Positions 1 to 31,719 of a DNA stretch of 31,719 nucleotides are shown one piece after another. How positions within the stretch are numbered: the first letter of the stretch is position 1; each line of letters begins with the position of its first letter. The notes under the pieces are model-generated. The model saw nothing but the letters and a program-made list of their open reading frames with translations, had not been told where the DNA came from and did not search any database. The position numbers and the translations under genes are program-made. Source of the stretch: Candidatus Levyibacteriota bacterium (GTDB lineage: Bacteria; Patescibacteriota; Microgenomatia; Levybacterales; GWA1-39-11); contig JBDHUV010000001.1 in the NCBI GenBank assembly GCA_039809365.1, positions 1-31,719 of the forward strand. Reading direction: 5' to 3'.

Positions 1-25
1 ATCTGATTATATCAAATAGAATTGA

Positions 26-47
26 GGGCGGGGAGTAATCCCCGCCC
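26..47 (-). terminator. GC-rich 9-bp hairpin just after the stop of ORF 51..566 (terminator or 3' stabilising hairpin)
   Basis: GGGCGGGGA-GTAA-TCCCCGCCC is a perfect inverted repeat 3 nt from the stop codon; only a weak U-tract follows on the minus strand. Confidence 0.6.
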
Positions 48-50
48 ATG

Positions 51-566
51 TTAACTCGGTTCGTGTGTAGTTCTTGTTGCCATATCCCAGAGAAAGGTGG
101 AGAAGTATCCTGCCAATCCTGCGTAGGACAGCAGCTTGTACACAAATTCTCCCTCGGCGAATACAAGAGCGATTGCTGTTTGCACAATAATGACTGCTGC
201 AAACCCGAACATGACCGTGTGATACCCTTGTGAAGGGATGGAGAAGGACCTGCTCGGTGTCCCGCCTGGGTAATATCCTTCCAAGAAAAATATTGTGCCC
301 AGACTGACAACAAAGACCAGTATGTGCCACCAGCTCGTCTCGTACCATCTCCCTTGGTGTTCGTAGTTTTGCAGAATGATTCCTGCAAAACCAGCGAAAA
401 CTGGTAGAAAGATGTTGTCACCGAATTTGAACGAACGGAATGGAGTAACGTAGTCCTTCTTCTCAATGGCAAAACGAATTACCATTGTGAGGTTGAACGA
501 TACGAACGCTACGAAGAATGCGAGAGCATATCCCATGCTCCACAGCTGCTCCACCAGGCTAAACAT
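51..566 (-). CDS. Hypothetical multi-pass membrane protein, 171 aa
   Basis: ORF with about 4-5 hydrophobic segments, SD-like AGAGGAAGGA (574-583), own promoter and 3' hairpin; no family recognised. Confidence 0.8.
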   Translation of the reverse strand: MFSLVEQLWSMGYALAFFVAFVSFNLTMVIRFAIEKKDYVTPFRSFKFGDNIFLPVFAGFAGIILQNYEHQGRWYETSWWHILVFVVSLGTIFFLEGYYPGGTPSRSFSIPSQGYHTVMFGFAAVIIVQTAIALVFAEGEFVYKLLSYAGLAGYFSTFLWDMATRTTHEPS

Positions 567-611
567 GGTGTAGTCCTTCCTCTATGAACCGAGTTGTAAA
601 AGAACAATATA

Positions 612-640
612 ATTATAGCAAAAAATAATCCTATAGTCAA
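612..640 (-). promoter_or_regulatory. Sigma70-type promoter for ORF 51..566
   Basis: TTGACT-N17-TATAAT with TGn extension on the minus strand. Confidence 0.75.
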
Positions 641-695
641 TAAAATTATGTAGTTTATCTTTTTAATAAGACGTATAGTGAGGTATAATAATAGG

Positions 696-1514
696 ATGAA
701 AATCGGAGCACATCAATCAATTAGTGGAGGATTTGCTGTTGCACTTGAAAGTATTGCCTCTAAAGGTGGAAATACACTGCAGATTTTTGCTTCTTCTCCA
801 AGATTTTGGAGCCAGCCTGAAGTATCTGATGAGACTGCTGAAAAATTTAAGGAAGCAAAGAAAAGATTAAAAATTGAACCAATATATTTCCATGCTTGTT
901 ATTTAATCAATCTGGCAAATACTGAAAAAGGAGGGTATGCGTCTGTTTCAGCGCTGACGAAAGAATTAAAATTAGCATCTAGAATGCATATTAGAGGGAG
1001 TATTATCCATTTAGGTTCGCTTACAAATGGAACATATGAAAAGTTAATTACGAACATTCAAAAAGTAATAGAACAAACGCCAGAAGATACGGTGTTTATT
1101 GCAGAAAATGCAGGTACACGTAAAATTGGTACAACTCTTGAAGAATTAGGGAATATTGTGCGTGATGTAAATCATGAGAGATTAAAAATTTGTTTAGATA
1201 CATGTCATCTCCATGCGGCAGGATATGATTTGAGTTCTCGGAAAAAATTTGATGAATTTTTCTTAGAATTTGATAAAATAATCGGTCTTGAAAAACTTGA
1301 AGTTATTCATGTCAATGATAGTCGCGATCCTTTTGGGTCAAATCGTGATAGACATGAAAATATTGGTGAAGGACAGATCTCTTCAGAAGTTTTTAAGTCA
1401 CTCGTAAATAGCCCTATAACAAAAGACATCCCTCTTATTTTAGAAGTGCCTGGGTTTGATAAAAAAGGACCTGATAAAAAGAATTTAGATATTTTTAAAT
1501 CATATATTCAGTAG
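696..1514 (+). CDS. nfo: Endonuclease IV (AP endonuclease, deoxyribonuclease IV)
   Basis: MKIGAH start; motifs HACYLINLA, IIHLGS, ENAG, CLDTCHLHAAGYD, HVNDS, DRHENIGEG, ILEVP; ATG 696 preferred over GTG 678. Confidence 0.95.
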   Translation: MKIGAHQSISGGFAVALESIASKGGNTLQIFASSPRFWSQPEVSDETAEKFKEAKKRLKIEPIYFHACYLINLANTEKGGYASVSALTKELKLASRMHIRGSIIHLGSLTNGTYEKLITNIQKVIEQTPEDTVFIAENAGTRKIGTTLEELGNIVRDVNHERLKICLDTCHLHAAGYDLSSRKKFDEFFLEFDKIIGLEKLEVIHVNDSRDPFGSNRDRHENIGEGQISSEVFKSLVNSPITKDIPLILEVPGFDKKGPDKKNLDIFKSYIQ

Positions 1515-1523
1515 TTTTACCTC

Positions 1524-2300
1524 ATGGATCACGTTACTTCCTTTAAAAAAACAATATATACTTTTTACGAAAAAAATAGAAGAGATTTTCCTTGGAGAGA
1601 TACACATGATCCATATACTATTCTTGTTTCAGAGCTTATGTTACAACAGACACAAACAGAAAGGGTTGTTCCCAAATATTTAGCATTTATACAAAAATAT
1701 CCAGATTTTGAGTCATTATCTAAAGCATCTATTACAGAAGTTTTAAGTTTATGGAGTGGATTAGGATATAACAGACGAGCTCTCTATTTACATAAAACAT
1801 CCAAGATAGTCGTAAGTGATTTTGGAGGGAAATTGCCAGATGATGAAAAGCTTCTTATACAGTTTCCTGGAATTGGTAAGTATACAGCTGGTGCGATTCT
1901 TTCTTTCGCATTTAATAAAAAAGCTGTTTTTATCGAAACAAATATACGAAGAGTTTTTATTCATTTTTTCTTTTCTGATTCAGATAAAATTACAGACAAG
2001 CAAATACTTCAATATGTTGAACGTACACTTCCTGAGGAAAACTATAGAGATTGGTACTATGCGCTCATGGATTATGGAGCAAGTCTTGCTAAGAATGGAG
2101 AGAATGCGAACACGAAAAGTAAACACTATGTAAAACAATCTCCATTTGAAGGATCTCGAAGACAGCTAAGAGGCAAGATATTACGAGTAGTACTAGCTAA
2201 AGGAGAGCTAGACTATACTCATACAGAGCTTCAAGGTTATAAAAAGTCCTCTATTAATGAAGTGTTTCATGATTTACAAAGTGAAGGACTTATTGACTAA
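1524..2300 (+). CDS. mutY: Short A/G-specific adenine glycosylase (MutY-like HhH-GPD) without Fe-S cysteines
   Basis: FPWR, PYTILVSELMLQQT, WSGLGYNRRA, HhH LIQFPGIGKYTAGAI, ALMDYG. Confidence 0.85.
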   Translation: MDHVTSFKKTIYTFYEKNRRDFPWRDTHDPYTILVSELMLQQTQTERVVPKYLAFIQKYPDFESLSKASITEVLSLWSGLGYNRRALYLHKTSKIVVSDFGGKLPDDEKLLIQFPGIGKYTAGAILSFAFNKKAVFIETNIRRVFIHFFFSDSDKITDKQILQYVERTLPEENYRDWYYALMDYGASLAKNGENANTKSKHYVKQSPFEGSRRQLRGKILRVVLAKGELDYTHTELQGYKKSSINEVFHDLQSEGLID

Positions 2301-2321
2301 TTCAGGTTACAGCCTTATAAT
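2293..2321 (+). promoter_or_regulatory. Sigma70-type promoter for rny
   Basis: TTGACT-N17-TATAAT. Confidence 0.75.
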
Positions 2322-2430
2322 GGGAAAGATAACAGTGAGTGCACGTATGTTTATGAACTGTAGGATTATTTCTCATTTCTTTCTCTCATAACTCATTACT
2401 TGAGCATCTTCTCACTGGTCAAAAATTACT

Positions 2431-3594
2431 ATGTCAGACACAACTCGTGAAGAGTATTTGAAAAAATTAGAAAATGTTTCTTCTCTAACTCGTGAAGAGG
2501 CTCGTACACTGCTTTTAGACGAAGTTCGCAAAGATTCAAAAGCAGATGTTGCTCGTATTATTAAAGAGTCTGAAGATGAAGCAAAAGCTGTTGCACACAA
2601 AAGAGCACAAGAGATTTTAGTTGATGCAATGCGACACGGTACATTAGATATAGTTCCTGAATACACAATCTCTGCAGTAAAAATCCAAGATGAAGATGTA
2701 AAAGGAAAGATCATTGGAAAAGAAGGGCGTAATATTCGCGCATTTGAAAATGCAACTGGAGTTGATGTAGATCTTGATGAACAAGGAATAATCCGTTTAT
2801 CTTCTTTTGACTCGGTAAGAAGAGAAATTGCAAGAAGAGCATTAGAACTTTTGATTAAAGATACTCGTATTCAACCTGTACGTATTGAAGAAGTTGTTGA
2901 GCAAGTAAGAAAAGATGTAGAAAAAATTATGTTTGAAGAAGGAGAGAAGCTTGCTCATGCAGTAAATGCATACAATATTCACCCAGATCTAATTGCAATG
3001 CTTGGAAGATTTAAATTCCGCACCTCATTTGGACAGAATCTAATTGTCCACACTCTTGAAGAAACAAAAATTGGCATGCAGATTGCACACGAAATAGGTG
3101 CAAATGTTGAGATCGTAAAACTCGGATGTCTATTCCATGATATTGGGAAAGTAAATTATGACAAAGAGGGAAGTCATGTTACTCTTGGTGCTGAGATTTT
3201 ACAAAAATACAAAATGCCGAAAGAGGTTATTAATGCAGTTCTTGAGCATCATGAAGATAGACCTTTCAGTTCAGTTGAGTCAGTTATTGTGTATATAGCA
3301 GATGCAATTTCAGGAGCAAGGCCAGGAGCACGACACGAAGATATAGAAGACTACTTCAAGAGGATGAGAGATATGGAAGAGATTGCAAAAAGTTACGATG
3401 GAGTAGTTGATGCATATGCATTTGAAGCAGGACGTGAACTTCGTGTTATTGTAAATCCTGGGAAAATGGATGATGTAGAAACTACAATTGTTGCAAAACA
3501 GATAAAAGAAGAAGTAGATAGAAAATTAATTGTTCCTGGTGTAGTTAAAGTAACCGCAATCCGAGAATTTAGAGTCTCAGAACCAAAAGAATAA
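2431..3594 (+). CDS. rny: Ribonuclease Y (KH + HD domains), N-terminally short
   Basis: KGKIIGKEGRNIRAFENATGVD KH motif, LSSFDSVRRE, FRTSFGQN, LFHDIGK, HHE, ADAISGARPGAR, AGRELRVIV. Confidence 0.95.
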   Translation: MSDTTREEYLKKLENVSSLTREEARTLLLDEVRKDSKADVARIIKESEDEAKAVAHKRAQEILVDAMRHGTLDIVPEYTISAVKIQDEDVKGKIIGKEGRNIRAFENATGVDVDLDEQGIIRLSSFDSVRREIARRALELLIKDTRIQPVRIEEVVEQVRKDVEKIMFEEGEKLAHAVNAYNIHPDLIAMLGRFKFRTSFGQNLIVHTLEETKIGMQIAHEIGANVEIVKLGCLFHDIGKVNYDKEGSHVTLGAEILQKYKMPKEVINAVLEHHEDRPFSSVESVIVYIADAISGARPGARHEDIEDYFKRMRDMEEIAKSYDGVVDAYAFEAGRELRVIVNPGKMDDVETTIVAKQIKEEVDRKLIVPGVVKVTAIREFRVSEPKE

Positions 3595-3633
3595 TATTCA
3601 TTTCCTCCCTTTTTATCAAGCAGTGCCTCTTAC

Positions 3634-3696
3634 TTGACAATCATGAATGATAAGTTGTATTGTTATATCAATCTATGTTGGAAAGTAAGGAGGTGA
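3634..3696 (+). promoter_or_regulatory. HU promoter and very strong Shine-Dalgarno site
   Basis: TTGACA (3634-3639)-N18-TATTGT; TAAGGAGGTGA at 3686-3696, 9 nt before the ATG. Confidence 0.6.
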
Positions 3697-3705
3697 GTTC
3701 TGCCC

Positions 3706-3987
3706 ATGGCATCAGTTACGAAGAAAGATCTTATTGAGCTAGTAGCAAAGAAAGCCAATCTCACAAATAAAGCTTCAAAAGAGGCTGTAAAAGTTTTTCT
3801 CAATGGTATCCGTGATTCACTAAAAAGAAATGAGAAAGTTGTCTTAACAGGATTTGGTACTTTTAGTGTGAGATCAAGAAAACAAAGAAAAGGAAGAAAT
3901 CCAAAAACAGGTGAGACAATTACATTGGCGGCACGAAAAGCTCCTGGATTTACACCTGGAAAAAGTCTCAAGAAATATATTAGATAG
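3706..3987 (+). CDS. hup: HU family histone-like DNA-binding protein
   Basis: TKKDLIELVA, VVLTGFGTFSV, RKGRNPKTGETI, FTPGKSLK. Confidence 0.95.
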   Translation: MASVTKKDLIELVAKKANLTNKASKEAVKVFLNGIRDSLKRNEKVVLTGFGTFSVRSRKQRKGRNPKTGETITLAARKAPGFTPGKSLKKYIR

Positions 3988-4003
3988 GGTATAATTGGCC
4001 TAT

Positions 4004-4984
4004 ATGAAAAAGGCGATTATAGTGAGTGGACCTACAGCAAGTGGGAAAACAGCTCTCGTGTTTGATATTGTCAGGAATATTAATGCTGCAGTTATTAATG
4101 CAGACTCACGACAAGTCTACAAATCGATAGATATTATTGTGGGGAAAGACATTCCTGAAGACTCAGACTTTATATCCTGTCCAGAAGGAAAGTATGATAT
4201 TGGCTATTTTACTATCCCCTATTCTCGACTCTATTTATCTGCAGTACTTACGTCTGTAACAGAAGAGTTTTCAGTAGCTGATTATCTATATCTCGTAGAG
4301 AAAGTACTTTCAGACCTCGACACTTCAATTATTCCTATTTTTGTGGGTGGTTCTAATTTTTATATCTCTGCCTTGTCCAATCCTCCCCAGACATTATCAG
4401 TACCTCAAAACGTATCACTTCGTATGAAACTTTCAAAATACTCAGTGACTCAGTTACAAGATTTGCTAAAAAAAGAAGATAAAAATAAGATATCCCGGAT
4501 GAATGATTCTGATAGAAATAATCCTCGAAGACTTATCAGAGCGATTGAAGTAGCAAAGTGGAAAAATACATTAAACGGTAAAAAATCTGGAAATTTACAG
4601 CAAAGTGCTGTTTTGGCAGGTTATGAAATTTTCAATATTGGACTTGTTGCTCCACTAGATCAACTCAGAAGAAAAATTGATGCTCGGGTAGATGCTCGTA
4701 TTACACAAGGAGCAATAGAAGAAGCAAAAGAAGTTTTTGCCCAGTATGAAAATGTTTCCAACACCATCAAAATGACAAATGGATTTAGAGAGTTGTTTGA
4801 GTATTTCCAGAATGAAGTATCATATAAAGAAGCAATTCAGAAATGGAAATATGCCGAATATCACAATGCAAAAAAGCAGCTTACGTGGATGAATGCAGAT
4901 AGTAGTGTAAAGAAATACTCTATTGTTCAACCACATTTTGAAGAAATTATACTTCAGGACATACTCGATTTCCTCCAAAAGTAG
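4004..4984 (+). CDS. miaA: tRNA dimethylallyltransferase
   Basis: GPTASGKT P-loop, INADSRQVY, RRLIRAIEV, AKKQLTW; ATG 4004 preferred over TTG 3995. Confidence 0.9.
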   Translation: MKKAIIVSGPTASGKTALVFDIVRNINAAVINADSRQVYKSIDIIVGKDIPEDSDFISCPEGKYDIGYFTIPYSRLYLSAVLTSVTEEFSVADYLYLVEKVLSDLDTSIIPIFVGGSNFYISALSNPPQTLSVPQNVSLRMKLSKYSVTQLQDLLKKEDKNKISRMNDSDRNNPRRLIRAIEVAKWKNTLNGKKSGNLQQSAVLAGYEIFNIGLVAPLDQLRRKIDARVDARITQGAIEEAKEVFAQYENVSNTIKMTNGFRELFEYFQNEVSYKEAIQKWKYAEYHNAKKQLTWMNADSSVKKYSIVQPHFEEIILQDILDFLQK

Positions 4985-5062
4985 ATATGGAGAGGTAATA
5001 GCACAACCAATCAATTACTATAAGCTTTATTTTTAGCCACAAATAGTGTATAATGGTATATA

Positions 5063-5387
5063 GCTCTGGGAAGAAGAGCTGCTACTGCATGAGTAGGTAT
5101 CATGTGGAGGAAAGTCCAGACAGTCTTAAAGCCGGGATCGGGGCGTAAGCTCCGACTAGCAATAGCTGGTGTTCTGACTCTTTACTCACATATGGAGTCG
5201 GGAACAGGAGTTGAATTTACAATTCCTGAGAGTCACAGAGACGAGTGAGTGTGAAACGATGACAATCCCACCCGCTGCAACCTCCGAATGGCCGAGAGAT
5301 GCTTTATCTCGCTAGTATAGGCCGAAGCTTGAGGGCATAGATAAATAGCAGTGACAAACAGAATCTGGCTTACTCTCTTCCCAGTGC
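5063..5387 (+). ncRNA. rnpB: RNase P RNA (structurally reduced)
   Basis: GAGGAAAGTCCAGA (5107-5120) and AACAGAATCTGGCTTA form P4; P1 CTGGGAAGA/TCTTCCCAG; P2 CTGCTA/TAGCAG; CACAGAGAC and GTGAAAC resemble CR-II/III; TAGATAAAT resembles CR-IV; TATAAT at 5049-5054. Confidence 0.95.
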
Positions 5388-5391
5388 TAAT

Positions 5392-5423
5392 AAAAAGTCT
5401 CGGTGAAAGCCGAGATTTTTTTT
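5392..5423. terminator. Bidirectional intrinsic terminator between rnpB and the helicase gene
   Basis: AAAAAG-TCTCGGT-GAAA-GCCGAGA-TTTTTTTT, with an A-tract before and a T-tract after. Confidence 0.85.
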
Positions 5424-5436
5424 GGAGAAATAGCTA

Positions 5437-8367
5437 TTAATACGCATTACAAAGCATTTTATATTCACAGTTTTGACAAAGGATATTCTTACTACATGCA
5501 AAATCACTTTGTTCAATCTCAGCAATTTTTTTCTGAATCTCTGCTTCAGTATATTTGAGATCATCAAGCGTAATATCTCGAGTAAGTTTTTCGCCTGTTT
5601 CTAAGTATAGGAGAGAAACAGTAATTTCTTCAGGTTTTTTTCCGAGATATTCATTTTTAACTTGTGTTGCAGCAAGAGCATAAAGTCCAAGCTGGAGTTG
5701 GTACGATCTCTTTGAAAGAGATTTTGGTTTCCCTGTTTTATAATCAATAATCTCAATTCCTCCATCAGGTCTTCTATCGATTCTGTCTATAAATCCAGAT
5801 ATTTTTACAGGCTTGGATTGAGGATCTTCGTTTTTATTAATAAAAAATGAGAATGGATGTTCAAGTGTAAGAGGAGAGTGAACAGGATCATAATACGTGT
5901 CATAATATTGTGCTAATAAATGCTCGCCGTGTTCAAACATTTCATTCTCATATGCTTTTGACATAAATCCTTCAGATCTCCAGTGTTTTCTTAGGAGTAG
6001 TAAAAAATCTTTTTTTGAGAAAAGTATTTTTTCCATAGCTGAACTGTGGAGCTCGTGTAAACTTTCATGCATTGCTGATCCAAAACTAAGAGGTCCTGAG
6101 TTAGGAGTAGGGATGTTAAGGAGATATCTTGCTTTAAAATGAAGAGGGCAAAGATCAAATGCTTGGAGTTGGGAAAATGAAATAGAAGTTATATTGAGTG
6201 GTAGTAAAGGCTCTGTATTATTTAAACTGTTATTTTCTACTGAGTAATCTCTCGTTGCTTCTAATAAAGTAAGTTGGGTAGGTGAGTACTTCTCAGTTTT
6301 TTGTAGATTTACTTCAGGTAGTGCTTCAGAAATAAAAGGAGAAAGTTTTTTTTCACGTTTTCCTTCTGCATAAAATTTAGACGCGGTAAAATAAAGCCTT
6401 TCTTTTGCTCTGGTCATCCCTACATAAAAAAGCCTTCTTTCTTCTTGAATATGAAAGTCTCCTGTTGGGAGTACTTCTTTTATTAAATTATCTGGTACTG
6501 GTAATGTTTCTCGTCTCGCTCTTGATGGAAATCTATCGTTTACAAGGTTTACCAAAAATACTACAGGGAACTCTAATCCTTTACTTGAATGAATAGTCAA
6601 TATTTTTACAGCATTAAATTCTTTCCAGTCAATCTCTTGAATAAGCGGGCTATCACCCATTTCCATCATCAAATCGATCCACTCGACAGTGGAGTGCAAA
6701 CTTATATTCTTATTCAGTGTTTCGTATGTTTTTAATTTGTCAAAAAATCTTGCAATATTTTGAGCAACCTGTTCTTCTTGTTGTGTTTTATACTCTACAA
6801 ACTTTTCAAATAAGCCTGTGTCAGTTAGAAAATAGTAAAGAATTTGTCCTGGCATATCGACCTTTGATCTATCAAGATGATGAATAATCATTTCATGTAT
6901 TTTTTTTATTTTTTCTTTTGTTTCATCTGTGAGGTTTGTTTCCTCAATTTTCTCAAGAGCTTCAAAAAGAGAGTAGTTATTTTTTTTTGCAAACTGTAAA
7001 AGAAAAGTTAGGTCCCTCATAGGTAATCTAAAAATATCCATCTGGAGAACTTTAAAAAGTGAAACAGAGTCTTCAAGATTTGCGAGTAACCGTAAATATG
7101 ATATTAAGTTTTTTATTTCGTCTCTTTGAAATAACTGTGCAGGTCCTAAAAATTGATAGGGAATTTTTAAACGTTGAAGAGCTTGTGTAATTGGTTGGGC
7201 ATGATTATTTGCCCGAACAAGTATTGCAATATCTGAGTATGTATACCTGTCTTTTTTTGTTAACTCTAGTATTTTACGTGCTATGGACTCTGCCTCTTCA
7301 TCGCTTCTTGTGGTGTAGATAAACTCAATAGGGAAATCTTTAGACTTTTTATTACTAATTAATTTCTTGTCTATTTTTTCCATAACTTCAAGTCTGTTTG
7401 GATTGTTATGTTGGATCATCATATATGCACTATCTAAAATTGCTTGGACAGATCGATAATTTTGAGTTAAGGTAATAATCTGTGCCTTAGGAAAATTAGT
7501 TCTAAACTGTATTACATTTGAAAGTGCGGCTCCTCTCCATCGATAAATTGCTTGGTCATCATCTGCAACAACTGTAATGTTTTGTTTTTCTCCAGAAAGC
7601 ATAACTGCAAGAGTGTTTTGAGCAAAGTTTGTGTCTTGGAATTCATCAATAAGAATATATTTAAACTGTGTTTGATATTTTTTTAAAATGTTTTTTCTTT
7701 TTCTAAAGAGAGCAAGTGTTTGGGCAATAACATCAGAGAAGTCAATCATCCCTGCTTTTAATTTTATATCTGAGTATTGAGAGTAGGCTGTTGCTAATTC
7801 TAAGTTTTTTTCAGCCTCTTCTTTTTCCTCATCTGTTAGTGAATTTTGTGTATCTGGAGAGACTTGAGATTGTGCCCATTCAAGATATTCAGATGGAGAA
7901 ATATCTTCGTCTTGAAGTCTTGAGAAATGTTGGAGCATTGCTTCGACAAATTTATTCGGATTTCCTAACGGTCTAAAATATTTTAGATTGAGAGTGAATA
8001 AATGCTGTTTTAAGAAAAGTACACTATCTGATTCTGTCATAAGTGTATAGTTTGGATTTAGCCCAATATGTATCCCCTCTTCGCGAAGAAGAGTGTCACA
8101 GAAGGAATGGAAAGTGGATATCCATAGTTGTGAGTATCCATAAGGCATCATCATATCCACCCGTTCTTCCATCTCTGAAGCAGCTTTTTCAGTAAAAGTA
8201 AGTGCAAGGATGCTACTTGGATCAATATTTTTATCTACAATAAGGTGTCTTATTCTCTCAGTGATCACCGTTGTTTTTCCTGTCCCTGCTCCAGCTATAA
8301 TAAGTAAGGGGCCTTCTCCTGATAGAACAGCTTTTTTTTGTGAAGCATTGAGCTGAGTATTATTCAT
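5437..8367 (-). CDS. UvrD/PcrA-family SF1A helicase fused to a C-terminal PD-(D/E)XK nuclease (AddA/AdnA-like)
   Basis: AGAGTGKT, LALTFTEKAA, TFHSF, ILIDEFQDTN, DDDQAIYRWRGA, NYRS, TIHSSKGLEF, EERRLFYVGMTRA; nuclease GFIDRID...IIDYKTG, QLGLY; terminal CQNCEYKMLC. Confidence 0.9.
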   Translation of the reverse strand: MNNTQLNASQKKAVLSGEGPLLIIAGAGTGKTTVITERIRHLIVDKNIDPSSILALTFTEKAASEMEERVDMMMPYGYSQLWISTFHSFCDTLLREEGIHIGLNPNYTLMTESDSVLFLKQHLFTLNLKYFRPLGNPNKFVEAMLQHFSRLQDEDISPSEYLEWAQSQVSPDTQNSLTDEEKEEAEKNLELATAYSQYSDIKLKAGMIDFSDVIAQTLALFRKRKNILKKYQTQFKYILIDEFQDTNFAQNTLAVMLSGEKQNITVVADDDQAIYRWRGAALSNVIQFRTNFPKAQIITLTQNYRSVQAILDSAYMMIQHNNPNRLEVMEKIDKKLISNKKSKDFPIEFIYTTRSDEEAESIARKILELTKKDRYTYSDIAILVRANNHAQPITQALQRLKIPYQFLGPAQLFQRDEIKNLISYLRLLANLEDSVSLFKVLQMDIFRLPMRDLTFLLQFAKKNNYSLFEALEKIEETNLTDETKEKIKKIHEMIIHHLDRSKVDMPGQILYYFLTDTGLFEKFVEYKTQQEEQVAQNIARFFDKLKTYETLNKNISLHSTVEWIDLMMEMGDSPLIQEIDWKEFNAVKILTIHSSKGLEFPVVFLVNLVNDRFPSRARRETLPVPDNLIKEVLPTGDFHIQEERRLFYVGMTRAKERLYFTASKFYAEGKREKKLSPFISEALPEVNLQKTEKYSPTQLTLLEATRDYSVENNSLNNTEPLLPLNITSISFSQLQAFDLCPLHFKARYLLNIPTPNSGPLSFGSAMHESLHELHSSAMEKILFSKKDFLLLLRKHWRSEGFMSKAYENEMFEHGEHLLAQYYDTYYDPVHSPLTLEHPFSFFINKNEDPQSKPVKISGFIDRIDRRPDGGIEIIDYKTGKPKSLSKRSYQLQLGLYALAATQVKNEYLGKKPEEITVSLLYLETGEKLTRDITLDDLKYTEAEIQKKIAEIEQSDFACSKNILCQNCEYKMLCNAY

Positions 8368-8429
8368 ATACGCATTGTATCAGATCTTAGCAGTAATAAA
8401 AAATAAGTGATAGCCTGATAATATTTTAC

Positions 8430-8455
8430 ATTTAGATTGATATATCAATCTAAAT
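8430..8455. repeat. Perfect 26-bp palindrome in a divergent intergenic region
   Basis: ATTTAGATTGATATATCAATCTAAAT equals its own reverse complement. Confidence 0.9.
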
Positions 8456-8538
8456 CTATTGACATATTTTAATATATATAGACATACTTTGTTATCAAAA
8501 GATATTTAATGACTGCTAAGGATATAGATGTTTGTTAC

Positions 8539-8589
8539 TTGCATTTTTTACTCATTCATTCTAAACTGAGACTATACAACTGTACAGTT
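8539..8589 (+). promoter_or_regulatory. Promoter plus 12-bp palindrome before ORF 8591
   Basis: TTGCAT-N17-TAAACT (8539-8567); AACTGTACAGTT at 8578-8589. Confidence 0.5.
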
Positions 8590-8590
8590 T

Positions 8591-8821
8591 ATGAAAAAAA
8601 ATATTTTGCGAGATCTTCTCCGTAACCGCCGAATAAATTATACAGCAGATTATGATGATACTGCACAGACTTTAAGAAATCTAGAGTTTGCATGGGCAAA
8701 TATGCCTGATGATATTACTGATGAAGAGAGATATTTGTTTATTGAGTTAGTAGAGGACGTAGTGAAGTTATATAGTCGTCTTGATTCTTCTTCTTGTGCT
8801 ATAGACAGTGATAAAAACTAA
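8591..8821 (+). CDS. Hypothetical protein, 76 aa
   Basis: Fills a gap between minus-strand genes, has a plausible promoter and a natural-looking helical composition; no family recognised. Confidence 0.65.
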   Translation: MKKNILRDLLRNRRINYTADYDDTAQTLRNLEFAWANMPDDITDEERYLFIELVEDVVKLYSRLDSSSCAIDSDKN

Positions 8822-8855
8822 TACTACTTTTTTAAAAATACCCCTGGTTTAAGTA

Positions 8856-9833
8856 TTATTCTAATAATTCTTTCTCATCAGTATGTAATCTATTTGTTTC
8901 TGTGATTTTTTGTCCAAGTTTTCCAAAACCTGTTTGTACACTAATCATCATATTTGATGAGTTATGTAAATGTTTTGATAACGTCGAAAGATTCTCGTCA
9001 ACTTTTTGATATTCAATCTGGATAGACTTAAGATTTTGTAATATCTCATATGCTTTTTGACTAATTTTTTGTCCTTCAAAACTCATCATTATTGCGCGTA
9101 GATATGCATAGAATGTCATAGGAGAAACAGGAAGAACTTTCTTTTGAGAAGCATATTCATATAATGTGAGATTATTTACTATCTCGTAATAGACTGCTTC
9201 TGAAGGAATATACATAAGTGCATAGTCAATTGTTCCCTCTCCAGGGACAATATATTTTTTTCCAATACTTTCAATATGTTTTTTAACATCTGAGACAAAC
9301 TGTTTTTCTGCAGATATTTTTTGGGCACTCTCTTGTGCACTTTGCATTTTGCGATATCCTTCTAAAGGAAATTTAGAGTCTACAGGAATAATTCCTGCTT
9401 CTGTTTTAATAGCAGCATCTACTATGGTTCCATTTTTAAATGCATACTGCAGATGAAAAGAACTTTTAGGGAGCATCTGTCCAAGAAGTTCTTTTAAAAT
9501 TTGTTCCCCTATATTTCCTCTTAATTTTGGTGATCGTAAAAAATCTTGTAATTCTTTCATTGATCGTCCTATTTCAGACATTTGTCCAATTTCTTTTTGT
9601 ACACTTGAGATTACTCTTGTTGCATTATCTAGTCGTTCATTGAGTGCTTGTGAATTTTGCATGAGTGAAGTATTTACAGTTGAGGTACTCCGTTCCATAC
9701 TTTCCTGCATTGATTGAAGCCAGCTAACGAGATTTTGGTCAAGAGTATTTTGGGATAATTTTTTGTAGAGAATAAAAATTACTACAGAAAATCCAATGAC
9801 GATCGTGATGATAATAGGCAGGGTTGATTCCAT
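8856..9833 (-). CDS. rmuC: DNA recombination protein RmuC
   Basis: N-terminal TM, coiled coil, KLRGNIGEQIL, VDAAI, PVDSKFP, DYALMYIPSEAVY, PVSPMTF. Confidence 0.9.
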   Translation of the reverse strand: MESTLPIIITIVIGFSVVIFILYKKLSQNTLDQNLVSWLQSMQESMERSTSTVNTSLMQNSQALNERLDNATRVISSVQKEIGQMSEIGRSMKELQDFLRSPKLRGNIGEQILKELLGQMLPKSSFHLQYAFKNGTIVDAAIKTEAGIIPVDSKFPLEGYRKMQSAQESAQKISAEKQFVSDVKKHIESIGKKYIVPGEGTIDYALMYIPSEAVYYEIVNNLTLYEYASQKKVLPVSPMTFYAYLRAIMMSFEGQKISQKAYEILQNLKSIQIEYQKVDENLSTLSKHLHNSSNMMISVQTGFGKLGQKITETNRLHTDEKELLE

Positions 9834-9865
9834 GGTATGTATTGTATCACACTCAGGCTACTAGG

Positions 9866-10312
9866 TTATTTTGATGAGAAAAAAGGAAATGATTTTGCTT
9901 TTGCAACAACTGCCTGGATATACTCTGTTGTATCAAAATTTGTAACTTCATCAATATCTATCCATGAGAAATCTGTGTGTTCAGAGCTTAACTCTACAAT
10001 TTGGTTTTGTGATACAAGATCTACAAGATAAAAAATTTCTATATACTGGATTTCCTTTGTAGAACTTTTAAACTGATTTATGACGATCGGGAATAATGGA
10101 GTGATAGTAAGACCTGTTTCTTCTAAGATCTCTCTTTTTAAACTTTCCTCAGGATGCTCTCCGTATTCTCCTTTCCCTCCAGGAAACTGCCATTTATTTG
10201 GGAAACTATCATTCGGCGCTCTTTTTACAAGGAGTACTTTGTTTTCATGATTTCTGATGATTCCAGAAGTAACAATTATTGTTGTACCTGACATATCTGA
10301 GTATGATATCAC
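9866..10312 (-). CDS. NUDIX hydrolase (MutT-like)
   Basis: Nudix box FPGGKGEYGEHPEESLKREILEETGL; LSSEHTDFSW. Confidence 0.9.
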   Translation of the reverse strand: MISYSDMSGTTIIVTSGIIRNHENKVLLVKRAPNDSFPNKWQFPGGKGEYGEHPEESLKREILEETGLTITPLFPIVINQFKSSTKEIQYIEIFYLVDLVSQNQIVELSSEHTDFSWIDIDEVTNFDTTEYIQAVVAKAKSFPFFSSK

Positions 10313-10854
10313 CTGATATTATTTTTTTCTAGTACTTGATATAAAGCAATACCAAGAGAGACCATTACGTTCAGACTCGTATTGATACCTAATTGAGGAA
10401 GACTTACAATCATATCACTTGCATCAAGAGCTTCTTTACTGACTCCATGTGATTCATGTCCGACAATCAAAGCAATAGGAAGTGAGTACTCAACAGTGTC
10501 ATAAGGAATAGAGCGGGGATCAAGTTCTACAGAGACAATAGAGATATCTGGAACTTTAGATCTTAATTGCTCAACTGCAGTAAGCGCAGTTGGCTGATAC
10601 TCCCAATCAATCCATTGCCATGTAGATACAGATGCTTTTTTAATTCGAGAGTTTGGAGGTGTTTCTGTACCAGCACATAAATATACTTTTTTTGCCCCAA
10701 CAGCATCTGCGAGTCTAAATATTGCACCTACATTATATGTATCTAATACATCATCTAAAATAATATAAATGTCTTGTCTTTGTTTTTTTATTTTTTGGAG
10801 ATCTTCTTGGGTAGGTATGTACTCTCTTAATTGTTGTGCCACCAGTTTTTTCAT
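10309..10854 (-). CDS. TrmH/SpoU family RNA 2'-O-methyltransferase
   Basis: ILDDVLDTYNVGAIFR, IVGHESHGVS, SLNVMVSLGI (SPOUT motifs). Confidence 0.9.
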   Translation of the reverse strand: MKKLVAQQLREYIPTQEDLQKIKKQRQDIYIILDDVLDTYNVGAIFRLADAVGAKKVYLCAGTETPPNSRIKKASVSTWQWIDWEYQPTALTAVEQLRSKVPDISIVSVELDPRSIPYDTVEYSLPIALIVGHESHGVSKEALDASDMIVSLPQLGINTSLNVMVSLGIALYQVLEKNNIR

Positions 10855-10860
10855 AGTGTA

Positions 10861-12930
10861 TTAGTTAGTGTGTGTTTGTTCTTTTGTATTTTCTTGCACA
10901 GAAGTATTTTCAACTTTCTTAGCTCCTTGTGCTTCTAAATCTTCCTTTTTCCATACTGCAAAATCACAGTTTGGATAGTTTCCACAACCAAAGAAAGTAC
11001 GTCCACGTTTTGTTTTTTTCATAATCACTTTTCCTTCATCTTTTGGACACAGATACTCAGTCTCTATTTGATAGGACCTTTTATATGTACAATCAGGAAA
11101 TCTGTTGCATGCATAAAACTTCCCAAATTTACTTCTTCTTAATACAATATCTCCCTCTTTACATACTGGACATTTTTCTCCTGTTGTTTCTTCTTCTACT
11201 TCTATTTTTTCTACATCTTGTACTTTTTCAATATCTTGTGCAAATGGTTCATAAAACTCTTTGAGTAACTCTGTCCATTCATGAGAACCGTTTGCTACAT
11301 CGTCTAATTTGTCCTCCATACGAGAAGTAAAAGGAATATCGTCAATATTTGGGAAATGGAGTACTAAAAATTGAGTTACTGCAACTCCTACAGAAGTGGG
11401 AACAAATCTATTTTCAATTTTCTCAATATATCCTCTATCTGTGATAGTAGAGATTATCGGTGCATACGTAGATGGTCTTCCAATTCCGTGTTTTTCAAGT
11501 GATGAAATAAGAGATGCTTCATTGTATCTTGGTGGAGGAGTAGAGTTATGATCGGTAATTTTAGTTCTCCCATAATTCAGTTTTTCTCCAACAGTGAGTG
11601 GCGGGAGCATATTTTCCTCTTCTTCAAAATACCAAAGTTTTAAGAACCCTGGAAATTTGAGTACTCTTCCATTTGTCTCAAATAAATATGTTTTTTCTTT
11701 TGTTGTTTCTACTTGAACTTTTGTTGATGCATATAACGCCTCTGCCATCTGTGTTGCTACTGCGCGTTTATAGATGAGTCCGTATAATTTTGCAAAGTCT
11801 CTCCCAAGAGTACTTGTAACTTCTGTTGTTTTATCTACTGCAGACGTTGGTCTGATTGCTTCGTGTGCTTCTTGAGCCATTTTGGATTTTGTTTTATACA
11901 CTCTTGTCTCAGTAGATAAAAATTCTTTCCCAAATGTTTTTTCAATAAATGATCTACTTGATGTAATAAAACTCTGAGATAAATTAAAAGAGTCTGTTCT
12001 ATGATAGGTAATAAATCCTTCTTCATAGAGACGTTGTGCAATACTCATCGTTCGTTTACTTGAGTATCCAAGTCTTCTATATGCTTCTTGTGTCAAAGTA
12101 GAAGTAGTAAATGGTGGATATGGAGATCTTTTTGTGTCCTTTTGAATAATATCTTTAACTGCATATGTTCCTGATTCAAGGTCTTTTTTAATCGTCTCAA
12201 TATCATTTTTTGTCAGTATGTTAAACGAATATTTATACTCTCCATCATACAGAGTAATCTTTTCAGATTTCTCAATTTTTTCTCCGTCAATTGAGATTAA
12301 TTCAAACTCAATAGGGGTAGTATCATTTTTTTGAGTAAGATCAACGTATATCCTATGATATTCTTTTGATTTAAATTTTTTAATTTCATCTTCTCTTTCT
12401 ACAATAAGTCTGAGTGCAATTGACTGTACTCTTCCTGCAGATAGTTTCCTTTTGACTTTTTTCCATAACACCGGAGAAAGTTTGTACCCTACAATTCTGT
12501 CAAGAATTCTTCGTGCAGTTTGTGCAGCTACAAGATTATTATCTATTGATCGAGGGTGATTCAGCGCATCTTGGATTGCTTCTTTTGTTATTTCATGGAA
12601 TACAATTCTTTTGAAATTTCTTTTGTTTTTATTTGTATCGAGAATTTCTTTGAGATGAAACGCGATAGCTTCACCTTCTCTATCAGGGTCTGTTGCAAGT
12701 AAAACCATGTCTGCATTTTTAACAGTACGTTTTAATGACTCTACAGTTTTTCTTTTTTCTTTGGGGATAACATATTTTGGAGAAAAATTATTTTCAATCT
12801 CAACTCCTAAGTTCCCTTTTGGAAGATCACGGATATGACCAAGGGATGCTTCAATATCATATTTCCCTTTTAAAAATCTGTTTAATGTTTTTGCTTTTGT
12901 TGGTGATTCAACTAATATTACTGTCTTCAT
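10861..12930 (-). CDS. topA: DNA topoisomerase I with C-terminal Zn ribbons
   Basis: VESPTKAKT, GHIRDLP, LATDPDREGEAIA, SAGRVQS, LYEEGFITYHRTD, AHEAIRPT, GIGRPST, C4 zinc fingers. Confidence 0.97.
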   Translation of the reverse strand: MKTVILVESPTKAKTLNRFLKGKYDIEASLGHIRDLPKGNLGVEIENNFSPKYVIPKEKRKTVESLKRTVKNADMVLLATDPDREGEAIAFHLKEILDTNKNKRNFKRIVFHEITKEAIQDALNHPRSIDNNLVAAQTARRILDRIVGYKLSPVLWKKVKRKLSAGRVQSIALRLIVEREDEIKKFKSKEYHRIYVDLTQKNDTTPIEFELISIDGEKIEKSEKITLYDGEYKYSFNILTKNDIETIKKDLESGTYAVKDIIQKDTKRSPYPPFTTSTLTQEAYRRLGYSSKRTMSIAQRLYEEGFITYHRTDSFNLSQSFITSSRSFIEKTFGKEFLSTETRVYKTKSKMAQEAHEAIRPTSAVDKTTEVTSTLGRDFAKLYGLIYKRAVATQMAEALYASTKVQVETTKEKTYLFETNGRVLKFPGFLKLWYFEEEENMLPPLTVGEKLNYGRTKITDHNSTPPPRYNEASLISSLEKHGIGRPSTYAPIISTITDRGYIEKIENRFVPTSVGVAVTQFLVLHFPNIDDIPFTSRMEDKLDDVANGSHEWTELLKEFYEPFAQDIEKVQDVEKIEVEEETTGEKCPVCKEGDIVLRRSKFGKFYACNRFPDCTYKRSYQIETEYLCPKDEGKVIMKKTKRGRTFFGCGNYPNCDFAVWKKEDLEAQGAKKVENTSVQENTKEQTHTN

Positions 12931-12976
12931 AATGAGAGTTTAGTATAACAAGTAATCGAGTGTTACACAAAGAGGC

Positions 12977-13005
12977 ATTCTATACTATAGGTAAAGTCTT
13001 GTCAA
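12977..13005 (-). promoter_or_regulatory. Sigma70-type promoter for topA
   Basis: TTGACA-N17-TAGAAT on the minus strand, next to the tsaD stop. Confidence 0.75.
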
Positions 13006-14079
13006 TTATACGAGGTATAAATTAGGCTTGGCCTGAATGCTTTTTAAAGGTTTTGCGTGCATGTTATATGCTGCATATGCACCGATCATACTTGCATTAT
13101 CTGTAGTAAATTGTTTCTCAGGATACATGACTTGTATATTAAAATCTGAAGCTTTTTTTTGGAAATAATCTCTCAGGGCTTGGTTTGCACTGACTCCCCC
13201 TCCAAGTACTATATAACTACAGTTATATTTTTCTGCGGCATGAACTGTTTTATAGACAAGAACATCTACAATTGCATCTTGTACTGCATAACATATTTCT
13301 GAGATAAGTTCTGGAGTTAATGTAGATTGAGAGCGAATAAATCGTGCTGCTTCTGTTTTCAAACCAGAAAATGAGAAATCAAATGTTTCAAGAGATTTTA
13401 ACGGTCTTGAAAACTTAATATCTTTCTTTTTTGCAAGTTGTGAAAGTTTTTCAATTTGTGGTCCAGCTGGATAGGAAAGATTGAGTAATCTCCCAATTTT
13501 ATCTAATGCTTCTCCTGCTGCGTCGTCTCTTGTTCCTCCAATCCATGTATAATCCCCATGATTCTTAAATAGCAATAGATCGGTATGTCCTCCTGATACT
13601 ATTAAACCGATAAAAGGAAACTGTATTTGTTGGGTCTCTTTTTCATCTGATGTTGTTATCCAATTTGCATAAATATGTGCGAGAAGATGGTTTACTGGGA
13701 TAAGTGGCTTATCATATACAAGTGCAAGTGCTTTTGCAGACTCTACTCCTATAAGTAATGATCCTATGAGTCCAGGTCCTTGAGTAACAGCTATGGCATC
13801 GATAGATTTGGAAAGAATGTCCATTCCTTTTTTGTAATTCTCAGGAGTATGAGAAAAGGTTTTTCCTTCAGATTCAAGAAGTGCTTTAGAAATGATGGGG
13901 AAGATATACTCGAGTTGGGCTCGGGCTGCTTGTTCTGGTATTATCCCTCCAGTTAATGCGTGTAAATCACTTGAGGATGCAAGTGCAGAACCAAGAATTG
14001 TCGGATACGTAGTATCATTTTTTTGGACAACAGCAGCACTGGTTTCGTCACAACTCGTTTCAATACTGAGAATCTTCAT
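13006..14079 (-). CDS. tsaD: tRNA N6-threonylcarbamoyltransferase TsaD
   Basis: ILSIETSCDETSAAV, GGIIPEQAAR, VTQGPGLIGSL, VNHLLAH, VSGGHT, DDAAGEALDK, FSFSGLKT, TDNASMI. Confidence 0.95.
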   Translation of the reverse strand: MKILSIETSCDETSAAVVQKNDTTYPTILGSALASSSDLHALTGGIIPEQAARAQLEYIFPIISKALLESEGKTFSHTPENYKKGMDILSKSIDAIAVTQGPGLIGSLLIGVESAKALALVYDKPLIPVNHLLAHIYANWITTSDEKETQQIQFPFIGLIVSGGHTDLLLFKNHGDYTWIGGTRDDAAGEALDKIGRLLNLSYPAGPQIEKLSQLAKKKDIKFSRPLKSLETFDFSFSGLKTEAARFIRSQSTLTPELISEICYAVQDAIVDVLVYKTVHAAEKYNCSYIVLGGGVSANQALRDYFQKKASDFNIQVMYPEKQFTTDNASMIGAYAAYNMHAKPLKSIQAKPNLYLV

Positions 14080-14090
14080 GGAGCAAAAGG

Positions 14091-14564
14091 TTAATTAATA
14101 TTTTCAAATGTAATTGTTGAACCTTCGTTAATTTTGAGTTCATCTGCAGTGCCTGCATTTACTTCCAGTACATAATTTGCAGGAGCTTTTGGAGTATACA
14201 CAGGAGGATTGATTTCATCCTCTTTTGCTGGTTGTACATTTTTCTTTATATCTACTACTTTATTCCCATCAAGAAAAATGATGTCTAAAGGAAAATTGAC
14301 TTTTCTCATCCAGAATCCGTACGTATCTTTTTTATCAAACACAAAGAGCATACCTGAATTTTTTTTAAGTGATCTCCTATCTGAAAGTCCTTGCATACGA
14401 GTTTTTTCATCTTTTGCAAGTAAAAGATGAATTTCTTGACCATTTACCTGAGCACGTGCTTGTGAGATAAAAGGAAGAGTAAAGTTAAACGCAGTAATTC
14501 TCCAAATAATTAGCGCAATAACTATAACAACAAGTACTCCGTAGACAATAAAAATCTTTTTCAT
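14091..14564 (-). CDS. DUF192 family protein with N-terminal TM
   Basis: RMQGLSDR, GMLFVF, FWMRKVNFPLDIIF, YVLEVNAG. Confidence 0.9.
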   Translation of the reverse strand: MKKIFIVYGVLVVIVIALIIWRITAFNFTLPFISQARAQVNGQEIHLLLAKDEKTRMQGLSDRRSLKKNSGMLFVFDKKDTYGFWMRKVNFPLDIIFLDGNKVVDIKKNVQPAKEDEINPPVYTPKAPANYVLEVNAGTADELKINEGSTITFENIN

Positions 14565-14593
14565 ATATGGTTGGTATTGTACCGCATTATAGG

Positions 14594-15064
14594 TTAAATA
14601 TTCAACTCTTTTATGATCTGGGATGATGCGTGTGCATCAATTCTTTCTGTAACTTCTACGACTGATGCATTTATCTTTTCTGCTTGAGGTCGTATATATT
14701 GAATGACAGGATCATCTTTTGTTACTGCAAAAAAAGTTGGCTTGAGTGCATACACAAGATCTTCATACTCTTTATTGGTACTGAAAAATGGAAGTGGGAT
14801 AACATAATCAATTATAGTCAGATGAGAGAGAATATATACTCTGTCTTTTTGAGTATGTATCGGTCTTTTTTCTCCTTTCATAGACTTAATTTTTTCATCA
14901 CTCTCAACGAATACAACAAGAGCACCTCCTATTTTTTTTGCGTGTGAAAGAAATGAAATGTGTCCTGGATGCAGAACATCAAAACATCCTCCTGCAAGAA
15001 TGATTGGATCTGGGATTTTTTTTATTTCGTGAATTGCTGATTCTATTGTTAAGATCTGTGCCAT
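14594..15064 (-). CDS. Cytidylyl/adenylyltransferase family protein (RfaE-C/TagD-like)
   Basis: GGCFDVLHPGH (HxGH), ESD, KGEKRPIH, DRVYIL. Confidence 0.85.
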   Translation of the reverse strand: MAQILTIESAIHEIKKIPDPIILAGGCFDVLHPGHISFLSHAKKIGGALVVFVESDEKIKSMKGEKRPIHTQKDRVYILSHLTIIDYVIPLPFFSTNKEYEDLVYALKPTFFAVTKDDPVIQYIRPQAEKINASVVEVTERIDAHASSQIIKELNI

Positions 15065-15082
15065 TATCTCAATCTATGTTTT

Positions 15083-16507
15083 TTATCCTTCTTTTGTTCC
15101 TTTGAGGTATACAGCTCCCCATGGTCTATATCTGGTAGTATATTCATCTGAGATGTAAACTTTACCATCTTTCATAACTGTTCGGCTAAAACTAACGACT
15201 GCTCCTGCAGCTGCATACTCTACTTGTTTGATTGTATCTTTAGGAAGAGATGGATCATCTTGATATACAGGAGCAGGAGGTGGTGTTTGGGAACTAACTA
15301 CAGGGTTTGTGATAGATACTTGTCGTCCATCTTTTGTTCCATATATGGTGAAAGTGAGAGTCATTGTTGATGGATCAACATAGGACTGAATTAAAATATG
15401 ATGTTTTGTGTCATTTTTAAATTTAAAATCAACAGTAGGAACATAAATTGTTGCATCAAATCCAGGTGCTGATTGTTGTTCGTAATATCCTACTCGATAT
15501 GCGTGTCCATATCTCTCTACAATAGGAAGTCCAGCATTGAGAACAGAGCGGAAGAGAGTGGTAGATACTTGGCAAACTCCACCTCCATCACCCAGTACTG
15601 TTTTCCCTCCAGAGATAACATATGCTTCTTTATATCCTGTATATCTGGATATGTCCCCGATAGATTTATTAAAAGAAAAAACTTCATTTGGAGCAACAAG
15701 AATTCCATTAATTTTTGAAGCAGCAAGTGCAATGTTATGAACTCTATTAGGAATAGATCCAACAAAATGTGACTCACCTGTACTTATTACTTCAACAATG
15801 CCAAGATTGTTTGCTTTTTCTGTAGAGACTTCAGGTTTTAAAACAGTAACAGGAATTGAAAGCACAATATTTTTTTCTGTTGTTCCAGCAACAATTTTGT
15901 GTACATACGTGTCTAACGTTTTATTAAGTTTTTCATAATCAATTTTTTGGCCATCTTTTGATTGTTGAAATGCAGTAACTCTATTGTTCTCTACCGTAAA
16001 TAGAGCATCAACAGGTTCTACCGTAATTTTTTTGTCGATATCGGTAAGCTTCTCTTTTATTTTTTCTGGGTCTGATGTGTATGATGGTTTGAGATTTAAT
16101 CCGTTTAAATATGAGTCTACAATAATTGCCATATCGCTTAAGATATTAGAGTTTTTCCCAATCGACATTGCTTGGTCTGTAATAAGTTCAGTATCGTATC
16201 CAATATTCAAGTCTTGGGCAGAAACTGTTGCGATGTTATTTTCATGAGAAAGGGTAAAAAATACTTGATTAATTTTTTCATTTTTTTCGTCAAAAATCTT
16301 TTTTACTTGTTCTTGGGACATTTCCCCCACATAGGTACTTCCTACAAAAACTCCTGGAATTACTTTATCCTCGTATGTTTTTTGGAAATAGATAATGATA
16401 ATACTTGCAAGTGTAAGTGCAGCAATACAGAATCCTGTAAGAAACCAAAAAGAGGGGACAAGTATTGAAAGTGGTTTTTTGGGGAAAGACAACTTTGGAA
16501 ATTTCAT
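15083..16507 (-). CDS. VanW family membrane-anchored protein
   Basis: N-terminal TM; RVHNIALAA, FSFN, GGGVCQVSTTLF, GLPIVERYGH, DATIY, DFKFKND. Confidence 0.9.
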   Translation of the reverse strand: MKFPKLSFPKKPLSILVPSFWFLTGFCIAALTLASIIIIYFQKTYEDKVIPGVFVGSTYVGEMSQEQVKKIFDEKNEKINQVFFTLSHENNIATVSAQDLNIGYDTELITDQAMSIGKNSNILSDMAIIVDSYLNGLNLKPSYTSDPEKIKEKLTDIDKKITVEPVDALFTVENNRVTAFQQSKDGQKIDYEKLNKTLDTYVHKIVAGTTEKNIVLSIPVTVLKPEVSTEKANNLGIVEVISTGESHFVGSIPNRVHNIALAASKINGILVAPNEVFSFNKSIGDISRYTGYKEAYVISGGKTVLGDGGGVCQVSTTLFRSVLNAGLPIVERYGHAYRVGYYEQQSAPGFDATIYVPTVDFKFKNDTKHHILIQSYVDPSTMTLTFTIYGTKDGRQVSITNPVVSSQTPPPAPVYQDDPSLPKDTIKQVEYAAAGAVVSFSRTVMKDGKVYISDEYTTRYRPWGAVYLKGTKEG

Positions 16508-16566
16508 AGCTTTTTACTTATATTATTATTATACTATTTGTATATACAAAGAAAGTACTAGTTATT

Positions 16567-18078
16567 ATGCAACCAGAGACAACTAATTTAAACCCAGGTG
16601 TTACAGAGCAAGTTACTCCACCACCTCAAGCGGTACCTCCAATACAACCTCCTCCAGCACAACCACCAGTAGATTCTGGAGCCGTCTATGGAGGAGGCAT
16701 GGGTTCCAAGAAAAAAATAATTGGAATAATTGCAGGAATTATTGGTGTCCTATTACTAACAATTATTTTGTTTTTTGCATTTTTTAGAAAATCTGGAGAA
16801 GGGAATGCAGAAATTACATACTGGGGAATATGGGAAAATGAAGCTGTTTTTCAAGAAATTATTCAGGATTTTGAGAAAGAATATCCAAATATAAAAGTGA
16901 AATATGAAAATAGAGCAGATATTAAAGATGTTCCTGGTGGATATATTGCTTTTCTAAAAACAAGAATAAACGAAGGTACAGGTCCTGATATTTTCCGTTT
17001 TCATAATAGCTGGACATCTCTTCTTTCTTCTCATCTTGCACCCCTCCCTTCTTCAATACAAAAAGAAGTAGATATAGAGAAAAATTATTATCCAGTGATT
17101 AACTCGGACATGGAAGTGAATGGAGCATACTATGGAGTGCCTATCGGATATGATTCCTTAGTGATGTATGTCAATGACGATATCTTATCTGCTGGTGGAT
17201 ACTCAGTTCCACACGATTGGCTATCTTTTATGGATGTTGCTCGAGCTCTTACCGTGATTGATGAACAAACTGGTGAGATTAAAACGTCAGGTGCTTCACT
17301 AGGTACTTATGATAATGTAGATCATGCTGCAGATATACTCTCCTTACTGTCTGTACAAAGTAGTATTGATATGACTTCTCTTGCAGGAGTAAATGCGAGT
17401 ACAGACGAACAAGCTGAGCAAAAGACTACTCTTGCAAAGAACAAAATGGTAGGAGTTCTTGATTTCTATACGTGTTTTGCAGTTGAGTCAGATATCTGTA
17501 CCCCAATCTGGAACAATAGTATGCCAAACTCAAAACTTGCGTTTGTGCAAGGGAAGGTTGCATTCTACTTTGGATATTCTTGGGATATACTGGAGATTAA
17601 TCACGCAAATCCAAACTTTAAGTTCTCAGTACATCCTGTCCCACAGTATGATTCATCTGCACAGGGAAAAGCAACACTGGCGGGATACTGGGCAGAGGGA
17701 GTCTCTATAAAATCAAAAGCACAAGCACAGTCTTTTCAATTCTTAGAATTTTTAAGCAGAAAAGAAAATATGGAGAAGTTGTTTAAAGCACAGTCTGCTC
17801 AACGTCCAATTGCGGTTGCATATCCAAGAAAAGATATGGGAGATCTTCTTAAAAATAACCCGTATTTAGCAGCGGTGGTGAATCAAGCTCCTACAGCTAA
17901 ATCATCTCTTTTTTATTCAGACACATATGGTGGAGGAGAAATAGCAAGAATGGATGTGTATTTAGGAAACGCAGTTCGTGCAGTACAGGCAGGGGAATCT
18001 AGTTCTAAAACAGCAGTAGATAAGCTGGCAGAAGGACTGTATTCAATATTTGTACCAACTCCAGATGAAAGTAAATAA
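16567..18078 (+). CDS. Extracellular solute-binding protein (sugar ABC-type, SBP family 1), membrane anchored
   Basis: Pro-rich N-terminus, TM helix, ITYWG, GPDIF, YGVPIGYD...MYVN, AFVQGKVAFYFG. Confidence 0.85.
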   Translation: MQPETTNLNPGVTEQVTPPPQAVPPIQPPPAQPPVDSGAVYGGGMGSKKKIIGIIAGIIGVLLLTIILFFAFFRKSGEGNAEITYWGIWENEAVFQEIIQDFEKEYPNIKVKYENRADIKDVPGGYIAFLKTRINEGTGPDIFRFHNSWTSLLSSHLAPLPSSIQKEVDIEKNYYPVINSDMEVNGAYYGVPIGYDSLVMYVNDDILSAGGYSVPHDWLSFMDVARALTVIDEQTGEIKTSGASLGTYDNVDHAADILSLLSVQSSIDMTSLAGVNASTDEQAEQKTTLAKNKMVGVLDFYTCFAVESDICTPIWNNSMPNSKLAFVQGKVAFYFGYSWDILEINHANPNFKFSVHPVPQYDSSAQGKATLAGYWAEGVSIKSKAQAQSFQFLEFLSRKENMEKLFKAQSAQRPIAVAYPRKDMGDLLKNNPYLAAVVNQAPTAKSSLFYSDTYGGGEIARMDVYLGNAVRAVQAGESSSKTAVDKLAEGLYSIFVPTPDESK

Positions 18079-18973
18079 AATTGATACTGCAATCCTTAAG
18101 ACGCTTACATACTCAGACGTGTTTGCAAGTCCTCTGAATTTATCTGATCTTCACAGATATCTCTATAAATATGTTGTAGACAAAAAAACTTTACAACTTG
18201 TATTACAGAATACTTCTTGGGTTAAAAAAATAGGAACATATTATGTTCTTGCTGGGAGAGAATCTCTTGTTAAAACCTATCGGGTAAATGTAAAAGAAAG
18301 TAAAAGGAAAACGGTGATTGCAAAGCGAATAGTCTCAATTTTACGATTAATTCCTACAATCCGTATGATTGGGATAAGCGGAAGTGTTGCAGCAGAGAAT
18401 GCAACAAAAGGAGCAGATATTGATCTTTTTATTATTACTCGTCACCACTCCCTTTGGATTACCAGATTCTTGGCAACTATGGTCGTGACAATCTTAAGAA
18501 AAAAGCGTGCGGTAAAGTCAGAACTTGCTCCAGATACAATCTGTATGAATATGTGGATGAGTGAAGATAATCTTTTACTTCCTAAAAAAAATATATTTGT
18601 GGCGCGTGAGGTTCTCCAACTGAAAGTAGTGTATGATTCTTGTCATACCTATGCATCATTTTTACACGCGAATAACTGGATATATACATATTTTCCGAAT
18701 ACTTCCCAAATATTTAATTTTAAGAAAAAGAGCTTTCCCTCTTTTTCTTTTTTTTCTTTTATAAATTTTTTTGCATATAGCATACAGAGAATATATATGA
18801 AAAATAAAATAACTTCTGAGATTGTAGACACAAATTTTGCTGCGTTTCATCCTCGTGATATTTCAAAAGTAGTGCTCCAGATGTATAGAAATAGAGTAAA
18901 AGTGTATGGGAAATCATTGAATGTTGGATCCTCTCTATCTGTAAAAAAAAGAAATATTACTCCAGGATCTTGA
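18065..18973 (+). CDS. Hypothetical protein with a Pol-beta-like nucleotidyltransferase motif
   Basis: ISGSVA...ADIDLFII (GS...DxD); start overlaps the stop of the upstream gene; alternative start 18050. Confidence 0.75.
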   Translation: MKVNKIDTAILKTLTYSDVFASPLNLSDLHRYLYKYVVDKKTLQLVLQNTSWVKKIGTYYVLAGRESLVKTYRVNVKESKRKTVIAKRIVSILRLIPTIRMIGISGSVAAENATKGADIDLFIITRHHSLWITRFLATMVVTILRKKRAVKSELAPDTICMNMWMSEDNLLLPKKNIFVAREVLQLKVVYDSCHTYASFLHANNWIYTYFPNTSQIFNFKKKSFPSFSFFSFINFFAYSIQRIYMKNKITSEIVDTNFAAFHPRDISKVVLQMYRNRVKVYGKSLNVGSSLSVKKRNITPGS

Positions 18974-18998
18974 CACTCTTCAATCGTTTATGTATAGT
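18970..18998 (+). promoter_or_regulatory. Sigma70-type promoter for greA
   Basis: TTGACA-N17-TATAGT. Confidence 0.7.
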
Positions 18999-19049
18999 AC
19001 TGTAAGCAAAAGAGCACTCCCACTCTCCGGGAGTTAGTATTCAGAAAAT

Positions 19050-19514
19050 ATGGACAGAAAATATATATACGTTACTACTGATGGTCTTGAAGATCTAAAG
19101 AAAGAACTTGCTGAACTTAAAAAAGTTAAACGCCCTGAGGTGCTTGAAAGAGTAAGCCAAGCAAGAGCAATGGGTGATTTATCTGAAAATTCAGAGTATA
19201 CTGCAGCACGTGAGGAGCTTTCATTGATCGATGGAAGAGTTGAAGAGCTTGAAGATATGCTCAAAAGAGCAAAAATTATTCAAGAAGATGAAGGCGGGCA
19301 TGTAGTACAACTCGGATCTCGGGTAAATGTACTCGTAGGTGGTAAAAAAGAGTTGTTTACACTCGTAGGAGAGTGGGAAGCTGATCCTGCCGCAAGAAAA
19401 ATATCCCATGAGTCTCCTTTAGGAAAAGCACTGATTGGAAAATCTGTTGGTGAAAAAGTTGAAGTTAGCGCGCCAGCTGGAAAAATACTGTATCATATCC
19501 AAGGTATAGAGTAA
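19050..19514 (+). CDS. greA: Transcription elongation factor GreA
   Basis: ARAMGDLSENSEYTAAREE, VQLGSRV, ISHESPLGKALIGK. Confidence 0.97.
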   Translation: MDRKYIYVTTDGLEDLKKELAELKKVKRPEVLERVSQARAMGDLSENSEYTAAREELSLIDGRVEELEDMLKRAKIIQEDEGGHVVQLGSRVNVLVGGKKELFTLVGEWEADPAARKISHESPLGKALIGKSVGEKVEVSAPAGKILYHIQGIE

Positions 19515-19547
19515 AACGTATACCTTCCAGTGTGTCATAATTATTGA

Positions 19548-19576
19548 TTGACAATTGCTTTGTATATACTCATAAT
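19548..19576 (+). promoter_or_regulatory. Promoter for tdh-kbl (probably leaderless)
   Basis: TTGACA-N17-CATAAT, 6 nt before ATG 19583. Confidence 0.7.
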
Positions 19577-19582
19577 GCTACT

Positions 19583-20602
19583 ATGACACCAAAAACAATG
19601 CTCGCAGTCCTCAAAGAGAAACCAGAACCTGGTGTCCTAATAAAACAAGTTCCTGTTCCCACTCCAAAAAAAGATGAAGTCCTTGTGAAAGTAAAATATG
19701 CCTCAATCTGTGGTACAGATATTAATATTTATGACTGGAACACGTGGGCACAAGGACATATAACACCTCCTGCAATTATTGGGCATGAATTAGTAGGAGA
19801 AGTTGTTGAAATAAATGGCAAACCTGAAAATGATCTAAAAGTTGGAGATTTAGTAAGTTCTGAAACTCATATTTTCTGCCAAAACTGTTTCCAATGTAAA
19901 ATAGGGAATAAGCATATTTGTGAGAATATGGAGTTATTTGGGATTGGAAGAGACGGGTCATTTGCAGAATATACAACTATCCCACTTAAAACTACATGGA
20001 AAAATGATCCAAAAATTCCAGTTGAGTCGATGAGTGTACAAGAACCCTTAGGGAATGCAGTAAATGTAGTGACAAAAGCAGATGTGAAAGGAAAGAAAAT
20101 ACTCGTAATGGGGCTTGGTCCTACGGGGCTTTGTGCAGGAATGGTAGCAAAAGCATATGGTGCAAAAGAGGTAGTTGGAATTAATAGAAGAGAGTATAGA
20201 AGAAAGCTTGCACTCAAAATTGGATTTGATCGTGTACTCGAGGAATTACCTGAAAATGAGTACAATACATTTGATGCAGTTCTTGAGATGTCTGGAAATA
20301 GGATTGGTATTCAAGTCGCACTTGATGCGACTCGGATAGCGGGAAAAATAATTGCTTTTGGTATTCCTAAAGATACAATAGATATTGATTGGGGCAAATA
20401 TATGATTAATAAAGAGCTTTCAATTGATTCTGTATTTGGGCGTATGATTTGGGATACGTGGAACGATACAACTAAGTTATTAGTATCAGGGAAAGTTGAT
20501 CTTCGTAAAATTATTACTCATAGATTTAAACTATCTGAGTTTGAAAAAGCAATGGAAGTTATGAAAAGTGGAGAATGCGGTAAAGTACTTTTAGAACCAT
20601 AA
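19583..20602 (+). CDS. tdh: L-threonine 3-dehydrogenase (Zn-dependent MDR)
   Basis: ICGTD, GHE, VSSETHIFCQNCFQC...HIC, QEPLGNAV, GLGPTG; adjacent to kbl. Confidence 0.9.
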   Translation: MTPKTMLAVLKEKPEPGVLIKQVPVPTPKKDEVLVKVKYASICGTDINIYDWNTWAQGHITPPAIIGHELVGEVVEINGKPENDLKVGDLVSSETHIFCQNCFQCKIGNKHICENMELFGIGRDGSFAEYTTIPLKTTWKNDPKIPVESMSVQEPLGNAVNVVTKADVKGKKILVMGLGPTGLCAGMVAKAYGAKEVVGINRREYRRKLALKIGFDRVLEELPENEYNTFDAVLEMSGNRIGIQVALDATRIAGKIIAFGIPKDTIDIDWGKYMINKELSIDSVFGRMIWDTWNDTTKLLVSGKVDLRKIITHRFKLSEFEKAMEVMKSGECGKVLLEP

Positions 20603-20603
20603 T

Positions 20604-21800
20604 ATGAACATTCCCCAGTTTTATTCAAATCTTGAAAAAGAAGTAGCAAAAGGTAAAAAGCCAATGGTTATTCAGTCAGGACAAGGAGCATATCTTACCA
20701 TTGATGGGAAAGATAAATTAAATTTTTGTTCTAGTCACTATCTTGGCCTGGCAGAACATTCCCGATTAAAAGAAGCAATCATCGATGCTACTCAAAATTA
20801 TGGTGTTGGTACTGGATATAGAACTCTTGCAGGCACACACACATTACATATCGATCTTGAAAATGCAATTGCAAAATTTAAAGGTACAGAAAAAGCAGTA
20901 GTGTTCTCAAGTGCGTATATGGCCAATGCAGCAGCAATACAAACATTCCTTGGAAAAGAAGATATTGTTATTTCCGATGAGCTTAATCATGCCTCAATTA
21001 TTGATGCAGTTCGAGTAGCAGGGATTAAAAATAAATTTATTTACAAACATAGTGATATGGCAAGTCTTGAAGAACAGTTGAAGCTTGCTAGCGATCTTGG
21101 AAAAACAGCTAAAAGTGATGGGACAGATCCTATTATATTAATAGTAACTGATGGAGTATTCTCTATGGATGGTGATTTAGCGCCATTACCAGATATTGTT
21201 AAACTTGCAAAAAAATATCAAGCACTTACTATGGTTGATGATGCACATGGAGAGGGTGTATTGGGAAGAGGAGGACGGGGAATCGTAGATCATTTTGGTC
21301 TATTGGGTGAAATTGATATCGAAGTAGGAAGCCTTTCAAAAGCTTTTTCAGTAATGGGAGGTTTTATTGCTGGAAAAGAGCCACTCATTGATTATATTAA
21401 CTTAAAAGCACGTCAAAGACTTTTTTCAATTGCATTAACAATTCCCGATACAGCAGCAGCACTTGCAGCAGTAACGTTGTTACTTGAATCAGACTCTGTT
21501 GTTGCAAAACTGTGGGACAATGTAAAATACTTACAAGAAGAATTTAAAAAACGGGGGTTTGATACGGGTAATTCTCAAACACCCATTATCCCAGTTATGT
21601 TAGGTGATGAAGAGGTCGCAAAAGAATTCAGTCGAAAACTTTTCGATTTGGATGTTTTTGCCACCCCTATTGTTTTCCCCATGGTAGCAAAAGGAAAAGC
21701 ACGTATTCGCGTCATAGCTTCTGCTTCTCATTCACCTGAAGATCTTAATAAAGGTCTCAATGCATTTGAAAGAGTTGGAAAAGAATTGGGAGTAATTTAA
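20604..21800 (+). CDS. kbl: Glycine C-acetyltransferase (2-amino-3-ketobutyrate CoA ligase), PLP-dependent
   Basis: LNFCSSHYLGL, SDELNHASIIDA, TDGVFSMDGD, VDDAHGEG, GSLSKAF, ARIRV; 1 nt after tdh. Confidence 0.88.
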   Translation: MNIPQFYSNLEKEVAKGKKPMVIQSGQGAYLTIDGKDKLNFCSSHYLGLAEHSRLKEAIIDATQNYGVGTGYRTLAGTHTLHIDLENAIAKFKGTEKAVVFSSAYMANAAAIQTFLGKEDIVISDELNHASIIDAVRVAGIKNKFIYKHSDMASLEEQLKLASDLGKTAKSDGTDPIILIVTDGVFSMDGDLAPLPDIVKLAKKYQALTMVDDAHGEGVLGRGGRGIVDHFGLLGEIDIEVGSLSKAFSVMGGFIAGKEPLIDYINLKARQRLFSIALTIPDTAAALAAVTLLLESDSVVAKLWDNVKYLQEEFKKRGFDTGNSQTPIIPVMLGDEEVAKEFSRKLFDLDVFATPIVFPMVAKGKARIRVIASASHSPEDLNKGLNAFERVGKELGVI

Positions 21801-21829
21801 TTGACAATTATTTATATCCTTGTTAATAT
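21801..21829 (+). promoter_or_regulatory. Promoter for the lysS leader
   Basis: TTGACA-N17-TAATAT, 8 nt before ATG 21838. Confidence 0.7.
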
Positions 21830-21837
21830 ACCAACAT

Positions 21838-21882
21838 ATGAAAAATATTGTTAATAAATCCTCAAAGAAGTCTAGCTCCTAA
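21838..21882 (+). CDS. Putative leader peptide MKNIVNKSSKKSSS (14 aa, Lys/Ser rich)
   Basis: ATG AAA AAT ATT GTT AAT AAA TCC TCA AAG AAG TCT AGC TCC TAA, directly after a promoter and before alternative hairpins. Confidence 0.65.
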   Translation: MKNIVNKSSKKSSS

Positions 21883-21938
21883 CGGGGTTGTCTCTTTGTT
21901 GTCTAACAAAATAAAGATACCCCGAAAGGGGTTTTTTT
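21873..21938 (+). promoter_or_regulatory. Putative transcription attenuator (1:2 hairpin, antiterminator, terminator)
   Basis: 1:2 TAGCTCC-TAAC-GGGGTTG; 2:3 CGGGGT...ACCCCG long stem 21883-21924; 3:4 ACCCC-GAAA-GGGGT plus T-tract. Confidence 0.7.
21919..21938 (+). terminator. Intrinsic terminator upstream of lysS
   Basis: ACCCCGAAAGGGG followed by TTTTTTT. Confidence 0.8.
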
Positions 21939-21967
21939 GTATCTAAATAAGATATAATAGAGAAAAT

Positions 21968-23491
21968 ATGTATTGGTCAGACGAAGTAGCGCAAAAATTA
22001 AAAGAACGAAATTTACCGCTTGAGTGGGTTGACGATATGAAAACCCCAAGTGGTCGTATTCATGTGGGATCACTTATGGGAGTGGTTGTCCATGGATTAG
22101 TACATAGATCCTTAGAGGAGGTTGGAGTAAATACAAAATATACTTATGTATTTGAAAACCATGATCCGATGGATGACATCCCTTCGTATCTTCCTCAGGA
22201 AGAGTACAAACAGTATTTAGGCATGCCATTATATAAAATCCCCTCTCCTGTTGAAGGATATGAAAATTTTGCTGCATACTATGCGCAAGAATTTATGGAT
22301 ACATTTAATGCGTTAGGATTTCATCCAGAGATTTTGTGGACAAAAGACCTGTACATGTCTGGGAAAATGAATGATGGAATTAAAAAAGTTCTTGACCAAG
22401 CAGATGTAATCAGAGACATCTATAAAGAGTTATATAAAAAAGAAGTAGCACAAGATTGGTATCCGTTCCAAGTATATTGTGAGCAGTGCGGAAAAGTATC
22501 TACGACAAGAGTATATAACTGGGATGGAGAGAATGTACACTATCGTTGCCCGATTGATGCAACTGACTGGACTCCTGGATGTGGATATGAAGGCAAAGTC
22601 TCACCATATAGTGATGAAAGTAGGTTTACTGGGAAAATGCCTTGGAAAGTAGAGTGGGCAGTGAAATGGCAAGCTATTGGTGTAACAGTCGAAGGCGCTG
22701 GGAAGGATCATATGAGTAAAGGTGGATCTCACGATCTTGCCACAATGGTTGCAGAAAAAGTACTTAAATATCCTGTTCCCTATCCTGTTGGATATGAATT
22801 TTTACTTATTGGAGGCAAAAAAATGTCATCTTCAAAAGGGAGAGGGTACGCCGCAGCTGATATGCTTCAAATACTACCACCAGAACTCCTTAGGTTTTTA
22901 TTAGTAAAAATGAATATAAAACAGCAGACTAATTTCGATCCTACAGAAGCAGATACAATACCCAAACTTTTTGATGAGTATCAGGAGTATTCTCAACACT
23001 ATTTTGATGATGCAAAAGATGACTATGCCCGAGTTTTTGAACTATCCCAAATAGGAGAGATTCAACAGCCTCCAAGTACTCGTTTTACGACTCTTGCACA
23101 ATGGGTACAGATGCCAAATATGCAGGAAACAATTGAAAAAGAAGGGTTATTGAACTGGGCACCTTATGCCAAATTTTGGTTAGAGAATTTTGCACCAGAA
23201 AAAGATAGATTTACTGTACAAGAAACATTGCCAGAATCAGTGAATGGACTCACTGAGTTACAAAAAGACTATTTAAAAAAACTTGCATCATTGTTAGATG
23301 AGATAAATACTGCAGATCAACTCCAGATTGCATTGTATGATCTTGCAAAAGGGATAAATTTAGGAGGTAAAGAAGCTTTCCAAGCAATTTACACTTCAAT
23401 TTTAGGAAAATCTTCTGGACCAAAAGCAGCGTGGCTCATTTTTTCACTAGACCGTGAATTTGTAAAACAAAGATTTGCGGAAGTCTCATGA
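21968..23491 (+). CDS. lysS: Lysine--tRNA ligase, class I
   Basis: TPSGRIHVG (HIGH), GKMPWKVEWAVKW, EGAGKDH, KMSSSKG (KMSKS), PELLRF. Confidence 0.95.
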   Translation: MYWSDEVAQKLKERNLPLEWVDDMKTPSGRIHVGSLMGVVVHGLVHRSLEEVGVNTKYTYVFENHDPMDDIPSYLPQEEYKQYLGMPLYKIPSPVEGYENFAAYYAQEFMDTFNALGFHPEILWTKDLYMSGKMNDGIKKVLDQADVIRDIYKELYKKEVAQDWYPFQVYCEQCGKVSTTRVYNWDGENVHYRCPIDATDWTPGCGYEGKVSPYSDESRFTGKMPWKVEWAVKWQAIGVTVEGAGKDHMSKGGSHDLATMVAEKVLKYPVPYPVGYEFLLIGGKKMSSSKGRGYAAADMLQILPPELLRFLLVKMNIKQQTNFDPTEADTIPKLFDEYQEYSQHYFDDAKDDYARVFELSQIGEIQQPPSTRFTTLAQWVQMPNMQETIEKEGLLNWAPYAKFWLENFAPEKDRFTVQETLPESVNGLTELQKDYLKKLASLLDEINTADQLQIALYDLAKGINLGGKEAFQAIYTSILGKSSGPKAAWLIFSLDREFVKQRFAEVS

Positions 23492-24036
23492 AGCCGCTTG
23501 TATTTGTAACAAGTAATAAAGATAAAGCAAAAGAAGTTGAAGAAATACTGGGTATTCCTTTAGAAATTAAAAATCTTGAGCTCCCTGAAATACAAGATAT
23601 TGATGTTGAAAAGGTTGTAGAGTATAAAGCGCAACAAGCATTTAATAGAGTAAAAAGTCCAGTGTTAGTAGATGATGCAGGATTATATGTCCATGCATGG
23701 GAAGGTTTTCCAGGTGCATTTATAAAATATATTTTCAATTCGGCAGGATTAGATAAAATGAATAAATGGTTAGAATCAGAGTCTGATAAAAGTATTACAG
23801 TAATAGCAGCACTTGGATATCATGATGGAAATAAAGTACATACATTTACAGGGAAAGTAAAAGCAACGTTTGTTGATCCGAAAGGAGACCAAGGATGGGG
23901 TTTTGATCCCTATATTCTACCTGAAGGTGAGACAGAAACATGGGCACAACAAGGGGGAGAAAAGAAAAATGCTAGTTCACATAGATATAATGCATTAGTA
24001 AATTTTAAAAACTATTTAAATAAATTAGAAAAGTAG
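23488..24036 (+). CDS. rdgB: Non-canonical purine NTP pyrophosphatase (RdgB/Ham1/ITPA family)
   Basis: VTSNKDK, LPEIQ, VDDAGL, FPGAFIK, GWGFDP, SSHR; ATGA overlap with lysS. Confidence 0.92.
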   Translation: MKPLVFVTSNKDKAKEVEEILGIPLEIKNLELPEIQDIDVEKVVEYKAQQAFNRVKSPVLVDDAGLYVHAWEGFPGAFIKYIFNSAGLDKMNKWLESESDKSITVIAALGYHDGNKVHTFTGKVKATFVDPKGDQGWGFDPYILPEGETETWAQQGGEKKNASSHRYNALVNFKNYLNKLEK

Positions 24037-24061
24037 TATAATCCAATTACAAATTTTAAGT

Positions 24062-25297
24062 ATGTTAGATATTAAATATATTCAAGAAAATCCAGAAAAA
24101 GTCCAAGAGGCAGCTCTTGCAAAAGGGATTACGGTTTCAATCGGAGAATTACTTGATGCTGAGAAAGAGTATAGAGAGGTATTTACTCAAGTACAGTCAT
24201 TAAGGGCAGAAAGAAATGCAGCTGCGAAATCACGGGATATAGAAAAAGGCAAAGAAATAAAAGGGAAACTTGAAGAATTAGAGCCTCGGCTTGCTGAACT
24301 GGAAGAAAAAGTTCAAACACTCCTTTGGAATATTCCAAATCCTTCAAAAGATGACGTAAAAGTTGGGAAAGATGATTCAGAGAATGAGATTATTCGTAAA
24401 TTTGGAGAACCAACTACTTTTTCATTTAAACCTCGTGATCATGTAGAACTTGGACAGATGTTGGACATTATAGATATTGAACGGGCAACCAAGATATCTG
24501 GGAGTAGATTTTATTATTTAAAAAATGAAGGAGTTTTGTTAGAACAAGCACTTCTCAGATACGCGCTCGACACATTACTTCCTCAAGGTTTTATACCTAT
24601 TCTTCCTCCTGTTCTTATTACAGAAGATACAATGAAACGACTTGGCTATATGGAAAATGGAGGAGATGAAGATATGTTTAGAATTGAAAAAGATAAACTT
24701 ATTTTAGTTGCTACTGCAGAACAATCAATTGCTCCAATTCATAAAGATGAAACACTTGATGAAGATGAACTTCCAAAAAGATATGTCGGATACTCACCTT
24801 CATTTAGAAGAGAAGCAGGAAGTTATGGAAAAGACACAAGAGGAATCTTAAGAGTTCATCAGTTTAATAAAGTAGAGATGGTGTCATTTGTGAAAAAAGG
24901 AGAAGATGATAAAGAACATGAGTTTCTACTAGGAATTGAAGAGAAGTTTTTTCAAGAATTAGGTATTCCTTACCAAGTATCAAAAATGTGTACGGGTGAT
25001 CTTGGGTTTCCTGCTGCAAGAAAGTATGATATAGAAGCGTGGATTCCTACCCAAGAAAAATACAGAGAAGTTACTTCAGTCTCTACTGTTACAGATTTTC
25101 AAAGTAGAAGATTAAATACAAAGTACAAAACAAAAGATGGAACTGAGTATGTACAGATTTTGAATGGTACAGCATTTTCAATAGGTCGCCCTATTATTGC
25201 GATTTTAGAGAACTTCCAACAAGAAGATGGGACTGTAATTATTCCAGAAGTATTAAGACAGTATACAGGGTTTGATAAAATCTCTCCTAAAAAATAA
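24062..25297 (+). CDS. serS: Serine--tRNA ligase
   Basis: MLDIKYI, IPNP, KISGSRFYYL, ATAE, FRREAGSYGKDTRGILRVHQFNKVE, YDIEAW, TDFQSRRL, LNGTA. Confidence 0.97.
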   Translation: MLDIKYIQENPEKVQEAALAKGITVSIGELLDAEKEYREVFTQVQSLRAERNAAAKSRDIEKGKEIKGKLEELEPRLAELEEKVQTLLWNIPNPSKDDVKVGKDDSENEIIRKFGEPTTFSFKPRDHVELGQMLDIIDIERATKISGSRFYYLKNEGVLLEQALLRYALDTLLPQGFIPILPPVLITEDTMKRLGYMENGGDEDMFRIEKDKLILVATAEQSIAPIHKDETLDEDELPKRYVGYSPSFRREAGSYGKDTRGILRVHQFNKVEMVSFVKKGEDDKEHEFLLGIEEKFFQELGIPYQVSKMCTGDLGFPAARKYDIEAWIPTQEKYREVTSVSTVTDFQSRRLNTKYKTKDGTEYVQILNGTAFSIGRPIIAILENFQQEDGTVIIPEVLRQYTGFDKISPKK

Positions 25298-25403
25298 CTT
25301 TTTTGTTTTCAATAGTTGAATTGGTCTGCTAGTTTTAAAGCCATTCGTAGTTGTGACAGGAGGCTATTTCTGATAAAATTGGGAGATTGCGAAGCTAAAT
25401 ATT

Positions 25404-28142
25404 ATGCTTAATTTTGTCTCCAAATATTTCGATTCTAATGACAGGGAATTAAAAAAACTACAGCCTATTGTAGATGAGATCAACTCTCTTGAAAAAGGGA
25501 TGAAAAAACTTAAAGACTCAGACTTCCCTAAAAAAACAAAAGAGTTACAAAAACAAATTGCTGAAGGTACAAGTGTGTACATGGTATTGCCTGAGGCATT
25601 TGCATTGGTTCGTGAAGCAGCAGTTCGTACAATTGGACTGAGACATTATGATGTTCAGATGCTTGCTGCTATTGTTCTTGCACAGGGGAAAGTTGCAGAG
25701 CAAAAAACTGGAGAAGGGAAAACATTGTCTGCTGTTCCGGCATTATATCTCCACGCATTAACAGGAAAATCAGTTCACTTGGTGACGGTGAATGATTATC
25801 TTGCTCGGCGTGATGCAGGATGGATGGGTGCTGTATTCCATTTCCTTGGTATGAGTGTTGCCTCTATTATTAATGATACTTCATATGTATATGACAGTGA
25901 ATATCTTGATGAATCAGCAACTGATTATCGGCTGTCTCATCTGAGACAAATATCCAGAAAAGAGGCATATCAAAAGAATGTTATATACGGTATTAACTCA
26001 GAGTTTGGATTTGATTATCTGCGAGATAACATGAAGTTTGATATTAGTGAAGTTGTACAAGGTGAACATTACTTCTCAGTTGTCGACGAGGTAGACTCTG
26101 TTTTGATCGATGAAGCTCGTACTCCACATATTATCTCAATGCCTGATAGTACACCATCAAACAAATACTATGAATATGCTCAGGTAGTAGAAAAATTACA
26201 AGCAGATACTGATTATAAAATTGATGAAAAATTCAGAACAGCCCATCTTACTGATCATGGTATCTCAAAAATTGAATCATTATTTGGTATTAGAGATATT
26301 TATGAGAAAGATTTTGAGACTGTTTATCATATAGAAGCAGCTTTAAAAGCAAAAACTCTTTATCATCGTAATAAAGAATATATTGTTCGTGAAGGACAGG
26401 TTATCTTAGTTGATGAGTTTACAGGGCGTTTACTTCCAGGAAGAAGACTATCTGAGGGTTTGCATCAGGCGCTTGAAGCAAAAGAAAATGTCCAAGTCCA
26501 GCAAGAATCAAAAACACTTGCAACAGTATCTCTTCAAAACTATTTCCGAATGTATGAAATATTAGCAGGTATGACAGGTACTGCTATTACAGAAGCAGAA
26601 GAGTTTTTCAAGATTTATAAACTAGAGGTAGTTACTATCCCTACGAATAATCCAGTTCAGCGTGTAGATCTTCCTGATCAAATCTATAAAACAGTTCGAG
26701 CAAAATATGCAGCAGTAGTAGTTGAGATTGAGAAAGCACATAAAAAAGGTCAACCAGTATTAATCGGTACAACTTCTATTGAGAAAAATGAGATTATTGC
26801 AGAGTTATTAAAACGTAAGAAAATTCCACATCAAGTATTGAATGCAAAAAATCATTTACAAGAGGCAATGATTATTAGTGAAGCAGGAAGGAAAGGTGCA
26901 GTAACTGTTGCTACAAATATGGCAGGTCGTGGAGTAGATATTATTTTAGGAGGGCAAGCACCTTCTAGTTTTGAGAAAGATTATCAAGGGGATAAAGGAA
27001 AGAAAAAGTTTGAAAAAGAATATGGTGAATGGAAAAAATCTCATGATGCAGTAGTAAATGCAGGTGGACTTTTTGTCATTGGTACTGAAAAACATGAAAG
27101 TAGAAGAATTGATAATCAGTTGAGAGGGAGGTCTGGAAGACAAGGAGACCCTGGTGCCTCTATTTTTATATTATCACTTGAGGATGATCTTATGAGAATT
27201 TTTGGAGGAGATCAGATCGCAAGTATGATGACTCGCTTTAATTTCCCAGAAGATCAACCATTGACTCATGGGCTCGTCACTCGCGTACTTGAACAAGCTC
27301 AAGTGAAAGTTGAAGGATTTAATTTTGAATCGAGAAAAAGAACACTTGATTATGATGATGTTCTTAATAAACAGCGGGAAATTATTTACTCAAGAAGAAG
27401 AAAAATTCTAGAAGGAAAAGAAAATCCCACAGATCACATGATGGAGAGAGTGTATGCAGTTATTGAGCGTTCAGTACTGTTTAATTTAGATGTAAATCAA
27501 GAACAAGGTGGATATAAAAAGATTATTGAAGATTTCACAACGGTAATTAATTTTGATGAGCATTCACAGACTCATTTACTTTCAACAATAGAGGGAAAGC
27601 CTACTGAAGAAGTAATAAAGTTTCTTTATGGGGTTGTAGAAGATATTGAGAAAAAACGTGAGAAAGAATATGGAAGAGAAAATATTGACCAAATTATGAA
27701 AGCGGTCTCTCTGCAGACAATGGACAATTTATGGATGGAACATTTAACTGCAATAGAAGATTTGAGAACTGGGATCAGTCTGAGAGGATTTGCTCAGCGC
27801 GATCCAATTGTAGAGTATAAAAAAGAAGCATTTACGTTATTTGAAACATTAGTAACTTCAATTGATGATGAGATAGTGCATAGAGCATTCCGTATTGATA
27901 TCCAAATACAACACAATCACCAACCTCATACTCATGCAAATGAAGGAGTCACTAACCAATTAGAGTCTGAGATAGGTGCAAAAGGTGTAGAAAAAAATAA
28001 AGAGAAAGCAAAGAAAGTTGAGAAAAAACATGCAAGTCTTAAAAAAGCTGAGAAAATTGGGCGGAATGATCCATGCCCTTGTGGCTCCGGATTGAAATAT
28101 AAGAAATGTGGACTTATTAACTCTCCTCAGCATAGAGCTTAA
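25404..28142 (+). CDS. secA: Preprotein translocase ATPase SecA
   Basis: RHYDVQM, KTGEGKT, VTVNDYLARRD, VDEVDSVLIDEARTP, GMTGTA, ATNMAGRGVDI, QLRGRSGRQGDPG, SEC-C GRNDPCPCGSGLKYKKC. Confidence 0.98.
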   Translation: MLNFVSKYFDSNDRELKKLQPIVDEINSLEKGMKKLKDSDFPKKTKELQKQIAEGTSVYMVLPEAFALVREAAVRTIGLRHYDVQMLAAIVLAQGKVAEQKTGEGKTLSAVPALYLHALTGKSVHLVTVNDYLARRDAGWMGAVFHFLGMSVASIINDTSYVYDSEYLDESATDYRLSHLRQISRKEAYQKNVIYGINSEFGFDYLRDNMKFDISEVVQGEHYFSVVDEVDSVLIDEARTPHIISMPDSTPSNKYYEYAQVVEKLQADTDYKIDEKFRTAHLTDHGISKIESLFGIRDIYEKDFETVYHIEAALKAKTLYHRNKEYIVREGQVILVDEFTGRLLPGRRLSEGLHQALEAKENVQVQQESKTLATVSLQNYFRMYEILAGMTGTAITEAEEFFKIYKLEVVTIPTNNPVQRVDLPDQIYKTVRAKYAAVVVEIEKAHKKGQPVLIGTTSIEKNEIIAELLKRKKIPHQVLNAKNHLQEAMIISEAGRKGAVTVATNMAGRGVDIILGGQAPSSFEKDYQGDKGKKKFEKEYGEWKKSHDAVVNAGGLFVIGTEKHESRRIDNQLRGRSGRQGDPGASIFILSLEDDLMRIFGGDQIASMMTRFNFPEDQPLTHGLVTRVLEQAQVKVEGFNFESRKRTLDYDDVLNKQREIIYSRRRKILEGKENPTDHMMERVYAVIERSVLFNLDVNQEQGGYKKIIEDFTTVINFDEHSQTHLLSTIEGKPTEEVIKFLYGVVEDIEKKREKEYGRENIDQIMKAVSLQTMDNLWMEHLTAIEDLRTGISLRGFAQRDPIVEYKKEAFTLFETLVTSIDDEIVHRAFRIDIQIQHNHQPHTHANEGVTNQLESEIGAKGVEKNKEKAKKVEKKHASLKKAEKIGRNDPCPCGSGLKYKKCGLINSPQHRA

Positions 28143-28331
28143 TAGCTATTTAATAAGATAGAAAGCTTCTTTAAAAAAATACCCATACATTAAGAAAGTT
28201 GTAATTTTAAAAGTATATCTTGTACTATTAAATAATACGTAGCTTTTCACAGAATATTAGACTGTTCTGTAGTGTTTCTACTTGATTCTCTATAGTGTTT
28301 ATGTATATGCTGAATAGAGTATATAGTTAGA

Positions 28332-29015
28332 ATGAGTAAAAGGAATATTATTGCAATTGCGGTCCTATTTGTAGTCCTGTTAGGAGCTATCTTTGTCACG
28401 TTATTTTTAATGAGCTCGAATCAGGATACTCGTTCTGATGCTAGTACATCGCTTGATACCACGTTCCCTGTCATTACTGATGTACCTGCCCCTTTACAAA
28501 CTCAAAGTGGACAAGAGTCAACTGATCCAGGTACAGTAGAAAACGTCTCAGTCAATTACCCATATATTAATGGTGATGAAGCAGATTTTACTTCAGCAAG
28601 CTGTACATGGGACTCAAATATTAATGCATTCCAATATAACTTAAAAGTAACTGAAGTAGATACAAATTCTGTTATTAAAGAGCAGGTTGTAAATAGTGGA
28701 GTGCTTAGTGATGTGTTTGATGTAGTACCAAACAATACATATCGCTGTGAAGTTGCAGCAATTAACTCAGCTGGTGTTGCTGGTGTTGCAGGTGTTGATG
28801 AACAGGTGTGTGAAGTACAGGCTGAAGTCTCTCCTTCTCCTTCCCCAGTTGTTACGGTACAGCCTACTGCCACTCCAACAGCTACGTTAGCTCCGCAAGC
28901 TCCTGTTGTAACAAAACCACCTTTACCACCAACAGGTAGTGTGGGAACAATTGCCACTGTTGGGTTAGGAGGACTTATCTTACTCTTAATTGGTGGAGCC
29001 TTACTCTTCCTATAA
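28332..29015 (+). CDS. Surface protein: N-terminal TM, FN3-like domain, Pro/Thr linker, LPxTG-like signal plus C-terminal TM
   Basis: TW...YNLKV...VPNNTYRCEVAAINSAG; LPPTG at 28923-28937 followed by a hydrophobic helix. Confidence 0.75.
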   Translation: MSKRNIIAIAVLFVVLLGAIFVTLFLMSSNQDTRSDASTSLDTTFPVITDVPAPLQTQSGQESTDPGTVENVSVNYPYINGDEADFTSASCTWDSNINAFQYNLKVTEVDTNSVIKEQVVNSGVLSDVFDVVPNNTYRCEVAAINSAGVAGVAGVDEQVCEVQAEVSPSPSPVVTVQPTATPTATLAPQAPVVTKPPLPPTGSVGTIATVGLGGLILLLIGGALLFL

Positions 29016-29111
29016 CTACAAGATTACTAAGAGTAACATTTTAATTATCATCATGAGTGCATTGAATTCAAAAAATGCTTGCAATGATGTTATAAATACT
29101 ATTACAATGAA

Positions 29112-30044
29112 ATGATTATGGATCCTAATGTACCCAACACTCCACAGTATCCTCCTTCTCAACCATCAGTTCCTGGAGTTCCAGGAAGTGGGCAACCCTT
29201 TCAGAATGAATCCTTTGTATCAAAGATACTGAGGAAAAAGATTCTGATTGTGGTTGGAGTTCTCTTAGTTGTGATAATTGGCCTTTCTGTATTTTTATTT
29301 ACTCAAAGGGAAAAAGATTTGTATCCACATTATGAGTTTAGTATCAACAATGAAGAGATCAGTAAAGATGAATTTACATCACTATACACTCATTTTCGAG
29401 CAGATAAAGATATGGAATCTGATCAGATTAAAGGATATATAGAAGATTTATATATTGAACATTATTTATTGTCTCAGCAATATAAAGGTACGTTGTCCTC
29501 CCCATCTGCAAATTTAGGGAATGCAGTACTGGATAAACTTATTGGCGAAACTACTCAGATGAAGCAGAGTGTATTACCAAGTATTGAAACTGAATCTCGT
29601 TCTGGTAAGGTATTTATTTTAAGTGTGACAGGTCCTTCATCTGGAGAACAGAGTGCTACGCGCACCGCTGTTGTAACGAACACGTTGAATAGTTATAGAA
29701 CTCAGTTAAGTAATGGACAGTTACAGATAATTGAAAATAGATTTTCTTCAGAGTCGGCATCATTGAAAGATAGATATGGTATTACATCAAGAGTAGTTAC
29801 GTTTGAAAATATGAGTAAAAATAGACCAGTGATTGGTGGAGATTCATTTATTACAAATGCATTTGGGACAAAAGTAGGACAGGTCAGTAATGTATTTGAA
29901 ATTGATAAAAATGATGATCTGGCTTTATATGGTATAGTGTACGTAACAAGTGCGGGTGAAGGGGAGTATGTAGATTATAGAGATTGGTTTGCCAAACAAA
30001 AAAGTAAATTAGATATAAAAGCTAATTTCTCAGATTATAAATAA
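29112..30044 (+). CDS. Membrane-anchored protein, possibly a degenerate PrsA/SurA-like foldase
   Basis: Pro-rich N-terminus, TM, INNEEISKDEF, AFGTKVGQVSNVF...YGIVYV resembling a parvulin C-terminus. Confidence 0.6.
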   Translation: MIMDPNVPNTPQYPPSQPSVPGVPGSGQPFQNESFVSKILRKKILIVVGVLLVVIIGLSVFLFTQREKDLYPHYEFSINNEEISKDEFTSLYTHFRADKDMESDQIKGYIEDLYIEHYLLSQQYKGTLSSPSANLGNAVLDKLIGETTQMKQSVLPSIETESRSGKVFILSVTGPSSGEQSATRTAVVTNTLNSYRTQLSNGQLQIIENRFSSESASLKDRYGITSRVVTFENMSKNRPVIGGDSFITNAFGTKVGQVSNVFEIDKNDDLALYGIVYVTSAGEGEYVDYRDWFAKQKSKLDIKANFSDYK

Positions 30045-30049
30045 TAAAT

Positions 30050-31456
30050 ATGTATAAAAAAATATTTTTATCTATTCTATTAGTAGTTGGCATTGTGTTT
30101 AGTGTTATGCTCGCCAAAAACTCTGTGGGAGAAGTCTTTGGTTTTTATAAAGATGGCGAGTACACAAATATTTATGGGTCAGGTCCTGTGTCTTGTAAAA
30201 ATCCTGATGAATGTAATAGTTTATATTATCCTTTTGAGCCTAAATATTGTAGTCCTGATAGTGGTACGTGTACAGGGGATAAAGATAAAGGTGTATGGGC
30301 TTTAAAACTCACTTGTGAAGGGAAAGATACAGAGTGTGGTGGAAATGGAAGTATTCCAATGGTAGAACCACCAGAATGGTCTCAAGGTACTCTTACCCTA
30401 GATTCAGGCAATATTAAATGTAATCAAACAGTACAGATCGACGTATTTGATAAAAAATGTGATGAGAGCGGCACATGGGATATGAATTGTAAAACACTTG
30501 GATATATGTCATGGTATTCAGGAGCCTGTCCTGCAGATACACCACCTCCTGCTCCTGCATGTAATACAGACTGTTCGGCAGATCCTACTATCTGTCAGCA
30601 AGCTACAGATGGATGTACTGCTTGTCTAGATAATGGTTCAGGTGGTAAAACATGTCAGCCTCCAGCAGGACCTGCATGTAATACAGATTGTTCAGCAGAT
30701 CCTACTATCTGTCAGCAAGCTACAGATGGATGTACAGCATGTGTAGATAATAGTTCAGGTGGTAAATCATGCCAAGTACCTCCTGGTACTACAACTACAC
30801 CTCCACCGCCAAATCCTCCAACAGAGCCACCTCAGCAACCTACTGCAACACCAGTACCTGATTTTAACGAAGCTATGTGTCAATGTGATAGTATGACAGT
30901 GTCTCAGATTCTTGCAGGACAACCAGCAATATTTACTGCTACTTCTAAAGTTACTGGTTCAGATGTAACAAAAGCTGAAGCAAAACAGATTGAGTTCTTA
31001 CTGACTGCAGGCAATGATGCTTCTTCTCGCAAAGTCATCGCAGGACCAGAGAGAGTGAACACAACTGCCTCAGGGAGCTCTACAGAGATGAAATATTCTG
31101 CTCAATGGACGACGAATATTCCAGCAAATGTTGAGAAGAATGTAGAGTATGTTGCGCGTGCAACAATTAAATGTTCTCGAAAAACAACAGCTCAAGCATA
31201 TCCATATACTGCGATGGTACTTGGTGAATCGAGTGAGCGTGGTGGGCTTTTTTCTATGATTTCAAACTTCTTTAAAAATATATTTGGTGGAGATAAAACA
31301 GATAAGGCCCCAGTTTCTACACAGGGGCAACACGTAGCATCTCAAGATGATACACTTGTATCTGTTGCAGATAAAGGAAATATCCAGATTGGAACATTTA
31401 CTACGGGTACTGTGACATATAACAAATGTCCTGAAGTAAGATTTAAATTCAAATAG
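30050..31456 (+). CDS. Secreted Cys-rich protein with two 39-aa six-cysteine repeats
   Basis: Signal peptide, many Cys, tandem repeat, Pro/Thr linker, C-terminal domain. Confidence 0.85.
   Translation: MYKKIFLSILLVVGIVFSVMLAKNSVGEVFGFYKDGEYTNIYGSGPVSCKNPDECNSLYYPFEPKYCSPDSGTCTGDKDKGVWALKLTCEGKDTECGGNGSIPMVEPPEWSQGTLTLDSGNIKCNQTVQIDVFDKKCDESGTWDMNCKTLGYMSWYSGACPADTPPPAPACNTDCSADPTICQQATDGCTACLDNGSGGKTCQPPAGPACNTDCSADPTICQQATDGCTACVDNSSGGKSCQVPPGTTTTPPPPNPPTEPPQQPTATPVPDFNEAMCQCDSMTVSQILAGQPAIFTATSKVTGSDVTKAEAKQIEFLLTAGNDASSRKVIAGPERVNTTASGSSTEMKYSAQWTTNIPANVEKNVEYVARATIKCSRKTTAQAYPYTAMVLGESSERGGLFSMISNFFKNIFGGDKTDKAPVSTQGQHVASQDDTLVSVADKGNIQIGTFTTGTVTYNKCPEVRFKFK
30554..30787 (+). repeat. Two tandem in-frame 117-bp repeats
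   Basis: CCTGCATGTAATACAGA... starts at 30554 and at 30671; 8 differences in the first ~102 nt, 5 of them synonymous. Confidence 0.95.
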
Positions 31457-31468
31457 AATTAGAGTGCT

Positions 31469-31719
31469 ATGCTCCGTAAAGAAAAAACTCATTATCATAA
31501 GTTAAAGGATTCACTTGCACACCGACACGAAGATATTAGAAAAAAAGTGTGGGATAAACATTCTGTACAGTTAACAGATATTGCGAATAATGCCAAACAA
31601 GTTGCGATGGGATCAGTAGGAGGATTGATGTTGCTTACTTCTCCTGCTAACAATATTGCGGTACTTCCAGATCACCAAGTTATTGATGAGGTACAAGCAA
31701 TTGATCTTGATAAAAATGT
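31469..31719 (+). CDS. Partial hypothetical protein (truncated by the window end)
   Basis: Open frame MLRKEKTHYHKLKDSLAHRHEDIRKKVWDKH...AMGSVGGLMLLTSP... running to the edge. Confidence 0.7.
   Translation, partial: MLRKEKTHYHKLKDSLAHRHEDIRKKVWDKHSVQLTDIANNAKQVAMGSVGGLMLLTSPANNIAVLPDHQVIDEVQAIDLDKN

Follow-up and report, generated by a model that had tools for sequence, protein, structure and literature searches.

A five-base-pair pseudoknot at the position of helix P12 in the predicted RNase P RNA of a Levybacteria bacterium

Positions 5063–5387 of the forward strand of the window (the whole stretch of 31,719 nucleotides analysed) encode what is predicted to be the working RNA component of RNase P, the RNA enzyme by which tRNA precursors are trimmed, in an uncultured, ultra-small Levybacteria bacterium; its role would be ordinary housekeeping. 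Helix P12, a hairpin that is nearly universal, is absent from this RNA, and the short strand found in its place is predicted to pair with a loop belonging to one of two hairpins added at the P10.1 site. The five base pairs of this pseudoknot (5185–5189 with 5245–5249) are, on the comparative data given below, nearly certain to be real. Judged from its sequence, this is a real variant of RNase P RNA with a new structure, of neither type A nor type B and type-C-like in layout. The loss of P12 is known in Microgenomatia; a pseudoknot replacing P12 was not found in the searchable literature.

The original prediction had suggested a comparison with the RNase P models of Rfam. RF00010 gave the best match (5066–5388, E 5.5e-18, 60.6 bits, below the gathering cut-off of 100), the other Rfam RNase P models scored lower at 5063–5387, and a search at the gathering (curated) thresholds returned no match for this rnpB. 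The ends of P1 delimit the gene, as indicated by the RF00010 match, the helix table and the homologues; CR I–V, P4 with its bulged U, and helices P1–P11 and P15–P17 are all pairable within it, and an rnpB homologue is present in 60 of 61 relatives. RnpA is encoded in the same genome (PF00825, 63.4 bits, contig C4, 8820–9083), in which no match to PF08745 (HARP-type PIN) was detected. The assembly comprises 719 kb and is 91% complete, and the proteins nearest to its rpS3 bear the name Candidatus Levybacteria (Microgenomatia).

The rnpB gene sits in the gap between miaA (3995–4984) and a convergent UvrD/PD-(D/E)XK gene (5437–8367). The neighbourhood at 678–8367 of the window includes a member of the TIM-barrel AP endonuclease family, an HhH-GPD glycosylase, RNase Y, HU, miaA and rnpB, after which comes the convergent gene, in which UvrD is fused to the PD-(D/E)XK nuclease. 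A probable −10 box, TATAAT, lies at 5049–5054 on the forward strand; TATAAT or TAAAAT stands upstream of most homologues, and a two-hexamer promoter scan did not flag the box at 5049–5054. The terminator-like hairpin at 5398–5423 has T runs on both strands and would be shared with the convergent gene, its minus-strand site having been called by the scan and its plus-strand T8 (5416–5423) by eye.

All elements of the RNA lie on the forward strand. CR I, with the 5′ strand of P4 and the bulged U5115, occupies 5107–5120, where CCAG/CUGG is found versus CCGG/CCGG in relatives; CR V, with the 3′ strand of P4, lies at 5357–5373 and is supported by the RF00010 match and by pairing. The spacer between P5 and P7 is 9 nt long and carries the 5′ strand of P6 (5127–5132), whose partner (5301–5306) lies in L17. 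When own-partner pairing was compared with cross-pairing, P6 formed at least five Watson-Crick base pairs with its own partner in 80 of 85 homologues versus 28% of cross-pairings. P8 (5139–5154) and P9 (5156–5165) are each capped by a GNRA loop, and all of their pairs covary. P15, an L15 without GGU, P16 and P17 follow at 5281–5335. CCA is encoded in only about 3 of the 27 tRNA genes of the genome, which is consistent with the missing GGU in L15. Unusual tRNA calls were also noted on contigs C15, C37 and C57: Ile(UAU), Ser(ACU) alongside Ser(GCU), Arg(GCG), and one whose anticodon loop has 8 nt.

The P10.1 site, flanked by the 5′ strands of P10 (5167–5169) and P11, holds two extra hairpins. 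The first, P10.1a (5172–5203), has 9–10 bp and a 12–14-nt loop, with two-sided changes in nine of nine pairs and 97.6% pairing; the second, P10.1b (5206–5227), has 8 bp, seven of which covary by two-sided changes, and is 99% paired. Two hairpins near P10.1 had been predicted, and both are real and exactly at that site, the first being slightly shorter than the 5171–5205 proposed. The loop of P10.1b (5213–5220) has near-invariant columns with the consensus GAAUURAC, which is kept alike in the pseudoknot, receptor and kissing forms described below.

CR II (J11/12, 5235–5244), with invariant columns, supplies the first T-loop strand, and CR III (J12/13, GUGAAAC, 5251–5257) the second. Where P12 is expected, they are separated by the six nucleotides GUGAGU (5245–5250), hereafter the stub; the predicted coordinates, and the lack of a P12 hairpin, were exact. 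P11 comes directly after CR III with no P13 or P14, as had been claimed, and the GUCA/UGAC pairing taken for the helix proved to be only its distal part, preceded by GA/UC (5230–5231/5266–5267) and an AA bulge. Since only 21 nt lie between P15 and CR V, there is indeed no room for P18 or P19, and P12, P13, P14, P18 and P19 are all absent from this RNA. A longer insert, often of two hairpins, occupies the P18/P15.1 site in 73 of 85 pseudoknot-type relatives (L006, L011, L012, L015 and others); this insert between P15 and CR IV has been lost in the present genus and a few others.

The sequence ACUCAC (5184–5189) in the loop of P10.1a pairs at six of six positions with GUGAGU (5245–5250). For a loop of 14 nt and a stub of 8 nt, a 6-nt match arises in about 0.5% of random draws and a 5-nt match in 3%, so that a single sequence is weak evidence and comparative data must decide. 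Minimum-energy folding was discarded as evidence because it cannot draw a pseudoknot. The homologues were gathered without regard to the pairing of loop and stub. In an unedited MAFFT alignment (n = 43), 94.4% of cells at pairs 5185–5189/5245–5249 are paired and two-sided changes are seen in all five pairs, with slid controls paired at 23–58%. An alignment-free test found all five pairs in 112 of 113 homologues, purely Watson-Crick in 106, and five-of-five pairing in only 1.0% when the loop was tested on a different stub. The pairs were likewise complete in 69 of the 70 sequences of a held-out set, 66 of them purely Watson-Crick. On a tree built without the pseudoknot columns, 74–100% of changes are common to both partners, the references being 82% for nested helices and 63% for the 99th percentile of non-pairing columns, and the RpoB tree gives the same pattern of coupled changes. 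The covariation between loop and stub on which the original prediction had staked its case is thus borne out in the held-out set and on the trees. The pseudoknot strand also keeps a fixed position, 5–8 nt from the stem end in 112 of 113 homologues.

The pairing had been proposed with six pairs, of which the five at 5185–5189/5245–5249 covary. The sixth, A5184–U5250, is paired in 19 of 43 aligned sequences and shares 35% of its changes; being poorly kept and uncoupled, it is incidental, and we rejected it as a conserved member of the pseudoknot. The failure of this pair, together with the fact that two sequence types make up 57 of the 113 homologues, would suit a complementarity arising as a by-product of common ancestry or sequence bias. 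However, 24 strand/stub combinations occur among the homologues, the first pair also switches from C-G to U-A, each stub column has undergone 5–25 changes, and the high proportion of shared changes on the tree is confined to the antiparallel diagonal. These comparisons largely refute the by-product reading, to which we attach almost no credence.

A covariance model of this RNA (R1) was used for genome scans and finds rnpB in 148 of 151 genomes of the order, in which the Rfam threshold fails for the present genome; it matches 135 of 151 genomes of the class and 29 of 151 of the phylum. The unpublished genome G216 was counted only in this tally, its sequence not being among those read. A looser scan of genome contigs for the pattern CR II–gap–CR III gave chance matches only. 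The pseudoknot form is present in 107 of the 118 order genomes read in sequence, the P12/pseudoknot state of G013, G293, G228 and G280 having been assigned by eye, and it recurs in four further families of the class and, beyond the class, in a single family of another. The stub of two-hairpin RNAs comes in two sizes, exactly 6 nt (114 RNAs) or at least 15 nt, with nothing between, and the pseudoknot loop occurs in no P12-bearing two-hairpin relative. At the level of sequence, these comparisons show that the two strands pair, that they do so in a constant geometry, and that the pseudoknot and P12 exclude each other.

In type B RNase P RNA, the interdigitated double T-loop, which stacks on the tRNA elbow, depends for its folding on the tetraloop/receptor contact between P12 and P10.1, and in mutants of the P12 tetraloop contact P10 and P12 separate, the T-loop unfolds and substrate binding is blocked (PMC13254310). 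A pseudoknot from the S-domain to L12 is crucial in Deinococcus radiodurans at low, physiological Mg2+ (PMC8457005). In the Levybacteria RNA, the five-base-pair helix would substitute for the base of P12 and for the brace at once. It would tie P10.1a to the CR II/CR III junction and keep their ends together, whereupon the interdigitated double T-loop of CR II and CR III could form and then stack against the tRNA elbow, the same job as that of the type B contact. We consider it probable that the pseudoknot is such a brace, letting CR II and CR III form the platform for the tRNA elbow. The predicted replacement of the P10.1–P12 brace is supported in that P12-bearing relatives link the same two elements by other means.

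The fit to the base of P12 is not exact, as a 5–6-nt A-form strand spans about 22–24 Å (an ideal A-form estimate), somewhat more than the roughly 18 Å across a helix end. Moreover, P12-less Microgenomatia without P10.1 hairpins or pseudoknot (families f40, f35, f44 and f15; L264, L267, L268 and L275) indicate that a brace is not always needed. In one of these, L275, CR II runs directly into CR III. The existence of such partnerless RNAs in the class, and a P10.1b loop more conserved than the pseudoknot itself, would agree with a guard role in folding, whereby the pairing protects the exposed strand between CR II and CR III against wrong pairings, while the P10.1b loop or a protein holds the T-loop platform. 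This reading seems unlikely to us, as the 6-nt stub and the constant place of the strand relative to the stem end suggest a geometric role, and in P12-bearing relatives different contacts join these two elements. Covariation speaks for pairing, but not for its timing or its location within one molecule. It is blind to cis versus trans, and type B RNase P holoenzymes can dimerise, so the two strands might conceivably be swapped between two RNA molecules of a dimer. However, P10.1 and P12 are direct neighbours within one type B S-domain (PMC13254310), and five base pairs would be weak for a trans contact; we regard a strand-swapped dimer as highly improbable and retain the brace within one molecule.

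The contacts of the P12-bearing relatives are of two kinds. Many two-hairpin relatives with P12 have P10.1a capped by GAAA and a receptor-like internal loop in P12. The P12 internal loop is an exact match to the 11-nt receptor consensus CCUAAG/UAUGG in three RNAs (G264, G144 and G081) and a near match in another 13. Of 40 two-hairpin RNAs with P12, the GAAA loop is found in 21 of 23 with the receptor-like motif versus 2 of 17 without. On the tree this association amounts to 7 independent pairs with a median p of 0.125, which is not significant, and it is therefore a lead. The distribution is suggestive of a GAAA loop of L10.1a docking into a P12 receptor, with the polarity reversed from type B. 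The brace replaced had been taken to be the L12–P10.1 contact of type B; the position of the brace stands, and the alternate contact in this lineage apparently runs the other way.

In family f30, P12 is intact and L10.1a is complementary to L12 in 13 of 15 RNAs versus 56 of 210 cross-combinations, with the changed pairs ACCGA/UCGGU, ACUAG/CUAGU, GUCGA/UCGAC and GCUAA/UUAGC. This kiss (L458–L473), a covarying loop-loop pairing alongside an intact P12, is a possible intermediate to the pseudoknot. We infer that the lineage uses three alternative links from P10.1a to the P12 position, namely GAAA with a P12 receptor, the L12 kiss and the P12-less pseudoknot. Further families have P12 without the hairpins, or neither. 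Since relatives offer other braces in nearly the same sequence frame, the role of P12 in elbow recognition becomes a direct swap question, and its loss here appears to be compensated by a defined, testable pairing. As a separate observation, a palindromic repeat-like insert recurs in rnpB genes that are unrelated to one another, situated in either P9 or P12 (L174, L175, L225, L235, L281, L319, L326 and L480), and in P12 it eliminates the receptor-like motif. Genome G096 has two rnpB copies (L283, on contig C49, and one on C50); the receptor-type copy, whose contig measures 2.9 kb, is similar to family f31 and probably represents contamination.

Switches between the pseudoknot and P12 forms number at least 14 on the RpoB tree, and the pseudoknot and receptor forms coexist within single genera. 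Outside the P10.1–P12 block, rnpB follows the genus, receptor-type genes grouping with their pseudoknot-type congeners, and the hypothesis that receptor-type genes form one clade within the order was rejected (p-AU 2e-61). The P10.1–P12 blocks of receptor-type genes have a distinctive second hairpin in common. The simplest reading is that the block has been exchanged by recombination, although the switches may instead represent repeated origin. We give about an even chance to the wider proposition that part of the Patescibacteria has its own class of RNase P RNA, with a two-hairpin P10.1, three interchangeable contacts at the P12 position and a block swapped between lineages as a cassette in an essential gene.

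Our search of the literature on RNase P structure in Patescibacteria, Levybacteria or CPR found only the work of Lui, Nielsen and Arkin (2021), who reported two Microgenomatia genomes with an RNase P RNA lacking P12 (PMC8172020). From what is accessible of that paper, those RNAs resemble ours in coming from Microgenomatia, in lacking P12, P13, P14, P18 and the L15 GGU/UGG motif, and in being missed at Rfam thresholds. The accessible text mentions neither P10.1-type hairpins nor a pseudoknot, and these two genomes may have the present form or a P12-less form without hairpins. No description of the pseudoknot was found in the searchable papers, a scope outside which three older key papers fall, and the searched part of a PNAS 2026 supplement contains neither Levybacteria nor Microgenomates. 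The expectation that this RNA is not an already described CPR subtype is hence upheld for the pseudoknot within that scope, and has to be given up for the loss of P12 (PMC8172020).

Type A (RF00010) is the best Rfam match and has P6, P16, P17 and CR I–V in common with this RNA. Membership was rejected on the presence of P10.1, the absence of P12, P13 and P14, and a score of 60.6 against 100 bits; P18 is missing as well, and the P10.1 hairpins are extra. Type B (RF00011; B. subtilis, G. stearothermophilus) likewise has a helix between P10 and P11, no P13/P14, and a brace in the S-domain that joins P10.1 to the P12 position. In contrast to type B, this RNA has no P5.1 or P15.1, keeps P6, P16 and P17, lacks P12 and hence the L12 GAAA, has no receptor motif in its P10.1 helices and would be braced by Watson-Crick pairs; membership of type B was rejected accordingly. 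In type B, P12 contributes the loop and P10.1 the receptor (PMC2813881), whereas in the P12-bearing relatives P10.1a carries the loop and P12 the receptor-like motif. Mycoplasma fermentans and type T of the Thermoproteaceae also have no P12, but type T has lost P11, CR II and CR III too, and neither is described with a replacing pseudoknot in the two sources consulted (PMC8172020, PMC7191817). The P9c pseudoknot of D. radiodurans, tested by compensatory mutants, is similarly a Watson-Crick S-domain brace aimed at the P12 element, but there an extended P9 serves as the partner, and the RNA, of type A frame, retains P12 (PMC8457005). The claim that the architecture fits neither type A nor type B was correct, but it had overlooked P6, P16 and P17 and had not considered type C, the closest layout. 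Type C keeps P12, and this RNA differs from it in lacking P12, in having two P10.1 hairpins and in belonging to another phylum; P15.2 is missing from this RNA and from 11 further short forms, and the longer insert seen in 73 of 85 relatives occupies the corresponding site. Compared by definition, P6, P16 and P17 together with the P10.1 insertion place the layout nearest to type C, known from the Chloroflexi Thermomicrobium and Sphaerobacter (PMC7191817).

Follow-up and report, generated by a model that had tools for sequence, protein, structure and literature searches.

A predicted lysine-sensing leader-peptide attenuator upstream of a class I lysS gene in Candidatus Levyibacteriota, with related elements across Microgenomatia

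Gene regulation in CPR bacteria (Patescibacteria), whose genomes are tiny, is poorly understood. The 31,719-nt stretch of Candidatus Levyibacteriota DNA analysed here (referred to throughout as the window; its genome has a GC content of 35.5%) raises this question at a lysyl-tRNA synthetase locus, where a 167-nt gap between the end of a kbl-like gene (21800) and the start of lysS (21968) holds an entire candidate regulatory leader. Pfam searches identified greA, an ADH/Tdh-like gene and a class I/II aminotransferase gene (Kbl-like; ends at 21800) upstream of the leader. Downstream, on the plus strand, are lysS, which encodes a class I LysRS (21968–23491; Pfam tRNA-synt_1f, 4.2e-91) and is the first gene that read-through would reach, rdgB (Ham1 family; 23488–24036) and serS (SerRS; 24062–25297), followed by secA (SecA; 25404–28142). 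Linkage of lysS and serS is widespread across the order in the related genomes compared, and the closest LysRS loci belong to Candidatus Levyibacteriota, Levybacteria and Patescibacteria. An original prediction, made from this DNA alone, proposed that the gap encodes an attenuator with a leader peptide that senses both lysine and serine and controls lysS-rdgB-serS. The questions addressed here are whether the leader is such a switch, which amino acid it reads, and how far it governs the genes behind it.

The gap opens with a promoter. A TTGACA -35 box (21801–21806) begins 1 nt past the stop codon of the aminotransferase gene and is separated by a 17-nt spacer from a TAATAT -10 box (21824–21829), the whole promoter spanning 21801–21829 on the plus strand; a TG at 21821–21822 makes this -10 extended, with a score of 10/12 when the TG is included. 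Eight nucleotides (ACCAACAT) separate TAATAT from an ATG at 21838, which opens a short open reading frame (sORF) of 14 codons plus TAA (21838–21882, plus strand; stop at 21880–21882) encoding MKNIVNKSSKKSSS. Its codons are atg aaa aat att gtt aat aaa tcc tca aag aag tct agc tcc taa, the final eight sense codons reading K S S K K S S S. The promoter, the ATG 8 nt beyond the -10 box and without a Shine-Dalgarno sequence, and the K/S-rich sORF were all found as originally proposed, and the spacing from the -10 box together with the absent Shine-Dalgarno sequence is consistent with the leaderless start suggested at that time; the sORF is predicted to be leaderless or nearly so. In relatives, inspection by eye, untallied, showed that the element is mostly flanked by a TTGACA-like -35 box, ~17 nt, and a TAnnnT box ending ~8–15 nt before the sORF ATG, and several family elements lie directly after greA without such a promoter. 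In four of thirteen listed RNA-library runs, nine contigs (151–267 nt) matched the window, all within coding regions and none over 21536–22003. When the window's own genome was searched with the 167-nt leader, the leader itself was the sole match.

The end of the sORF is built into a set of alternative RNA helices, all on the plus strand. Segment 1 (UAGCUCC, 21873–21879), which consists of the last sORF codons, pairs with part of segment 2 (GGGGUUG, 21884–21890) across a UAAC loop to give helix 1:2 (21873–21890; -7.1 kcal/mol), a potential anti-antiterminator or pause hairpin that carries the stop codon in its loop. Segment 2 (CGGGGUUGUCUCUUUGUU, 21883–21900) starts straight after the stop codon and forms the 5′ arm of a putative antiterminator, the 3′ arm of which is segment 3 (AACAAAAUAAAGAUACCCCG, 21905–21924); the resulting helix 2:3 (21883–21924) contains 6+4+6 pairs and has an energy of -14.1 kcal/mol. 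The last 6 nt of segment 3 double as the 5′ arm of an intrinsic terminator, 3:4 (21919–21938), composed of ACCCC, a GAAA loop, GGGGU and then seven U (helix 21919–21932, -8.3 kcal/mol; T7 21932–21938). The antiterminator and the terminator share 21919–21924 and are hence mutually exclusive. The overlapping helices and U-tract of the original prediction were in this way recovered and assigned folding energies, and folding of the 141-nt leader beat all 200 dinucleotide shuffles (z = -3.2). A cmscan search of 21000–22600 with E values up to 10 returned no Rfam match to the leader, the best scores, at noise level, being 19–22 bits against gathering thresholds of 54–68; the curated T-box and Lysine riboswitch models gave no match in this interval even at E = 10, and the Trp_, His_, Thr_, Leu_ and Phe_leader models none above noise.

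This anatomy suggests how the leader might operate. RNA polymerase would start ~7 nt past TAATAT and the transcript would begin at or beside the AUG at 21838, on which a ribosome would load at the 5′ end without a Shine-Dalgarno sequence. When Lys-tRNA is plentiful, the ribosome would reach the UAA at 21880–21882 and its footprint would cover the G-run of segment 2 (21883–21890); with the G-run covered, segment 3 would pair with segment 4, and the terminator with its U7 would end the transcript near 21938. When Lys-tRNA is scarce, a ribosome stalled with a rare AAG codon (21865–21870) in its A site would cover segment 1 only, segment 2 would be free to pair with segment 3 (-14.1 versus -8.3 kcal/mol for the terminator), and polymerase would read through into lysS and probably rdgB and serS. 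Standard ribosome footprints would place the limit of coverage at ~21880 with AAG11 in the A site and at ~21892 with UAA in the A site, and we infer masking of strand 2 by the terminating ribosome from the position of the stop codon relative to that strand. A transcript that is not translated, such as one arriving from the upstream aminotransferase gene, would be expected to form 1:2 and 3:4, and transcription would stop.

A rival account of the gap is that its terminator is an ordinary one closing the tdh-kbl operon upstream, that the lysS promoter comes next, and that the sORF and helix 2:3 are there by chance. The terminator in the window would stop transcripts arriving from kbl, and many relatives do have a plain layout of greA, terminator, -10 box and lysS without a sORF. 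The lysS loci of 60 related genomes were taken and their upstream regions read. A covariance model built from the single sequence of the window element found six homologues in relatives' lysS loci, among them one from another family (G046, LysRS 57% identical) that is laid out as in the window. It has a TTGACG-17-TATAAT promoter, an ORF of 15 codons (MTYVFSAKKSNKKNL), TAA with CGAGGGC...GCCCUC immediately after it, an overlapping terminator (CCCUCC-CCA-GGAGGG plus U7), and then the lysS -10 box. Since the gene upstream of this leader is divergent, its terminator cannot serve that gene. A second model (R2, 7 sequences) matched 47/61 related genomes, ~23 of which have a Lys-type element 0.05–3 kb upstream of lysS on the same strand, and a third (R3, 61 sequences) matched 24/151 genomes sampled across the class Microgenomatia (Patescibacteria) as well as 20/76 further lysS loci, every match among the latter being on the lysS strand. 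The element is not a chance arrangement: the covariance models recover the same scaffold in 47/61 related genomes and hit 24/151 class-wide. The ordinary-terminator account is contradicted by recurrence of the full scaffold in many genera, also where the upstream gene is divergent, by the locking of the stop codon to the G-run, by covariation of 2:3 and by codons that track the downstream gene (all below), and can be set aside as highly improbable.

The scaffold shared by these elements combines a promoter and an sORF of 12–24 codons, whose stop codon adjoins a G-run, with an antiterminator, a terminator and a U-run. The sORF stop lies 0–2 nt before the G-run (GGGG, GGGAGG or GGCGG) in 52/70 model hits, with the U-run 42–71 nt further on. 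In 52 members all three helices occur and covary, their median energies being -7.9 (1:2), -14.7 (2:3) and -12.6 kcal/mol (3:4), and an intrinsic terminator was present in all of the members analysed (52/52). The lysS genes of relatives are preceded by homologous terminators and then TTTTTTTGT(A/G). MAFFT alignments of the leaders left the stems out of register, and the comparison was instead based on alignments fitted to the models (A4, A6) and on a swap test that needs no alignment. Native 2:3 duplexes had an energy of -14.7 kcal/mol, compared with -10.6 kcal/mol when arms were swapped between elements, and native 1:2 duplexes -10.3 compared with -8.9 kcal/mol, with 0/5000 permutations as low in either case, although the relatives are not independent and these permutation figures overstate significance. 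In the 61-sequence alignment, 87% of cells pair versus 66% in shuffles and compensatory changes occur at 18/18 pairs, these being counts from an alignment fitted to the structure model. Conservation of the sORF and of alternative, covarying stems in relatives, which had been put forward as a test of the prediction, is borne out by the 52 members and the covariation of 2:3. The leader has four sequence features of a classical attenuator: an sORF with cognate codons, an intrinsic terminator, an exclusive and covarying helix 2:3, and an sORF end that overlaps strand 1, with its stop codon placed so that a terminating ribosome would mask strand 2.

Sequence of the leader region in the window's own genus is limited by contig ends. 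In two same-genus genomes (G002 and G003) the contigs break 49 and 17 nt before lysS, and in a third (G001) the orthologous leader lies on another contig end and has AAG CAG (K-Q) where the window has AAG AAG. Most relatives have a small, poorly conserved ORF led by a Shine-Dalgarno sequence between the attenuator and the synthetase gene. The window has no such ORF; G002 and G003 have one of 136–139 residues, and that of G001 is cut by the contig end. These small ORFs do not form one protein family, 49/69 of those that follow family members being singletons without a Pfam match, nor are they rich in the cognate amino acid, as those behind Lys-type leaders are Lys-poor (4.8%).

The identity of the leader codons, which differs between members, follows the gene downstream. 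The tracking codons lie roughly 3–8 positions before the sORF stop. Leaders with KK precede genes for class I LysRS, class II LysRS (NCBIfam lysS_bact), aspartokinase, LysW/LysX and a homocitrate-synthase-like gene (identified by N-terminal sequence); TTTT precedes thrS (ThrRS), MMxMM a DUF62-like gene (by N-terminal sequence) and then metG (MetRS), CCC cysS (CysRS), W trpS (TrpRS), often right behind a YerC/TrpR-like gene, RRR argS (ArgRS), and FFFGF DAHP synthase. The window's own genome also has a Phe-rich member, between rplT and pheS. Among 39 leaders linked to aminoacyl-tRNA synthetase genes, positions -2 to -9 contain 120 cognate residues, whereas 20000 permutations of the labels gave 58 on average and 93 at most. 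Two thrS leaders in the window's genus, in which Thr codons are few or absent, are exceptions. LysRS of class I and of the unrelated class II alike have the Lys-type element with them, a distribution that, as read from these loci, is hard to explain save by lysine-specific regulation. Outside the cognate run and the structural tail, the leader peptides are unconserved. Nascent-peptide arrest, which would call for a conserved stalling peptide, was considered and rejected, as nothing beyond the structural tail is common to the leader peptides of different types.

The same observations bear on whether the unit might be a free-standing small gene, encoding either a trans-acting small RNA of ~100 nt or a basic peptide of 14 residues, with its proximity to lysS incidental or secondary. 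The unit has a strong promoter and a terminator of its own while lysS has a separate promoter, and trans roles of attenuator RNAs and leader peptides are documented, for example for rnTrpL and peTrpL of Sinorhizobium (PMC7968998, PMC7298713). A peptide that is unconserved outside the cognate run and structural tail is nevertheless a poor candidate for such a product. The element stays with lysine genes across two LysRS classes and biosynthesis operons while its sisters sit with cognate genes of their own, and a stop codon fixed against the antiterminator arm in 52 members is sensible only for a switch acting in cis. A small-gene function is accordingly judged quite improbable. The leader is, with good confidence, a classical ribosome-mediated transcription attenuator, most likely one that reports the supply of charged tRNA-Lys. 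The leader-peptide attenuator with 1:2, 2:3 and 3:4 geometry put forward in the original prediction is supported, and dozens of homologues in relatives carry leader codons that match the gene that follows.

The proposed sensor in the window is the tandem AAG AAG at 21865–21870 on the plus strand (Lys10 and Lys11, positions -5 and -4). Four Lys residues in 14 codons are unremarkable alone at 35.5% GC; the position and the choice of codon carry more information. Among 21 Lys-type leaders, 17 have K at -4 and 15 have it at -5, nearly always encoded by AAG. Over the eight codons closest to the stop, AAG is used 63 times and AAA 18 times, versus 2 and 9 further upstream, and AAG makes up 17% of Lys codons in the genome of the window. 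No tRNA-Lys gene is present in this assembly, which is 91% complete. Since AAA would be no worse a partner for the U-run, the preference for AAG argues for selection at the level of the codon. In classical leaders a rare codon is preferred at the sensing position, an example being CUA in leuL. The window's element belongs to the Lys type and most likely senses lysine through the supply of charged tRNA-Lys.

The serine half of the original proposal fared differently. According to that proposal, UCC UCA and UCU beside the AAG pair would also cause stalling under Ser shortage, and the leader would serve lysS-rdgB-serS as a dual Lys and Ser sensor; if so, one switch would tune an operon holding two synthetases. 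The window has Ser at -3, -6 and -7, inside the -3 to -8 span used by the cognate codons of other types, and an S-K-K motif recurs, with S at -6 in 9/21 Lys-type leaders. The family can also combine two amino acids: mixed Lys/Thr leaders occur before aspartokinase and, judged by their codons, show that two-input leaders occur. The dual-amino-acid attenuator thrL (Thr and Ile) provides an established example. Ser codons at -3 to -9 average ~1.8 per leader when lysS and serS are no more than 1 kb apart and ~0.5 when serS is unlinked. These linked high-Ser leaders come from close kin, however, and Ser is absent from the leaders of G004, G015 and G020 despite a linked serS, so that Ser codons, which had been expected only where serS is in the operon, track linkage weakly and with confounding by kinship.

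Other features of the family account for the terminal Ser codons in structural terms. The terminal 2–3 codons (UCC, CUC, UCG, CCG etc.) are the C/U-rich strand 1 of the helix that pairs with the G-run, and leaders end in Ser, Leu or Pro in the Thr-, Ile-, Trp-, Met- and Arg-types too, with S at -1 in 6/12 Thr leaders. A ribosome stalled at AGC or UCC (21874–21879) would cover segment 2 and favour termination, the opposite of the response needed, and UC(C/A) AAG AAG also heads the leaders of lysine-biosynthesis operons. Ser-type leaders were looked for before serS genes unlinked from lysS in the genomes of relatives and none was found; these unlinked serS genes have a TTGACC...GATATAAT promoter 6–8 nt before the ATG, and serS in 10/15 relatives examined has its own TATAAT-type box 5–7 nt before the ATG. 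A leader that reads two signals, Lys-tRNA through AAG AAG and Ser-tRNA through UCC UCA / UCU, and tunes lysS and serS together is improbable on this evidence. The lysine component of the dual-sensing claim is retained, given AAG at -4/-5 and the match between codons and gene, and the serine component is not supported, given the structural role of the terminal Ser codons, the weak and confounded link to serS, and the absence of a Ser-type leader before the unlinked serS genes.

How far a lysine-responsive attenuator would control lysS depends on the promoters that lie behind it. A TATAAT box (21953–21958, plus strand), 9 nt before the lysS ATG, is a predicted promoter of lysS itself, and a further TATAAT (24037–24042, plus strand) lies 19 nt upstream of the serS ATG. 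Both had been flagged as possible bypasses in the original prediction, a caution that holds, as such boxes are conserved in relatives: a -10-like box ends 5–10 nt before the lysS start in 67/77 loci, compared with 9.6 in control windows. At several loci (L011, L012, L026, L027 and L030) greA is followed by a plain terminator, TTTTTTTGTA, a -10 box and lysS, with no sORF, and because some relatives keep only greA, a plain terminator, the promoter and lysS, the attenuator is dispensable for basal expression. The conserved -10 boxes that lysS and serS have of their own indicate that the attenuator adds to lysS expression and is no exclusive gate. Given the position of the box before lysS, transcripts starting from this promoter are probably leaderless lysS mRNAs that bypass the attenuator; this second promoter would probably supply basal lysS mRNA, and the attenuator would raise expression further when lysine is short. 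A transcript produced by read-through has the lysS AUG at an internal position, without a clear Shine-Dalgarno sequence, and the translational gain for lysS from such transcripts is uncertain. Of the control over lysS-rdgB-serS claimed at the outset, attenuation of lysS is favoured by the sequence evidence, but exclusive control is not, given the conserved bypass boxes.

A literature search found no description of such leader-peptide attenuators in CPR/Patescibacteria or before lysS, and the window element belongs to a large group of these switches in Microgenomatia that is apparently unpublished. A lineage-wide regulon is well supported, in which the codons of one scaffold have been changed to suit at least ten amino acids and which has the role that T-boxes have in Firmicutes. 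The family indicates that Microgenomatia use one reusable, ribosome-sensed switch for Lys, Thr, Met, Cys, Trp, Arg and Phe synthetase genes, and that some lysine, threonine and aromatic biosynthesis genes are under the same type of switch. Leader codons offer an annotation of specificity for unannotated operons, leaderless translation is predicted for the sensor sORFs and for lysS, and the parts are compact (~100 nt) and testable in cell-free coupled systems though the hosts are uncultured. The value of this single locus lies mainly in a well-documented Lys-type member on an aminoacyl-tRNA synthetase gene, an entry point to a class-wide CPR attenuator regulon, the mechanism itself being textbook.

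Among known systems, the L-box lysine riboswitch and T-box leaders, including those specific for lysine that precede class I lysK in the Bacillus cereus group, have the same physiological role. Like the predicted switch in the window, they give more expression of LysRS or lysine-pathway genes at low lysine or low charged tRNA-Lys through a choice between terminator and antiterminator, whereas, unlike the window's leader, T-box and L-box RNAs bind tRNA or lysine directly, are 180–300 nt long and need no translation. The mechanism proposed here is instead the textbook attenuation scheme of trp, his and pheM. The lysine (alpha-aminoadipate) cluster of Thermus thermophilus is reportedly controlled by a leader-peptide attenuator, in which, as in the window, a short peptide with tandem Lys codons controls terminator read-through; sister elements in Microgenomatia precede LysW/LysX and homocitrate-synthase-like genes of the same pathway. 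The Thermus element differs in controlling biosynthesis genes and not lysS, and the likeness drawn here is one of described mechanism. A leaderless sensor has its closest parallel in the mycobacterial polycysteine sORF attenuators (bioRxiv 10.1101/834739), which likewise start at the transcript 5′ end without a Shine-Dalgarno sequence and carry codons cognate to the downstream operon; they sense Cys where the window's element would sense Lys, and the likeness drawn here covers the sORF. For the control of synthetase genes, the nearest counterparts are E. coli pheM-pheST and the trpS and leuS leaders of Streptomyces, for which classical attenuation has been predicted (PMC1262725). In these, as in the window, an aminoacyl-tRNA synthetase gene is preceded by a short ORF containing cognate codons and by a terminator that overlaps an antiterminator, and the logic is the same, with a stalled ribosome freeing strand 2. 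The Phe-type member in the rplT-pheS gap of the window's genome occupies the very position of E. coli pheM. In contrast to the pheST, trpS and leuS attenuators, the element in the window would sense Lys, is found in a CPR host, has an apparently leaderless sORF and is followed by a second conserved promoter before lysS.

A TAnAAT box was found 5-10 nt before the ATG, with no Shine-Dalgarno sequence, at 67 of 77 lysS loci and before serS in 10 of 15 relatives, in a comparison that covered the window (21953-21970 and 24037-24064), the extracted loci L106-L185 (around position 1480-1503 of each) and L213-L228. The serS box in the window sits 19 nt upstream. Due to the closeness of the box to the start codon and the lack of a Shine-Dalgarno sequence, the mRNAs of lysS and serS, both housekeeping genes, are predicted from sequence to be leaderless in Levybacteria.

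The class I LysRS reading frame spans 748-770 residues in eight relatives (genomes G009, G014, G026, G028, G034, G055, G056 and G057) versus 507 in the window; the difference suggests that about 250 residues were gained there by C-terminal extension or fusion. Many relatives have the leader or terminator immediately after greA, with lysS next. In the 19050-21800 part of the window, greA and the leader are separated by two genes, one of the ADH family (Tdh-like) and one for a Kbl-like aminotransferase, and kbl directly precedes lysS in the relative G054. Assembly in the window's genus seems to be difficult just upstream of lysS: in G002, at least seven AGTTATT units in tandem form the end of contig C1, immediately ahead of the lysS start codon (ATG; loci L032/L004; 49 nt before lysS), and a G003 contig starts 17 nt before the gene.

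In most family members a small ORF, 50-190 residues long and preceded by a strong Shine-Dalgarno sequence, lies between the attenuator and the synthetase gene (for example L038:1620-2048 and L042:1614-1844); the window has none between the attenuator and lysS. Among the 69 small ORFs surveyed downstream of attenuators (L034-L102), 49 were singletons with no Pfam match. The lysine content of those following Lys-type leaders was low (4.8% K).

Both Lys and Thr codons occur in leaders that precede aspartokinase genes (SKTKTTL, VKKTKTTP and TKTKKTTKKTLK; loci L048, G012:C1:61688; L064, G030:C8:2988; and L196, G114:C50:1975); these are possible two-amino-acid attenuators of a branch-point enzyme. 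Two thrS leaders of the window's genus, L086 (G001:C4:6395-6488; MNSHQLVLSMQMKSS) and L072 (G003:C7:17921-18019; MIITTNVMMQMKAS), keep the scaffold with zero or just two Thr codons, and have Met and Gln codons in their place. Met-rich leaders (L078, L202, L206 and L209, in G053, G131, G197 and G203) precede a gene whose N-terminal sequence, including a TTDFGD motif, resembles that of DUF62/SAM hydrolases, and the gene looks like a member of that family. In G131 and G203, metG lies downstream of it.

The genome that carries the window (G000) has a second family member, a Phe-rich leader (VRKLFTFFTLLPLRGDSLVVRARK*) with antiterminator and terminator at C65:2225-2340 (locus L103, about 1501-1616). 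It is flanked by rplT on one side and by a 73-residue ORF, a NUDIX gene and pheS on the other, and occupies the same position, the rplT-pheS interval, as pheM of E. coli.
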